Positions 1 to 52,504 of a stretch of 52,504 nt of DNA are shown one piece after another (the first letter of the stretch is position 1; each line of letters opens with the position of its first letter). The notes beneath the pieces are model-generated. The model was not told the DNA's origin. It did no database searches and saw only the letters and a list, made by a program, of their open reading frames with translations. A program made the translations under genes and the position numbers. This DNA comes from Acidobacteriaceae bacterium. GTDB lineage: Bacteria > Patescibacteriota > Doudnabacteria > UBA920 > O2-02-FULL-48-8. Where the stretch lies: the NCBI GenBank assembly GCA_050258715.1, contig JBLMZH010000016.1:1-52504 (forward strand). The letters are read 5' to 3'.

Positions 1-975
1 CCGTAAAGAATCCGCCCAGCAGCAATTTATTGTCAGTCTGGATGGTCAGTGCATTTGAATATAAATTCGGGACAGCCGGAGTGAAACTTCCGTCCAGAGT
101 GCCGTCAGTATTTATTTTTGCGTAATTCGGCCGCGCAGTGCCGTTGTAAGTTGCGAACCCGCCGCTGATTAAGGTTTTGTCCCCCGGCAAAACGAGCAAG
201 TCATAAACATAACTGCTGGCGCCGGTTCCGGGATTGAAAGTGTTGTCCAAAGTGCCGTCGGCGTTGATCCTTGCAATATAGTTTCGTCCGGTTCCGTCAT
301 AGCTCGAAAATCTTCCGCCGATCATAATTTTACCGTCACTTTGTATCCCGACGGTTTCAACAGTGCTGCTTGCCCCGGTGCCAGGATCGAAAGTTCCGTC
401 CAAAGTGCCGTCGGCGTTGATCCTGGCAACGCGGCTGCGGCCAGTCCCGTTATAAGTTATAAACGCTCCCCCGATCACAATTTTGCCGTCGCCTTGCACA
501 AGCAGATCGTTGACATAGCTGCCCGCGCCGGTCCCTCCGGCGTTAAAGCCGCCGTCCAAGCTTCCGTTTGAATTGAGCCTGACGAGATTGTTTATAGTCG
601 TCCCGCCGTAGGCGGTGAACGAGCCGGCGACAACGACTTTATCGTCAGACTGGATTGCCAATTCATAAACTGAACTGCCTGCGCCCGTGCCCGGATCAAA
701 CGAAGCGTCGAAGCTGCCGTCCGCGTTAAGCCGGGCAATCCTGTTTCGGCTCGTCGCGCCGACGGTAGTAAATGCCCCGGCAATGACTATTTTGCCGTCA
801 GACTGAACGCCCAGCGAATTTACCGTGTTGTTGATGGTCGGCGGAACAAACGCGGTATCGAGTGATCCGTCCGCGTTCAGCCGCGCAACCCTGCTCACAG
901 CGGTCTTGTTATAGGCAGTAAAACTTCCGCCGATCAGAATTTTGCCGCTCGGCAGGTAAAACACCGAGCTGACGG
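1..975 (-). repeat. Tandem ~153-nt coding repeats (delta-60-like units) inside the large surface protein gene
   Basis: Visible DNA periodicity, for example the repeated gccgtcggcgttgatcc / ccgtccgcgttcagccg motifs. These correspond to the repeated (A/V)R(L/I)NADG(S/T)LD peptide. Confidence 0.7.
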
Positions 976-3379
976 AATTGGCACCATATGGGGACGGAGA
1001 GTAGGCGTCGTCCCAAAACGCCGAATCAAAGCCGGTTTCAAAACCGTCGCTTTCAACGTCGCTGATTGCTTCCGCCTCCAAATGGTTCATCGCGTACCCT
1101 GTCAATCCCGAATCAAGTTTTGAAATGAAAAATCCGTTAGAGCTGCCCAGTGTTCGGTCATAAGCTCCGGCAGTCGTCGGGAAATTCGGATCCTCAACAG
1201 GCCCCGCTACATAAACATTATTGGTAGCATCAAGCGCGATGGCCTGGTAATAAGAAGTGTAAGAACCCGGGCCTCCAAGATATGTGGAAGCCAAAAGACT
1301 GGTTAGGTCGTTATTAAATTTGCTTACGAACGGATCGCCGTCATTGGCATTCCCCGGCTCGTTTTCCTGATAGGTTCCCGCAGTGGTCGAAAAAACGTCG
1401 CCAAAAAAACTGGAAGAATCGGTATAAGCTGTGAAATAAACATTATCGGAAGAATCGATGGCAATAGCAGCACCTTCTTCCGTCCCGTCGCCTCCCAAAT
1501 AAGTGGAAGCCAAAACATTAGTAAGAGTGTTGTCAAACTTGGTAAGAAAAGAGTCTTTGTAATCGCTGTAAGTCCTGTCGTACGCCCCAACAGTGGTCGG
1601 AAAATCCGTTGACTGCGTTTCTCCGCCGACAAAGACGTTGTCATTCGAATCAATGGCAAGGGCGTTTTGCGACCACTTTGCCGGATTCTCGTAGTGATTT
1701 CCTCCCAGATAGGTGGATGCGAGGATCGAAGTCATGTCGCTATTGATCTTGGTGACCCCGACGTCATAATAGCCGCCGAACGTTTTATCGAATGCTAGGG
1801 CGGTGGTGTAAAGCAAATTGCTCGTGACAACTCCGGTAATGAATATATTACCGGTTGAATCCAAAGCGATGGCAGTGGCTTCTTCGCCGTGCATATAAGT
1901 CCCGGCCAAAAAAGTTGTCAGATCGTTGTTCAGCTTAACCACTCCCGAATTGGTCGTGGCCAAGTCGCAAGTTTCAAAAGCAGCGCCAGTGGTTTTAGGA
2001 AATGTATTGCACCCGGCTCCCGAGGCAACCGAGGTAACGGAATAAACATTTCCGAGCCCGTCAACCGCCACTCCCCCTGCGTCTTCATTCCCGGTTGATC
2101 CCACGAAAGTTGAACCAAGCAGCTGAGTCAGGTCGCTGCTCAATTTTGATATGACAAGATCGCTGCTGCCGTTGTAGCTTTCATCGTAAGCGCCCGTCAC
2201 TACCGGGTAATCGGCGGACGAAGAATCTCCTGAAATAAAAACATTGCCAGCCGCATCAAAAGCAATTGTTGAGTTCCAAGATGTTTCGTCGCTCGTGCCT
2301 CCCAAGTAAGTTAGCGCTAGAAGCTGGGTTAGCGAGCTGTTGAATTTTGCGATTACAAAATCGCCGCTTGAAAGTCCGCCGTTGAAAGTCGAATCCCACA
2401 CGCCGGGAGTGACATCGAAATTCGGATCTCTGGTTTCTCCCGCGACAAAAATCGAACCGTCGGCTGCAACCGAGATTGCCGCGTAGTCAATAAGATTGGA
2501 TGCTCCCTCCAAAAAAGTGCTTCCCAGCAACGGATCAATGATCAAAGTTTTTGAGCGGTCATAATCGAAAACCGCAAAGCCGTAAATTGATCCGGCCCTC
2601 AAGTCATATACCGCATCGACAAAAGACTTTGTCCCATCTTCCGAAAGCTGGAAGGCCTTCGGTTCAGTCATGTACGCTTCGCCAGCTGGAGTTGAAATAA
2701 AAAGCTTGCCGTCCCTCAACTGGAACGAGCCGTCAATGCTCATGGAAATATCCGACGGATTCCCTCCCGGCTCTATTTCAAATATTTTTTCAACGCTGCT
2801 GCGGCTGGCTGAGAGAGAGACATTGACCTTGTCCCATACCTGATCGAATTTGACTTCCTGGTAGTTGGGAATTTTGGATTTCCATTTTGTCTTGTCGTTG
2901 CCCAAAAAGGCGGATATCACCGCCCCTGACGAACCTGCCCCGTACGGAACAGCCTTGATAATCTCGCCGTCGCTTGCAACAAACGATTCTGAAAAATAGG
3001 CTGACTGCAATTTATCCAAGCCTTCTTTCGATTCAGACCTCTCGTTTCCAGGCCTGACAGCGTACGAAATTCCGTCTTCCGTGACCGACACTGTGGCCTT
3101 TTGGGTGTTGACATAAAACTTGAGGTCTTTATTCGCGAATTGGCCGATATTTTCCACGAACGGCAGAGTCAATTTCGGTTTTTCGCCGGCATTTTCCTCT
3201 CCTTTGTCAAAAACAACCGATACGGCTTCAGTAGCTTTCGGTATCCATAACGAAAAATCGCTTATTAGAAGCGAAAAAGATAATAAAATAGCGAAAGGAA
3301 TTCTTAAATCGCTATTTTTTATTGAAGCCTTGCCCAAAAATAATCGGACAAAACAGAGAAATCCTCTTCCTTTTGGCAT
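1..3379 (-). CDS. Large secreted repeat protein, C-terminus cut by the window edge: hydrophobic N-terminus, SBBP-type beta-propeller repeats, then at least 6 tandem ~51-aa delta-60/DUF5122-like repeats
   Basis: Absent from the ORF track because no stop lies in the window. Manual reverse translation from ATG (3379-3377) stays open to base 2, and all listed minus ORFs between 592 and 3114 share one other frame. The translation starts MPKGRGFLCF.. and shows repeated 'TYLGG.G.E.. AIA.D..(G/D)NVY..G......FPTT.GAYD' units, then 'ARLNADG(S/T)LD..F.PGTGA.....L.(V/I)Q.DGKI.I.G.F..Y.G' units. Confidence 0.8.
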   Translation of the reverse strand, partial: MPKGRGFLCFVRLFLGKASIKNSDLRIPFAILLSFSLLISDFSLWIPKATEAVSVVFDKGEENAGEKPKLTLPFVENIGQFANKDLKFYVNTQKATVSVTEDGISYAVRPGNERSESKEGLDKLQSAYFSESFVASDGEIIKAVPYGAGSSGAVISAFLGNDKTKWKSKIPNYQEVKFDQVWDKVNVSLSASRSSVEKIFEIEPGGNPSDISMSIDGSFQLRDGKLFISTPAGEAYMTEPKAFQLSEDGTKSFVDAVYDLRAGSIYGFAVFDYDRSKTLIIDPLLGSTFLEGASNLIDYAAISVAADGSIFVAGETRDPNFDVTPGVWDSTFNGGLSSGDFVIAKFNSSLTQLLALTYLGGTSDETSWNSTIAFDAAGNVFISGDSSSADYPVVTGAYDESYNGSSDLVISKLSSDLTQLLGSTFVGSTGNEDAGGVAVDGLGNVYSVTSVASGAGCNTFPKTTGAAFETCDLATTNSGVVKLNNDLTTFLAGTYMHGEEATAIALDSTGNIFITGVVTSNLLYTTALAFDKTFGGYYDVGVTKINSDMTSILASTYLGGNHYENPAKWSQNALAIDSNDNVFVGGETQSTDFPTTVGAYDRTYSDYKDSFLTKFDNTLTNVLASTYLGGDGTEEGAAIAIDSSDNVYFTAYTDSSSFFGDVFSTTAGTYQENEPGNANDGDPFVSKFNNDLTSLLASTYLGGPGSYTSYYQAIALDATNNVYVAGPVEDPNFPTTAGAYDRTLGSSNGFFISKLDSGLTGYAMNHLEAEAISDVESDGFETGFDSAFWDDAYSPSPYGANSVSSVFYLPSGKILIGGSFTAYNKTAVSRVARLNADGSLDTAFVPPTINNTVNSLGVQSDGKIVIAGAFTTVGATSRNRIARLNADGSFDASFDPGTGAGSSVYELAIQSDDKVVVAGSFTAYGGTTINNLVRLNSNGSLDGGFNAGGTGAGSYVNDLLVQGDGKIVIGGAFITYNGTGRSRVARINADGTLDGTFDPGTGASSTVETVGIQSDGKIMIGGRFSSYDGTGRNYIARINADGTLDNTFNPGTGASSYVYDLLVLPGDKTLISGGFATYNGTARPNYAKINTDGTLDGSFTPAVPNLYSNALTIQTDNKLLLGGFFT

Positions 3380-3530
3380 TATTAAGTTTTGTTTTGTTTT
3401 TTGTTTCGGAAATCCGACTTATTTCATTGTTATTATATCATATTGTCTCTCTTTTGTCCAACCTGGCTAAAACAAAATTTATATGGTTTAATTAAATCAG
3501 CGGGACGATTATTAAACTCCCCCAACACAT

Positions 3531-3944
3531 ATGCCTTCTGACCGAAAACATAAGATACTGATAGTGGAAGATGAAGATAAAGTCAGAGAAGTTTTCTCTG
3601 ATGCGTTAAAGGCTAAAGGGTTCATAGTAATTGAGGCGGTAGACGGCAACAAGGCAAAAGAGCTTTGGATAAAAGAGCAACCCGATTTAGTGCTTCTGGA
3701 CATTCTCCTGCCCGAGATAGATGGGTTTCAACTTTTAAAGACAATGCGGGCCTATCCCAGTCCGCATCACAGCGACACGCCCGTGGTTGTCATCACCAAC
3801 CTTTACGAAAAAAGCGACATCCTAAGAGCTTCAAAATATTCGATCAAGCAATTCATGGTCAAGGCGAACCACACTACTGACGAAGTAATTCAAAGAATCG
3901 AAGAAGTATTCGAGCGCGAGCATCGGAAAAAAACCATTGGTTAA
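3531..3944 (+). CDS. Stand-alone response regulator receiver (CheY-like) protein
   Basis: KILIVEDEDKVREV..., acceptor-Asp context DLVLLDILLPEIDG, later PVVVITN and K in MVKANH. No output domain and no adjacent kinase. Confidence 0.85.
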   Translation: MPSDRKHKILIVEDEDKVREVFSDALKAKGFIVIEAVDGNKAKELWIKEQPDLVLLDILLPEIDGFQLLKTMRAYPSPHHSDTPVVVITNLYEKSDILRASKYSIKQFMVKANHTTDEVIQRIEEVFEREHRKKTIG

Positions 3945-3962
3945 AATAAACGAAATAAAACT

Positions 3963-3992
3963 CCCCGGCCGTTTCAGCCGGGGTTTCTATTT
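3963..3992. terminator. Bidirectional intrinsic terminator between convergent genes
   Basis: Hairpin CCCCGGC-cgtttca-GCCGGGG followed by TTTCTATTT on plus and by a T-rich run on minus. Confidence 0.6.
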
Positions 3993-4030
3993 GCGTTTCT
4001 CTAGCCTTCACTTGTTCGCAAGATTACAAT

Positions 4031-4810
4031 CTAGTAGGCCCGTCTTTGATCTTCATTCGTCTTGGTTAAAGTTGTACCTTTAGCATTATACTCATTATAT
4101 CCCCTAATTGAGTTGGTGTTTGTATAACGAAAGGTTGACATGACTTTCTTAACCAACTCTAGATCGCTGCCATTAACCGTGCCCTTTACTTCAAAATCTG
4201 CCCCGACTGAGCAATCTTCAGGACAATAGAAAGTTTTATTCCTGACCTTAGCGAATCCAAAAATCGCCCCACTACCCACCTTGGTACGAAGTTTTGAGGG
4301 AAAAATCATCCAGCCATAGGTTTGTTTAGTATCTGAAGTCTCACACCGATACCCAAAGTCTTCTATGTTCATGAAGTTAATTCGTTCTTTTATATAACCA
4401 TCACACATGCCCCAGGTTTCCCCTGGCGTAAAAGATATCATGAATATATTATTGTCTATCGAAGGAGGTTCGTTATTTTCCGATTGGTAAGCAATAATAT
4501 CCTCTCCGGTTTTTAACTTCCAGTCCGGAGGATATTGAAATTCAAAATTATGTTCCTCACTTCTATAAATTTTCCATTCTGCTTTCGATCCTGACTTTTG
4601 TTCACCAACATTAACCGGCGGTTCGTATTTATAATTCTTCCAATAGGACCTAAGCTGGATCTGGAAAACAATGCCAGCAAGGATAAAAACACCCGTTACT
4701 GTAAATAACAACAATTTATGCCTCATCAGCCAGTCATTTTTTGGCTTAAAGCTGTTTTCTAGGTTTGTTTCCATAAGTTTTGCTTGTACTTTTATGATAA
4801 CAAAAAACAC
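4031..4810 (-). CDS. Hypothetical membrane-anchored or secreted protein
   Basis: Single N-terminal TM (LLLFTVTGVFILAGIVFQI). No recognisable catalytic motif. The start is uncertain because several in-frame Met lie near the N-terminus. Confidence 0.5.
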   Translation of the reverse strand: MFFVIIKVQAKLMETNLENSFKPKNDWLMRHKLLLFTVTGVFILAGIVFQIQLRSYWKNYKYEPPVNVGEQKSGSKAEWKIYRSEEHNFEFQYPPDWKLKTGEDIIAYQSENNEPPSIDNNIFMISFTPGETWGMCDGYIKERINFMNIEDFGYRCETSDTKQTYGWMIFPSKLRTKVGSGAIFGFAKVRNKTFYCPEDCSVGADFEVKGTVNGSDLELVKKVMSTFRYTNTNSIRGYNEYNAKGTTLTKTNEDQRRAY

Positions 4811-4823
4811 CAGCCTAAGCTAA

Positions 4824-4852
4824 TGGTCAGACTGAAGGGAGTTGTCTCCTCG
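4824..4852 (-). other. Degenerate duplicate of the 3' end of tRNA-His (possible att-like scar)
   Basis: Plus-strand tggtcagaCTGAAGGGAGTTGtctCCTCG aligns with the tRNA-His 3' end tggggtgcCTGAAGGGAGTTGaacCCTCG at 5322-5350. There is a 13-nt exact core plus flanking matches, in the same orientation. The fragment does not fold as a tRNA. Confidence 0.45.
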
Positions 4853-4892
4853 CTCGCGCTGCTCGCTTCGTCGTCCTGGGCAGCGACAAACG

Positions 4893-5150
4893 TCAATACA
4901 AAGTTCTTTTAAGAATCGCCTTCAACTGTTCATGTCCATAACCACTTTTTAAAAAAGTTTCTCTGGCTTTTGCATCTTCTTTATTAATAAAGTACTCATA
5001 GTGAATTAACCGGAGAAATCTTCGGCTTTTTGTTGACGTCACTTCTCCGCGAGCATGCTGTTGAAGACGTTGTTTTAAATTAGTCGTAAAACCGATATAC
5101 AATCTCTTATCAGCACTGCTCAATAATATGTATACGTAATACTTAGACAT
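4893..5150 (-). CDS. Small GIY-YIG nuclease-domain protein (UPF0213/YhbQ-like)
   Basis: YYVYILLS..KRLYIGFTTNLKQRLQQH...E GIY-YIG pattern. 85 aa with no other domain. Confidence 0.8.
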   Translation of the reverse strand: MSKYYVYILLSSADKRLYIGFTTNLKQRLQQHARGEVTSTKSRRFLRLIHYEYFINKEDAKARETFLKSGYGHEQLKAILKRTLY

Positions 5151-5223
5151 CTATTCAACATCAATCGTCCGAACGTCAGACGTTCGGAACAAATCATTAA
5201 AAATAAGATCCAAGCATACATTA

Positions 5224-5254
5224 CAAAAACCAGCTCATCAAGAGCTGGTTTTTG
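5224..5254. terminator. Intrinsic terminator downstream of tRNA-His (bidirectional shape)
   Basis: ACCAGCTC-atcaa-GAGCTGGT flanked by an A-run and a T-run. Confidence 0.6.
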
Positions 5255-5321
5255 ATATAGAATCGTTCAGTCCCGTCAAGAACGTTAGACGTTCTCAAAC
5301 GGGACAGAACGTTTGAGGTTC

Positions 5322-5396
5322 TGGGGTGCCTGAAGGGAGTTGAACCCTCGTGACCGCTTCCACAGAGCGGCGTTCTACCGTTGAACTACAGGCACC
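5322..5396 (-). tRNA. tRNA-His (anticodon GTG) with encoded G-1 and CCA
   Basis: Manual cloverleaf. G-1 plus acceptor GTGCCTG/CAGGCAC, D stem GTTC/GAAC, anticodon stem CCGCT/AGCGG with loop CTGTGGA, T arm GAGGG-TTCAACT-CCCTT, then C73-CCA. Confidence 0.9.
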
Positions 5397-5612
5397 ACGC
5401 TTAGTGATGAGTCTAGCGCTTCAGCGCGAGCATCAGTTTATCCGCCTGCACACAAAAAGCTTCGGCGAGATGAACTCTTTTCCTACAGCAATAAATTGAG
5501 GTTCAAAAAACTCTTACACAGGAGGTAAGAGATGGCTGCTCCTGCTGTGTCAGGAGGAATTATTCAATTCGCCACTATTATAGCTCCAACGCGTCCCTAA
5601 GTCAATTAAGCC

Positions 5613-5641
5613 TTTACATAAGCCAAAATATGTGTTATTAT
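5613..5641 (+). promoter_or_regulatory. Candidate sigma70-type promoter for the small ORF at 5680
   Basis: TTTACA, 17 nt, TATTAT, with TGT immediately upstream of the -10. Confidence 0.45.
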
Positions 5642-5679
5642 TTCTTGCCAGTTAACCAAGGCAAAAGCAAGGAGGAAGA

Positions 5680-5898
5680 ATGATCGCAGGCGAGGTTGTC
5701 AGGGAGCCTTTCGAACGGGTGCTGCAGCGGGTCCGGGGCGAATTCACGGAGATGCCGTGCTTGAAGCTCACGGCTGCACAGGCCCAGCGGCTGTGCGGGA
5801 TAAAGGAAGACACTTGGGCTTCAGTGTCCCAGCACCTTCTCGAGCAAGGCTTCCTCAGACAGACCGCTTCCGGCGCGTTCGCGCTGAAGAACTCCTAG
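5680..5898 (+). CDS. Small (72 aa) putative winged-helix-like protein, GC-rich relative to neighbours
   Basis: Strong SD (AAGGAGGAAGAATG), own promoter candidate and own terminator. The peptide ..EMPCLKLTAAQAQRLCGIKEDTWASVSQHLLEQGFL.. has an HTH-like pattern. Function unknown. Confidence 0.55.
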   Translation: MIAGEVVREPFERVLQRVRGEFTEMPCLKLTAAQAQRLCGIKEDTWASVSQHLLEQGFLRQTASGAFALKNS

Positions 5899-5921
5899 AA
5901 ACGGCTGTCTAGCCGGCCAAA

Positions 5922-5961
5922 AAGGCGTGCAGATGCAAATCAGCACGCCTTTCGTTTTTTT
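5922..5961 (+). terminator. Intrinsic terminator
   Basis: AAGGCGTGC-12 nt-GCACGCCTT followed by TCGTTTTTTT. Confidence 0.7.
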
Positions 5962-5977
5962 ACGCTATAATTAGGCC

Positions 5978-7090
5978 ATGAAATACTTTTTCATTTCCCT
6001 GGGGATAGTCCTGGTTACCTCCATCTTTGTTCTGTTTCATTGGTTCATTTACAGGACTTCCGTGCGTTTTTTCGATATCCAGTCCGTTTGGCTGAGAAGG
6101 ACCCTGCTTATTACTCTCGTAACTTTGAGCCTGAGCATAGTCTTGGCCAGCCTGATTTCCTCCCGATACTTTAACGGCTTCTCCCAAGCTTTATACAAAT
6201 TGATCGGCAACTGGTCGGGGTTCTTCGCCTATTTCTTCATCGCCTCGTGCCTTGCCTGGATCATTTACGCCTTTACCCGCGACCCCAGCGCCATGAAGTG
6301 GGTCACGGGTATTTTGTATGGTCTGGCCGTGGTCGTGGGAATTTATGGGATGATCAACGCCAGAAATTTGCGGACCACCGAATTTGAAGTCGCGATTCCG
6401 AACCTCCCCCAAGAATGGCAAGGCAAGACTGCGGTTTGGGTTTCCGACGTGCACTTAGGCCAGGTCAATAACGACAAGTACGCAGACGAAATCATTGACC
6501 GCACCAACGAGCTTCAACCGGATATTGTTTTCTTAGGCGGCGATTATTTTGACGGCCTGGCCGTGGACAGCTTCAAGCTCGCGGATAAACTTAAAAAAAT
6601 CAACGCCAAGTGGGGCACATACTTCATTACCGGAAACCACGAGGAGTTCGCGGACGATTACGACCACAATCAATACATTGAAGCCTTGGACCTTTCCGGA
6701 ATTCGAATTTTAAACAACGAAAAGATCGACGTGCACGGGATGCAGCTCGTTGGCGTTGACTTTCACGCCACCAACAGCCGCAAGGACTTTCAGGCGGAAA
6801 TGGACAGCATCGACGTGGACAAAACAAAACCCGCGATTTTGCTCAAGCACGTTCCGAGCGCTTTGGATATCAGCGAGAAGGAAGGAATATCATTGCAGAT
6901 CTCAGGGCACACTCACCGCGGCCAAATTTTCCCCGGCGGCCTGCTTTCATGCTTAGTCTACAGAGGGTACGATTACGGTTTCAAGAGCCACGGCAAACTG
7001 CAGGTCATCACGAGCAGCGGTGCTGGAACTTTTGGCCCGGCCATGAGAGTCGGAACGGTTTCGGAGATCGTTAAGATCACCTTCAAATAA
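5978..7090 (+). CDS. Membrane-anchored metallophosphoesterase (calcineurin-like, YkuE/YaeI-type)
   Basis: N-terminal TM helices, then the motifs DVHLG, GGDYFD, GNHE and GHTHRGQ. Confidence 0.85.
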   Translation: MKYFFISLGIVLVTSIFVLFHWFIYRTSVRFFDIQSVWLRRTLLITLVTLSLSIVLASLISSRYFNGFSQALYKLIGNWSGFFAYFFIASCLAWIIYAFTRDPSAMKWVTGILYGLAVVVGIYGMINARNLRTTEFEVAIPNLPQEWQGKTAVWVSDVHLGQVNNDKYADEIIDRTNELQPDIVFLGGDYFDGLAVDSFKLADKLKKINAKWGTYFITGNHEEFADDYDHNQYIEALDLSGIRILNNEKIDVHGMQLVGVDFHATNSRKDFQAEMDSIDVDKTKPAILLKHVPSALDISEKEGISLQISGHTHRGQIFPGGLLSCLVYRGYDYGFKSHGKLQVITSSGAGTFGPAMRVGTVSEIVKITFK

Positions 7091-7630
7091 ATGCTCCAGT
7101 TGGACATTGCGATTTTTTATGCCATCAACCACCTGCCGCACCCGGCCTTTTTAAATTTGTTTTCGCAGATCGTTCATTACGCGACCTTGGGCGGGTTGAT
7201 CTACTATCCTTTTTTTATTTTCCTTTTTTTGCTGAAGGATTATAAAAAACTGGCAGTCCTTGCTGCCGGATCGTCTCTTGTAACTTATATTGTCACAGAC
7301 CTTATTTTAAAAAATTTTTTCGACCGGGTACGGCCGTTTAAGGCCTTAGTGGACGTTAATTACGTGCCGAATTCCCCCGGCAGTTTTTCCTTCCCTTCCG
7401 GCCAAACTGGCACGGCATTTGCCGTAGCTATGATATTCGTTTTGCTTTTCCCCAGAAAAATCCAAACCTATTTGGTTTTGGCTTTTGCTTTTCTCGTTGC
7501 GCTGGACCGGATTTACATGGGGCATCACTATCCGTCGGATGTCCTGGCTGGAGCTTTAATCGGCGCCTTGGTTTCTCTTTTAATTAACGCTTTCGTGAAA
7601 AACTCCCGCTTGTCCGCAACAGCAGCCTGA
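7091..7630 (+). CDS. PAP2-family lipid phosphatase (variant C2 motif)
   Basis: KNFFDRVRP / PSGQT / DRIYMGHHYPSDV match the PAP2 tripartite motif, except Q replaces the usual H of PSGH. The ATG directly abuts the upstream TAA. Confidence 0.8.
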   Translation: MLQLDIAIFYAINHLPHPAFLNLFSQIVHYATLGGLIYYPFFIFLFLLKDYKKLAVLAAGSSLVTYIVTDLILKNFFDRVRPFKALVDVNYVPNSPGSFSFPSGQTGTAFAVAMIFVLLFPRKIQTYLVLAFAFLVALDRIYMGHHYPSDVLAGALIGALVSLLINAFVKNSRLSATAA

Positions 7631-7675
7631 TATAAAATTACTTCTTCGTTTTGTCCGATCGAACAAAACGAATGT

Positions 7676-7707
7676 ATACAAAAATCCCGGGATATTTCCC
7701 GGGATTT
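7676..7707. terminator. Bidirectional intrinsic terminator
   Basis: AAATCCCGGG-atattt-CCCGGGATTT, with an A-run upstream that gives a T-run on minus. Confidence 0.6.
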
Positions 7708-7721
7708 AATATTTCTATCTT

Positions 7722-8030
7722 TTAGAGGAGGATGAGGATGATCACAGCCAGGCCGATTATCATCCAACCTATGGTGTAAGAAAACAAAACAACACCTTCC
7801 TTCTTTTCTCCGTTTAGATACATCATGGTCGGGCGGCCAATAACCAGCATCCCTACGATCGCCGCTGAAAGCACAAACAATAACAAAAACAAAACCGGAT
7901 CAAGAAACTTATTGTCCATTTGTCCGAACCACCGTTCTGCATTATTGAAAAACATCGAAAGTAATAATGTATAAAGAACGACCAGAGCGGATGAAACAAA
8001 ACCTGAAAGCAAAAGTTTTTTGTGATTCAT
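7722..8030 (-). CDS. Hypothetical small membrane protein (about 3 TM)
   Basis: The hydrophobic segments are the only evidence. Confidence 0.5.
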   Translation of the reverse strand: MNHKKLLLSGFVSSALVVLYTLLLSMFFNNAERWFGQMDNKFLDPVLFLLLFVLSAAIVGMLVIGRPTMMYLNGEKKEGVVLFSYTIGWMIIGLAVIILILL

Positions 8031-8076
8031 TTTTCTTAAATTAATAAATAAATTCTCTCGGCCTCTTTTAATTTTC

Positions 8077-8151
8077 TGGTGCCCCCGGAGGGAATCGAAC
8101 CCCCATATCCGGCTTAGAAGTCCGGAGTTCTATCCATTGAACTACGAGGGC
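8077..8151 (-). tRNA. tRNA-Arg (anticodon TCT) with encoded CCA
   Basis: Acceptor GCCCTCG/CGGGGGC, D stem GTTC/GAAC, anticodon loop CTTCTAA, T arm GGGGG-TTCGATT-CCCTC, then A73-CCA. There is an A31-G39 mismatch in the anticodon stem. Confidence 0.85.
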
Positions 8152-8170
8152 AATTGGTTTTGCTTGAATA

Positions 8171-8198
8171 ATTATACCTTTTTTCCGTCATTTCTCAA
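8171..8198 (-). promoter_or_regulatory. Candidate promoter for tRNA-Arg
   Basis: Minus strand TTGAGA, 16 nt, TATAAT, about 20 nt upstream of the mature tRNA 5' end. Confidence 0.45.
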
Positions 8199-8242
8199 AA
8201 TCTTAAAATGCGGACAATTTCGGTATTTGCTATACTTAACTC

Positions 8243-8986
8243 ATGCAAGTCATCCTATTTTCGCTGATTAGCGTGATTGCTGTCAGCGCCATCTCCTTAA
8301 TCGGCCTCGCCACCCTCAATTCCGCCGCGTTCTTCCGCCGCAAGGTTCTTTATTTTTTGGTGAGCTTTGCCGCCGGAGCCATGCTCGGCGACGCGTTTAT
8401 TCACCTGCTTCCGGAGCTCGCCGGCAAAGGACAGCTGAACCTTCGCAGTTCTCTGGTCATTTTGGGAGCGGTCCTTATCTTTTTTATCCTTGAAAAGTTC
8501 TTATACTGGCACCACCATCACGGCGAAGGCAATCAGGAGGACCACTCGACCCATCCCTTCGTTTACACCAACTTGGTTGGAGACGGCGTTCATAACTTCA
8601 TCGACGGCCTGATCATTGCCGGCACCTATGCCATTGATATCAACCTCGGGATCGCGACGACCATTGCCGTCATCCTTCATGAGATTCCGCAGGAGATCGG
8701 CGATTTCGCGGTTTTGGTTTACGGCGGATTCACTCCCAAAAAAGCCATCCTTTATAATTTCTATACCGCCCTCACCGCGATAGCCGGAACGATCGTGGCC
8801 TTAACTTTTAAGGAAAACGAAAATTCTCTTACCATCCTGGCTTGTTTGGCCATCGGCTCTTTCTTCTACGTATCAATGGTTGACCTCATCCCCCACATCC
8901 AAAAACAAAAGGAGCACAGCTTAAGCCCCTTGGTTGCCTTTGTCCTCGGCATCGGCGTCATGCTTTTGCTGCTTCTCGTAAAATGA
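8243..8986 (+). CDS. zupT: ZIP-family divalent metal transporter (ZupT-like)
   Basis: His-rich loop HHHHGEGNQEDH plus the conserved HNFIDGL and HEIPQEIGDF motifs. Multi-TM. Confidence 0.85.
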   Translation: MQVILFSLISVIAVSAISLIGLATLNSAAFFRRKVLYFLVSFAAGAMLGDAFIHLLPELAGKGQLNLRSSLVILGAVLIFFILEKFLYWHHHHGEGNQEDHSTHPFVYTNLVGDGVHNFIDGLIIAGTYAIDINLGIATTIAVILHEIPQEIGDFAVLVYGGFTPKKAILYNFYTALTAIAGTIVALTFKENENSLTILACLAIGSFFYVSMVDLIPHIQKQKEHSLSPLVAFVLGIGVMLLLLLVK

Positions 8987-8997
8987 CTTTTTCAGAA

Positions 8998-9025
8998 AAC
9001 GGGCCGTCGAGGCCCGTTTTTTTTA
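8998..9025. terminator. Bidirectional intrinsic terminator (zupT / rsmA convergent)
   Basis: AACGGGCC-gtcga-GGCCCGTT followed by TTTTTT. Confidence 0.7.
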
Positions 9026-9844
9026 TTTGCTTATAAACTGTTCGGAAAGACGGACCCAGTCGCTTAAAGTCAGTTGCTGCGGCCGCAATACAGGATCTAT
9101 GCCTGAAGCGCTCAATTTTTTCAGCACCTCATCTTCGGGAACATGAAGGTTGTTGCTTAGACTGTTGTGAAGCTGCTTTCTTTTTCCTGCAAACGCAGCC
9201 TTAAGCACCCAAAAGAACATCTTTTCGTCAACCGAAGGAAACTTCGGTTTGGGGACGATCTTTAAAATCGCCGAGTCGACTTTTGGCATAGGCCAAAAGC
9301 TGCCCGGCTTAACTAGGCCTATTATCTCGGGGTCTGCGAAAAATTGGACGGAAAGCCCCAAAACCGAAAGATCGCCGGGTTTTGCCGCTGCGCGCTCCGC
9401 CACTTCCTTTTGCACCAAAACCACGATCGATTCCGGTTTTTTCCTAAGGGTCAAAAGCAGCGAGATAAATTTGGACGTCAAATAGTAAGGAATGTTTGCC
9501 ACGACCTTAAACGATTTGCCAAAACTTTCGCCAATGTTGAACCTCAGGATGTCGGCGTTAACAAGATCCAGGTTTTTTTGATGCTTGAACTGGCGCTTGA
9601 TCAGCCCGAAGAACCGCCGGTCTTTTTCAACCGCCACTACCTTCGAACATTTTTTTACAAGTTCAGATGTCAAAACTCCCAGGCCCGGCCCGACTTCCAA
9701 CACTTCGTCTGATGGTTTCAGATCAGCGGCCGAAACGATTCTGTCTAAAACGTCCTGATCGACCAAAAAATTCTGACCCATATAATCTTTGGGCCGGAAC
9801 TTGCTGGCTTTTAAAATCTGTTTAATTTCTTCGGGCGAATGCAT
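9023..9844 (-). CDS. rsmA: 16S rRNA (adenine1518/1519-N6)-dimethyltransferase
   Basis: GQNFLVD, SAM motif LEVGPGLGVLT, NIPYY. Confidence 0.9.
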   Translation of the reverse strand: MHSPEEIKQILKASKFRPKDYMGQNFLVDQDVLDRIVSAADLKPSDEVLEVGPGLGVLTSELVKKCSKVVAVEKDRRFFGLIKRQFKHQKNLDLVNADILRFNIGESFGKSFKVVANIPYYLTSKFISLLLTLRKKPESIVVLVQKEVAERAAAKPGDLSVLGLSVQFFADPEIIGLVKPGSFWPMPKVDSAILKIVPKPKFPSVDEKMFFWVLKAAFAGKRKQLHNSLSNNLHVPEDEVLKKLSASGIDPVLRPQQLTLSDWVRLSEQFISK

Positions 9845-9865
9845 GGAATAAAAATTGGCTTTATT

Positions 9866-11863
9866 TTAATAGCTGTACTCAACTATGTCCAAAAGCTCTT
9901 CCGGGATTGCTTTCAAAATTCTTGACGGCACGCTGGCATTCCTCATGCCAAACTGTTTCCGGGACATGGCATGTATAAGGTAGAGGCGTTTGCGCGCCCG
10001 GGTAATTCCGACATACGCCAGTCTGACCTCTTCCGAAATGTCGCTTGATTCGAAAATCGATCTGGCGTGCGGCAGCAGCCCTTCCTCAAGCCCGACCAAA
10101 AATACGGTTTCGAATTCGAGTCCCTTGGCCTGATGCAGCGTCATGAGCGTGACCTTGTCCGGATCGTCTTTCATTTCGTCCACGTTCGTCATCAGCGCCA
10201 CTTCCTCCAAAAATTTCGTCAGCCCTTCCTTCCACGGAAATTTATTGAACACGGCCCCGACGTTAAACAATTCCTGAACGTTCTCCCACCGACTCTCGCC
10301 TTGTTCGGTTCCGTCGCGCAAGTACCGCTCGTACCCGGTCATCTGGATCGCCTTCCGCATGACTTCGGTAAGCTGAGCGTCTTCTTCCAGCTTCTTTAAA
10401 GTATCCATGGTCTCAAAAAAATCCCTGACCTGGGGCTTGGCGGCAACCAACTTTGCCAGAGCCTGCTCATCCTTATCCAGCAGGCAATCCTTAAGCAAAT
10501 TAAAAGTCTTGGGCCCGATCCCCCGGGGCGGAACATTGATCACCCGCTTCAACCCCACAATATCGGCAGGGTTAACGAGGAGACGCAAAAGCGAGAGAAT
10601 GTCCTTTATTTCGCGGCGTTCGTAGAATTTCAAGCCCCCCACGATCTGGTAAGGAATGCTCGATTCGATCATGACTTCTTCCAAGGCGCGGGACTGGGCG
10701 TGGGTGCGGTAAAGGATGGCAAAATTGCTCAACCCTTTGCGGTTTCGAAGCTTATACGACGGACGAAACGCGGATTGGCGCATGATCCGGCTTAAAATGC
10801 CTTCGTCTTCGCTGACGTATTTCAGCTGGCTGTCATCGCCGCCGTCCTGGTGTTCGATGATTTTTTTGGCCACGAACCAGGCTTCGGCCATTTCGTCCGC
10901 GGCCCGGTAAAGCTGCGGCCGGCTGCCTTCGGTGTTTTCGGTCCATAAACTTTTTTTGTGCTGCTTGGGAGAAAGCGCGATCACCTTCTCGGCGATGGAC
11001 AGAATCGGGGCGGTCGAGCGGTAGTTTTGTTCGAGGCGGATGATCTTGGCTTTGGGATAATCCTTTTCAAAATCTAAAATGTTCTGAAGGTTCGCGCCGC
11101 GAAAACCGTAAATGGCCTGGGCGTCGTCGCCGACCACAAAGAGATTCTGGTGCTTCTTGGCCAAAAGATTCGTGAACTCGTATTGCGCGTGATTCGTATC
11201 CTGGTATTCGTCGATCAGAACGTACTTCCATTTGTCCTGATATTTTTCCAGGACCTCGGGAAATTTCTTAAACAGCATCACCGGCATCATGACGAGGTCT
11301 CCGAAGTCCGCCGCGTTGTTTGACAACAGCAATTCCTGATAGCGCTTGTAGACGCTTCGCGCCATCCGCCCGAAATTTTTATTCTCCTCGTCAATATCTT
11401 CCGGCCCTTCCAAAGCGTTCTTTGCCCGGTCAATGATATGCGCAAACAGCGAAGGCTTGTACCTGGTCGGATCGATCTTCTGCTCGGCCAAAACCTGTTT
11501 AAGCAAACTCTCCTGGTCGTCGCTGTCGTAAATGACAAAGTCAGGCATAAGCCCGAGCTTCCTTCCGTCCGCGCGCAGGATTCTGACTCCTATTGAATGG
11601 AACGTGCCCATCACCGGCAATTCTGCCCGGCGTTTTTCCAAAAGCCTGATGATCCTTTCCTTCATTTCTCCTGCGGCTTTGTTGGTGAAGGTCACGGCCA
11701 AAATATTTTCCGGCGCTATCTTTAGTTTATGAATAAGATAGACGATCCGCATGGTCAGCGCCTTTGTCTTGCCGCTTCCCGCTCCCGCTAAAATCAAAAC
11801 CGGCCCCAATGGCGCCGTTACCGCTTCCAACTGCTGTTTATTCAAACCCTTTTCAGTTTTCAT
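9866..11863 (-). CDS. UvrD/PcrA-family ATP-dependent DNA helicase
   Basis: Walker A AGAGSGKT, FTNKAAGEM, DEYQDTN and later helicase motifs (VGDDAQAIYGFRGA, TLHQAKGLEF, YVGITRA). Confidence 0.9.
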   Translation of the reverse strand: MKTEKGLNKQQLEAVTAPLGPVLILAGAGSGKTKALTMRIVYLIHKLKIAPENILAVTFTNKAAGEMKERIIRLLEKRRAELPVMGTFHSIGVRILRADGRKLGLMPDFVIYDSDDQESLLKQVLAEQKIDPTRYKPSLFAHIIDRAKNALEGPEDIDEENKNFGRMARSVYKRYQELLLSNNAADFGDLVMMPVMLFKKFPEVLEKYQDKWKYVLIDEYQDTNHAQYEFTNLLAKKHQNLFVVGDDAQAIYGFRGANLQNILDFEKDYPKAKIIRLEQNYRSTAPILSIAEKVIALSPKQHKKSLWTENTEGSRPQLYRAADEMAEAWFVAKKIIEHQDGGDDSQLKYVSEDEGILSRIMRQSAFRPSYKLRNRKGLSNFAILYRTHAQSRALEEVMIESSIPYQIVGGLKFYERREIKDILSLLRLLVNPADIVGLKRVINVPPRGIGPKTFNLLKDCLLDKDEQALAKLVAAKPQVRDFFETMDTLKKLEEDAQLTEVMRKAIQMTGYERYLRDGTEQGESRWENVQELFNVGAVFNKFPWKEGLTKFLEEVALMTNVDEMKDDPDKVTLMTLHQAKGLEFETVFLVGLEEGLLPHARSIFESSDISEEVRLAYVGITRARKRLYLIHAMSRKQFGMRNASVPSRILKAIPEELLDIVEYSY

Positions 11864-11988
11864 AAACTCATTATACTAGATTGTCATCGTTTGTCGCGCT
11901 TTTGATCAATTTGTGGATATTAAGGTTAAAATTAATTGCTTAACAAGCCTGTTTTCCGGATTAATGCACAATCGGACCTCTAAATCTG

Positions 11989-12017
11989 TTGACGAAAAAG
12001 GTCTATTTTGATAAAAT
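11989..12017 (+). promoter_or_regulatory. Candidate sigma70-type promoter with a long leader before the LysM-M23 gene
   Basis: TTGACG, 17 nt, TAAAAT. Confidence 0.5.
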
Positions 12018-12309
12018 CGTAAGCACGAAAAGATAAGGTCTCTATTTTTATTCATTAACCCCGAAAAGTCCGATCGCGCACTGATTTTGGAGGATATTCG
12101 CGCTGAAAGGAACCAACGGGTATGAATAAGGAGCAGTTATACAAGCCATCAAATCGGTCTTAGGGCAAACGCTGGAAACGGTCGTAAAAGTCGAAAAACA
12201 GCCCTTAAAGAAAAAATTTACTCCCAATTTTTCCAAAGTTTCCCAGAATTGGAAAGCGAAAAGCAAGCTCAGCATTCACCCATTCAAGGCGCTCCATACG
12301 CGCACGCTT

Positions 12310-13458
12310 TTGCCGCTTTCGATTAGGGATTACGTCGGCCGCTTCAGCCTTGAGCTGATGTTGGCTTCTACCGCTATCTTCGCGGTCTTCATAAACTTCA
12401 ACCTCATAAATCACGCCGGATTGCCAGATAACAAAGACCAGAGCGTGATTTTTTCTTTTCTGAAACAGAACCCGGCGATTAATCAAACTTTGCTTTCGCG
12501 CTCGAACACCTCGACTCTTCTGGCCCGCACTGACCACTGGTTTTCCGGAGCGCTTTCTTCCTCGCCGTTCTCAGGTATTGTCCTCGCCTCTTCAGTCACC
12601 AAACCGCAAACAACCAACCCGACCACGATTCAGGACGACGTCATCGTCAAAACCAGCCCGGCGGATACGAACAACTACCTGCGGCATGGCCGCACCGAAT
12701 ACCAGGTTGTGCCGGGCGACTCCATTGTCAGCATCGCTTCGAACTTCGGCGTTTCTCCGCAGACGATCATGATCGAGAACAATTTGGGCGCAACCGCCAC
12801 GATCAGGCCGGGAGACAAATTGACCATTCTTGCAACCACTGGCGTTTCCCATACGGTCAAGGCCGGAGAAACAATCGAGAGCATCGCCGCAAAGTATAAG
12901 GTCAACGAAGAAGACCTGATGGATGTCAACGACATTGAGTTGCCGGACGATATTCTTGTCGGAGACGTACTTGTGGTTCCGATGGCCAAAGTTGACATGC
13001 CGACCAAGCCGACCAGCATTGTAAAAGATTCTTCCAACAAGATTGCTCTAAGAGTGGCGTCCGCTCCCGCTGATTTCGTGGCAGCGGCCTTAGGATTCAT
13101 CTGGCCGACCACCACCCGCAACATCACCCAAGGTTATTCCAGCCGCCACACCGGCATCGATATTTCAAACAGCCAAATGGTTCCCATTTACGCTTCAGCT
13201 GACGGGTTCGTGGAAATTTCCGGGTATCAAACCGGCTACGGCAACACCATCGTCATAAACCATGGGAACGGCTATAAAACCCGCTACGGGCACGCCTCAG
13301 AGCTCTATGTCAGTGCTGGCGATAAGGTCGTAAAGGGCCAGATTATCGCAAAACAGGGCCGCAGCGGCCGTGTCAGAGGAGTTACCGGCATCCACCTCCA
13401 CTTCGAGATCTTAAAGAACGGCGGCAGGGTAAATCCCCTAAGTTACGTGAAGCCCTAA
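12310..13458 (+). CDS. Cell-wall hydrolase: N-terminal TM, two LysM domains, C-terminal M23 metallopeptidase
   Basis: LysM-like YQVVPGDSIVSIASNFGV and HTVKAGETIESIAAKYKV. M23 motifs HTGIDIS, GYGNTIVINHGNGYKTRYGH and GIHLHFEI. The longest start is TTG, and an in-frame ATG lies 16 codons downstream. Confidence 0.85.
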   Translation: MPLSIRDYVGRFSLELMLASTAIFAVFINFNLINHAGLPDNKDQSVIFSFLKQNPAINQTLLSRSNTSTLLARTDHWFSGALSSSPFSGIVLASSVTKPQTTNPTTIQDDVIVKTSPADTNNYLRHGRTEYQVVPGDSIVSIASNFGVSPQTIMIENNLGATATIRPGDKLTILATTGVSHTVKAGETIESIAAKYKVNEEDLMDVNDIELPDDILVGDVLVVPMAKVDMPTKPTSIVKDSSNKIALRVASAPADFVAAALGFIWPTTTRNITQGYSSRHTGIDISNSQMVPIYASADGFVEISGYQTGYGNTIVINHGNGYKTRYGHASELYVSAGDKVVKGQIIAKQGRSGRVRGVTGIHLHFEILKNGGRVNPLSYVKP

Positions 13459-13475
13459 ATCTTTCCCGCAATAAG

Positions 13476-13500
13476 CCCCGGACTTTCCCGGGGTTTTTAT
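13476..13500 (+). terminator. Intrinsic terminator
   Basis: CCCCGG-actttc-CCGGGG followed by TTTTTATTT. Confidence 0.7.
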
Positions 13501-13587
13501 TTGATTATTTATTTAGATATTTTTATGCCTAATTTTTTGTCGTGATAAATTCAAATGATTTTCTGCACTCGCAAACTTTATTAAATA

Positions 13588-13615
13588 AAAGCCCCGGCAT
13601 TTCAGCCGGGGCTTT
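13588..13615. terminator. Intrinsic terminator (serves the minus-strand operon end; bidirectional shape)
   Basis: AAAGCCCCGGC-atttca-GCCGGGGCTTT with T-rich flanks on both strands. Confidence 0.7.
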
Positions 13616-13631
13616 ATTTTTTTATTAATCT

Positions 13632-15416
13632 TTATTCGGCCACCGTGCCCTGTTGGTTTCCTACATCCTTGGTGGATACCTGCAGAATGTTGGTTTGAAG
13701 TTCGTGGCCAACATAAGTATCATTGCCGGAGCCCTGCACGTCCTTTAAGAGAGCGATTGGATTATGAACATCCGATTCGTTTGGCACGACCGCAAGCTGG
13801 AACGTCACGATCTTGGCCGGAGTATTGAAGCGGCCCGCAAACGGCGCGATCTTGCCCGCTTCCCATCTGAACTTGTTTGAGCCCGGATCAAATTCGATCT
13901 GCGGCTTTTCCGACTCAGGCTGGATTACGTCCGTCCAGGCGGAGTCGGAGAGCGGGACCGACCCCACGACGAGCACATCTTCCACTTCGTTGCTCATATT
14001 GTTGACCATGAGCGAAACCGAAAAAATCGTGGATTGCCCCGGCCTCATCGGCCAAGACCCGCTGACATATTTGACGCTCGACGTGATACCCAACTTGCTT
14101 TCGATCTTGATCTCGGAAGGCTGGGCGTGCACCGGGCTCAATATCTCTTTGCACGAAACCGTGGCTTCGCTTTTAACCGAAAGGTTGGCAAGGTTCGAGG
14201 TCAAAGTGCCTTTGATCGGGACGGTAAACGAAATGCTTCCGCTTTCATTGGGCTGCAAAAGCGCCAGGTCATTGACGGTTGCGGATTTCCAGGTGAACTT
14301 GTTGCCGGAAACAATCGCGTCTTCGATCTTCAATTTGGCAAAATCAATTGCCGGGCCGGTCAGAACCACGCTCACAATAACATTGCTTAGGGGTACCGAG
14401 CCGTTGTTCGTATAATTCAATTTATAACTGATGTTCCCGCCAAGCCCGGAGAAATCCTTCGGCGTGGTTTGCTGGACCAGGCTTAAGGGCGAAGGAACGA
14501 TCTTAAACGCGACAGTCTTGCTGATTTGAGTGGCGAAATTATTGTTGATCATCATCCCCAATTCAGCCACTACCGGCCGCTCCTGCTGAGGATCGCCGGT
14601 AAAGGTTCCGCTGATGTCTATCTTCCCCGATGTACCGTTCTTTAAGTCCCCCAAAAGCCAGGTGTCGTTGTTTCTGGAAGCCGGCGGAGTGGAAGTAATA
14701 AAGGAAAAACCTTGTGGATAAGTCAGCTTTACCGCCAAATCGTTCAGGTCTTGTCCGGAAATATTCGAATAATTCACGGAAAAACCCGAATCCTGGCCGT
14801 CAGTCACCTCAACTGCTCCTGAGATCTCAAAATTAAGGCGAGCGGCGATCAATTCCGTGGTGAAGCTGACATCAGCCGAGAAATCGGAATTGAAATTGGC
14901 CAAACGATAACGCAAACTGGCTTTAATCTCTTTGCGGTCTCCGACCTTGCCGATCAGTTCGCCTGTGACCTTCACTTGTCCTTGTTCGCCTTTCTTTAAA
15001 ATCGGAATTGAAAACGATTGGCCGTTGGCGTTTTGGGCCTGCGGCTCGGACGACCTATAGCGGAAGTTAGACGGATAATATAAAAGCAGCGTGGCATCCT
15101 TGATGTCCGATTTTTCATTGTTGGCGTAAGTGACTGTGTACTGGATCTCGTTGCCGGAAGGAAGCTTGTCCGGCGCCTGGATTACCACCTCGACTTTGTT
15201 GGAAAGAGGATCGCGGCCGACGCGCTGCTTCAAAACGTACCAAAGTCCCGTGCTTAAAACGGCAAGCAAGAGTCCGATGAGAATGATCAGCGTGACTTTT
15301 TTCCCCATAAAGCTTGGACGCTTGGGGCGCTTGCGCGGCGTTAATTCCGACAGCGACCTGACTTCACCCTGGTCGTTGTTGTTTTCGTCAAAGATCGGCT
15401 CGGTCTCAATTTGCAT
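13632..15416 (-). CDS. Membrane-anchored surface protein with about 4 DUF11/CARDB-like beta-sandwich repeats
   Basis: N-terminal TM (VTLIILIGLLLAVLSTGLWYVL). Repeated pattern such as 'I.Y.V.Y.N......D..L.L.YP.GF.F....P'. The family assignment comes from pattern only. Confidence 0.6.
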   Translation of the reverse strand: MQIETEPIFDENNNDQGEVRSLSELTPRKRPKRPSFMGKKVTLIILIGLLLAVLSTGLWYVLKQRVGRDPLSNKVEVVIQAPDKLPSGNEIQYTVTYANNEKSDIKDATLLLYYPSNFRYRSSEPQAQNANGQSFSIPILKKGEQGQVKVTGELIGKVGDRKEIKASLRYRLANFNSDFSADVSFTTELIAARLNFEISGAVEVTDGQDSGFSVNYSNISGQDLNDLAVKLTYPQGFSFITSTPPASRNNDTWLLGDLKNGTSGKIDISGTFTGDPQQERPVVAELGMMINNNFATQISKTVAFKIVPSPLSLVQQTTPKDFSGLGGNISYKLNYTNNGSVPLSNVIVSVVLTGPAIDFAKLKIEDAIVSGNKFTWKSATVNDLALLQPNESGSISFTVPIKGTLTSNLANLSVKSEATVSCKEILSPVHAQPSEIKIESKLGITSSVKYVSGSWPMRPGQSTIFSVSLMVNNMSNEVEDVLVVGSVPLSDSAWTDVIQPESEKPQIEFDPGSNKFRWEAGKIAPFAGRFNTPAKIVTFQLAVVPNESDVHNPIALLKDVQGSGNDTYVGHELQTNILQVSTKDVGNQQGTVAE

Positions 15417-16075
15417 TATTTAATTGAAGTTAAGAATTTTTGGGAATTTAGGTGGCGTTCAATGATGTATTCCACGAACTCATTAACGGCCTTGTGGAGC
15501 TTCCTTATGTCGGACTTGCCACTGATGAGATCCTGGTCGTCGAGGAAGTCGTCTTTTTCGATCTGCGTCAGCAGATCTTTTAAGTTTTGAGGCAGCTGCC
15601 AGTCGCTCCTGACATGCCTGATCGAGAAACCCAGGGAGCTTAAGAGCTTCAAGGAATAGCTGTCGATCGTGGCGAACAATTGGTTTTCGGAAAGGTCGCG
15701 GGATTCTAAAGCGGTCAAAAATTGGATGAGATGGTCGAAGGCCACGACATTAGCCTGCTCGTCCGCGGTCAGCTTGACCATAAGTTCCGCCGCGTAGAAT
15801 GCCGCGGCCGTCTTGGACAGATCATGTTTGATCTTAAGGAAAGGCTTGACGGTCTTGGAGGAAATAAGAGTCGGCAGCATATCCCTCCCGGTGGCCTCAA
15901 AGGATATCAAGGTCAAATCCTGAAAAGAACCTGAAAGCTTGCTTTTGGCAAGCCTGATCCCTCTGGCCAAAATCCTGACCTTGCCCGCCTCCCTCGAAAA
16001 AATGGTCGCGATCTGATCAGCTTCCCTGTAATTTTGTTTCCGAAGGATAATACCAGTCAGCTTCCTGTATCTCAT
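15416..16075 (-). CDS. recO: DNA repair protein RecO
   Basis: N-terminal OB-fold pattern GIILRKQNYREADQIATIFSREAGKVRILARGIR. Overlaps ileS by 4 nt. Confidence 0.85.
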   Translation of the reverse strand: MRYRKLTGIILRKQNYREADQIATIFSREAGKVRILARGIRLAKSKLSGSFQDLTLISFEATGRDMLPTLISSKTVKPFLKIKHDLSKTAAAFYAAELMVKLTADEQANVVAFDHLIQFLTALESRDLSENQLFATIDSYSLKLLSSLGFSIRHVRSDWQLPQNLKDLLTQIEKDDFLDDQDLISGKSDIRKLHKAVNEFVEYIIERHLNSQKFLTSIK

Positions 16076-19000
16076 GTCCTGGTGATGGTTATCGAGATCG
16101 AAGAACCGTCAATTTGAACCGGTTCCGCCTCGGTTTTTTCCTTGCTGACCTTATGGACAAAGGTCTTTTCTTTGTCGAATAAAGCCATGGCCAGACTTAA
16201 GTTTTGGTCAGCTGTATCATATGACAAATTAACGGTTTCGCCAACCTTTAGCCCGGTTTTCTTGCGCAAATCCTGCACCAGTCGCTCGAGTTCGCGCGCC
16301 AATCCTTCGACTTTAAGTTCGTCGGTAATGGAAACGTCGAGGCTGACGGATTCAGCCCCGCCCTTGCCTGAGAATTCCAAAGTTTTGACATTGACCTCGT
16401 CGGAGACGACCGCTTCCAATTCTTGGGGCAAAGCGGATCCGGATAAAGTTTTGTACGACAGTTTGCTTAACGGCTGCCTGACCTTAATAGCCGCGGCCTT
16501 GCGCTGAGCGTGCGTTTGCTCCACGATCTTCTGGGCCAGTTCCATATCCGAAAGAAGTTTCAGCTCGTCCGAAGAAAGTTCCCTTGTCTTAGGCCACGAA
16601 CTTAAGTGCACCGATTCCTCATCGGTTTGCTTTCGAAGCTCTTGCCAGATCGTTTCCGACAGGAAGGGAAGGAAGGGCGCAATCAGCTGCGACAAAGTTT
16701 TCAGCACTTGATAGAGAGTCTGGTAAACGGCCGGGCCTTTGGTCGTCCTTGAACGCCTGACATACCACGTGGACAGCTCGAGAATAAACTGTTCGATCGC
16801 CCGGCTGGCCTTAAAGACGTCGAAGGAATCGAGGCTTTCCGTGACCAAATTCGTCAGCTGCTGAAGCCTCAAGAGAATCCATTCGTCCATGACCGACCCT
16901 TTTTCCTTTTTGGAGTCTTGGGTCCAGTTGTCGAAGTTGGCATAGGTCGCAAAGAAGCTTAAAACGTTCCAAAGGGTCAGGAAATATTTTCGGACGATCA
17001 AATCCAAATCCTTGATCGCAAAAAGTTTCGAGTCACCGGGCTGGTTCACCGAGTACATGTACCAGCGCAAAGCGTCTATCCCCTGCACGTTGATGACTTT
17101 CCAGGGATCAATGACGTTGCCTTTTGACTTGCTCATCTTCTGGCCTTTTTCGTCCTGAAGATGCCCGAGGTTGATGACGTTCAAATAAGCCGGTCCTTTA
17201 TCAAGAAGGGTCGAGATCGCGAGCAGAGTGTAGAACCAGCCGCGGGTCTGATCAATGGCCTCGGAAATGAAATCTGCCGGGAACTGCTGGTTGGGCCCGT
17301 TGATCTTGTCCTGGTTTTCGAACGGATAGTGCCATTGCGCAAACGGCATGGCTCCCGAATCGAACCAGACATCGAGCACGGCCGGCACGCGCGAGGATTC
17401 GCCGCCGCACTTTTCGCACTTCAATTTGACTTCATCAATGTAAGGCCGGTGAAGGTCAGGCAGGCTCAAATAAACCTCGAAAAAGTCGCCGAAATTCGGA
17501 TAATCCCTGCCCATCTCATAATACTGCTTCAAAAGCCAAATCAAGTCGCCGTGAGTGACCACCAATACCCGTTTGTTCTTCAGCTTGCCGTTTAAATCCT
17601 TTACGAAGCTCAACGCCCGCTGCTGCAGCTGTTCATAGGTCTCGCCGCCTTGAGGTGCTATAGTCCAGCGGTCCTTTTCGGGCGAGCCCGTCATCAGTTC
17701 ATCGACCGGCCGGCCGTTGTAGATCCCCATGTTGTATTCGCGCAGCCGTTCGTCGAACGCCACGGGAACGCCAAGGATTTTGCCCACGATCTCAGCCGTG
17801 TGTTTGGTGCGCAACAAATCCGAAGCGTAGATCATGTCGATTCCGCCGCGCTCCTTAAGCTTAAGCGCCAAACCTTCCGCTTCCTTCACGCCGCGTTCCG
17901 TGAGGTCCCTCTCGACCTTCTCGGGATAATTGCTGGCAATGTTCAGTTCATTGCTTGCCGCAAAACCGTGGCGCGCGAAATAGAACAGGTTGGAGTTGAG
18001 ATTCATTTCCGCAATGCTGCCCACGATCTGGTAATTGTGGCACGAATTGCATTCCCAGATCGGGAGCGGCGTGCCCCAGTAGCGTTCGCGCGAAATCGCC
18101 CAGTCTTTGATGTCCTTGAGCCATTCGCCGAACCGGCCGCGTTTGATGTAATCCGGCACCCAATTGACCTTCTCGTTGTTGGCCAGCAACTTTTCACTGA
18201 GCTTGCTCATTCTTATAAACCACGAGTTCCGGGCGTAGTACAAAAGCGGCGTGCCGCAGCGCCAGCAGAAAGGATAGTCGTGTTCGTAGGCTTCGGTCTT
18301 TAAAAGAATATTGTGTTCTTTAAGATAATCGATGATCTTGTGTTCGGTCTTTTCGTCCTTAACAAAATCCCCGGCCAGGTCCGCGGGCACAAAATCAAAG
18401 AACCGGCCCTGTTCATTGACCGTATGAACTTTAGGCAAGCCGATCTTTTCGCCGAGCTGATAGTCTTCTTCGCCGTACATGACCGCAGTATGCACGACCC
18501 CCGTGCCGTCGGTCGTGGTCACGAAATCCGCCGGATAAACTTTGTACGATTTTTCCGACTGCAGCGGTTTGATCTCGAACAGCGGCCGGTATTCAAGTCC
18601 GACCAAAGACGAGCCCTTGAATTCTTCCAGGACTTCAAATTGATATTCGGAGATCGCAGACAGACGATCCTTGGCCAAGATCCAAATTTCGTCGCCCGAT
18701 TTGACCTTAACGTAAGTGATGTCAGCGGAGACAGCCAAAGCGATGTTGCCGGGAAGCGTCCACGGCGTGGTCGTCCAGGAAAGGATATAAGTCTTGGGTT
18801 GGTCCTTTAGTTCGAACTTGATGTAGACCGAAGTTTCCTTGACCTTCTTGTAGCCTTGAGCCACTTCGTGGGTTGAAAGCGGGGTTTCGCAGCGCGGGCA
18901 ATAGTGTACGACCTTGTGTCCAAGATAGATCAAATCCTTGTCCCAAATTTGTTTCAACAAATACCACACGGTTTCAATATAGGAATTATGGTAAGTCACG

Positions 19001-19461
19001 TAAGGGTCGTCCATGTCCACCCAAAAGCCCATGCGGTGGGTCAGCTTTTCCCATTCTTCCTTGTATTGCCAAACCGATGATTTGCATAGCCGGTTGAACT
19101 CGATGATGCTTTCCTGGACGGTCGGCTTGATGGATTCGATCTGTTTTTTGCCGGAAATGCCAAGCTGCTTTTCAACCTGCAGTTCGACCGGAAGCCCGTG
19201 CGTGTCCCAGCCAGCCTTGCGCAACACGAACTTGCCGCGCATGGTTTGAAAACGCGGAATCAGGTCCTTGAAGGCGCGCGCCTCGATGTGGTGAATGCCC
19301 GGCTTGGCATTGGCCGTGGGCGGTCCTTCAAAGAACACAAATCTCGGCTTGTCTTTTGTCGCCTTGAGCGTCTGTTTGAAGATCTGATTGTCTTCCCAAA
19401 ATTTTAAAACTTCTTCTTCTAATTTTGGAAATTCTGGTTTTGGATCGAGCGGTTTGAACAT
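16072..19461 (-). CDS. ileS: Isoleucyl-tRNA synthetase (type 2) carrying an internal histidine-phosphatase-family domain
   Basis: HIGH-type PGIHHIEARAF, editing-domain TTPWTLPGN, WGTPLPIW, DLHRPYID, KMSKS (aa 775-779). Residues about 489-665 form an inserted RHG...N / LLRT.HTAE / THG domain. Confidence 0.95.
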   Translation of the reverse strand: MFKPLDPKPEFPKLEEEVLKFWEDNQIFKQTLKATKDKPRFVFFEGPPTANAKPGIHHIEARAFKDLIPRFQTMRGKFVLRKAGWDTHGLPVELQVEKQLGISGKKQIESIKPTVQESIIEFNRLCKSSVWQYKEEWEKLTHRMGFWVDMDDPYVTYHNSYIETVWYLLKQIWDKDLIYLGHKVVHYCPRCETPLSTHEVAQGYKKVKETSVYIKFELKDQPKTYILSWTTTPWTLPGNIALAVSADITYVKVKSGDEIWILAKDRLSAISEYQFEVLEEFKGSSLVGLEYRPLFEIKPLQSEKSYKVYPADFVTTTDGTGVVHTAVMYGEEDYQLGEKIGLPKVHTVNEQGRFFDFVPADLAGDFVKDEKTEHKIIDYLKEHNILLKTEAYEHDYPFCWRCGTPLLYYARNSWFIRMSKLSEKLLANNEKVNWVPDYIKRGRFGEWLKDIKDWAISRERYWGTPLPIWECNSCHNYQIVGSIAEMNLNSNLFYFARHGFAASNELNIASNYPEKVERDLTERGVKEAEGLALKLKERGGIDMIYASDLLRTKHTAEIVGKILGVPVAFDERLREYNMGIYNGRPVDELMTGSPEKDRWTIAPQGGETYEQLQQRALSFVKDLNGKLKNKRVLVVTHGDLIWLLKQYYEMGRDYPNFGDFFEVYLSLPDLHRPYIDEVKLKCEKCGGESSRVPAVLDVWFDSGAMPFAQWHYPFENQDKINGPNQQFPADFISEAIDQTRGWFYTLLAISTLLDKGPAYLNVINLGHLQDEKGQKMSKSKGNVIDPWKVINVQGIDALRWYMYSVNQPGDSKLFAIKDLDLIVRKYFLTLWNVLSFFATYANFDNWTQDSKKEKGSVMDEWILLRLQQLTNLVTESLDSFDVFKASRAIEQFILELSTWYVRRSRTTKGPAVYQTLYQVLKTLSQLIAPFLPFLSETIWQELRKQTDEESVHLSSWPKTRELSSDELKLLSDMELAQKIVEQTHAQRKAAAIKVRQPLSKLSYKTLSGSALPQELEAVVSDEVNVKTLEFSGKGGAESVSLDVSITDELKVEGLARELERLVQDLRKKTGLKVGETVNLSYDTADQNLSLAMALFDKEKTFVHKVSKEKTEAEPVQIDGSSISITITRT

Positions 19462-19691
19462 TTTTACTATGACTTAATTTAATTATTTCTTCCAAACAAA
19501 AAAGAACCTGATCATTCGCGATCCCGCACAAGGCGGGAGGTACCATCGCGATTCCAATTGGCTCTTGATTTCCTTGTTTACGCCAAGTTACGGGCAGTTC
19601 TATCCAAGAAAGGTTCTTCTGCCAGCTGCCCCGCATTCGAAACAACAGTCAGTGGTGGGGTTCCCGGGTGATGGCCGGTCAACAGCTTTAG
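19462..19691 (-). promoter_or_regulatory. T-box riboswitch-type leader of ileS
   Basis: The minus-strand RNA contains UCGCGA-UGGUACC-UCCCGC-CUUGU-GCGGGA-UCGCGA (19516-19551). This gives helix A1, a 7-nt bulge identical to the T-box UGGNACC consensus, and helix A2. A U-run lies at 19495-19502. The context GAA-AUC-A (AUC at 19567-19569) is a candidate Ile specifier. Confidence 0.65.
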
Positions 19692-19697
19692 GGCCTA

Positions 19698-19726
19698 ATT
19701 ATACCACATTTCTACATCTCTTCCAA
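19698..19726 (-). promoter_or_regulatory. Near-consensus promoter for the ileS leader, overlapping the argS stop codon
   Basis: Minus strand TTGGAA, 17 nt, TATAAT, with TGG (extended -10) immediately upstream. Confidence 0.6.
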
Positions 19727-21397
19727 AGGAACGATGCCAAGCAATTTCAAACCGTTGCCCAAAGTTTCCTTAACGGCTTTGGTCAAAAACAATCTCATCA
19801 ATTTCTTGTCTTGATCGGTTTCGTTCAAGACCCGGCTTTCATGATAAAATTTGTTGGCCAAAGTTGCTAGATCGTAAAGATAATTGGCCAAAATGTTCGG
19901 GAAATATTCACGCACGCTCTCTTCGACCGATTCCCTAAGAGCAGCCGCCATCAAAGCTAGTTGCCGTTCGGTCTCAGTCATCTCAACTTTATCCGAAATT
20001 TTCCCGGAAGGCTGTTCCTTCCTGAGAATGCTGCTCAGCCTCGCGTGCGCATACTGCAAGTATGGGCCGGAATTCCCTTCAAAGTCCAAAACTTCTTTCC
20101 AATCAAATTCAATGTCGCTTTGCCGATTATGCGAAAGGTCAAAATATTTCAAGGCAGCAAGGGCCACGGCTTTGACAGCTTCTTTCTTGCCCTTGAGTTC
20201 CGGATTTTTCTTTTCGATTATTTCCGCCACTTTTTCCTTGGTTTGGGCAACCAAATCTTCAGCCAAAACAATATTGCCTTTTCTGGTACTGAATGCTGAA
20301 CCCTTGAAGCTCATGAATCCAAAAGTGACGTGATAAGCTTCATCCGGTTTCATCTCGCCCAGCATTTCAAGGATTGCAAACAATTGGTCAAATGCGTGGC
20401 TTTGCCGGGTATCAACGACGTAAATCTGTTTTCCAAATCCTTCCTTTTTTCTGAAAATGAAAGTTGCCAAATCGCGCAGCAAATAAGTGGTCCCGCCATC
20501 GGATTTGATGATTATGGCGATACCCAAACCTTGTTTTTCTAAATTAACGATTTGCGCACCTTGAGATTCCTGGAGCAATCCTTTCTTCTTAAGCGTCTCG
20601 ACAATAATTTTCATTTTGTCTTCATAAAAACTTTCCGGCCAGTAGTGCTCGAAGGGCAATAAATCTAACAAATCGTTTATCTTGGAAAACTTTTCCAGGC
20701 TCCAATCAACGAATTGTTTCCAAATCTTTCGGTTCTCCTTATCGCCTTCCTCAAGTTTTACGAATTCTTTTTTGGCAGCATCCCGCAATGAGGGATCCTT
20801 TTCGATCTCATCATTGGCTTTTATGTAATACTTGTTCAAAGTAGTGATCGGATTTTTTTCGATCTCCTTGTCGTTCCCCCATTTTTTGTACGCCCAAATT
20901 AAAATTCCGAACTGCGTGCCCCAGTCCCCCATGTGCGTATCCGATTCGACTTCATGTCCCAAATACTCAAGGCTCCGCCTGATGGCATCGCCGATGATCG
21001 CGGTCCTTAGATGGCCAACATGCAAAGGTTTGGCAATGTTCGGCTGGAAATATTCGACCAAAATTTTGCCTGGCAGCTTCTTAGACTTTGGCTCTCTTTC
21101 AGTCAGGCTTTCGATAATTGCCTCGTCCTTAACCTTGAAATTAATAAAGCCCGGGCCTTCAATGGTCACTTGTTTGAACAGCTTCTTATCAATTTCCCTG
21201 ACGATCTTTTCCGCCAAGGCCCGCGGATTTGTTTTTTGGCCCTTGGCCAGGATCATGGCCGCGTTGCTGGAAAAATCCCCGAACTTCGGATCAGGCCTAT
21301 CAACCACGATTTTTTGAGCCGACGCTTCGTCAATGGAAATGCCCAATTTTTGCAGGGCCTCGGCAATTGCCCCTGATATTGTTTGCTTGGTTAACAT
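19712..21397 (-). CDS. argS: Arginyl-tRNA synthetase (eukaryote-like subtype)
   Basis: PNIAKPLHVGHLRTAIIGD and GDWGTQFG motifs, C-terminal ...PLEEM. I place the start at ATG 21397 (MLTKQ..) because the longer ORF (to 21448) overlaps the upstream terminator hairpin. Confidence 0.9.
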   Translation of the reverse strand: MLTKQTISGAIAEALQKLGISIDEASAQKIVVDRPDPKFGDFSSNAAMILAKGQKTNPRALAEKIVREIDKKLFKQVTIEGPGFINFKVKDEAIIESLTEREPKSKKLPGKILVEYFQPNIAKPLHVGHLRTAIIGDAIRRSLEYLGHEVESDTHMGDWGTQFGILIWAYKKWGNDKEIEKNPITTLNKYYIKANDEIEKDPSLRDAAKKEFVKLEEGDKENRKIWKQFVDWSLEKFSKINDLLDLLPFEHYWPESFYEDKMKIIVETLKKKGLLQESQGAQIVNLEKQGLGIAIIIKSDGGTTYLLRDLATFIFRKKEGFGKQIYVVDTRQSHAFDQLFAILEMLGEMKPDEAYHVTFGFMSFKGSAFSTRKGNIVLAEDLVAQTKEKVAEIIEKKNPELKGKKEAVKAVALAALKYFDLSHNRQSDIEFDWKEVLDFEGNSGPYLQYAHARLSSILRKEQPSGKISDKVEMTETERQLALMAAALRESVEESVREYFPNILANYLYDLATLANKFYHESRVLNETDQDKKLMRLFLTKAVKETLGNGLKLLGIVPLEEM

Positions 21398-21665
21398 AAA
21401 CCAATTATATCTGATAAAATAAGCATTAGGCAAAGAAAAAGGGTCCAAACGAAGCGTTTAGACCCGACCACCTTCAAATCCTCCTGATGGAGGCAATGGA
21501 GTAACCCAAGGTGGAAGCTGTTTTTCACGTCGACAACGTGAGGCGGTATTGGGCGGCCGAAAGCAAGGACGGGCTCTTCGGACACACCTTTTTATTCGGA
21601 TAGCCTACAGACGACAAGCCTTAGGTTCCAACCCCCGCACCACGCTCTGGATTGAACTCCATTGT
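21398..21665 (-). promoter_or_regulatory. T-box-like attenuator leader of argS (tentative)
   Basis: The minus-strand RNA has AGAGCG-UGGUGCG (AG-bulge and distal-loop-like, 21632-21648). AGG lies in the 3' internal loop of a Stem-I-like helix (21619-21621). GAAGG-UGGUCGG-GUCUAAAC..GUUUGGAC-CCUUU has an A1/bulge/A2 layout, and a terminator follows. Confidence 0.45.
21431..21465 (-). terminator. Intrinsic terminator (attenuator) upstream of the argS start
   Basis: Minus strand GGGUCUAAAC-GCUUC-GUUUGGACCC followed by UUUUUCUUUG. Confidence 0.7.
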
Positions 21666-21702
21666 CTAACCAATTGTTATTAAAAATAATCAGGAAAGTC
21701 AA

Positions 21703-22155
21703 ATGCCGACATACGCCAGCAACAAAAAGGCCTTTCATGACTACTCGATCGAAGAAAGCTTCGAGGCTGGGTTAGCTTTGGCCGGGCACGAAGTCAAAAG
21801 CATCAGGGCGGGCAACGTCAGCTTAAACGGGGCTTTCGTGACTATTCGAAACGGCCAGGCTTATCTTCGGAACGGTTACATTGGCAAATACAAGCAGGCT
21901 TCAAACCTCGAAGGCTATGACGAGGCCAGGGAGCGCAAACTTCTGATTAAAAAATCGGAGCTGGAAAGACTGGCGGGCAAAACCAAAGAAAAAGGCCTGA
22001 CCTTAATCCCGCTTGAGATCTATACCAAAAGAAGCTGGATCAAGCTTAAGGTCGGCTTGGGCCGCGGCAAAAAACAATACGACAAACGCGACTCGATCAG
22101 GAAAAAGGAAGACAAACGAAAGATTGATCGGATGATCAGAACTAGAACAAAATAA
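21703..22155 (+). CDS. smpB: SsrA-binding protein SmpB
   Basis: NKKAFHDYSIEE.FEAGL.L.G.EVKS.R pattern and a basic C-terminal tail. Confidence 0.9.
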   Translation: MPTYASNKKAFHDYSIEESFEAGLALAGHEVKSIRAGNVSLNGAFVTIRNGQAYLRNGYIGKYKQASNLEGYDEARERKLLIKKSELERLAGKTKEKGLTLIPLEIYTKRSWIKLKVGLGRGKKQYDKRDSIRKKEDKRKIDRMIRTRTK

Positions 22156-22156
22156 A

Positions 22157-22182
22157 AACGGCCATTCGTGGCCGTTTTTTAT
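22157..22182. terminator. Bidirectional intrinsic terminator
   Basis: AACGGCCA-ttcg-TGGCCGTT followed by TTTT, with an A-run upstream. Confidence 0.7.
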
Positions 22183-22239
22183 ATTAAGCAATGGCTTTGG
22201 CTAGTCAAATTTACGAAACCTTGGTCAATTCTAGTAATT

Positions 22240-22491
22240 TCACGGCTTTAAGTCCAACCTAACAATCTTCTTTGTAACCGCTCCTACGAATAATCTATAA
22301 GCAGGTCTTTTCTCTTTTTCGTAGATATATTTAATACCCAATAATCTATTACATTTAGAACATACTAAATTTTTGCTGCTAAACTTACCTTGATGAATTC
22401 TATCAAGATACAAACGCTTTAAGATCCCGGGACCATCTTTTTGATAATAAACGATGTGACTACCGCATTTTTCACAAAAAATATCAAGCAG
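22240..22491 (-). CDS. Unannotated 4-Cys zinc-ribbon ORF lacking an ATG/GTG/TTG start (CTG start proposed)
   Basis: The manually translated open frame 22243-22554 reads ..FCEKCGSHIVYYQKDGPGILKRLYLDRIHQGKFSSKNLVCSKCNRLLGIKYIYEKEKRPAYRLFVGAVTKKIV... It contains CxxC...CxxC. A purine-rich AAGGGGTGG lies about 10 nt upstream of the CTG at 22491-22489. Stop at 22242-22240. Confidence 0.35.
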   Translation of the reverse strand: MLDIFCEKCGSHIVYYQKDGPGILKRLYLDRIHQGKFSSKNLVCSKCNRLLGIKYIYEKEKRPAYRLFVGAVTKKIVRLDLKP

Positions 22492-22555
22492 TCGCGAATG
22501 GCCACCCCTTGCTTTCTTGAATTTATCAGATTTAAACCGTATTAAATTATTCTTA

Positions 22556-22942
22556 TGGTGGAGCTGGGGAGAATTGCACTCCCGTCCAGAAGGCGAAGAA
22601 AAACATCACTACAAGTTTAGTCCGCTTGAATTTTTAGTCTGAGGCAATAAAAACGGACGAAAACGGCCTCAGCTTAAGCTCTTAGTTTCCGGTCAAATTC
22701 GAGCGAAAGTGACCGTAAGCCCGAAGATGACGTTTCATTCCGCGTACGGGCGTAAGCGGATGAAACGGGTAGTTACCTAAATTAGGCGACTGCCATTACA
22801 GGGGCGAACGTAAAAGCGTTCGTAATCCTGCTTACCAAAGATTTGGCATTTGTGATTTGCCTGAGCCCTTTTAGCCGGATGATCAGGCGTTGCCGGACTT
22901 GCGATATTTTCCAAAGAACTCCTGTCGAAGCTTGTCAGCCCC
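22556..22942 (-). ncRNA. ssrA: tmRNA (SsrA)
   Basis: 5' end GGGGCUGACAAGCUUCGACAGG. 3' end GGACGGGAG-UGCAAUU-CUCCC-CAGCUCC-ACCA with the G3-U70 acceptor pair. Candidate tag frame 22847-22782 encodes AKSLVSRITNAFTFAPVMAVA then stop (tentative). Confidence 0.9.
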
Positions 22943-22960
22943 ACGAGTAAAGCGGGTTAT

Positions 22961-22989
22961 ATTATACCTCCATAAAAGTTCTTTGAAAA
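22961..22989 (-). promoter_or_regulatory. Candidate promoter for ssrA
   Basis: Minus strand TTTTCA, 17 nt, TATAAT, about 19 nt upstream of the mature 5' end. Confidence 0.5.
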
Positions 22990-23006
22990 GAGTAGATCCA
23001 CGCGGC

Positions 23007-23035
23007 TTGACCAGGCCCTGAAATTTCCTTATAAT
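23007..23035 (+). promoter_or_regulatory. Near-consensus promoter of the infC-rpmI-rplT operon
   Basis: TTGACC, 17 nt, TATAAT. Confidence 0.65.
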
Positions 23036-23057
23036 TCTATTGATTTTTGGCAATATC

Positions 23058-23621
23058 ATTAACCAAAAACCCATAAAAACTAGGATAAACCAATTCATCA
23101 AAGCCCCGCAGGTCAGACTAATTGACCAGGACGGGAAGATGATTGGGGTAATGTCGACTTCCGAAGCTTTGCGTCTGGCAGAAGAGCAACAGATCGATCT
23201 TGTCGAAATCTCGCCCAATGCCAATCCCCCGGTCGTTAAACTTCTTGATTACGACAAATTCAGGTACCAGCAGGAAAAGCAGGCCCAGCAATCGAAGAAA
23301 AAGATCAAACGGATTGCGGTTAAGGGCATCAGATTGTCGGTCAGGATCGGGGTCCACGACTTGGAATTCAAAGCCAAAAAAGCCAACGAATTTTTGGCCG
23401 AAGGACACAAGATCAAACTGGACGTGGTCATGCGCGGACGCGAACAAGCTCACCCGCAGCTCGCCTACGGCCTGGTCGACAAATTTCTGGCCTTGCTGAC
23501 GTCACCCCATATAAAGGAATCAGGGCCGAACCGGATGGGAAACATGGTCACGGTCATAATCGGAGCGGTTGCCGCCAACAAACCGGAACAAAAACCGCAG
23601 AAGCCGAGTCAGCCAGCTTAA
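23058..23621 (+). CDS. infC: Translation initiation factor IF-3 (non-AUG start likely)
   Basis: ..RINQFIKAPQVRLIDQDGKMIGVMSTSEAL..DLVEISPNANPPVVKLLDYDKFRY.. The track start (TTG 23040) sits at or before the predicted TSS. In-frame ATT/ATC/ATA codons lie at 23043-23097. ATT 23058 is my best guess. Confidence 0.85.
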   Translation: MNQKPIKTRINQFIKAPQVRLIDQDGKMIGVMSTSEALRLAEEQQIDLVEISPNANPPVVKLLDYDKFRYQQEKQAQQSKKKIKRIAVKGIRLSVRIGVHDLEFKAKKANEFLAEGHKIKLDVVMRGREQAHPQLAYGLVDKFLALLTSPHIKESGPNRMGNMVTVIIGAVAANKPEQKPQKPSQPA

Positions 23622-23685
23622 ACTAATCATTTAATCGGATATTAAGAACAGGATTTAACGAGCCTGTTGGAACAGGTCATTTTTT

Positions 23686-23877
23686 ATGAAGCAAAAGTCA
23701 AACAAGCGAATCAACAAGACATACTGGGTCACAGGCGGCGGAAAGCTGATGCGGCGCAAAGCCGGCCAGGCCCACTTCAATTCCAGAGAATCAAGCAAGA
23801 CCACAACGGGCAAGCGCCGCGACCTCCCGGTTGCCAAAGTACTGCAGAAAAAATTAATCAGGGCAATGGCCAAGTAA
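23686..23877 (+). CDS. rpmI: 50S ribosomal protein L35
   Basis: MKQKSNKRINKTYWVTGGGKLMRRKAGQAHF.. Position is between infC and rplT. Confidence 0.9.
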   Translation: MKQKSNKRINKTYWVTGGGKLMRRKAGQAHFNSRESSKTTTGKRRDLPVAKVLQKKLIRAMAK

Positions 23878-23896
23878 TTGCCGCAAACCATAAACC

Positions 23897-24241
23897 ATGA
23901 CAAGGATCAAACGGGGCGTTAGCGCCCACAAGCGAAGAAAATACACACTAGCCCGAACCAAGGGATTCACGAACCGGCGCCGGACCAATTTCCCGGCCGC
24001 GCGCGAAGCCCTGCTTCACGCCGACTCCTACGCATACGCTCACAGAAGGACCAAGAAGCGCGACTACCGCTCGCTTTGGACGGTCAGAGTCAATGCCGCA
24101 GCCAGAGAAAACGGAACAACGTTCAGCAAGCTCATGGCAATGCTTAAGAAGCAGAAGATCGCGCTCAATAAAAAAATGCTGTCTGAGCTGGCCGTAAGAA
24201 ACCCTGAAGCCTTCAAAAAGCTGATAGCCGAAGTCAAATAG
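23897..24241 (+). CDS. rplT: 50S ribosomal protein L20
   Basis: MTRIKRGVSAHKRRKYTLARTKGF....A..A..YAY.HRR.KKRDYR.LW..R.NAA. Confidence 0.95.
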   Translation: MTRIKRGVSAHKRRKYTLARTKGFTNRRRTNFPAAREALLHADSYAYAHRRTKKRDYRSLWTVRVNAAARENGTTFSKLMAMLKKQKIALNKKMLSELAVRNPEAFKKLIAEVK

Positions 24242-24245
24242 ACCA

Positions 24246-24276
24246 AAACCCTCCTCATCGGAGGGTTTTCTTTTTG
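24246..24276 (+). terminator. Intrinsic terminator of the infC operon
   Basis: AAACCCTCC-tcatc-GGAGGGTTT followed by TCTTTTTG. Confidence 0.75.
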
Positions 24277-24289
24277 CCATTATCAAAGC

Positions 24290-24332
24290 AAACAAAAACA
24301 AAAATCCCGCCAGGTTTAATTGGCGGGATTTT
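24290..24332 (-). terminator. Intrinsic terminator of the 878-aa membrane protein gene
   Basis: Minus strand AAAATCCCGCCA-8 nt-TGGCGGGATTTT followed by TGTTTTTGTTT. Confidence 0.7.
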
Positions 24333-24340
24333 AAGTCGAT

Positions 24341-26977
24341 CTATTTTGCCGGAGGATTGTTTATCAAATCCTTCAGATCATTGATGGATTTTTCGAGATC
24401 GAGGTTCGGGCCCGAGATCTCCCGGGTCTTTTCAAACTCGGCCAAGGCTTTGTTCCTCAAGGCTTTCACATTTTCCGCGTCCGTGGCTTGTGCCGCGTTC
24501 TGGAGGTAAACCAGACCCAAGGAATAGTGGGCGTTGGCGTAATTCGGCTTGGCTGTTATAACCTGGTTGAAGATCTTTTCGGCGTCAGTGTAATTCTTGA
24601 GGTTATAGGTGATGCGGCCAAGTTCGTACATCAGTTCGGCTGACCAGCCGGCCTTTTGTCCGCCTTGCTGCAGGATCTGCTTGGCGAGGTCGAGCTTTCC
24701 ATCTTTTTCATAGACTCTGGCCAATCCGACGTACGGGTCGGCCAAATTGTCTTTGAGCTCAATGGCTTTCTTTAAGGCATCCTCGGCATCCTTAAGCATC
24801 TGGGAATCAACCTGCATGAAATCCTTCATCATGGCCGGGGCGAGTTTGCCGGTCCCCGCCGGATTGAATCCGGCCTTGACCTCGTCGCCGTCCGAAATTC
24901 CGTTGTTGTTGCTGTCAGAGACATTCGGGTTGGAGCCGATCGCGGTTTCTTTGGCGTCAGGCAGTCCGTCCTTGTCGGTATCAATTCCATTCCCCACAAT
25001 ATCTTCTTTAACTTTGTCCGCGGAATTTAAGTAAGCCAAACCAAGCTGGACTTGCAAAGCCGGATTTTTGGGATCAAGCTTCGCGGCCTGCTTCCACGAT
25101 TCGACGATGGCCGAATCGCTGTTCGGGATCATGAACATGTTCTTGAGCTGTCCGTAGAATTGAGCCTTGGCCGACCAGTTGGAAGCCTTTTCGGGCGAGA
25201 TGCTGGTGGCGGTGTTGAGCGCGTCGCTTGCGCTCTTGATCATGTTCTGGAATTTCTGAAGGTCAGGTGTTGGCTTTGAAGCCTCAAGCACTGACTCGAA
25301 TACCAGGTTCTGGGCATAACCCAGATAATAAATGTCGCGATAGCGATTGCTCTTAATAGCAGAAGCCAGATGCTGCTCCGCTTTGGCATAATCAGGATTC
25401 GGTTTATTGAGCTCTTTGATGCCCGAAGCATACGAAGTTTCGCCGGCGAACAGCGAGAGTTGGAAGAACCCGGCGACCAAGAGTACGGCAAGCACCAGAA
25501 GGCTTGCGAACATCCAAGACAATGCCGCGCGCGGCGAATTGGAGAAGGTCAGAGTCTTTTCTTCTTTTTCCCCGTTCGACCAATGGGCTATGGCCATGAA
25601 CATGGCCAAAAGGAACCAGAACAGGAAGGCAAACGTGCCGTTGAAGAAATAGAAGAAGTGCGAGATATAAAGGAAGAGCCAGGCCATAAAGAATCCGAAG
25701 GCATAAGTCCGGCCCGGATGATCAGGCTTCCTCAAAATGAAGTAGAGCGCGTAGATAATGAACAGGACCGAAGTGGCTTCAAAGGCCAGCAAGCCCAAAA
25801 GCCCGGTTTCAATGGCAATATTGGCCATTTCAGACGAAGCCCGGTCGAAACTGAGGTTCCAGACAATGGACTTGTTCATGCTGTCCGGCTTGATGTCGCC
25901 GTAGACAATGCCAGTCGTGCCCGGCCCGTAGCCTAAGATCGGCTTTGAGGTCAGGGCGTTTTTGACCAGGTTCAAATTCCCGAGATTCGACAGCTGGACT
26001 TCCACCACCGGAACATTGAAGGAGCTGAACATCTGTCGCGGGTTGAGCGAATTCAGTTTGAAGTAGTCGAAGCTGAAGAACAGGATGGCGATAACGAGAA
26101 TGACCATCGGCTTCCAAAACCAGCTCGGTGAAAGTTTGTTGCCGGAGACGATCATTGTAATCGCCAGGAACACCACCATAGTCAGTCCCAGCACCAGCCA
26201 GGGATATGACGGAACAGAAGTGGAAAGGATGAACATGATCAGAAGTCCTAGGACAGTGAGCGCTGAGTAGATGATTTGTCTTACGGCGGTCAGTTTGGTG
26301 TTTAGCCAGATCCATTGGATGAAGACGAGCATGAAGGCCGAGAACAAAGCCAGGCTTCCGAGGCTCCCGATTGGATTGAACGACTGCATTTTGGCAAAAT
26401 CAAAACGGAAGACATAAACCTTCAGAAGCTGCAGGAAGCTGTAGACCATGACCAGAGCGCCGCTTGCGAGAAGTATCTTGGTCAGATTGCGGACGAGTTT
26501 GCCGGACCTGACATTGTTGACGACCAAAAAATACAAAACGACGAAACTGATGATGGAAAGGAAACTGCCGGTGTAACGGCCGTAATATCCGAGGAAGGAC
26601 GAAACTTTGTCGATGGAAAGGTAGCTGGCCAAAAAATAAATTATCAAATAGGCAAGCAGGATGAAATCCAGCGACGTCTTGACCCAGGCCACGGATCTCG
26701 TGGTTAGAATTTTAACCACCCAGATGGCGAGCATGACCACGACCAAAAGGAAAAGCAGGGTCTGCTTGTTGAATTCCCTGACCTCAGTGGTAAAGGGCAG
26801 GAAGAACACGGGAACGAGAAACACGGCGGCGTACAGCAGCCAGCGGATGAGACGCGTGAACTTCGAGACGTCGACTGCCTGGGAAGCCGTCTGGCCAAAA
26901 GGCGAGCTGACGATCCCAGGATCTTTGGCTTGTCCTGACATATTGTCTTTAAGTTTGTTAAGGATATTAAAGCTCAT
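24341..26977 (-). CDS. Polytopic membrane protein (O-antigen ligase/Wzy-like core) with Asp-rich Ca-binding-type repeat and C-terminal TPR repeats
   Basis: More than 10 predicted TM segments in the N-terminal 500 aa, DTDKDGLPD..NNNGISDGDE (thrombospondin type-3-like), and TPR-like helices near the C-terminus. The family call is pattern-based. Confidence 0.7.
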   Translation of the reverse strand: MSFNILNKLKDNMSGQAKDPGIVSSPFGQTASQAVDVSKFTRLIRWLLYAAVFLVPVFFLPFTTEVREFNKQTLLFLLVVVMLAIWVVKILTTRSVAWVKTSLDFILLAYLIIYFLASYLSIDKVSSFLGYYGRYTGSFLSIISFVVLYFLVVNNVRSGKLVRNLTKILLASGALVMVYSFLQLLKVYVFRFDFAKMQSFNPIGSLGSLALFSAFMLVFIQWIWLNTKLTAVRQIIYSALTVLGLLIMFILSTSVPSYPWLVLGLTMVVFLAITMIVSGNKLSPSWFWKPMVILVIAILFFSFDYFKLNSLNPRQMFSSFNVPVVEVQLSNLGNLNLVKNALTSKPILGYGPGTTGIVYGDIKPDSMNKSIVWNLSFDRASSEMANIAIETGLLGLLAFEATSVLFIIYALYFILRKPDHPGRTYAFGFFMAWLFLYISHFFYFFNGTFAFLFWFLLAMFMAIAHWSNGEKEEKTLTFSNSPRAALSWMFASLLVLAVLLVAGFFQLSLFAGETSYASGIKELNKPNPDYAKAEQHLASAIKSNRYRDIYYLGYAQNLVFESVLEASKPTPDLQKFQNMIKSASDALNTATSISPEKASNWSAKAQFYGQLKNMFMIPNSDSAIVESWKQAAKLDPKNPALQVQLGLAYLNSADKVKEDIVGNGIDTDKDGLPDAKETAIGSNPNVSDSNNNGISDGDEVKAGFNPAGTGKLAPAMMKDFMQVDSQMLKDAEDALKKAIELKDNLADPYVGLARVYEKDGKLDLAKQILQQGGQKAGWSAELMYELGRITYNLKNYTDAEKIFNQVITAKPNYANAHYSLGLVYLQNAAQATDAENVKALRNKALAEFEKTREISGPNLDLEKSINDLKDLINNPPAK

Positions 26978-27102
26978 TTGTTTCGATTTCCTTTCCTAAT
27001 GCAAGTTCCCCAAATCTGACGCATTCCCCCTCAATGCATTTCCGGCAGGATGGAATTTAGGGTTTTTGTTTCTTCATCAGGCTTAATGGCTAATGTACCC
27101 GT

Positions 27103-27131
27103 ATTATCCTAAAATTAATCTTCAAAGTCAA
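27103..27131 (-). promoter_or_regulatory. Candidate promoter for the 878-aa membrane protein gene
   Basis: Minus strand TTGACT, 17 nt, GATAAT. Confidence 0.5.
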
Positions 27132-27164
27132 GACTTTCTCCACAATTCATGAGTTTAAGGGCAA

Positions 27165-27191
27165 CATAAAAACCAGGCGAGAGAACCTGGT
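27165..27191 (-). terminator. Candidate intrinsic terminator inside the ORF-poor region
   Basis: Minus strand ACCAGG-8 nt-CCTGGT followed by TTTTTATG. Confidence 0.45.
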
Positions 27192-27416
27192 CTTTATGGG
27201 TTTGGATCTTCAGTCCCCAAGACTACTGATTTTGGTAGCTAAGGATCGTCAGATCCAGATTTTTATTTTTGGTCCAAAACGAATCTTCGGTGTTAAGCCT
27301 ATTGATTGTGCCCCAGGCCAAAAATATCGAAGCAAAAAAGCTTTCTTCCGTTAACAACCGCGTTTACAGATTTTTTCTTTATCTTGGTTTCCTTTTGGGT
27401 TTCTTACCCTAACTAT

Positions 27417-27445
27417 ATTTTAGCAGATTTCGACCCTCTTGTCCA
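27417..27445 (-). promoter_or_regulatory. Candidate promoter inside the ORF-poor region (would drive a transcript of about 245 nt ending at 27165)
   Basis: Minus strand TGGACA, 17 nt, TAAAAT, with TGC (extended -10). Confidence 0.4.
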
Positions 27446-28043
27446 TACGGTTTCTTCCGGCTTTTGCGGGCATTCCTTTGTCAAGCGCCAAAAAAATAAA
27501 AAAACTCTGGCCCTGTCGAGTAAGGCCTTTTAAGCCTCACTAAATTAGGTCAAAGCTTTATGTTTATAATTTAATTCGTTACAAAACAAATGCCTATGGT
27601 AAAAATGCCAATGAACTCATTTTAAAACTGCTGATTTTTCCACAATTGCATAGTTTCCGGCTGCAAGCTGTTCATTAAACCAAAACCTCCGTTCAAACGG
27701 AGGTTAGGCTTTATGTGTTGTTCCGGCATTAAGCCGAATTTGATCCCGGTTTGCACCGGTTTTTTCAATTACTTGTCTTTGAAAGCCCACTTCTTTCAAA
27801 GACGGGCAAATCCATATTGAATTGTGTCTTAATTCCCTCACCCCTTTCGCAGCTTTCGTTTCCTGCCCGATGTAAGTTCAGGCAAGGAACGGAATTAATT
27901 CAACCTTGAGTCAATAATGCGCTCATCGAAAATCCTTCTCAACTGTCAGTCTGAACTAAGCCGCAAAAATTCTTCATGCTTTGGGGCTGCTTGTTTGTAA
28001 AAAACGACAATGCTTCCCCTTGGTTTTGTGTAAAAGTCTGGTA

Positions 28044-29234
28044 TCATTTTCCGAAAGCGATTGCGTCGGGCACAAACCCCTGTGTATCAATCAACAATCC
28101 GGAGCGGATTGAAAATTCTCCGTATTTATCGTTGATCTTGTCAAGGACCGCAAGCAAGCCGTCTTCCTTTTTCGGGAAAAGCGGAATTTGGGCCGACGAT
28201 CGCTTAAGGCCGGTAAACCCGACGGCCATCCAGGTCACGTTTTTTTGAATATTCCAGGGTTGCCACATTAATTTCGCCAATTTGAACAGCTCCAATCCCT
28301 GCTTAATGGGATACTTAAGCCGCCTCGACTGATGGAAAGAGGCACCGTCAGCCTGCCGCAAGGCGAAGTAAAAGCCGTAGGCCAAGAGTCCTTCCCGCCT
28401 CATCCGCCGGGCAGCCTTTTCCGAAAGCCTTAAGATGACCTTTTCCAGGCGTTTCTTGTCGGTTGTCCTGAAATTTAAAACCCAGGAATGGCCGAACGAT
28501 TTCTGAACGGCTTCGTTCTCGGAAGGAATTATCTCGTCCTCTTCCAGTCCCTGGACGCGCTGCCAAATATAAAACCCCGGCTTGCCGAAAGACGATATGA
28601 GATTTTGGACCGGATAGTCGAGCAGCTGCGTGGGAGTGAGAATGCCGAGCTGAGAAAGCCTCTTAGTCCAGCCGCGGCTTAATCCCCAGAGGTCGGAAAA
28701 CTTCCGGCCCCTGTAGATCTCGCGCAGATGTTCGCGGAAGACCAGGGCCAAACCGTCAGGCTTCTTGATCTCGGACCCGAGCTTGGCCAAAAATTTGTTG
28801 CTGCCGATTCCGATCGAACAGGTCAGCCACTCCCCGACCTCTTCTTTGATCCGCCGCTTGATCTCCACAGCTACTGAAACCGGATTCAATTTTGTCGGAC
28901 GAAGGTCGAGAAAAGATTCGTCTATGCTGTAGCGCTCGACCAAGGGCGTGTACTCAAGGTATATCCGGTTAAAGCCTTCGTTGACGGCGCGATATTTTTC
29001 CGGCTCGGCCTGGACTAGGACTATCTCCGGGCAGATCTGCTTGGCCTGGGCAATGAGCGTTCCGGTCTTGATTCCTATGGCCTTGGCTTCCTTGGAAGCC
29101 GCGATCAGGCAGCTTGTCGGATGGAGGCTGGCGCAAATCCCCACCGGCTTCCCGCGCAAAGAAGGGTTCGCCTGCTGTTCAACGCTGGCGAAAAACGAAT
29201 TCATGTCGATTAATAAGATCCTGGGGAGGGCCAT
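28044..29234 (-). CDS. dinB: Y-family DNA polymerase (Pol IV/DinB-like)
   Basis: ILLIDMNSFFASVEQ, SIDESFLDL, and little-finger-region patterns. Confidence 0.9.
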   Translation of the reverse strand: MALPRILLIDMNSFFASVEQQANPSLRGKPVGICASLHPTSCLIAASKEAKAIGIKTGTLIAQAKQICPEIVLVQAEPEKYRAVNEGFNRIYLEYTPLVERYSIDESFLDLRPTKLNPVSVAVEIKRRIKEEVGEWLTCSIGIGSNKFLAKLGSEIKKPDGLALVFREHLREIYRGRKFSDLWGLSRGWTKRLSQLGILTPTQLLDYPVQNLISSFGKPGFYIWQRVQGLEEDEIIPSENEAVQKSFGHSWVLNFRTTDKKRLEKVILRLSEKAARRMRREGLLAYGFYFALRQADGASFHQSRRLKYPIKQGLELFKLAKLMWQPWNIQKNVTWMAVGFTGLKRSSAQIPLFPKKEDGLLAVLDKINDKYGEFSIRSGLLIDTQGFVPDAIAFGK

Positions 29235-29241
29235 AAAAAAA

Positions 29242-29340
29242 ATTGAAGATTGAAGATTAAGAATTGAGAATTCATTGAGTATTGAAGATTTAAAAATTAA
29301 TTTTCAGGGAATCTTCAATGTTCAATTTTAAATCTTCAAT
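29242..29340. repeat. Tandem 7-nt units (ATTGARR) with an inverted partner; includes a perfect 15-bp stem
   Basis: attgaag/attgaag/attaaga/attgaga.../attgaag/atttaaa. 29281-29295 is exactly complementary to 29326-29340. Confidence 0.6.
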
Positions 29341-29584
29341 CCACATACGATTCCAACAACGTCCAATTCAGCGAGTCGGAATTGAACTGCAGCTTGAAAT
29401 AATTGGCGTTGTCCGAGACCGTAAAGAAGTAGATCTTGATCCGGCCTTCAAAATGATGGTAGGCAAGATTGACCTTGCTCACGACATACTGTTTCCCCTG
29501 CCAAAGAAATTTGACGGGAACAAGGCTCCCCTCTTTAAACAAGCTGATAACTTCTATTGGTTCGTTGATTTGTTCAAAAGCCAT
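29336..29584 (-). CDS. Small (82 aa) hypothetical protein immediately upstream of dinB
   Basis: ORF with no recognisable motif. Same strand as dinB and flanked by the heptamer-repeat elements. Confidence 0.5.
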   Translation of the reverse strand: MAFEQINEPIEVISLFKEGSLVPVKFLWQGKQYVVSKVNLAYHHFEGRIKIYFFTVSDNANYFKLQFNSDSLNWTLLESYVD

Positions 29585-29592
29585 GAAATATA

Positions 29593-29708
29593 ATTGAAGA
29601 TTAAAAATTGAAAATTGAAAATTAATTGAAGATTGGAGATTGAAGATTGAAAAATTCTTAATTTTAAATTTTCAATGAATTTTCAATCTTGAATGTTCAA
29701 TTTTCAAT
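29593..29708. repeat. Inverted pair of ~8-9 tandem 7-nt units (ATTGAAR/ATTAAAA) forming a long imperfect palindrome
   Basis: Left arm attgaag attaaaa attgaaa attgaaa ... attggag attgaag attgaaa. The right arm is its imperfect reverse complement. Confidence 0.6.
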
Positions 29709-29712
29709 ACAT

Positions 29713-29752
29713 AAAAAAGGCGGCTGTTTAAGCCGCCTTAATTTTTCTTTTT
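29713..29752. terminator. Bidirectional intrinsic terminator
   Basis: AAGGCGGCT-gttta-AGCCGCCTT with an A-run upstream and a T-run downstream. Confidence 0.7.
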
Positions 29753-29806
29753 GATCAATACTATTTTACCCGCCCCGCCAATTCCGTCAAGCAATTCGCC
29801 GATTTG

Positions 29807-30079
29807 CTACATGCCGTTGACCTGAGTCTCTATGTCTTTTGAGCCGGTTTCAAGTTCGTCGAGCTTGACCGCGTCAAGATCGTGCTGAAGCTGGGCTGTG
29901 GTGTCGGGCGATTTCCGAATGCCTATCGGGGAAGAGGCCATGTTTTCGATGTCGTTTTTGACGACTTCGGCAATGCCCTGCTCATTAACCCTTATTTGCT
30001 TTAAAAAGACTAAGGTAAAGATCACTACCATCAGGACGATACCGCCGCCCACCAGGACTTTGTTGAGTTTCTTATTCAT
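29807..30079 (-). CDS. Small membrane-anchored hypothetical protein
   Basis: A single N-terminal TM is the only evidence. Overlaps the upstream gene by 8 nt. Confidence 0.45.
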   Translation of the reverse strand: MNKKLNKVLVGGGIVLMVVIFTLVFLKQIRVNEQGIAEVVKNDIENMASSPIGIRKSPDTTAQLQHDLDAVKLDELETGSKDIETQVNGM

Positions 30080-30695
30080 TGACGTTCTCCTGTCCGCCTG
30101 TTGTCTCGGTGGCGGAATTAGTTTCGGCCTTTGCCTGCTTCTCGATCGCGATCATGGCCTTAACGATATCTTTCAAATTTTGATGAAGCTCGATAAGCGC
30201 TTTTTTTAAGTCCTTATTGGCGGTTAAAAATTCCTGGGCTGCCTTCCTGGGCTGAGCCGAAGTTTTCACGGCCTGCAGCTTAGTCGTTGCCGTCTCAAGC
30301 ATTCCAGCCACTTTCTCTTTTTGCGTCATGGCCTTTTCCATGAGCGGAGTAAGGGAAGAGGTATCCAGCCCCTGCTCATCCATTTTTTCTTTCCGCGTTT
30401 CGATCTTGGTATAAATGGCCGACATCCGTTCAAGCGCGCTGTCCGAACGGCTGATCTGATTTTGCATCATCTTCGCCACTGCCGCGGCTTTGGCTTTAAG
30501 GACCTTGGCTTCCTGATCAGCGCTGGCGCTCTGGCCGGCTGACTGGGATAATTTCAATTTGTCCAAGACCGGTTTAGTCGTTTCCGTCTTAGCAAAGGCA
30601 AAATTCGCAGAGATCAGGCATATCAGCAAAAAAAACCCTGCCAATTTCAACTTTTTGTTTCTCATGAGTGTTTTTTTATTAATCGCCTTCATCAT
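30072..30695 (-). CDS. Secreted coiled-coil-like hypothetical protein
   Basis: Signal peptide (..LICLISANFAFA), Ala/Lys/Glu/Gln-rich. Confidence 0.5.
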   Translation of the reverse strand: MMKAINKKTLMRNKKLKLAGFFLLICLISANFAFAKTETTKPVLDKLKLSQSAGQSASADQEAKVLKAKAAAVAKMMQNQISRSDSALERMSAIYTKIETRKEKMDEQGLDTSSLTPLMEKAMTQKEKVAGMLETATTKLQAVKTSAQPRKAAQEFLTANKDLKKALIELHQNLKDIVKAMIAIEKQAKAETNSATETTGGQENVNE

Positions 30696-30847
30696 ATTAC
30701 ACCAAAAAAAACTTGTAAAGTAAACCTTGCACCTCTGATACGGGGCAAACTTGCTTCGTTTTATGGGTTATTTATGCTATAATTAGTGCTAATCAATTGC
30801 CTTTTTAAAGACAATTTTTTGCGGGAAAATCCTTATCCCCTAAATAC

Positions 30848-31930
30848 ATGCGAATTGCTCAAATTGCTCCGCTTTGGATCCCCATTCCGCCCAGGACCTA
30901 TGGGGGCATTGAATTAATGGTCTTTAACCTGGTGGAAGAACTGAAAAAGCGCGGCCACGAGATCGTGCTTTACGCCAGCGGCGACTCGCATGCCGGCGTT
31001 GAAACCAAATCAGTGGTTGAACAAGCACTCTGGCTGCAAAAGCAGGTCCGCAATCCCCACGCGGCCATAATCCGAATGCTCAATCAGATCAGGCAGGATG
31101 TGGGAGCGTACGACCTCATCCACAATCATTTTAATTTTTTTATGTTTCCCTTGGCCAATGAGCCAAAGGCTCCGCCGATTTTGACCACGATCCACAACCC
31201 CATTGACCAAAGCCTGGCTGAGACCATCAAACAGTTCCCCAATCTTCATTTTTGCGTTTTGTCCGAAGATGAGCGCAAGAGCGCCGAGGAATTCGGCATC
31301 GCGACCGACGGAGTGGTTCCCAACGGCATCGAAATCGAAAAATATACGTTCAATCCGAAGATGGGCGACTATCTCCTTTATCTTGGCCGCTTAAACCGGG
31401 AAAAAGGAATCGCGACCGCGCTCAGCGTGGCCAAAAAAAGCAACACCAAGATCGTCGTCGCCGGCAACATCGTCGGCGCGGAAGAATGGACCTACTTCAT
31501 GCACGAAGTCCAACCCAACCTTAACGAAGAAAACGTCAAATTCGTGGGCCAGGTGGACTTCGCGGAAAAGATCAAACTTCTCTCAAACGCCAAGGCTCTG
31601 CTGTTTCCCATTGACCGCCGCGAACCATTCGGCCTGGTCATGATCGAAGCCATGGCCTGCGGCACGCCGGTCATCGCCTTCGGCAAGGGTTCGGTTCCCG
31701 AAATCGTCGAGAACGGCAAGAACGGGTTCGTGGTCAACACCGAGGACGAGATGGTCCAAATGGTGGACAAGATCGGGTTCATCAACCGCGAGCATTGCCG
31801 GAAGGCTGTCGAGGAAAAATACACGATCAAGCACATGACCGACAAATACGAAGAAATTTACCAGAAGATTCTAAAAAAGAACAAAAATTTTTCCAGCATA
31901 GAACGTTCATTAAGCAGTTCAAAAGCATAA
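30848..31930 (+). CDS. GT4-family (group 1) glycosyltransferase, paralog 1
   Basis: N-terminus MRIAQIAPLW.PIPP..YGGIE, C-terminus EPFGLVMIEAMACGTPVIAF..GS.PEIVENGKNGFVV. Confidence 0.85.
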   Translation: MRIAQIAPLWIPIPPRTYGGIELMVFNLVEELKKRGHEIVLYASGDSHAGVETKSVVEQALWLQKQVRNPHAAIIRMLNQIRQDVGAYDLIHNHFNFFMFPLANEPKAPPILTTIHNPIDQSLAETIKQFPNLHFCVLSEDERKSAEEFGIATDGVVPNGIEIEKYTFNPKMGDYLLYLGRLNREKGIATALSVAKKSNTKIVVAGNIVGAEEWTYFMHEVQPNLNEENVKFVGQVDFAEKIKLLSNAKALLFPIDRREPFGLVMIEAMACGTPVIAFGKGSVPEIVENGKNGFVVNTEDEMVQMVDKIGFINREHCRKAVEEKYTIKHMTDKYEEIYQKILKKNKNFSSIERSLSSSKA

Positions 31931-31935
31931 ACAAA

Positions 31936-33021
31936 ATGCCAAAAAAACTCAGGATAGCCCAGATCGCGCCGCTTTGGATAACCATTCCGCCCAAAAAATA
32001 CGGAGGGATCGAGCGGATCATTGCTTTGCTCGCCGACGGATTGGTCGAACGCGGGCATGACGTAACGCTCTTTGCATCCCCCGGGTCGAAGACCAAGGGT
32101 AAACTGGTTTCAGTCTTTGACCAGCCGCTTTTGGAAGCCGGCGTTCCCTGGTCAAATCCCGTCTGGAACCTAAGGAATTTGTCCAAGGCCTACCAAATGG
32201 CCAATGAAGGCAAATTCGACATCATCCACACTCATCTGGACATCTGGTCCATGTTTTTCTGCAACTTAAGCCGCACCCCGACCATCCAGACCATGCACAA
32301 TCCCCTCTACCGCACGAATGCCGATGCGGACAAGAATGACCGCCTGCGCATCTACCGCGAAGAGTCAGGCAACATAAACATGGTCTTTATCAGCGAATCC
32401 GCCAGAAATTGCGCGAACGTCAAATTCAAGGACAAGAACGCGCGGATCATTTACAACGCCAGCGACATCAGAGATTTCAAGTTCAACCCCAAGCCCAAGG
32501 ATCATTTTGTCTGGATCGCAAGAATGGACAAGCACAAAGGGATCGAAAACGCGATCGCGGCCGCGGAAAAATTGAATCTCAATCTGCTCGTCGCCGGCCG
32601 CATCGATCCGGCCAAAACCGATTATTTCAAAAATGTCATCAAGCCGCACTTAAATTCCAAAATCAAGTACGTCGGGGAACTTTCCGAAAAACAGCTGTCC
32701 AAGTTTTACGGCGAAGCCAAGGCTCTGCTTTATCCGATCGAATGGGAAGAGCCGTTCGGCCTGGTCGTAACCGAAGCCATGGCTTGCGGCACGCCGGTTA
32801 TTGCCTATGACCGCGGATCGATGCGGGAACTTATCGACCACGGAAAAACCGGATTTGTGATTCCGAGCAACATCAACGCCTTGGTCTCGGCCATCAAGCA
32901 AATAGACAAAATCGACCGCGCCGAAGTCCGAAAACAGGCGGTCAAAAGATTCGGCTCCGATGTGATGGTGGAAAATTACGAGCGGGCCTATTACGAAATC
33001 TTAAAGAAAGCAAAACGATGA
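31936..33021 (+). CDS. GT4-family glycosyltransferase, paralog 2
   Basis: MPKKLRIAQIAPLWITIPPKKYGGIE and EPFGLVVTEAMACGTPVIAY. The true ATG is at 31936. The track ORF from 31795 overlaps paralog 1. Confidence 0.85.
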   Translation: MPKKLRIAQIAPLWITIPPKKYGGIERIIALLADGLVERGHDVTLFASPGSKTKGKLVSVFDQPLLEAGVPWSNPVWNLRNLSKAYQMANEGKFDIIHTHLDIWSMFFCNLSRTPTIQTMHNPLYRTNADADKNDRLRIYREESGNINMVFISESARNCANVKFKDKNARIIYNASDIRDFKFNPKPKDHFVWIARMDKHKGIENAIAAAEKLNLNLLVAGRIDPAKTDYFKNVIKPHLNSKIKYVGELSEKQLSKFYGEAKALLYPIEWEEPFGLVVTEAMACGTPVIAYDRGSMRELIDHGKTGFVIPSNINALVSAIKQIDKIDRAEVRKQAVKRFGSDVMVENYERAYYEILKKAKR

Positions 33022-34145
33022 GGAAACTCCGAATCGGCGTCATGGTCACGGGCCATTTCGCCGTTCCGCCGCCAAAAAATGTAATCTACGCGCCTTACGA
33101 CGTGGCTGCCGCAATAAGCCTGGGACTGGCCCAGCGCGGGCACAAGGTTTCTTTCTTCGCTCCTAAAGGATCAAAGCTTAGCGGGGTCAATATCATCGAG
33201 TGTCCGATCCCTGCCCTGTTTGATCCGAACAAAGCCGGAATTTTGTTTGAGCCCGAGGTCCGCGACCTCGAGCGCGAAAAGATCGAAAACCTCTGGGACC
33301 AATATATCATCAGCCGCATGTACAAAGAAGCGCTGGCGGGCAAGCTCGATGCTTTGCACATCCATCCTGTGGACCGGGCCTTGCCGTTTGCCTCGATCAA
33401 CCAGACCATTCCCACTGTTTATACCCTGCACGACCCGATCTACCCCTGGCGCATGAAGCTTTTCAAAATGTTCTACAGTCCAAACCAGCATTATGTGGCG
33501 ATCAGCAAATCGCAGGGCAATTCGGCCAAAGGGCTGCCTATTGCCGCCACCATTTACAACGGCGTGGATTTGAAAGCCTTCCCTTATTCCGCAAAGGCCC
33601 AGGACCGGCTCCTGTTTGTCGGGCGAATCAAGCCGACCAAGGGTGTCGCGGAAGCGGTCAAGGTCGCTGCTAAAACCGGACAAAAACTGGACATCCTGGG
33701 AATTTTTGGCCGCTACGATCAGGATTATTTCATGAAAGAAGTCCAACCGTTTTTAAACGAACAGATCAGATACATCGGCTACGTCCCCCACGACGAGCTT
33801 TATAAATATTATGGCAAAGCAAAAGCTGTTTTGATGCCGACCAAATGGGACGAGCCGTTCGGCTTGGTCTCTGTCGAGGCTATGGCTTCGGGAACTCCCG
33901 TGATCGCGTTTGACCGCGGCTCAATGCCGGAAATAATAAAAGACGGCAAAACGGGATTTTTGGTCAAGGACGTTGCAACCATGTGCAAGGCCGTTTCCAA
34001 GATCGATGAAATAAAGCGCGAAGACTGCCGGAAACAGGTCGAAGAAAAATTCTCCGACGACCGGATGGTCGACGGTTACGAAGAACTATTTTACAAACTT
34101 GCGGAACGAAAAAATCTGAAAAAAAGAATCGCTATCCCAGCGTAA
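33018..34145 (+). CDS. GT4-family glycosyltransferase, paralog 3 (more divergent N-terminus)
   Basis: EPFGLVSVEAMASGTPVIAFDRGSMPEIIKDGKTGFLV. Has an ATGA overlap with paralog 2. Confidence 0.85.
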   Translation: MRKLRIGVMVTGHFAVPPPKNVIYAPYDVAAAISLGLAQRGHKVSFFAPKGSKLSGVNIIECPIPALFDPNKAGILFEPEVRDLEREKIENLWDQYIISRMYKEALAGKLDALHIHPVDRALPFASINQTIPTVYTLHDPIYPWRMKLFKMFYSPNQHYVAISKSQGNSAKGLPIAATIYNGVDLKAFPYSAKAQDRLLFVGRIKPTKGVAEAVKVAAKTGQKLDILGIFGRYDQDYFMKEVQPFLNEQIRYIGYVPHDELYKYYGKAKAVLMPTKWDEPFGLVSVEAMASGTPVIAFDRGSMPEIIKDGKTGFLVKDVATMCKAVSKIDEIKREDCRKQVEEKFSDDRMVDGYEELFYKLAERKNLKKRIAIPA

Positions 34146-34152
34146 AAAAATC

Positions 34153-34177
34153 CCGGAGATTTTCTCCGGTTTTTTTA
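34153..34177 (+). terminator. Intrinsic terminator of the GT operon
   Basis: CCGGAGA-ttt-TCTCCGG followed by TTTTTTT. Confidence 0.75.
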
Positions 34178-34250
34178 CGCGTCTTCGCTCGATTCTTGAT
34201 TGAGCGAATTTTTCTCCCAAACTAAAAATTTGCGCTGTCGGAAATTTTCC

Positions 34251-34289
34251 CAAAAAAAAGCGGGGAAATAACACGCAGGTTACTTCCCC
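34251..34289 (-). terminator. Candidate intrinsic terminator
   Basis: Minus strand GGGGAA-16 nt-TTCCCC followed by GCTTTTTTTTGG. Confidence 0.45.
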
Positions 34290-34295
34290 ATCAAA

Positions 34296-35093
34296 CTACC
34301 GCGGCAGGACTTTGACTATCGCCCCGTGCAGCTCAGCCCAGTCGTGGTGCCAAGTGTCAGCCACCCAAGGAGCGGCAGCAACAGCCCTTTGGCCTTCCAC
34401 GGGCAGCCGCATCCTGATTTCCGTGCCGTCGCAAGTGCCCTTGGCGTTTTCCTGAGTGATCGGGCCCTGGCAGGGAATTTCGATCTGAAGCCGGCCCAGG
34501 GTTTGCGGGAAGGCGTTGCCTGGCAGAAGCAGCCGCTTGTAAGGCTCATCGACCACCATCTTCGCCGTCCAATCCCCGTCGTACTCCATTTCGACAAACT
34601 CGATTCTGCCGACTGCGACTTCGCAATTGCTAAGCACGCGCAGCCTCGACTTGAGGTAAACCGCAGCCCAAAGCTTGGAGTCGCAGGCCAGTTCCATCTG
34701 CTCGGCAGTAATGGAACAGTCCACTGATGCCTGGGCAGTTCCCTGGCAGCCCTCGGAAGCAGTCAGCTTGTACCCGTCAGGCCAGGGGTGACCGTCAGAT
34801 CCGGGCAGGACCCGGAATTTGTATTCGGCTCCCCGCTCGATGTCCAGAGCGATCTTCATGCTTGCCTGGGCGGGAAAAGCCGAAACTTTCCCGCTCTGCA
34901 TTAGTTCGATCTGGAAATCGGACGGGATTGCCGTGCCCCAAGACTGGTTTAGGACCTTGAGGCTGAAGTTGGCCTGCGGCTTCTGTTGAGATGCGCCGGT
35001 TTGGGATGGCGTCGCCGGGTTGTTTGTCTTCCCGTTGCACGCCAGCACGATCGCAGCTAACACAGTAAACACCGCCAATATCCTCTTCATCAT
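34296..35093 (-). CDS. Putative lipoprotein, GC-rich, function unknown
   Basis: MMKRILAVFTVLAAIVLAC: signal peptide with a lipobox-like VLAC. A strong SD (AGGGGGA) lies before ATG 35093. The longer track ORF start is unlikely. Confidence 0.6.
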   Translation of the reverse strand: MMKRILAVFTVLAAIVLACNGKTNNPATPSQTGASQQKPQANFSLKVLNQSWGTAIPSDFQIELMQSGKVSAFPAQASMKIALDIERGAEYKFRVLPGSDGHPWPDGYKLTASEGCQGTAQASVDCSITAEQMELACDSKLWAAVYLKSRLRVLSNCEVAVGRIEFVEMEYDGDWTAKMVVDEPYKRLLLPGNAFPQTLGRLQIEIPCQGPITQENAKGTCDGTEIRMRLPVEGQRAVAAAPWVADTWHHDWAELHGAIVKVLPR

Positions 35094-35183
35094 TCCCCCT
35101 TTGCGATTTATGAGTTTAGCATAAAAGCAAAAGCCGCGAAAGCCCTTTAAGGAGCCTGCGCGGCGCTTCAAGTTCTGCTGATT

Positions 35184-35492
35184 TTATTGGCGCTTCCAGG
35201 AAGCGTAATTTTCTTCGATCTTTTTTGCGACCTCAAGATCGCGGTCCGTGACTTTGCCTCCGACGTCAAAGCGCTGGAGGAAAAACTGGATCTTGCTATA
35301 CATGATGAAAGTGTCCGGGTGATGGTCCATGGTCTCAAAATATGCGACCATTGAATTGACGAAACTTAACGAATCAACAAAGTCCTTGAACTGGAATTCC
35401 TTCGAGATTTTGTTGTCGGAATAGGACCAGCCAGGCAGGTTCCCTAATCCATTTTTAACTTCATCTTCCGAAAGAACATTCGGTTTGTCCAT
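35184..35492 (-). CDS. Pterin-4a-carbinolamine dehydratase (PCD/DCoH family)
   Basis: L..LPGW......I.KEF.F.DF..S..FVN.....E..DHHPD pattern. Confidence 0.85.
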   Translation of the reverse strand: MDKPNVLSEDEVKNGLGNLPGWSYSDNKISKEFQFKDFVDSLSFVNSMVAYFETMDHHPDTFIMYSKIQFFLQRFDVGGKVTDRDLEVAKKIEENYASWKRQ

Positions 35493-35567
35493 TTTGAATA
35501 GGTTAATTCATTTGGAATGCTAGGGCTATTCCTTAAGGATTGCAATGGTCAGCATGACCAATTACAA

Positions 35568-36035
35568 TTACCTATTTAACCGATAGACCGAATAGGTCAA
35601 ATAAGTTGCAAAAGACACCCAGATGAAATACGGGATCAATAATGCTGCCGAAAGTTTGTTCTTGGGCCAAATGAGGATAACCAAAGCCAATATCGTCAAT
35701 CCAAGGAGGCCGGCCTCAAATATCGCAAGTTTTAATTGGTGGCTGGCAAAGAACAGGTAGCTCCATAAATAATTCAGGATCCCGTTCGCAACAAAAATTG
35801 AGATCACCAGCCAAAAACTTTGATCATGAGGAAGTTTGTTCCAAACGATCAAAGCCGCAACTGTAGCCAGAATAAACAGGATCGTCCAAACCAAGCCAAT
35901 TGTGCTTCCTGGCGGAGTCCAGGACGGAAGTCTAATGCTTTGGTACCAGCCCTTCAGGCCTTGATTGGTAAAAAAACTTCCAATCGCGGCCACGGCAATG
36001 GTAAACAAAGGAATTACTAAATAGTTTAATTTCAT
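35568..36035 (-). CDS. tspO: TspO/MBR family tryptophan-rich sensory protein
   Basis: WY..L..PSWTPP......VWT.L and N..WS.LFF motifs. 5 TM. Confidence 0.85.
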   Translation of the reverse strand: MKLNYLVIPLFTIAVAAIGSFFTNQGLKGWYQSIRLPSWTPPGSTIGLVWTILFILATVAALIVWNKLPHDQSFWLVISIFVANGILNYLWSYLFFASHQLKLAIFEAGLLGLTILALVILIWPKNKLSAALLIPYFIWVSFATYLTYSVYRLNR

Positions 36036-36053
36036 TTTTTCTTAATCCTATTT

Positions 36054-36455
36054 CTATTCGGTTGTTTTTCCGTCAAAATGCTCGTCGTCGGCTTCGGCTT
36101 GAGCTTTGGTCTCATGCGCCACTTGGTCGCGGTGGTGAGGCGGGCTGTAAATCGTATAGAGCTTTAGCACTTCCCCGGTTTCGGAAGTATTGATGACGTT
36201 GTGCATGGCGCCCTGCGGTACGATCGCTGCGTCGCCGTCAGCCACCTTGTATTGGTTTCCGTCAATGACGAGCAGGCCCTTGCCTGATTCGAACCTGAAG
36301 AACTGGTCGCCGTCATCATGAACCTCCATGCCGATCTCTTCACCGGGCTTAAGCGACATCAGCACCAGCTGGCTGTTCTCGGCAGTATAGAGAACTTTTC
36401 GAAAATTATTGTTCTCTTTGGTTAATGATTCGATGTTATCTTTGTATCCCTTCAT
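36054..36455 (-). CDS. Cupin-domain protein
   Basis: G.E.G.E.H...DQFFR...G and P.G..HNV.N cupin motifs. Confidence 0.75.
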   Translation of the reverse strand: MKGYKDNIESLTKENNNFRKVLYTAENSQLVLMSLKPGEEIGMEVHDDGDQFFRFESGKGLLVIDGNQYKVADGDAAIVPQGAMHNVINTSETGEVLKLYTIYSPPHHRDQVAHETKAQAEADDEHFDGKTTE

Positions 36456-36473
36456 AAGTTTTTGGGTTAATGG

Positions 36474-36896
36474 TTATTTTAAGAAAACCGAGGCTAAAAC
36501 TCCGGCCGTGACCAATACTCCGCCCGTGATATTGCCCCAGGTCGGTTTTTCACTGAGAAAAATAAGGGCCAAGATCACGGTCAAAGCCACGCTAAGCTTG
36601 TCTATCGGGGCCACTCTGGAAGCCTCCCCAAGCTGCAAGGCCTTATAGTAGAACAACCACGACAATCCTGTGGCGATCGCGGACAAAACGATAAACAGCA
36701 TTGTGTGCCGGGAAATTTTTGAAATCTCCGAGGCGTTGCCCTGGACGAAGACAATGGCCCAGGCAAAGCCCACGATGATCACGGTCCGAATTGCGACCAT
36801 GAGGTTGCTGTCGATGCCCTTAACTCCGATCTTGCCAAAGATGGCGACAAGGGAAGCGAAAAATGCCGACAAAATCGCGTAAATGGCCCAACTCAT
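36474..36896 (-). CDS. Single-EamA-domain small DMT-type membrane transporter
   Basis: 140 aa, 4-5 TM, with the pattern ..YYKALQ.G..S.V.PI...S.. Confidence 0.7.
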   Translation of the reverse strand: MSWAIYAILSAFFASLVAIFGKIGVKGIDSNLMVAIRTVIIVGFAWAIVFVQGNASEISKISRHTMLFIVLSAIATGLSWLFYYKALQLGEASRVAPIDKLSVALTVILALIFLSEKPTWGNITGGVLVTAGVLASVFLK

Positions 36897-36942
36897 AAAG
36901 TTTTGTTCCTTATAATTATTTTATCAGACTTTTAATATAACG

Positions 36943-37980
36943 CTAGCTAATTGAGGCTAAATCGTCGCCCAGTTTCCGCCCTTCCTTAAAGTAAATCAGC
37001 AGCGCCGCAAGGAACGGCAACAAGTAATAGACTATCCGAAACAGGCCGACAACCAGGATCAGTCCGGCCGCGCTTAAGCCTAAGCGCGAAAAGAATAAAA
37101 TTAAGACGGCATCTTCCGACCCGAATCCGCCCGGTATCATGGACAGTTCGCCGATTAAGACGCTGATAAAAAATCCGGCCCCAACCGCAACCAGCGGCGA
37201 ATACAAGCCCAGCGCCTTCAGGCAAAAATACAGGCAAAAAATCGTAAACGCCCAATCGACTGCGATTATCCCGATCGCAAGAACCAGCGTTTTGGGATCT
37301 GATTTGATCAGATTCCGGTATTCCTCAAGCTTGTCTTCGATCTCGCCAATGTGCTGCGGCAAAGTCTCGTTCGAAAACTTCCTTGCCAGCTTAACAACCG
37401 CCGCAATTACTCTGCGCGAAAACCTCGAGGAAAATACGATCCCCGTCACAAACAAAACCAAGACGACAAAAACAAACAACGCCGCGCCTTCGATCCACGA
37501 CGGCCCGGGAATAACACCGGCCCTAAACGCATAAATTATGGAGAGAGGAAGCAAAAAAATAAAAACGATGTTATTGACGTATGAATGGATGAGCGACATC
37601 ATCACGACTTCCTTCGGCTTGACTCCCCACTTCTTCAAAAACAAAATCCTTACCGCAAAGCCGACGGCATTTCCCGTGGTGAAAATGTGGTTCATCGCAA
37701 TAGTCAAAAAACCGACCATGGTGGCTTCTCCAAACGGCGCCGGCATCTTTATGATCTTTCCGACTAAAGCGTAGCCCAAGCCTGCCAAAATCAGCGAGGC
37801 AAAAGCCGAAACAACGGCTGGAATGGCCCACCGCAAGTCCGCCTGCCTTAAGATATCGGACAACTCCGCGCGATTAAGGTATAAAAAATATCCCGCTGCG
37901 GCCAAAAGCAAAAAGAAGATTCCCCAGACCCAGAATCTCGGTTTTTTGATGAAATTTCCCAGTTTAAGATTTTGAGACAT
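36943..37980 (-). CDS. Lysyl-PG synthase TM region / flippase-like protein (UPF0104, MprF N-terminal-type)
   Basis: 8-TM protein with a family-typical layout. Overlaps the upstream synthase gene by 17 nt. Confidence 0.7.
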   Translation of the reverse strand: MSQNLKLGNFIKKPRFWVWGIFFLLLAAAGYFLYLNRAELSDILRQADLRWAIPAVVSAFASLILAGLGYALVGKIIKMPAPFGEATMVGFLTIAMNHIFTTGNAVGFAVRILFLKKWGVKPKEVVMMSLIHSYVNNIVFIFLLPLSIIYAFRAGVIPGPSWIEGAALFVFVVLVLFVTGIVFSSRFSRRVIAAVVKLARKFSNETLPQHIGEIEDKLEEYRNLIKSDPKTLVLAIGIIAVDWAFTIFCLYFCLKALGLYSPLVAVGAGFFISVLIGELSMIPGGFGSEDAVLILFFSRLGLSAAGLILVVGLFRIVYYLLPFLAALLIYFKEGRKLGDDLASIS

Positions 37981-39628
37981 TTTGCAGCGCCAGACCGGCC
38001 TTAATTAGATTGACGGGTAATCCCGGATAAGCCAAAAATCGATCCTGCCAAAGCGGCTTGAATTTCGACTTGTATTCCCTCAAGCCCTTAAACGCGAATA
38101 TGCCGTTGAGGTAATTATAGATCTGAGCAAGCCCTTTCTCCAAAAGCGGAGATTCTTCGCCCTGCCCCAGTCCGGCAAGCGGAGCCAGACCAAGATTGAA
38201 GGTTTTAAAGCCTTTTTGCCAAAAATGAACGATCAGGTTCAAAAACAAAAAATCCATGGCTCCTTTTGGCGCTGTCCTTGCAAACCGCATGAGATCAATC
38301 TGGGCTTCGCCTTTCATAAACGACGGAACTTCGTTGGCAAAGGCCTCGATTTTGCCCTGGTGCTCGATCACAAACAATCTTTGGTGAGCCAAATCGTTTT
38401 TGTTGAATTGGCCGACGGCAAACCCCCGCTCTTTGCGGTTCCTTTCGCTCAGCCATTCGCGCGACACCCTGTCCGCTTCAGCAAGAACTTCTTCGGACAA
38501 AGGCGGCTCGTACGCTTTGAAAATAAAACCTTCATCCTTTAGCTTCCTTTGGATTTTGCGGAAATATTTATTGACCGCCACCGTTCCGATAAACTGCTCA
38601 ATGTCGACCACGGCCTCTTCTCCGATCTTGACCGTCTTCATGCCCGCCTTGCGAAGTTCAGCCAAAAATCTTCCGGTAGTCTGATAGAACATGGGGATCC
38701 AGCCGTTGTCCCTGCTGTAACCGACGAAGCTGCTGATCAGTTCGGCCGCATCGCCCTCTTCGGAAACGACGGGATCCCCCAAGACCATTGCCGTATCCCT
38801 GAACACCCGGTAAGAAATAAAACCTTTCCGTTCCAGAAAAAAATAATTCTTATCAGGCAGCAACTGAAAATATCCAAGCTGATACTTTGGGTTAGACAAA
38901 AGAATGGAATGGGCCAGGCTTCGCTCATAAGGCAAGGTTCGAAAACGGTACTGCCAGGGCCGAAACAGGCTGTAGATGATCAGTCCCAAAGTTAAGAGTC
39001 CCATTACCTTAAGCGAATCAATAAACCAAGCCGCGTGCCTGGTTAAAGGTTCGATCCCGGGATTGCCCAATGAAGCGTAGGTTTGAAGCGTCTTAATCAC
39101 TGACCGCCCGATCCCGAATTCGGTCCCAAAATCCCGCTCTTCGAGAAAATCAAATCCCACTGTCCCGTAAACGATCGCGAGAAAAAACAGCGCCAGCGAT
39201 CTGACAACACCCTGTTTTATGCTGGCATACCCCGTCTTTGCCGTGAATCTGCCCCTAAAACCCCAAAGCACCAGCAAGGCTACGCCAAAAACGGCCAGCG
39301 GGACCCAATGAATGCGGTGGCGCAAAAGCAAAATTATCTGGACAGAAGTCGCGCCAAAAGCCAGCCGCCAGGCGTTTTGCTTTCGCCGGAACAAATTGAA
39401 TGACAAATAAATCAAAACCACGGCCAGAACCAGGGAAAGCAAGCGGCTTAGATGGAAAGTGCGCGATGAAAAAAGCTCCTGAAGCCTTTGGTGGCGCTGA
39501 ATGAACCGTCCAAATTCCAGATCGATAAGAATCAGAAGTCCGCTTGAAAACACCACGGCCGAAACGATGACGTGGCCAAAGCTATAAATTTTATCCCTGA
39601 ACTTTTTAATATTGTTTGCAGTGGGCAT
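37964..39628 (-). CDS. Aminoacyl-phosphatidylglycerol synthase (MprF C-terminal type: TM anchor plus DUF2156 domain)
   Basis: ..GFISYRV......VLGDPV.., ..RKERGFAVG.., ..AFKGLREYKSKFKPLWQDRFLAY at the C-terminus. Confidence 0.8.
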   Translation of the reverse strand: MPTANNIKKFRDKIYSFGHVIVSAVVFSSGLLILIDLEFGRFIQRHQRLQELFSSRTFHLSRLLSLVLAVVLIYLSFNLFRRKQNAWRLAFGATSVQIILLLRHRIHWVPLAVFGVALLVLWGFRGRFTAKTGYASIKQGVVRSLALFFLAIVYGTVGFDFLEERDFGTEFGIGRSVIKTLQTYASLGNPGIEPLTRHAAWFIDSLKVMGLLTLGLIIYSLFRPWQYRFRTLPYERSLAHSILLSNPKYQLGYFQLLPDKNYFFLERKGFISYRVFRDTAMVLGDPVVSEEGDAAELISSFVGYSRDNGWIPMFYQTTGRFLAELRKAGMKTVKIGEEAVVDIEQFIGTVAVNKYFRKIQRKLKDEGFIFKAYEPPLSEEVLAEADRVSREWLSERNRKERGFAVGQFNKNDLAHQRLFVIEHQGKIEAFANEVPSFMKGEAQIDLMRFARTAPKGAMDFLFLNLIVHFWQKGFKTFNLGLAPLAGLGQGEESPLLEKGLAQIYNYLNGIFAFKGLREYKSKFKPLWQDRFLAYPGLPVNLIKAGLALQNVSKS

Positions 39629-39634
39629 TTGGAT

Positions 39635-40612
39635 TTATCCTAACTTCCCCGAAAGCCATTCAAGGGCGTCGGGAAGGTGTCCGCTCCAGAACTTCCAATT
39701 ATGCTGGCCTGAAAAAGTTAATACCTCCGCATCGAATTTTTTTTGCTTGAGTTCGCCGGCCAGTTTTTCATTTTCCGGAAGGAGCGGATCCTGCTCTCCC
39801 GTGATCATCAGGATTTTGGCGTCGGTTTCCGCCAAGTCTTTTATATATTTTTGCGGAGAATTTTGGGCAATGACCGCAGCCGACCCCTGAATGACTTTCT
39901 CCGACAAAGGATTGATGTCTATCAGGCCGTAGCCTGACATGGAAACGGCAAAACCAAAAATATCCTGGTGCTTCAAAGTCAAATTCAAAGCCCCGAATCC
40001 GCCCGAAGACAAGCCGCCTATTGCCCGGTGCTGAGCGTCTGCCTCTGTCTTAAAATTCGAATCGACATAATTGACGACGACGCGAACGATAAAATCCTCG
40101 TTCGGCTGTTTGCCGTCCGGCGAATTGACATATTGGGTGTCGCGCAAAATGCCGCCGTTGCCGTCAGGAAAAACGACGATCAAAGGTTTGATCTTCCCTT
40201 GATCGATAAGCGAGTCCAGCGTTGATTGAGCCTGTCCGCCTTGAAGCCAGTCAGTCTCCTGCCCGGGCGAGCCATGCAAAAGATACAGAACAGGATATCG
40301 CTTTGAACCGTTTTCTTCATAGCCCTTGGGCAGATAAACGATCAGGTTTCTCCGCTCGCTCAAGCCGAAAGGCAGGCTGGTTTTAATCAGTTCGGATTGA
40401 GGAAGCTGGGTTGAAAGATCTTGGACCCCAACCATGCCCTTATAAGGGTCGGCCATGGGATTGAAGTGCGGAAAAAATCTCACCGTATCAATGAACTTGC
40501 CCGGCGACAGGACGAACAGGATCGCCCCTAAAGCAATTGCAACCAGCAAAATCTTGGATATTCTTTTTGCCATATCAACGATAATCATAGACAAAAGAAT
40601 GAGCGGAATCAA
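39635..40612 (-). CDS. Alpha/beta-hydrolase 'putative esterase' family protein
   Basis: YPVLYLLHGSPG..DW and the nucleophile elbow GGLSSGG. N-terminal TM or signal. Confidence 0.8.
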   Translation of the reverse strand: MIPLILLSMIIVDMAKRISKILLVAIALGAILFVLSPGKFIDTVRFFPHFNPMADPYKGMVGVQDLSTQLPQSELIKTSLPFGLSERRNLIVYLPKGYEENGSKRYPVLYLLHGSPGQETDWLQGGQAQSTLDSLIDQGKIKPLIVVFPDGNGGILRDTQYVNSPDGKQPNEDFIVRVVVNYVDSNFKTEADAQHRAIGGLSSGGFGALNLTLKHQDIFGFAVSMSGYGLIDINPLSEKVIQGSAAVIAQNSPQKYIKDLAETDAKILMITGEQDPLLPENEKLAGELKQKKFDAEVLTFSGQHNWKFWSGHLPDALEWLSGKLG

Positions 40613-40672
40613 TCGTCAAATATCTAGCAATTCATACAAAAAAGCCGCTTTCCTGCGGCCTTGTTTTGGAGA

Positions 40673-41170
40673 TTATTTCCCGGTTTGGAAATAAAGGTTG
40701 GTGCCGTTTACGCCTTCGCTTGCGGCGCGAAGCACTCCAGCTCCGCCTCCGGGTGTGGGCTGAGTAAGCGAGGGCAGCGTTACAGGCTCCTGCTCGTTTT
40801 CAAGGTTGGCGTAGAGGATGCAATGATTGTCGGAAGTGACGCTATAGCGGTAATTGGTCGCGCTTTCATTGCCGCTTTTCGGATCGACAGGAATCTTAAA
40901 CTGCGATACCTGGGGGTATTTTGTTCTGATCTCAGACACCAGCTGGGACAAGTCGTAATCTCCGGTTCCGGCGCTGGGTACGTAGCAGTCGCTGGCCAGC
41001 ACGAATCCCGCGATCTGGGAAAGTTCGGCTTTCCTTCGGACGTCCCTGGCCTTGCCCCGCGCTCCTCCCAAAGCCACGAGCATTATCCCAGCGATGACGC
41101 CAATGATCGCGATCACAACAAGGATCTCGATCAAGGTAAAGCCTGAATTTATGCGGTGTCTTTTGAACAT
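40673..41170 (-). CDS. Type IV pilin / pseudopilin-like protein
   Basis: Prepilin signal ..NSG|FTLIEILVVIAIIGVIAGIMLVAL. Confidence 0.85.
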   Translation of the reverse strand: MFKRHRINSGFTLIEILVVIAIIGVIAGIMLVALGGARGKARDVRRKAELSQIAGFVLASDCYVPSAGTGDYDLSQLVSEIRTKYPQVSQFKIPVDPKSGNESATNYRYSVTSDNHCILYANLENEQEPVTLPSLTQPTPGGGAGVLRAASEGVNGTNLYFQTGK

Positions 41171-41238
41171 AAAAAATCAACGCTTTAATTATAACAGATA
41201 TTAAAGCGTGGACTATTTTTGCTTCAGTGAAAAATTCT

Positions 41239-41451
41239 TTAGAGAAACGCGACAGCGTCGGCAACTTCGGCCAGGTCCGCATACTGTTTGTCGGGAATGA
41301 GGTCAAGAAGCTGGAGCACTTCTTCTGGTGCTCCGCCCAGGCTCGCATGTGCGATCAGCGACTGTTTGTCCGTCGGGAAAGCCGCGCCTTCAAGAAAATT
41401 TATCACCCGCGAAGTTACTTCGTTTTCATTGGAATTTATTTCGTCGTCCAT
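41239..41451 (-). CDS. DUF2795-like small protein
   Basis: ..FLEGAAFPTDKQSLIAHASLGGAPEEVLQLLDLIPDKQYADLAEV.. The start is set at MDDEINS, since the longer ORF overlaps a terminator. Confidence 0.7.
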   Translation of the reverse strand: MDDEINSNENEVTSRVINFLEGAAFPTDKQSLIAHASLGGAPEEVLQLLDLIPDKQYADLAEVADAVAFL

Positions 41452-41502
41452 GAAGCTCAGCTTACCTAGGTGCCGCAAAAAAATAAATTGTACCGAATGT
41501 AT

Positions 41503-41538
41503 AAAAACCCCCATTAACCGGGGGTTTAAATTTTTTTG
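41503..41538. terminator. Bidirectional-shape intrinsic terminator
   Basis: AAACCCCC-attaacc-GGGGGTTT flanked by A and T runs. Confidence 0.65.
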
Positions 41539-41563
41539 TTTTGAAGTTTAGAGAGGGGCGAAC

Positions 41564-43789
41564 TTATTGGATGCCGTTTTGGGTAGCCATATGATTGCCT
41601 GCAGGGCCCAGATTGGTTGCTCCTTCCGTGGCAAAAGTCAAAGTATAGGCCGTGCTTGTGCTGGAATATACGTAAGTTGCCGCGCTCAAAGGATCGACAG
41701 GCACGGTCTTTATGTACATCGGAGCAAGCTGGGATAAGGCTGAAGGGTAAGCGTTATTATCATTAAAATAAAGTTCCAAAGCTGTCTGCATCTGGCGGAT
41801 GTCGGCGATCCTGATAGCGTCTCTTTTTTCCAATGCCATCGAAGAACCTTTCGGCAGCATTACCGGTCCTTCGGGCACGGAAAGGTCAGCCTGGTTGGCC
41901 GGCACAACGTACTCGAACTTTAAGTTCCATGACTTGAAAATATCCTCCGAGGTAAAAGCGTATCTTAGATCACTGCCCATGAAATAAATCGTGTTGTTGT
42001 GAAGGACTACGGCCCCGCGGGGATGTCGGAGATTTGTATTGCCAATTGCCTCGCCGGCTTCAATCTTGCTGGTATCGCCAAAGGACACATTAGACAATCT
42101 GTAACCAAGTCCTTTAAACACCTCCATTGACGTGAACGCCCGCTTTTTACCGCCGGCTATGGCGTAAATAACACCTTGGTCCTGATACAGCGCGCCGTCC
42201 CTGACTTCGTCGATTTCGGGCATTATCGCAATGGTTTTGGGCGATCCGGGCAGCAGCGCCAATTGGGCTGAGTCGTTCTTGTCAGCAGCGTAAACGTAAA
42301 ATGAATGAGGCTTCCCGTCCTTGAATTCGGGATAGATATAGGCCGAATATCCGTGGTCGCCTGCAAAACCAGTCGCTTGATTTACATCAAAGCGCTTGTC
42401 GTAGGCAGAACCATATCCCGCTTCTTTTCCTTTGCCTTTCGGCCCGTCGGAATAAATTTTGACGCTGACCCAAGATTCCGGGAGGTCCGGATCAAGCGCC
42501 CATCCATTCAGCTCCCCGTCAGCGAAACCGTCAAAACTGCCGATCGGGAAAGTGTTGACGAATGCCGGGTCCTCGACTTTTATCGAGATCGAATCGGATG
42601 TGTAAGGATTGTCGGAAAAGATGAGCAAAGAATAATTCCCCGGCATCAATTTATTCGGCAAAGCCGTCGCTTGCCTGGAATCATCGGGCAGAAGCGGGGC
42701 CTTGGTATCCCAATAATAGGCGCCATCGTTGGTGATGTCTTTTGCGATATAGCCTGAGCCAAAAACGCCGGTCAGCAAAATGCTGACTTTTGATTCGGGG
42801 AAAGCTCCGGTCCAGGCCAAGTCGTAGCCAGTGCCGGCTTTGATGACCGCAAAATCCGTGGGCTGGGAAATTGAGATTTCAAATTCCTGGGGAGTTTCGA
42901 TTTCAATCGGGACGGTCTTCGAAACCAGATCGCCGAAAGAATTGGTACACTTCAGGCCAAGAAGCGCATAATCAGCACCTTCAGGCTTGGCAAGCAGCAC
43001 GTTGCTGCCTAAGGCGGGCAGATTTTTTTGATCGGACCAGTACCCACCGCTCTTCATGGGAATTATTCCCGGACTGGCCTGGCCTTCGCATGAACTGGCG
43101 TTGCTTGAAGCCCATTCCAAAACAATTTCGCTCCCGTATTTGATGCTGGCTGAATAAGGATCATAATCCTCGGCCATTGCATCCTCGCCGTTTATCATGA
43201 ACTTATCAATCGACGGCGCCGCGATCCCCTGTCTTTCAAGTTTAAATTTGGTCTCGGTGCTAATGCTCTGGCCGTCGGGACCGATGAGAAAAATGTAATA
43301 GCTGCCAGTGATCAGTTTCGTATCGGCAGTGATGTTCAGGTCTTCAAATTCGGACAGGTCCAAAGGAATGACATAGCCACTGATCGTCCAGGAAAATTTT
43401 CCGTTGTCGGGAATATTTTTGGCAATGTATCCCCCAACGTATTTTAACCCGGCGGCGTCGCTTGCTAAACTGTAGGTGATGGAGTCGAGGTTGATGATAG
43501 CGATCGAAACGCTGCTTCTGCTCCCGCTTGGCGCCCAGGTGATATCGTGCGTCGAATCAAAATTCCAAGCTTCGTCTTCCTTGGGAGAAGTAAAATCGGT
43601 CTGAACATTAACGCAGTCCGCACTGACACATACGTCGCTTCCGCCGAGGGTGGTTAAACTTAAGACTTTCCCATTCTTATCGAATACATTTTTAAGCCAG
43701 CTGTCCGGCTGGGAATTTGAAAAAGCATTTGCGGGCAAAGCCCAAGCAAATACCAAAATAAAAATCGCCAAAAGCCCGAATTTCTTCAT
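41564..43789 (-). CDS. Large secreted protein whose C-terminal ~95 aa resemble a pilin globular head without the N-terminal hydrophobic helix
   Basis: Sec signal MKKFGLLAIFILVFAWALPANA. The C-terminus is ..KRDAIRIADIRQMQTALELYFNDNNAYPSALSQLAP.YIK.VP.DPL....YVY......YTL.F..E. Confidence 0.7.
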   Translation of the reverse strand: MKKFGLLAIFILVFAWALPANAFSNSQPDSWLKNVFDKNGKVLSLTTLGGSDVCVSADCVNVQTDFTSPKEDEAWNFDSTHDITWAPSGSRSSVSIAIINLDSITYSLASDAAGLKYVGGYIAKNIPDNGKFSWTISGYVIPLDLSEFEDLNITADTKLITGSYYIFLIGPDGQSISTETKFKLERQGIAAPSIDKFMINGEDAMAEDYDPYSASIKYGSEIVLEWASSNASSCEGQASPGIIPMKSGGYWSDQKNLPALGSNVLLAKPEGADYALLGLKCTNSFGDLVSKTVPIEIETPQEFEISISQPTDFAVIKAGTGYDLAWTGAFPESKVSILLTGVFGSGYIAKDITNDGAYYWDTKAPLLPDDSRQATALPNKLMPGNYSLLIFSDNPYTSDSISIKVEDPAFVNTFPIGSFDGFADGELNGWALDPDLPESWVSVKIYSDGPKGKGKEAGYGSAYDKRFDVNQATGFAGDHGYSAYIYPEFKDGKPHSFYVYAADKNDSAQLALLPGSPKTIAIMPEIDEVRDGALYQDQGVIYAIAGGKKRAFTSMEVFKGLGYRLSNVSFGDTSKIEAGEAIGNTNLRHPRGAVVLHNNTIYFMGSDLRYAFTSEDIFKSWNLKFEYVVPANQADLSVPEGPVMLPKGSSMALEKRDAIRIADIRQMQTALELYFNDNNAYPSALSQLAPMYIKTVPVDPLSAATYVYSSTSTAYTLTFATEGATNLGPAGNHMATQNGIQ

Positions 43790-43883
43790 AAATTTTAGTT
43801 TTGTTTCGAAAAGCTATATTTACTGATATTATTATAGCATTTTTCCTTATTTTTGTAAAATATTCTCACGCTCAGCGGTTTTT

Positions 43884-43916
43884 AAATCCCCCAGTTGCCT
43901 TGGGGGATTTTTTGTT
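43884..43916. terminator. Intrinsic terminator-like hairpin after the LTD gene
   Basis: AAATCCCCCA-gttgcct-TGGGGGATTT followed by TTTGTTT on plus. The flank on minus is weaker. Confidence 0.55.
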
Positions 43917-43917
43917 T

Positions 43918-44952
43918 CTATTCTGAACAGGTGTTGGTTAAGCCGGGCGTTTTTGTGGTAGTCCAGCAATAATTTCCAGCAACCTTTGAAAACGAGCTAA
44001 AGGTATGCAAGCCCGAATATTCAACTTCTGTTATGGCCACGCCCGCCGCATCTTTGACAATTACTTTTTCCGGCTCATCGTTGCCAAGCGTGATCTTGCT
44101 TTCCGATTTGTAGACAACGAAATATTCGCCGGGAGCAAGCGGCTGTTCGCGGCTGATGGTATACGATTTTTCCAAATCGGAAATCGTCCACCCTTTTATG
44201 CTGAGGGCGGCATCGCCGACATTCGCCAATTCGATGAATTCCTTGTTGGCGCCGGATGGATGCACTGCCAGTTCGCTGATGATGATCTTTGCCGGCTCTT
44301 GAGAAGGTGGAGGCGTTGTGTCATCGTCGTCGTCATCATCCCCGGGCGGAGGCGTTGTGTCACCACCCGGAACATAAGCACTGTTGCTCGGCGCGGCGGT
44401 CTGAATTTGAAAATCAGCCAAGTTATTGTCAGTGTCGTCTCCGGTTCTAATTAACGCACTGTCCGAAGGCGGCACGGGTGCATTGGCCGTTTCAAATGAA
44501 TTGGTCAAAGCGTCGCCATAGCCAACCTTATCGGCAATGGCGGCGTCAGTCCCCGAAGTCAGATAAGTTGTGCTGTTTGAAAGAAACACTGTCCCGCCTG
44601 CCGCACCCGAAGACAGACTGAACGACGAACTTAACAGATCGGGCACAACCGTTCCGTTGTAGGTCGAAGGCGCGATCAGAAAATAACGGTTGGCAGGAAT
44701 CACGACGTCCGGCAGATTTTTCTTTCCGGTCGTGAGCGGAAACGCTCCGGTCGAAGACTTATACTGAAGCGACCAACCCAGAAGGCTGACTGGGGAAGCG
44801 GTGGGATTATAAAGTTCTACAAACTCGTCCCCTGCCCCGTTATCGCCTGACACCTGGATCTGGCTGATGACGAGATGATTGGTGGCGGCTGAACTTGTCA
44901 GCGGCACTATCAAACTGATTCCTAGCGATATTAATAGGATCTTTGCTTTCAT
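43918..44952 (-). CDS. Secreted protein with two lamin-tail domains (LTD)
   Basis: HLVISQIQVSG....DEFVELYNPT..PVSL.GW and IIISELAV......EFIELANVGD.ALSIKGW, joined by the linker TPPPGDDDDDDDTTPPP. The start is placed at MKAKILLISLG (signal peptide). The longest ORF reaches 45003. Confidence 0.8.
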   Translation of the reverse strand: MKAKILLISLGISLIVPLTSSAATNHLVISQIQVSGDNGAGDEFVELYNPTASPVSLLGWSLQYKSSTGAFPLTTGKKNLPDVVIPANRYFLIAPSTYNGTVVPDLLSSSFSLSSGAAGGTVFLSNSTTYLTSGTDAAIADKVGYGDALTNSFETANAPVPPSDSALIRTGDDTDNNLADFQIQTAAPSNSAYVPGGDTTPPPGDDDDDDDTTPPPSQEPAKIIISELAVHPSGANKEFIELANVGDAALSIKGWTISDLEKSYTISREQPLAPGEYFVVYKSESKITLGNDEPEKVIVKDAAGVAITEVEYSGLHTFSSFSKVAGNYCWTTTKTPGLTNTCSE

Positions 44953-45107
44953 ATTCGGTTTGTTTAATTCACGAAGCTCTGTTGGTTTCAACAGCTTAAG
45001 CAAATTTGATTAAGAGGCAATTATAGGAACGCCAAAATCAGGTGTCAACAAAAGCTGCTGTGGAAAATCCTGACGACTTGTCTTTTGATTTCTTTAAATC
45101 CAATTGT

Positions 45108-46280
45108 TTAGCGAAATTGCGAAAGGTCGTTCGTGACGAAGGTTTTAGTTATGGTCGTGACGTGCTTAAATCGATCCGTGATCCGGATTAAGACTTGAAC
45201 CAAATACGGAGCATTGTCCGGTCCTGAGTTCGGAGCGCGCTTGGGCGTTACGGCACTTCCCGATCCCGAAGAGGTAACCGTGACCATTCCCGACATTCCG
45301 ATCCCGCCGCGGGCGCCGTGGAATTGGCAATAATACGGGAAGGTTCCGGGTGTTGGAAAAGTCTCAGAAAAAGACATACCGGGATTTAAAGTTCCGCTGT
45401 TGAACGAGCCGTTGTCGGCAGTAACCGTATGCGCCATGGTACCGGAGTTAGCCCAGGTCACTGTTGTGCCGGCCGGTATGGAAATATTTTGAGGCGTAAA
45501 AAAGTCATCACCGATGGTTACCGAAGATATTGAAGAAGAAGCGGCCGGAGGCTGGCTTACGACTTGAGGACTTTGGGCTGCGGCATTAGGAACCACATAA
45601 TTAACAGGCACGGTTGACGGAGCAGAAGGCACAGAGCTTGTCGGACTGATCGTATTGGCGCTTGCGCTTAAAGCGCCGGGAAGCCCTGCAAGACCCGGGC
45701 AGTCAGACGGTAATAAGGGTCTGATTGTTGAGCCGCTGAATTTATACCAGCCCGCTGGTTGTGCCGGGCTTAAAGTCGGCCCCCACAAAGCCCCGCAATT
45801 GTTTATCGGGCTGACTTCCATATAGCTTGTGGATATGGTCGGGTTCGCCGCAGCATAAGAGCGCCAACAGCTTACCGGGACCCAGGTGGAACCGGTCCAG
45901 GCGTACAAAGAATCCGTAACCCAAGAACAGCCGTTCACGACCGGTGCTGAACTTGCAGGAACGGAAGCGCTTACAGGCACTGAACCGGCGGTTGAAGAAA
46001 CGTAGGCTGTTGGCATTGTGCCGTCTGAAGCGACCATGGTGGCAGGAACATTCGCATACAGGCTGGGCGAAGTGACATAAACAGGACTCTGCGGCGCCAA
46101 AGACTGATCCGCAGCTTGGGGCGGGATCTGCTGGTAGCTCACCACCTGCGGGACGCTGGTAGTGGAATAGGAAGCGTTTGAAATCAAAGCTGAAACCAAA
46201 ACCGCCGCAAACCCGCCGATCAGGGAAAAGGCCAGCAGCTTCCACCGATTATTTTTAACTTTTTTCCCGAAATCTTTCAT
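45108..46280 (-). CDS. Membrane-anchored protein with C-terminal cupredoxin (plastocyanin-like) domain
   Basis: N-terminal TM and a Ser/Pro/Ala/Val-rich linker. ..FTPQNISIPAGTTVTWANSG.MAHTVT..., FPYYCQFHG....MSGMV gives a type-1 Cu ligand pattern H...C..H....M. Confidence 0.75.
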   Translation of the reverse strand: MKDFGKKVKNNRWKLLAFSLIGGFAAVLVSALISNASYSTTSVPQVVSYQQIPPQAADQSLAPQSPVYVTSPSLYANVPATMVASDGTMPTAYVSSTAGSVPVSASVPASSAPVVNGCSWVTDSLYAWTGSTWVPVSCWRSYAAANPTISTSYMEVSPINNCGALWGPTLSPAQPAGWYKFSGSTIRPLLPSDCPGLAGLPGALSASANTISPTSSVPSAPSTVPVNYVVPNAAAQSPQVVSQPPAASSSISSVTIGDDFFTPQNISIPAGTTVTWANSGTMAHTVTADNGSFNSGTLNPGMSFSETFPTPGTFPYYCQFHGARGGIGMSGMVTVTSSGSGSAVTPKRAPNSGPDNAPYLVQVLIRITDRFKHVTTITKTFVTNDLSQFR

Positions 46281-46464
46281 TAGTTCATGCTTGCGTTTTC
46301 ATAAACAAACGTCAAAGCTCAATTTTCACCAAGACCCATGCAAGAACCGGGTTTGATTTTGGCATGAACGGGATTTTTGTGAATATCTTTTCACATAACG
46401 AAAAACCGCCGGAGAATCGCTCCCCAGCGGCTTAGACAAACCTTTCTTTGCACAATGCAAGGCC

Positions 46465-47091
46465 TTATTGCAGACAAACTTCCCGTACTCCCAGTCTCGC
46501 TCCTTTAGTAAAGAATTCGCTATCGCATCCGAAGCCGATTCTCAGCAAGCGCTGCCTGGTCGACTCGACGCTCGATTTGACCCCGTCAATGACTCGCATT
46601 CTCGGGAACTGGATGAAATCGCTGACGGTTATGTCCGGAGCCTCTTTCTGCAACTCGCGCTCAAGGAAATTGAGAGCGCTATGCGAAAGCGTCCCGAGCA
46701 CGAGCACGGGCAATTTCCTGACAGCCTCGGGACCCAGTCGGCGCAGTAATTCATCCGAAATGCTGGCAGGCGGCAGCGCGATCCAGTCAAGCTGGGTCAG
46801 GCCGAGCGAAACCAGCTTGTCAGCCAACTGCTTGTCGGCTTTGGGAATGAACGGGTGCCGGCAGGCGTCCCTGGCAATCTTCCTGGTATAAGCCGCGATC
46901 AGCTGGCTGACCGTAAGCCTGGGCGCCCATTCGTTGCAGAGCGCAAGCCGCGTCTTTTGGCTGCCGAAAGCGCGATCGAAGCAGATGTTCCCATCCCCTT
47001 CGTACAGGACCAGTTCAACCAGTTTGTTCCGGGTGTTGGGCGAAAAGCCGAGCTCGGCGATCGTCATCTTAAAAACTTCGCTTTTGTCCAC
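46465..47091 (-). CDS. Hypothetical protein with two weak RNAP-alpha-CTD/HhH-like segments
   Basis: IAELGFSPNTRNKL and LSHSALNFLERE...ITVSDF resemble the LS.R..N.L HhH pattern. Low certainty. Confidence 0.45.
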   Translation of the reverse strand: MDKSEVFKMTIAELGFSPNTRNKLVELVLYEGDGNICFDRAFGSQKTRLALCNEWAPRLTVSQLIAAYTRKIARDACRHPFIPKADKQLADKLVSLGLTQLDWIALPPASISDELLRRLGPEAVRKLPVLVLGTLSHSALNFLERELQKEAPDITVSDFIQFPRMRVIDGVKSSVESTRQRLLRIGFGCDSEFFTKGARLGVREVCLQ

Positions 47092-47186
47092 AAAAGTCCT
47101 CCTTGGACTGCCCGCAGTAAAATTAAAAATACGGCGAACGGATTGTGATTAGCAATTCTATCATGAGGTTTGTCTCTTGGTCAACC

Positions 47187-47224
47187 ATAAAAAACAAAAT
47201 GGTCCTGTGCCTTGGCCCAGGACC
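47187..47224 (-). terminator. Intrinsic terminator
   Basis: Minus strand GGTCCTG-10 nt-CAGGACC followed by ATTTTGTTTTTTAT. Confidence 0.65.
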
Positions 47225-47244
47225 TCAACCGTGTCGTCGTTTTT

Positions 47245-47757
47245 TTAGACCTTGTAAGCCCGCTCCAATTCTTCGATCTCAATCTTTTTCATTTTCAGCA
47301 TGGCTTGCATAACCCGATCGGCCTTGCTCTTGTCCGGGTCGCTTAAGAGTTTCGTTAAGGCCGTCGGAATAATCTGCCAGGAAAATCCATACTTGTCCTT
47401 TAACCAGCCGCATTGCTGAGCTTTTTCGTCTCCGCCTTCACCAATCTTGCTCCAAAAATGGTCTACTTCCTCCTGGGTCTTGCATTCGACATACAGAGAC
47501 ACTGATTCGTTTGGCTTAAAAAGAGGGCCGCCGTCTAAAGCCATAAACCACTGGCCTTCTAATTGAAAAATCGCGGTTAAGATCTTGCCCTCCATGCCTT
47601 TCATCGGCTCTTCCAAAGGGCCTTCGGGATAACGCTTGATGCTTATTACTTTGGACTCCGCTTTCTTTGCCGGAGAGCTTTCGAACACGGAAACGTAAAA
47701 ATTTATTGCCTCCTCAGCTTGGGTGTCGAACCACAAAAATGGCGTGATCTTTTGCAT
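47245..47757 (-). CDS. PhnB-like VOC/glyoxalase-superfamily protein (3-demethylubiquinone-9 methyltransferase-like domain)
   Basis: MQKITPFLWFD..AEEA..FY.S.F and GWLKDKYGFSWQI. Confidence 0.8.
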   Translation of the reverse strand: MQKITPFLWFDTQAEEAINFYVSVFESSPAKKAESKVISIKRYPEGPLEEPMKGMEGKILTAIFQLEGQWFMALDGGPLFKPNESVSLYVECKTQEEVDHFWSKIGEGGDEKAQQCGWLKDKYGFSWQIIPTALTKLLSDPDKSKADRVMQAMLKMKKIEIEELERAYKV

Positions 47758-47791
47758 ATGTTTATTTCGGATAATTAGCTGATGTTAAAAA

Positions 47792-48424
47792 TCATTCAGT
47801 CACCGTTACTGATCCGGTCATGTACGGATGGATCGAACAATAATAATCAAACGTGCCCGCTTGATTGAAAGTGTAACTATAGCTTTGTCCAGTGGCCAAG
47901 GTCGGGCTTGAAGGTCCGCCGTTTCCACCCGTCACAGTATGCGGAGCGCTGTCATTATTGAGCCAGGTGACTCTTGTCCCTTTTTTTACCGACAAATGCG
48001 CAGGGCTGAAACTAAAATTGCTGATCACGACACTGGCTGTTGTGGCCGTTGCCGTAGCACTACTTGAGGTTGTGCTAGTACTGGTCGCCGGAGAAGTCTG
48101 CATGTTCATGGGTTGGCTCGAAGAGCCGGTTGCCGCAGTTTTGCTGCTTTTGCTCAATTGAGGCTTGGCCGCAGTTTGGCTGGGAGTACTAGTTGGTGTA
48201 GCCGATGCCTGAAGGTTTGGCGTGGCTGGATTCGCAGCTTGAGATGAACTGTTGTCCGAAGTCTGCCCCGCACTGCTTGAATAGGCGCTGTTCCCGCTTG
48301 GATTATTTCCTTTGTTTGAAGATGCGAAATAATATATTCCCAAACCAACGATAACTATGACGGCAATGGCTACGCCCAAAAACACCGGAGGGCGCTTATT
48401 ATTTAGATTTTGTGGATCGTTCAT
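47792..48424 (-). CDS. Second membrane-anchored cupredoxin-domain protein
   Basis: Start placed at MNDPQNL.. before the TM. Ser/Thr/Ala-rich linker. ..FSFSPAHLSVKKGTRVTWLNNDSAPHTVT.., FDYYCSIHPYMTG gives the H...C..H..M ligand pattern. Confidence 0.75.
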   Translation of the reverse strand: MNDPQNLNNKRPPVFLGVAIAVIVIVGLGIYYFASSNKGNNPSGNSAYSSSAGQTSDNSSSQAANPATPNLQASATPTSTPSQTAAKPQLSKSSKTAATGSSSQPMNMQTSPATSTSTTSSSATATATTASVVISNFSFSPAHLSVKKGTRVTWLNNDSAPHTVTGGNGGPSSPTLATGQSYSYTFNQAGTFDYYCSIHPYMTGSVTVTE

Positions 48425-48600
48425 AAATAGAAAATTAATTAAGATCTTTAAATCCTGCTTTATTATTTTGAAAGAGTAAATGATATATAACGACCAATGC
48501 CTTGAATAAACAAGTAAGCGGCCCATTGGGAACACGAAAAAAGCCGGCAAAGAATCTTTCGATTCTTTGCCGGCTGAAGCTGGTTGAGGAAACGTTGGTC

Positions 48601-49863
48601 TTAGGCCTGAGACTCGATGACTTCGTCGGCGATGTCGTCGCGGTAGTAGGCCCCTATAAACGAGATGCCCCGAACGGCCTCCAAAGCCCGGACTTTGGCA
48701 GAGACATAGGTCTCGCCCTTGCCCACGGCGGTCAGGACCCGGCCTCCGGAGTTGACCAGGACGTTGTCGCGAAACTCGGTGCCGGCCTGGAACACGAGGT
48801 ATTCCTCGGCCTCCTCGGGGAGTCCGAGAATCATGGAGCCGGTCTCGGGAGTTCCCGGATAGCCTCGGGAAGACATGACGATTCCAACCGTCTTGTCCTT
48901 CGAAACCGGCCAGCGCTTCCCGAGCTTTTGAAGCGAGCCGGCTTTTGTCGTGGCTATAAGCAGCGGCAAGAGCTTGAAGTCGAACAGCGGCATCATGAGC
49001 TGGGTCTCGGGATCGCCGAAGCGGCAGTTGATCTCGATGACCACCGGTCCCTTGTCCGTGATCATGAGCTGGAAATAGAGCACGCCCTTGTACTGCCGCC
49101 CGATCCCGGCCATGGTCCTGATCGTGGGCTCCACGATCTGGTCGTCGATGGTCTGCTTGAGCTCGGAAGTCAGCAGAGGATGGGGCGAAAAGCCGCCCAT
49201 CCCGCCGGTGTTCGGGCCGCCGCGGTAGAGCGGCTTGTAGTCCTGGGCTGATCCTAAGAACGCGAAGTCCTCCCCGTCCGTTAAGACGAAGTAGGACATC
49301 TCCGGGCCGACAGCCATCCTCTGAATCAGCCAGGTTTCTTCGGCTTCCAGCTTTTCCAGCCTGGCCATGGCCGGCAGGAAGTCTTCCCCGCTCTTGATGA
49401 CCTCAGCACCCTTGCCCGAAGCCAGCCCGCTCTTCTTGATCACGAACGGCGGCTTCATGGCGGAAGCAGTACCCTTCATGGCCCCGAAGCTTTGGAAGTA
49501 AGTGGTCTTGGGAATGGCCACTCCCGCGCTCTCGAGCAGGTGGCAGCAGAACTCCTTGCTGGTCTCGATCTCGGCCGCGGCCTTGGTCGGGCCGAAGACC
49601 GGCAAGCGATGCTTGTTGAAGTGATCAACAATACCGTTGGCCAAGGGGGCTTCGGGGCCGACGATTGTGAAGTCGATGTTGGCCACGACAGCCACGCTAG
49701 CCAGCGCGACATTGTCCTTGAGGAGAATGGCACCTCCAAGGCAGGTTCCAACCTCCGCAATACCCGGATTGCCCGGGATGGCGAATATCTCGTGCCCTTC
49801 CTGCCTGAGCTTCCAGGCGATCGCGTGTTCGCGCCCGCCGCCGCCTAAGATCAGCACTCTCAT
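48601..49863 (-). CDS. purD: Phosphoribosylamine-glycine ligase
   Basis: MRVLILGGGGREHAIAWKL and ATP-grasp motifs throughout. Confidence 0.95.
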   Translation of the reverse strand: MRVLILGGGGREHAIAWKLRQEGHEIFAIPGNPGIAEVGTCLGGAILLKDNVALASVAVVANIDFTIVGPEAPLANGIVDHFNKHRLPVFGPTKAAAEIETSKEFCCHLLESAGVAIPKTTYFQSFGAMKGTASAMKPPFVIKKSGLASGKGAEVIKSGEDFLPAMARLEKLEAEETWLIQRMAVGPEMSYFVLTDGEDFAFLGSAQDYKPLYRGGPNTGGMGGFSPHPLLTSELKQTIDDQIVEPTIRTMAGIGRQYKGVLYFQLMITDKGPVVIEINCRFGDPETQLMMPLFDFKLLPLLIATTKAGSLQKLGKRWPVSKDKTVGIVMSSRGYPGTPETGSMILGLPEEAEEYLVFQAGTEFRDNVLVNSGGRVLTAVGKGETYVSAKVRALEAVRGISFIGAYYRDDIADEVIESQA

Positions 49864-49900
49864 GCGAACTCCTTTGTCTGTTCAGCTGCCGTCTGTTCGT

Positions 49901-50626
49901 TCAGCCTTGCGGGAAGTTTCTAATGCCGTGGGCTTTGGAATAGGCCAGAACCGGATCCTCCCAGGAATGCACGAGGTTGTCGTTTTCGAATACGACTTCC
50001 GCCACCCGATTCTGGGAAAAATCATCGATGGCTTCGATCTGGACCTCATGTTCGACAGGCAAAACGCGGGCCTGCAAAGTCGGGACTTCATCCGTGGAAT
50101 AGATCGGGACCCGCCTCATCTTGATGACAGTGCCCTGGTCAAAGTCCTTGGCGACGCGCTGGCTCACCGCCTCGGTCCAGAAGTTGCGCTGGGTGACGCC
50201 TACGAAGTTGAGCCGCGCGGAATGAACGCGGCGGCCGTACATGCCCTTGCCGCCGAAATCCCGATGGTCGGGGCGAAGCGGCCCCGGATGCTGGTTGATC
50301 ATCATGTTGCCGTATTTTTCGATGATCGTTGAAGGAGTCAGCGGCAGCCAGCCGAGTTGGGCAACGAAATCGACTTCGTGGCAGCGAAGCCAGGATCTCA
50401 GAGCCTGCCCGAAAGCTTCCCGACATCCCCCGTACCAACGGGGGTCGGTTACGATGACTTTTGAGGGCGGCAGGCCTTCTACCAAGGCCTTTTCGATTCC
50501 CCCTGCCAAGACGTTGCTCGCGATCACGCACACGACTTCCGCGTAAGCAAGCTGTCCAGACTTGCAGGCCTGAATGACCTTCTGCATGGTTGTGCCGCCG
50601 CCTGAAATGAGCGCGGCGATCCTCAT
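49901..50626 (-). CDS. Divergent formyltransferase (PurN-like)
   Basis: MRIAALISGGGTTMQ.. N-terminus. INQHPGPL replaces the usual NIHPSLLP, keeping N and H, and a downstream D lies in DFDQG. SD GAGAGGA lies before ATG 50626. Confidence 0.7.
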   Translation of the reverse strand: MRIAALISGGGTTMQKVIQACKSGQLAYAEVVCVIASNVLAGGIEKALVEGLPPSKVIVTDPRWYGGCREAFGQALRSWLRCHEVDFVAQLGWLPLTPSTIIEKYGNMMINQHPGPLRPDHRDFGGKGMYGRRVHSARLNFVGVTQRNFWTEAVSQRVAKDFDQGTVIKMRRVPIYSTDEVPTLQARVLPVEHEVQIEAIDDFSQNRVAEVVFENDNLVHSWEDPVLAYSKAHGIRNFPQG

Positions 50627-50732
50627 CTTGTTTCCTCTCACGTTATCCTCCTTATCAAACAAAAAGATCACTAGTCCGTGATCCAATATAGTAGCATTTC
50701 AGGGGAGAATTTAGCAAACATGGGGAAGCTCG

Positions 50733-50835
50733 AAATTCTAAGCTCTAAACTCTAAACAAGCTCAAAATTCAAATGCTCAAATGTTCAAAAAAATACATTT
50801 GTTGTTTAGAACTTAGGGTTTAGGATTTAGGATTT
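50733..50835. repeat. Inverted arrays of 7-nt units (CTCTAAA / TTTAGGR) forming a long imperfect palindrome
   Basis: The left arm aaattctaagctctaaactctaaacaa pairs with the right arm ttgtttagaacttagggtttaggatttaggattt (imperfect reverse complement). Confidence 0.55.
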
Positions 50836-50873
50836 AAAAAAGGCCGCAGCGGGTTTGAAACCACGCTGCAGCC
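50835..50873 (-). terminator. Intrinsic terminator
   Basis: Minus strand GGCTGCAGCG-12 nt-CGCTGCGGCC followed by TTTTTTA. Confidence 0.65.
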
Positions 50874-50902
50874 AGCGAATGCGAATGACATTCGAAAAGA
50901 TG

Positions 50903-51304
50903 CTACCAACTCAGGAGAATTGCCGCAACGATAGCGGCCAGGAAACCAGCGGCCTTGGTGACCGTCAACCCCGTCATCACAACCTGGTAGATCGCCGGGA
51001 TTGCGACCTGGACAACGATCATGAGCACAAAGAGCGTGCCGACGTTCTGCGGAATGGCTTTCGCCAGCATTCCGTTGAATTGCAGAACGCCGACCGCGGC
51101 CACGACACCCGCTCCGATCGCCATTACCCAATTTGCATCGAGTGTCGCCACGCCGCCCTTGAGAGCAAACGGTACGACGAAGAGGAAGACAACTCCGCTG
51201 AACACGGCAGAGGACACGCTGCCAGGCAGGCCGCTCCTATTCATAAGCAGCGGCCAGATCCCGAAGAACACTCCTGCCAGAAGCGCCTTGATCTGAAGTT
51301 CCAT
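50903..51304 (-). CDS. Small 4-TM membrane protein (DMT/EamA-like half-transporter?)
   Basis: Based on the hydrophobicity pattern only. Confidence 0.55.
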   Translation of the reverse strand: MELQIKALLAGVFFGIWPLLMNRSGLPGSVSSAVFSGVVFLFVVPFALKGGVATLDANWVMAIGAGVVAAVGVLQFNGMLAKAIPQNVGTLFVLMIVVQVAIPAIYQVVMTGLTVTKAAGFLAAIVAAILLSW

Positions 51305-51376
51305 GTCCGGGTTCCTTTCAAAAAAAGGCAGGCGGAGAAAGTTCCCCGCCTGCTCCTTGTGGTCAGCAACCTTCCG

Positions 51377-52051
51377 TCACTTCGACCAGGATGCTCCGAC
51401 AAAGAACATCCACTTGCCGGTGTTGCCGTTGTAGGTCGTGCTCCCGCTGACGCTGATGTTCCGCATGACCTTGGCCGTGTACTTGAGCCCAGGCAGATCA
51501 TTGGCCGGTTCGTCCAGAAACCACAGCCGGGCGTAGGTCAGGCCGACCGGGCCCACGGACAACTCGAAGCTCGAGATGTAGCCGACGAACATCTTTTGGG
51601 TGTTCTCCGGCTTGCCGTCGTTCTCGAACCTCCAGGACTTTGGCTCCCAGGCGAAGAAGCACGGCCACTGCAGAGTGCTGGCCGCTACTCTTTGCCCGCC
51701 TAAGTGCCCGAGCGAAACTTCGGCAGTGCCGTATGGCCCGATCCAAGGCGAACCCTGGAAGTGCCCGGCCGATCCGCCGATTGCGGCTGAATACCGGCTG
51801 TTCCCCAGCTTCTTGCCGACGACGACCCAGGCCTGCTCCTGCTGGGCAGTCACCTCGACGAAGGTCCTTTTCTCGTTGGTGAGCTGAAGCGTGCCGACCA
51901 GTCCGCTGGAAACCGCGTCCTCTCCGGAACCCGCCGAAACGAATGACACCTGGAAGCCCTTGGGCTTCTCTTCCTCTTCCTGCGCGAAGACCGACGGAAC
52001 GAAGAGGAAAAACAGTGCAACGAGTGCGACGAAACGATTTCGAAATAGCAT
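51377..52051 (-). CDS. Secreted hypothetical protein, beta-rich
   Basis: Signal peptide ..FLFVPSVFAQ, with alternating hydrophobic patterns. Confidence 0.55.
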   Translation of the reverse strand: MLFRNRFVALVALFFLFVPSVFAQEEEEKPKGFQVSFVSAGSGEDAVSSGLVGTLQLTNEKRTFVEVTAQQEQAWVVVGKKLGNSRYSAAIGGSAGHFQGSPWIGPYGTAEVSLGHLGGQRVAASTLQWPCFFAWEPKSWRFENDGKPENTQKMFVGYISSFELSVGPVGLTYARLWFLDEPANDLPGLKYTAKVMRNISVSGSTTYNGNTGKWMFFVGASWSK

Positions 52052-52243
52052 CGCAATCCTCCTTAAGACTGCTCTAGCAGAATCTATACTGGCAGAAATG
52101 TGCTATCTGGCACAGAATAAAAAATTATACTACAAATCCTAAGCGCTGTCAATGCTGTTCCGAATCAGCAAAAAGGCGAAAATTTACAAAACAAAAGGAC
52201 GGCCGAATAAGTTTCGGTCGCCCTTGTTAGCGTCGGTCTTGGG

Positions 52244-52438
52244 CTAGACGGTCGCACGTCCGATCTGCTTCAGCCGCCGGTCGATCAACATGATCTCGAG
52301 CTTCTTGGCAGGCTCAGTCAGCAGGTCAGTGCTTTGGATCCTCTCCCTTTCGTCCAGCAGCTGGCGGGCTGAACAGCACTCTACCCGCAAAGTGTAGAAA
52401 GGAACCGGCCGTGTCTGTTCAGGCATCATCCCCTCCAT
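52244..52438 (-). CDS. Small hypothetical ORF (weak)
   Basis: ORF only, in a GC-rich region where spurious ORFs are common. Confidence 0.25.
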   Translation of the reverse strand: MEGMMPEQTRPVPFYTLRVECCSARQLLDERERIQSTDLLTEPAKKLEIMLIDRRLKQIGRATV

Positions 52439-52504
52439 TGCCGAAAGTGTAACACTGCCCGGGCTAAAGAGAAAGGCCGGCGCACGCGAACGAGGACGCC
52501 CGCC

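Follow-up and report, generated by a model that had tools for sequence, protein, structure and literature searches.

A predicted histidine phosphatase nested within the CP3 module of isoleucyl-tRNA synthetase in Patescibacteria

Why should the gene for a housekeeping enzyme, isoleucyl-tRNA synthetase (IleRS), contain a whole phosphatase domain in the middle of its sequence? The question is raised by the ileS gene in the 52,504-nucleotide stretch of DNA analysed here (the window), for which an initial annotation had proposed that a histidine phosphatase of the PGM family is inserted in the catalytic core of the synthetase. Few enzymes are as conserved or as well studied as the aminoacyl-tRNA synthetases, and extra domains in them have repeatedly exposed new biology, in editing, signalling and complex assembly. 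Searches of the literature on IleRS, tRNA synthetases, Patescibacteria and histidine phosphatases, together with the paper on the AARS Online catalogue, gave no description of a phosphatase inside any aminoacyl-tRNA synthetase, in keeping with the annotation's belief that none had been described.

The open reading frame is uninterrupted and 1129 residues long, as annotated. The parts of the synthetase, in the order of the protein chain, are:

16072..19461, reverse strand: ileS coding sequence, type-2 isoleucyl-tRNA synthetase with a nested phosphatase, reading frame unbroken
19288..19299, reverse strand: non-canonical class I signature, G55-I-H-H58 (GXHH), from the sequence
17998..18105, reverse strand: CP2-CP3 linker (DWAISRERYWG) together with the N-terminal half of CP3, which has the first zinc knuckle, C471-x-x-C474, from alignments (PMC7955072, PMC7191050)
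17374..17457, reverse strand: C-terminal half of CP3 (DLHRPYIDEV...), which has the second zinc knuckle, C682-x-x-C685, from alignments
17353..17373, reverse strand: DVWFDSG motif, where the chain re-enters the second half of the Rossmann fold, from sequence and alignment
17125..17139, reverse strand: KMSKS loop, residues 775-779, from the sequence
16462..16887, reverse strand: anticodon-binding domain, residues 859-1000 (PF08264, E=3.8e-28)
16078..16419, reverse strand: type-2 C-terminal domain DUF5915, residues 1015-1128 (PF19302, 46.1 bits, cutoff 27)

In a profile search the product scores 873.2 bits against the ileS equivalog model TIGR00392 (cutoff 621.4), the match falling in two stretches, and the full-length AF2 model (mean pLDDT 90.8, pTM 0.80) gives TM scores, normalised to the target, of 0.81 to 8C8V and 0.90 to 1ILE. 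Across an alignment of 49 homologues, H57 and H58 of the class I signature are invariant, as are K775, M776, S777 and K778 of the KMSKS loop, with S779 nearly so. The editing motif W229-TTTPWTLP-237 is also invariant in the alignment of IleRS homologues; we take its WTTTPWT stretch to be the Thr-rich CP1 editing motif, and the structures 1WK8 and 1UE0, both of isolated IleRS editing domains, match the product. GXHH is the mupirocin hyper-resistance motif of IleRS2, for which the G/AXHH variant of HXGH has been defined (PMC10485003). At the other end the chain aligns to the C-terminus of 8C8W, which gives it the type-2 C-terminal organisation; the type-1 zinc-binding domain is absent. By these comparisons the ileS product has the sequence and predicted fold of a type-2 IleRS (IleRS2).

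Where in this enzyme does the extra domain lie? Every motif quoted in the initial annotation is in place (WGTPLPIWEC at 462-471, RHG at 497-499, SDLLRTKH at 547-554, RLREYN at 572-577, GGETYE at 605-610, VTHGD at 635-639, DLHRPY at 669-674 and KMSKS at 775-779), and its interval, 17467-17997, corresponds to residues 489-665; the location stands, and the extent is revised to residues 489-668, or 17458-17997. Insert-less type-2 orthologues have only 4-32 residues in the aligned position, bearing out the short linker that had been expected there, and residues 477 and 487 of PDB 8c8w align with 489 and 669 of the query. With CP2 and CP3 defined as in PMC7955072 and PMC7191050, the alignments place the phosphatase in the CP3 zinc-knuckle hairpin, between the two CxxC knuckles. 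The proposed site in the catalytic core thus needs qualification: the insert is nested within the catalytic-domain sequence, upstream of KMSKS, but in the CP3 module and outside the Rossmann core itself. CP3 lies at the periphery and varies in topology. The connectors between phosphatase and synthetase are short and ordered in the full-length AF2 model, and the insert begins about 26 residues past the CP2-CP3 linker, which lines the pocket for A76 of the tRNA (PMC7955072).

The insert is not peculiar to this contig. The homologue search that had been suggested found a colinear insert in 105 of the 120 species-representative genomes matching the junction pattern, nearly all of them Patescibacteria; the pattern of junction DNA is expected 0.00 times in the shuffled window, so that its matches lie far beyond chance. 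Pfam His_Phos_1 (PF00300) is present in 109 of the best 120 full-length IleRS matches, both junctions and the insert are covered in most of the best 150 cluster representatives at 50% identity, and an insert-bearing ileS occurs on a closed Nomurabacteria chromosome of 995 kb. Many Patescibacteria share the insert as a lineage-wide trait, and the related ultra-small (CPR) bacteria that carry it number well over a hundred. Such proteins stand in public databases under generic names, for example 'class I tRNA ligase family protein'.

The unusual architecture is all that would speak for an assembly chimera, an intein or a recent insertion of mobile DNA, and this explanation is refuted for practical purposes. 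An identical protein with the same neighbours is found in an independent Logan assembly, and more than 100 species genomes share the architecture, the closed chromosome among them. An intein would be recognised by a Hint domain, by Cys, Ser or Thr as the first residue of the insert and at +1 after it, and by a terminal His-Asn; the IleRS has no Hint or intein Pfam match, and its junctions read ...EMNL/NSNLF... and ...LSLP/DLHR..., with none of these residues. There is no shift in GC or GC3 composition of the kind that would signal recent acquisition, there are no repeats flanking the insert, and insert and host co-diverge, their distances being correlated with a Mantel r of 0.82 (0 of 2000 permutations). 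Domain scans, alignments and structure predictions agree with the initial annotation that the domain is nested, and is neither a terminal fusion, an intein nor an artefact. The architecture was gained anciently, and much of the Patescibacteria has since inherited it vertically along with ileS.

It has also been lost. Two insert-less orthologues (P0320 and P0322) lie in the same synteny, smpB-argS-ileS-recO-DUF11-LysM/M23, and are interspersed among insert-bearing IleRS in the tree. The occurrence of insert-less forms in syntenic orthologues implies that the insert has been lost several times, by a count that rests on a neighbour-joining tree without bootstrap, and that it is dispensable for charging. 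P0320 has the 5-residue linker GLELA in place of the insert. The linker of P0322 reads LSNFAVFASG..., compared with NSNLFYFARHG at the start of the insert; the resemblance is suggestive of a deletion relic, although the stretch is too short to serve as evidence. A custom HMM found no stand-alone His_Phos gene in the window, nor beside ileS in 120+ loci, so there is no Rosetta-stone partner in these neighbourhoods. A search with the insert alone as query, covering 92 candidates, matched only stand-alone PhoE-like proteins among them.

What, then, is the domain? PF00300 matches residues 494-655 with E=2e-32 and 112.8 bits (117.7 bits with the insert alone as query; cutoff 21.7), a profile check that upholds the assignment to the histidine phosphatases, and the match divides both tRNA-synt_1 and the TIGR00392 ileS match into two stretches. 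It covers profile positions 2-164 of 194, the C-terminal 30 or so positions having no counterpart in the insert. The AF2 model of the insert has pLDDT values of 93-99, including the core that forms the pocket, and its best Foldseek match is PhoE (1H2E; E=3.7e-13, 28% identity, TM 0.75 normalised to the target), with a probability of 1.00 against PhoE, PspA, CobC, TIGAR and dPGM alike. The features of the domain are:

17458..17997, reverse strand: nested branch-1 histidine phosphatase, PhoE-like, residues 489-668 (about 180 residues), from PF00300, AF2 and Foldseek
17965..17973, reverse strand: R497-H498-G499, phosphate-binding Arg and predicted nucleophilic His, from the sequence
17809..17811, reverse strand: R551, predicted second phosphate-binding Arg, present in 89 of 89 inserts and outside the search pattern
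17737..17739, reverse strand: E575, predicted general acid/base, Glu in 84 of 89 inserts and Asp in 5
17551..17553, reverse strand: H637, predicted second catalytic His, present in 89 of 89 inserts and outside the search pattern

The R497-H498-G499 motif is invariant in the stand-alone, IleRS and ValRS sets, a conservation that, like that of N504, is inflated in the IleRS and ValRS sets because the search pattern demanded these residues. E607 and R615, both outside the pattern, are kept in 89 of 89 and 88 of 89 inserts. Identity among the 89 inserts is only about 35%, and these frequencies suggest that their catalytic machinery is under purifying selection. The domain could alternatively be a non-catalytic module, which serves on CP3 to sense a ligand, to bind a partner or simply as a structural bulge; in human IARS1, CP3 is an exposed interaction surface with a protein-protein role (PMC13439101), and in the clade of the window the C-terminal part of the phosphatase has been shortened by about 20-25 residues. 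We think this improbable, since catalytic residues that are invariant or conservatively replaced at such low identity follow a pattern typical of active enzymes, and the pocket core is modelled with the high pLDDT values given above. Conservation and model together point to an intact histidine phosphatase that is apparently active.

The label of PGM family holds only in part, for the comparisons indicate a domain of the phosphatase type and not of the mutase type. Every model for dPGM, CobC, SixA and PspA, and each named subfamily, lies below its own cutoff in profile searches with the insert. The best named match is the CobC model TIGR03162 (88.4 bits, cutoff 162.9) and the second-best NCBIfam match the Rv2228c-type model NF005567 (82.5 bits, cutoff 326). 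It is on the PGM label, and on weak matches to dPGM models, that one could read the insert as the cofactor-dependent phosphoglycerate mutase of the cell, an enzyme of glycolysis joined here to a housekeeping gene. That reading is very improbable: the dPGM models NF038349 and TIGR01258 give only 74.2 against a cutoff of 225 and 31.5 against 81.7, with all PRK dPGM models far under cutoff; the C-terminal tail that falls beyond the profile match is absent; and the best structural neighbours are phosphatases. Columns 578 and 639 are variable over the 89 inserts; we take them to correspond to two mutase-specific residues of E. coli GpmA, the Tyr that follows the catalytic Glu and the Asn that follows the second His. 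The nearest families and structures are those of PhoE, CobC and PspA.

Some branch-1 histidine phosphatases are protein phosphatases, and the insert might act in the manner of SixA, PGAM5 or Sts-1 on IleRS or another phosphoprotein, as a phospho-switch regulating translation, a role that the initial annotation had floated alongside the hydrolysis of nucleotides and the removal of a tRNA 3'-phosphate. A weak match to the SixA model TIGR00249 would fit, but at 33.6 bits it is far under the cutoff of 74.5 and covers the N-terminal 70 residues only; the nearest structures are small-molecule phosphatases, and neither the window nor the related loci have a kinase or two-component gene next to ileS. 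We regard this role, too, as improbable.

Our best reading is of a predicted active phosphomonoesterase tethered to a working synthetase. The phosphatase would form a second, independent active site with the standard two-step chemistry, in which H498 would attack the phosphomonoester to give a phospho-histidine, R497, R551 and H637 would hold the phosphate, and E575 would protonate the leaving group and then activate water. Because orthologues manage without the insert, this would be an accessory activity with no part in aminoacylation. By analogy with PhoE, CobC and PspA, the likeliest substrate would be a small phosphomonoester, a nucleotide or phospho-metabolite. CP3 may offer a permissive, exposed docking site, from which a genome-reduced cell would gain constitutive, stoichiometric expression. 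We are highly confident of the intact IleRS parts, of the full branch-1 set with a PhoE-like fold, and of ancient gain followed by vertical inheritance and losses. For the whole explanation, a working type-2 IleRS with an active, accessory nested phosphatase that takes a small phosphomonoester, we would put the probability at roughly one half.

A parallel is found in valyl-tRNA synthetase (ValRS). Metagenomic ValRS genes (loci L127-L144) have a histidine phosphatase in the same zinc-knuckle hairpin of CP3, with the conserved catalytic set of the IleRS inserts. The ValRS inserts have about 27% identity with those of IleRS, no more than with stand-alone phosphatases, and for this reason the ValRS phosphatase was probably captured independently. 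Among the fetched loci, no contig has both ileS and valS, from which co-occurrence or substitution of the insert-bearing forms could be read. That IleRS and ValRS have a domain of one kind in one position suggests that the placement has been selected and is not accidental. Such recurrence, at a single site of two paralogues, goes beyond what a pure 'convenient expression platform' predicts, and points toward functional coupling with class Ia catalysis or with tRNA.

Could the substrate be the tRNA itself? The insert would then de-block the 3'-end, taking a 2'- or 3'-phosphate or a pyrophosphate off A76 of tRNA-Ile (tRNA-Val for ValRS) just before charging. This would repair ends that RNases leave behind, or oppose toxins whose action is to phospho-block the CCA end. 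The start of the insert close to the linker that lines the A76 pocket, the short, ordered connectors and the ValRS parallel all favour such coupling, and toxSAS toxins block the aminoacylation of specific tRNAs by pyrophosphorylating their CCA ends (PMC11559606; bioRxiv preprint). The inserts are not basic, however, with a median pI of 6.5, and the fold topology suggests that strand β1 has the attachment to CP3 at one end and the RHG pocket at the other. The insert has, moreover, been lost repeatedly without a replacement gene nearby, and one would expect general repair to be the work of a free-standing enzyme. Nor do we know of any branch-1 histidine phosphatase that acts on RNA ends. We consider tRNA de-blocking attractive but unlikely, and rate slightly lower its most specific form, in which the IleRS of CPR bacteria, or ValRS in other lineages, strips the CCA-end 2'/3'-phosphate or pyrophosphate from its own tRNA in cis, as repair or as counter-defence against toxSAS-like toxins or RNase damage.

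An intact, strongly constrained phosphatase domain lies inside the housekeeping IleRS of a large part of the CPR bacteria, with a distant relative in the same loop of ValRS, a pattern that implies selection for physical coupling of a phosphoesterase to a class Ia synthetase in minimal-genome organisms. Were the substrate tRNA, translation would gain a new step of quality control or repair, and de-blocking, if it occurs, would join synthesis and editing as a third catalytic function of a class Ia synthetase; were it a metabolite, we would have a clear case of an essential enzyme as scaffold for a second activity. Either way, the insert shows CP3 to be permissive for engineered domain insertions in IleRS and ValRS, and the natural insert-less orthologues provide a ready deletion design.

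How does this enzyme compare with known systems? The IleRS2 of Priestia megaterium (8C8U/V/W) and the IleRS of Thermus thermophilus (1ILE) share its overall sequence and fold (E=9e-251, TM 0.81-0.90 normalised to the target). The type-2 C-terminal domain is common to bacterial type-2 IleRS, the zinc-knuckle CP3 is as in T. thermophilus IleRS, and the GXHH signature is as in mupirocin hyper-resistant IleRS2 (PMC10485003). Both reference enzymes, however, have about 9 residues where this IleRS has an enzyme domain of 180, and comparison of the full-length model with solved structures found no aminoacyl-tRNA synthetase with such a phosphatase domain. The best structural match of the insert, PhoE (YhfR) of Geobacillus stearothermophilus (1H2E/1EBB), is a broad-specificity phosphatase with the same catalytic residues; its relatives include CobC, PspA and Rv2419c, and stand-alone relatives, at 173-219 residues, are similar in size to the insert. 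These proteins are free-standing, whereas the insert has both chain termini plugged into CP3 and lacks the last 30 or so profile positions.

For an IleRS with an extra, unrelated enzyme domain there is a precedent in NCBIfam NF040702 (isoleucine--tRNA ligase, N-acetyltransferase domain-containing), but the domain there is a GNAT in another IleRS lineage, and the window protein scores 310 against a cutoff of 1999. The Rv2228c-type RNase H/acid phosphatase (NF005567) likewise joins a CobC/PhoE-like phosphatase covalently to a nucleic-acid enzyme, though as an end-to-end fusion with another partner, whereas the IleRS phosphatase is nested. The CP1 editing domain of IleRS, ValRS and LeuRS is likewise a second hydrolytic site, on a connective peptide in the Rossmann-fold sequence; CP1, however, is universal in these enzymes, cuts an aminoacyl ester and is needed for fidelity, in contrast to the lineage-restricted, dispensable and putatively phosphoesterase insert. 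Finally, the ValRS with a CP3 phosphatase have the same family, the same hairpin and the same catalytic set, and differ in the host enzyme.

The ileS gene of the window encodes a type-2 isoleucyl-tRNA synthetase (IleRS) into which a histidine phosphatase domain has been inserted. The ORF is uninterrupted, as the initial annotation had read it. It matches the ileS equivalog TIGR00392 in the NCBIfam search with 873 bits (cutoff 621), in two stretches, and the tRNA-synt_1 Pfam match is broken in two around the insert.

16072..19461, minus strand: ileS ORF, uninterrupted, 1129 residues (ORF reading)
19288-19299, minus strand: class I signature G-I-H-H (GXHH, non-canonical, instead of HXGH), residues 55-58 (sequence)
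18040-18051 and 17407-17418, minus strand: CxxC knuckles of CP3 flanking the insert, C471/C474 and C682/C685 (sequence)
17458-17997, minus strand: insert, residues 489-668 (boundaries set in this analysis)

The GXHH signature, KMSKS (S779 nearly so), WTTTPWTLP and many other residues are invariant over 49 full-length homologues, with no variation at H57 and H58 in these 49 Patescibacteria (CPR) proteins. GXHH is a non-canonical signature that gives IleRS2 mupirocin hyper-resistance (PMC10485003). The full-length AF2 model (mean pLDDT 90.8, pTM 0.80, every segment at least 50) compares well with the IleRS2 structures 8C8V (TM 0.81) and 1ILE (TM 0.90), both normalised to target, and in this comparison the extra domain is absent from all solved synthetases. 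The two insert connectors have pLDDT values of about 76-79, implying that they are short and ordered. By sequence and predicted structure, the host is an intact IleRS2.

In insert-less type-2 IleRSs, alignments place 4-32 residues between ...VGS..EL.. and DLHRPYID, in keeping with the short linker expected by the initial annotation, and residues 489 and 669 of the window's protein pair with 477 and 487 of the P. megaterium IleRS2 (8C8W). Every motif that it quoted stands at the residue it gave: WGTPLPIWEC 462-471, RHG 497-499, SDLLRTKH 547-554, RLREYN 572-577, GGETYE 605-610, VTHGD 635-639, DLHRPY 669-674 and KMSKS 775-779; its span of 17467-17997 corresponds to residues 489-665, slightly short of the boundaries set here. 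The DW.ISR.RYWG motif just upstream of the insert is the CP2-CP3 linker, which lines the tRNA 3'-end/reveromycin pocket and is followed by the CP3 subdomain, variable in topology among IleRSs and zinc-binding in T. thermophilus (PMC7955072, PMC7191050). Since the insert has a CxxC knuckle on either side, it is assigned to CP3, a peripheral connective peptide. Topologically it is within the catalytic-domain sequence, upstream of KMSKS, as first proposed, but outside the Rossmann core. In human IARS1, CP3 is an exposed protein-protein interface (PMC13439101). Of 89 insert-bearing IleRSs, only about 48 keep all four CP3 zinc-knuckle cysteines, implying that the zinc site is dispensable in about half the family.

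The insert itself matches His_Phos_1 (PF00300) at residues 494-655 with E=2e-32 and 112.8 bits, against a gathering score of 21.7. In an alignment of 89 insert-bearing ORFs from genome loci, RHG and N504 are fully conserved, as the search pattern required; outside this pattern, S547, R551, E607 and H637 are present in all 89 and R615 in 88, while residue 575 is Glu in 84 and Asp in 5. Mean pairwise identity is about 35-37% for the inserts, compared with 55% for the flanks, and near-invariance of the catalytic residues against this background shows that the catalytic machinery is under strong purifying selection. The AF2 model of insert and CP3 together, a confident one (mean pLDDT 88.5; phosphatase part 93-99), has PhoE as its top structural neighbour (1H2E, E=3.7e-13, TM 0.75 normalised to target), the others among the best being further small phosphatases: a mycobacterial hydrolase, PspA, TIGAR, CobC and Rv2419c. 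Scores for every named subfamily fall below cutoff (CobC 88 against 163, archaeal dPGM 74 against 225, PspA 65 against 350, SixA 34 against 74.5), and positions equivalent to mutase-specific residues vary among the inserts. Together these data mark the insert as an unclassified PhoE-like phosphatase. The initial reading of a nested histidine phosphatase is supported, but the domain is not a phosphoglycerate mutase, given the sub-cutoff dPGM score and the variable mutase-specific positions. Inserts of the window's clade are trimmed to 180-182 residues, compared with a median of 198 (range 166-211) for genome-locus inserts; this trimming is common to all clade members, and is thus not damage. 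Alignment and predicted structure together establish that the PhoE-like phosphatase nested in CP3 is intact.

The chimeric assembly that the initial annotation wished to exclude can be dismissed, since an independent Logan assembly (SRR24085919) has a contig that encodes the identical 1129-residue protein in the same gene neighbourhood (smpB, argS, ileS, recO), and many genomes share the architecture. A junction DNA pattern, WG[T/A]PL[P/A]-(gap)-RHGxxxxN (chance expectation in the window 0.00), matches at least 120 species-representative genomes. Among the matches listed almost all are Patescibacteria, including Paceibacteria, Nomura-, Peregrini-/Peribacteria, Magasanik-, Falkow-, Giovannoni-, Zambryski-, Lipton-, Colwell- and Spechtbacterales; many are labelled 'Saccharibacteria' and one is a closed 995-kb chromosome. 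By tblastn, 105 of the 120 listed carry a window-like insert colinear between IleRS flanks, in about ten others a more divergent insert fills a gap of roughly 600 nt, and 4 are chance matches. A scan of 1.84 billion cluster representatives that used no word index gave alignments running across both junctions and the insert for most of its top 150 matches, proteins of about 1100-1250 residues in full; PF00300 is present in 109 of the 120 best full-length homologues. The nested-phosphatase IleRS is a lineage-wide feature.

Some individual records deserve comment. The window's protein is named 'class I tRNA ligase family protein' in NCBI and its MAG is labelled Acidobacteriaceae, whereas its IleRS relatives are from Doudnabacteria and other Patescibacteria with shared synteny; this points to a CPR organism akin to Doudnabacteria and makes a binning or taxonomy error likely. 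In one locus at a contig end (ERZ25039501 contig_27761), ileS is in pieces, with inverted duplicated tRNA-synt_1 and His_Phos parts, probably a local assembly problem of that record rather than biology. Four insert-bearing representatives (P0171, P0204, P0241 and P0249), of 1380-1470 residues and with several matched stretches, may hold further inserted domains.

How did the domain come to be there? Insert and flank divergence are strongly correlated (Mantel r=0.82; 0 of 2000 permutations as high), the insert's GC3 of 0.71 is inside the gene's range of 0.58-0.76, and no flanking repeats were found at the insert. This co-divergence and unremarkable composition indicate one ancient insertion, then vertical inheritance. 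In a rough insert-masked NJ tree, with no support values, insert-less IleRSs fall at three or four separate places among insert-bearing ones, and one, P0320, adjoins the window's subclade. P0320 lies in the window's gene order (smpB-argS-ileS), as does a second insert-less protein, P0322 (ileS-recO-DUF11-LysM/M23-UvrD); by this synteny they are orthologues, not paralogues. A stand-alone His_Phos gene is absent both from the window and from the immediate surroundings of ileS in every locus retrieved. Scattered, syntenic orthologues of this kind show that aminoacylation can do without the domain, which has been lost repeatedly. The 31-residue interflank linker of P0322 (loci L123/L124) begins LSNFAVFASG, like the insert's first strand NSNLFYFARHG, and may be a deletion relic, although so short a resemblance is not conclusive.

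A comparable arrangement occurs in valyl-tRNA synthetase. Metagenome contigs scanned with a ValRS-type junction pattern, WWGH[R/Q/K]IP-(gap)-RHGxxxxN, gave 19 loci, 14 ORFs of which read DW.ISRQIWWGH.IP..CxxC..FFVRHGET.WN. The insert HMM built here matches 13 of these (E 1e-32 to 3e-50); the remaining one, L143, is truncated at a contig end. Two ORFs of full length are true ValRS, scoring 951 and 925 bits against NF004349 (cutoff 704). The phosphatase divides their ValRS match in two; it is flanked by a pair of CxxC knuckles and precedes DTWFSSG, a position that corresponds to the CP3 zinc-knuckle hairpin holding the IleRS insert. The catalytic residues are kept. The ValRS inserts, mostly a clade of their own in a weak tree, are only about 27% identical to IleRS inserts, compared with 30% to stand-alone PhoE-like proteins, which suggests independent capture at the same CP3 site. 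Several of the ValRS-insert loci (L127-L144, such as L140 and L144) come from Hainich groundwater samples labelled 01um/02um.

What might the phosphatase do? It would use the superfamily's standard two-step chemistry, H498 becoming phospho-histidine, with the phosphate held by R497, R551 and H637 and E575 acting as general acid/base, and would give IleRS a second, accessory active site. Its recurrence in ValRS argues for selected placement, and keeps alive the idea that it de-blocks tRNA ends, as does a start about 26 residues past the linker lining the A76 pocket. The inserts, however, are not basic (median pI 6.5), fold topology puts the RHG pocket opposite the attachment point along strand beta-1, the domain has been lost several times, and we know of no branch-1 histidine phosphatase that acts on RNA ends. 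Such a role is unlikely, even though toxSAS toxins do pyrophosphorylate the CCA ends of specific tRNAs, blocking charging (PMC11559606). For an accessory phosphatase, analogy with its nearest relatives would make small phosphomonoesters the default substrate class, and CP3 may offer genome-reduced cells an exposed, permissive place to dock it.

The window also carries the following features.

5322-5395: tRNA-His
5978-7630, plus strand: adjacent genes for a calcineurin-like metallophosphoesterase and a PAP2 phosphatase, of folds unrelated to the IleRS insert
8077-8151: tRNA-Arg(TCT)
21703-22155, plus strand: smpB, adjoining the tmRNA gene
22556-22942, minus strand: full-length tmRNA gene, tag AKSLVSRITNAFTFAPVMAVA
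30848-34145, plus strand: three family-4 glycosyltransferase genes in tandem, two of which weakly match the 'GT4-conflict' Pfam
36943-39628, minus strand: MprF-like aminoacyl-phosphatidylglycerol synthase, split into two neighbouring ORFs with a slight overlap (LPG_synthase_TM, then LPG_synthase_C); this family draws its aminoacyl group from aminoacyl-tRNA

The initial annotation knew of no synthetase with an embedded phosphatase, and full-text literature searches and the 2024 AARS Online synthetase-domain catalogue likewise gave no description of the combination; sequences with this architecture are already public, with automatic Pfam labels. IleRS2 and histidine phosphatase are each known families, and it is their combination that is of interest to specialists, because the insert is a constrained enzyme, widespread in CPR and recurrent in ValRS. 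Architecturally it is a synthetase that carries a nested accessory domain, for which the nearest precedents are the NCBIfam IleRS-with-GNAT family, the RNase H/acid-phosphatase fusion Rv2228c and the CP1 editing domain, itself nested.
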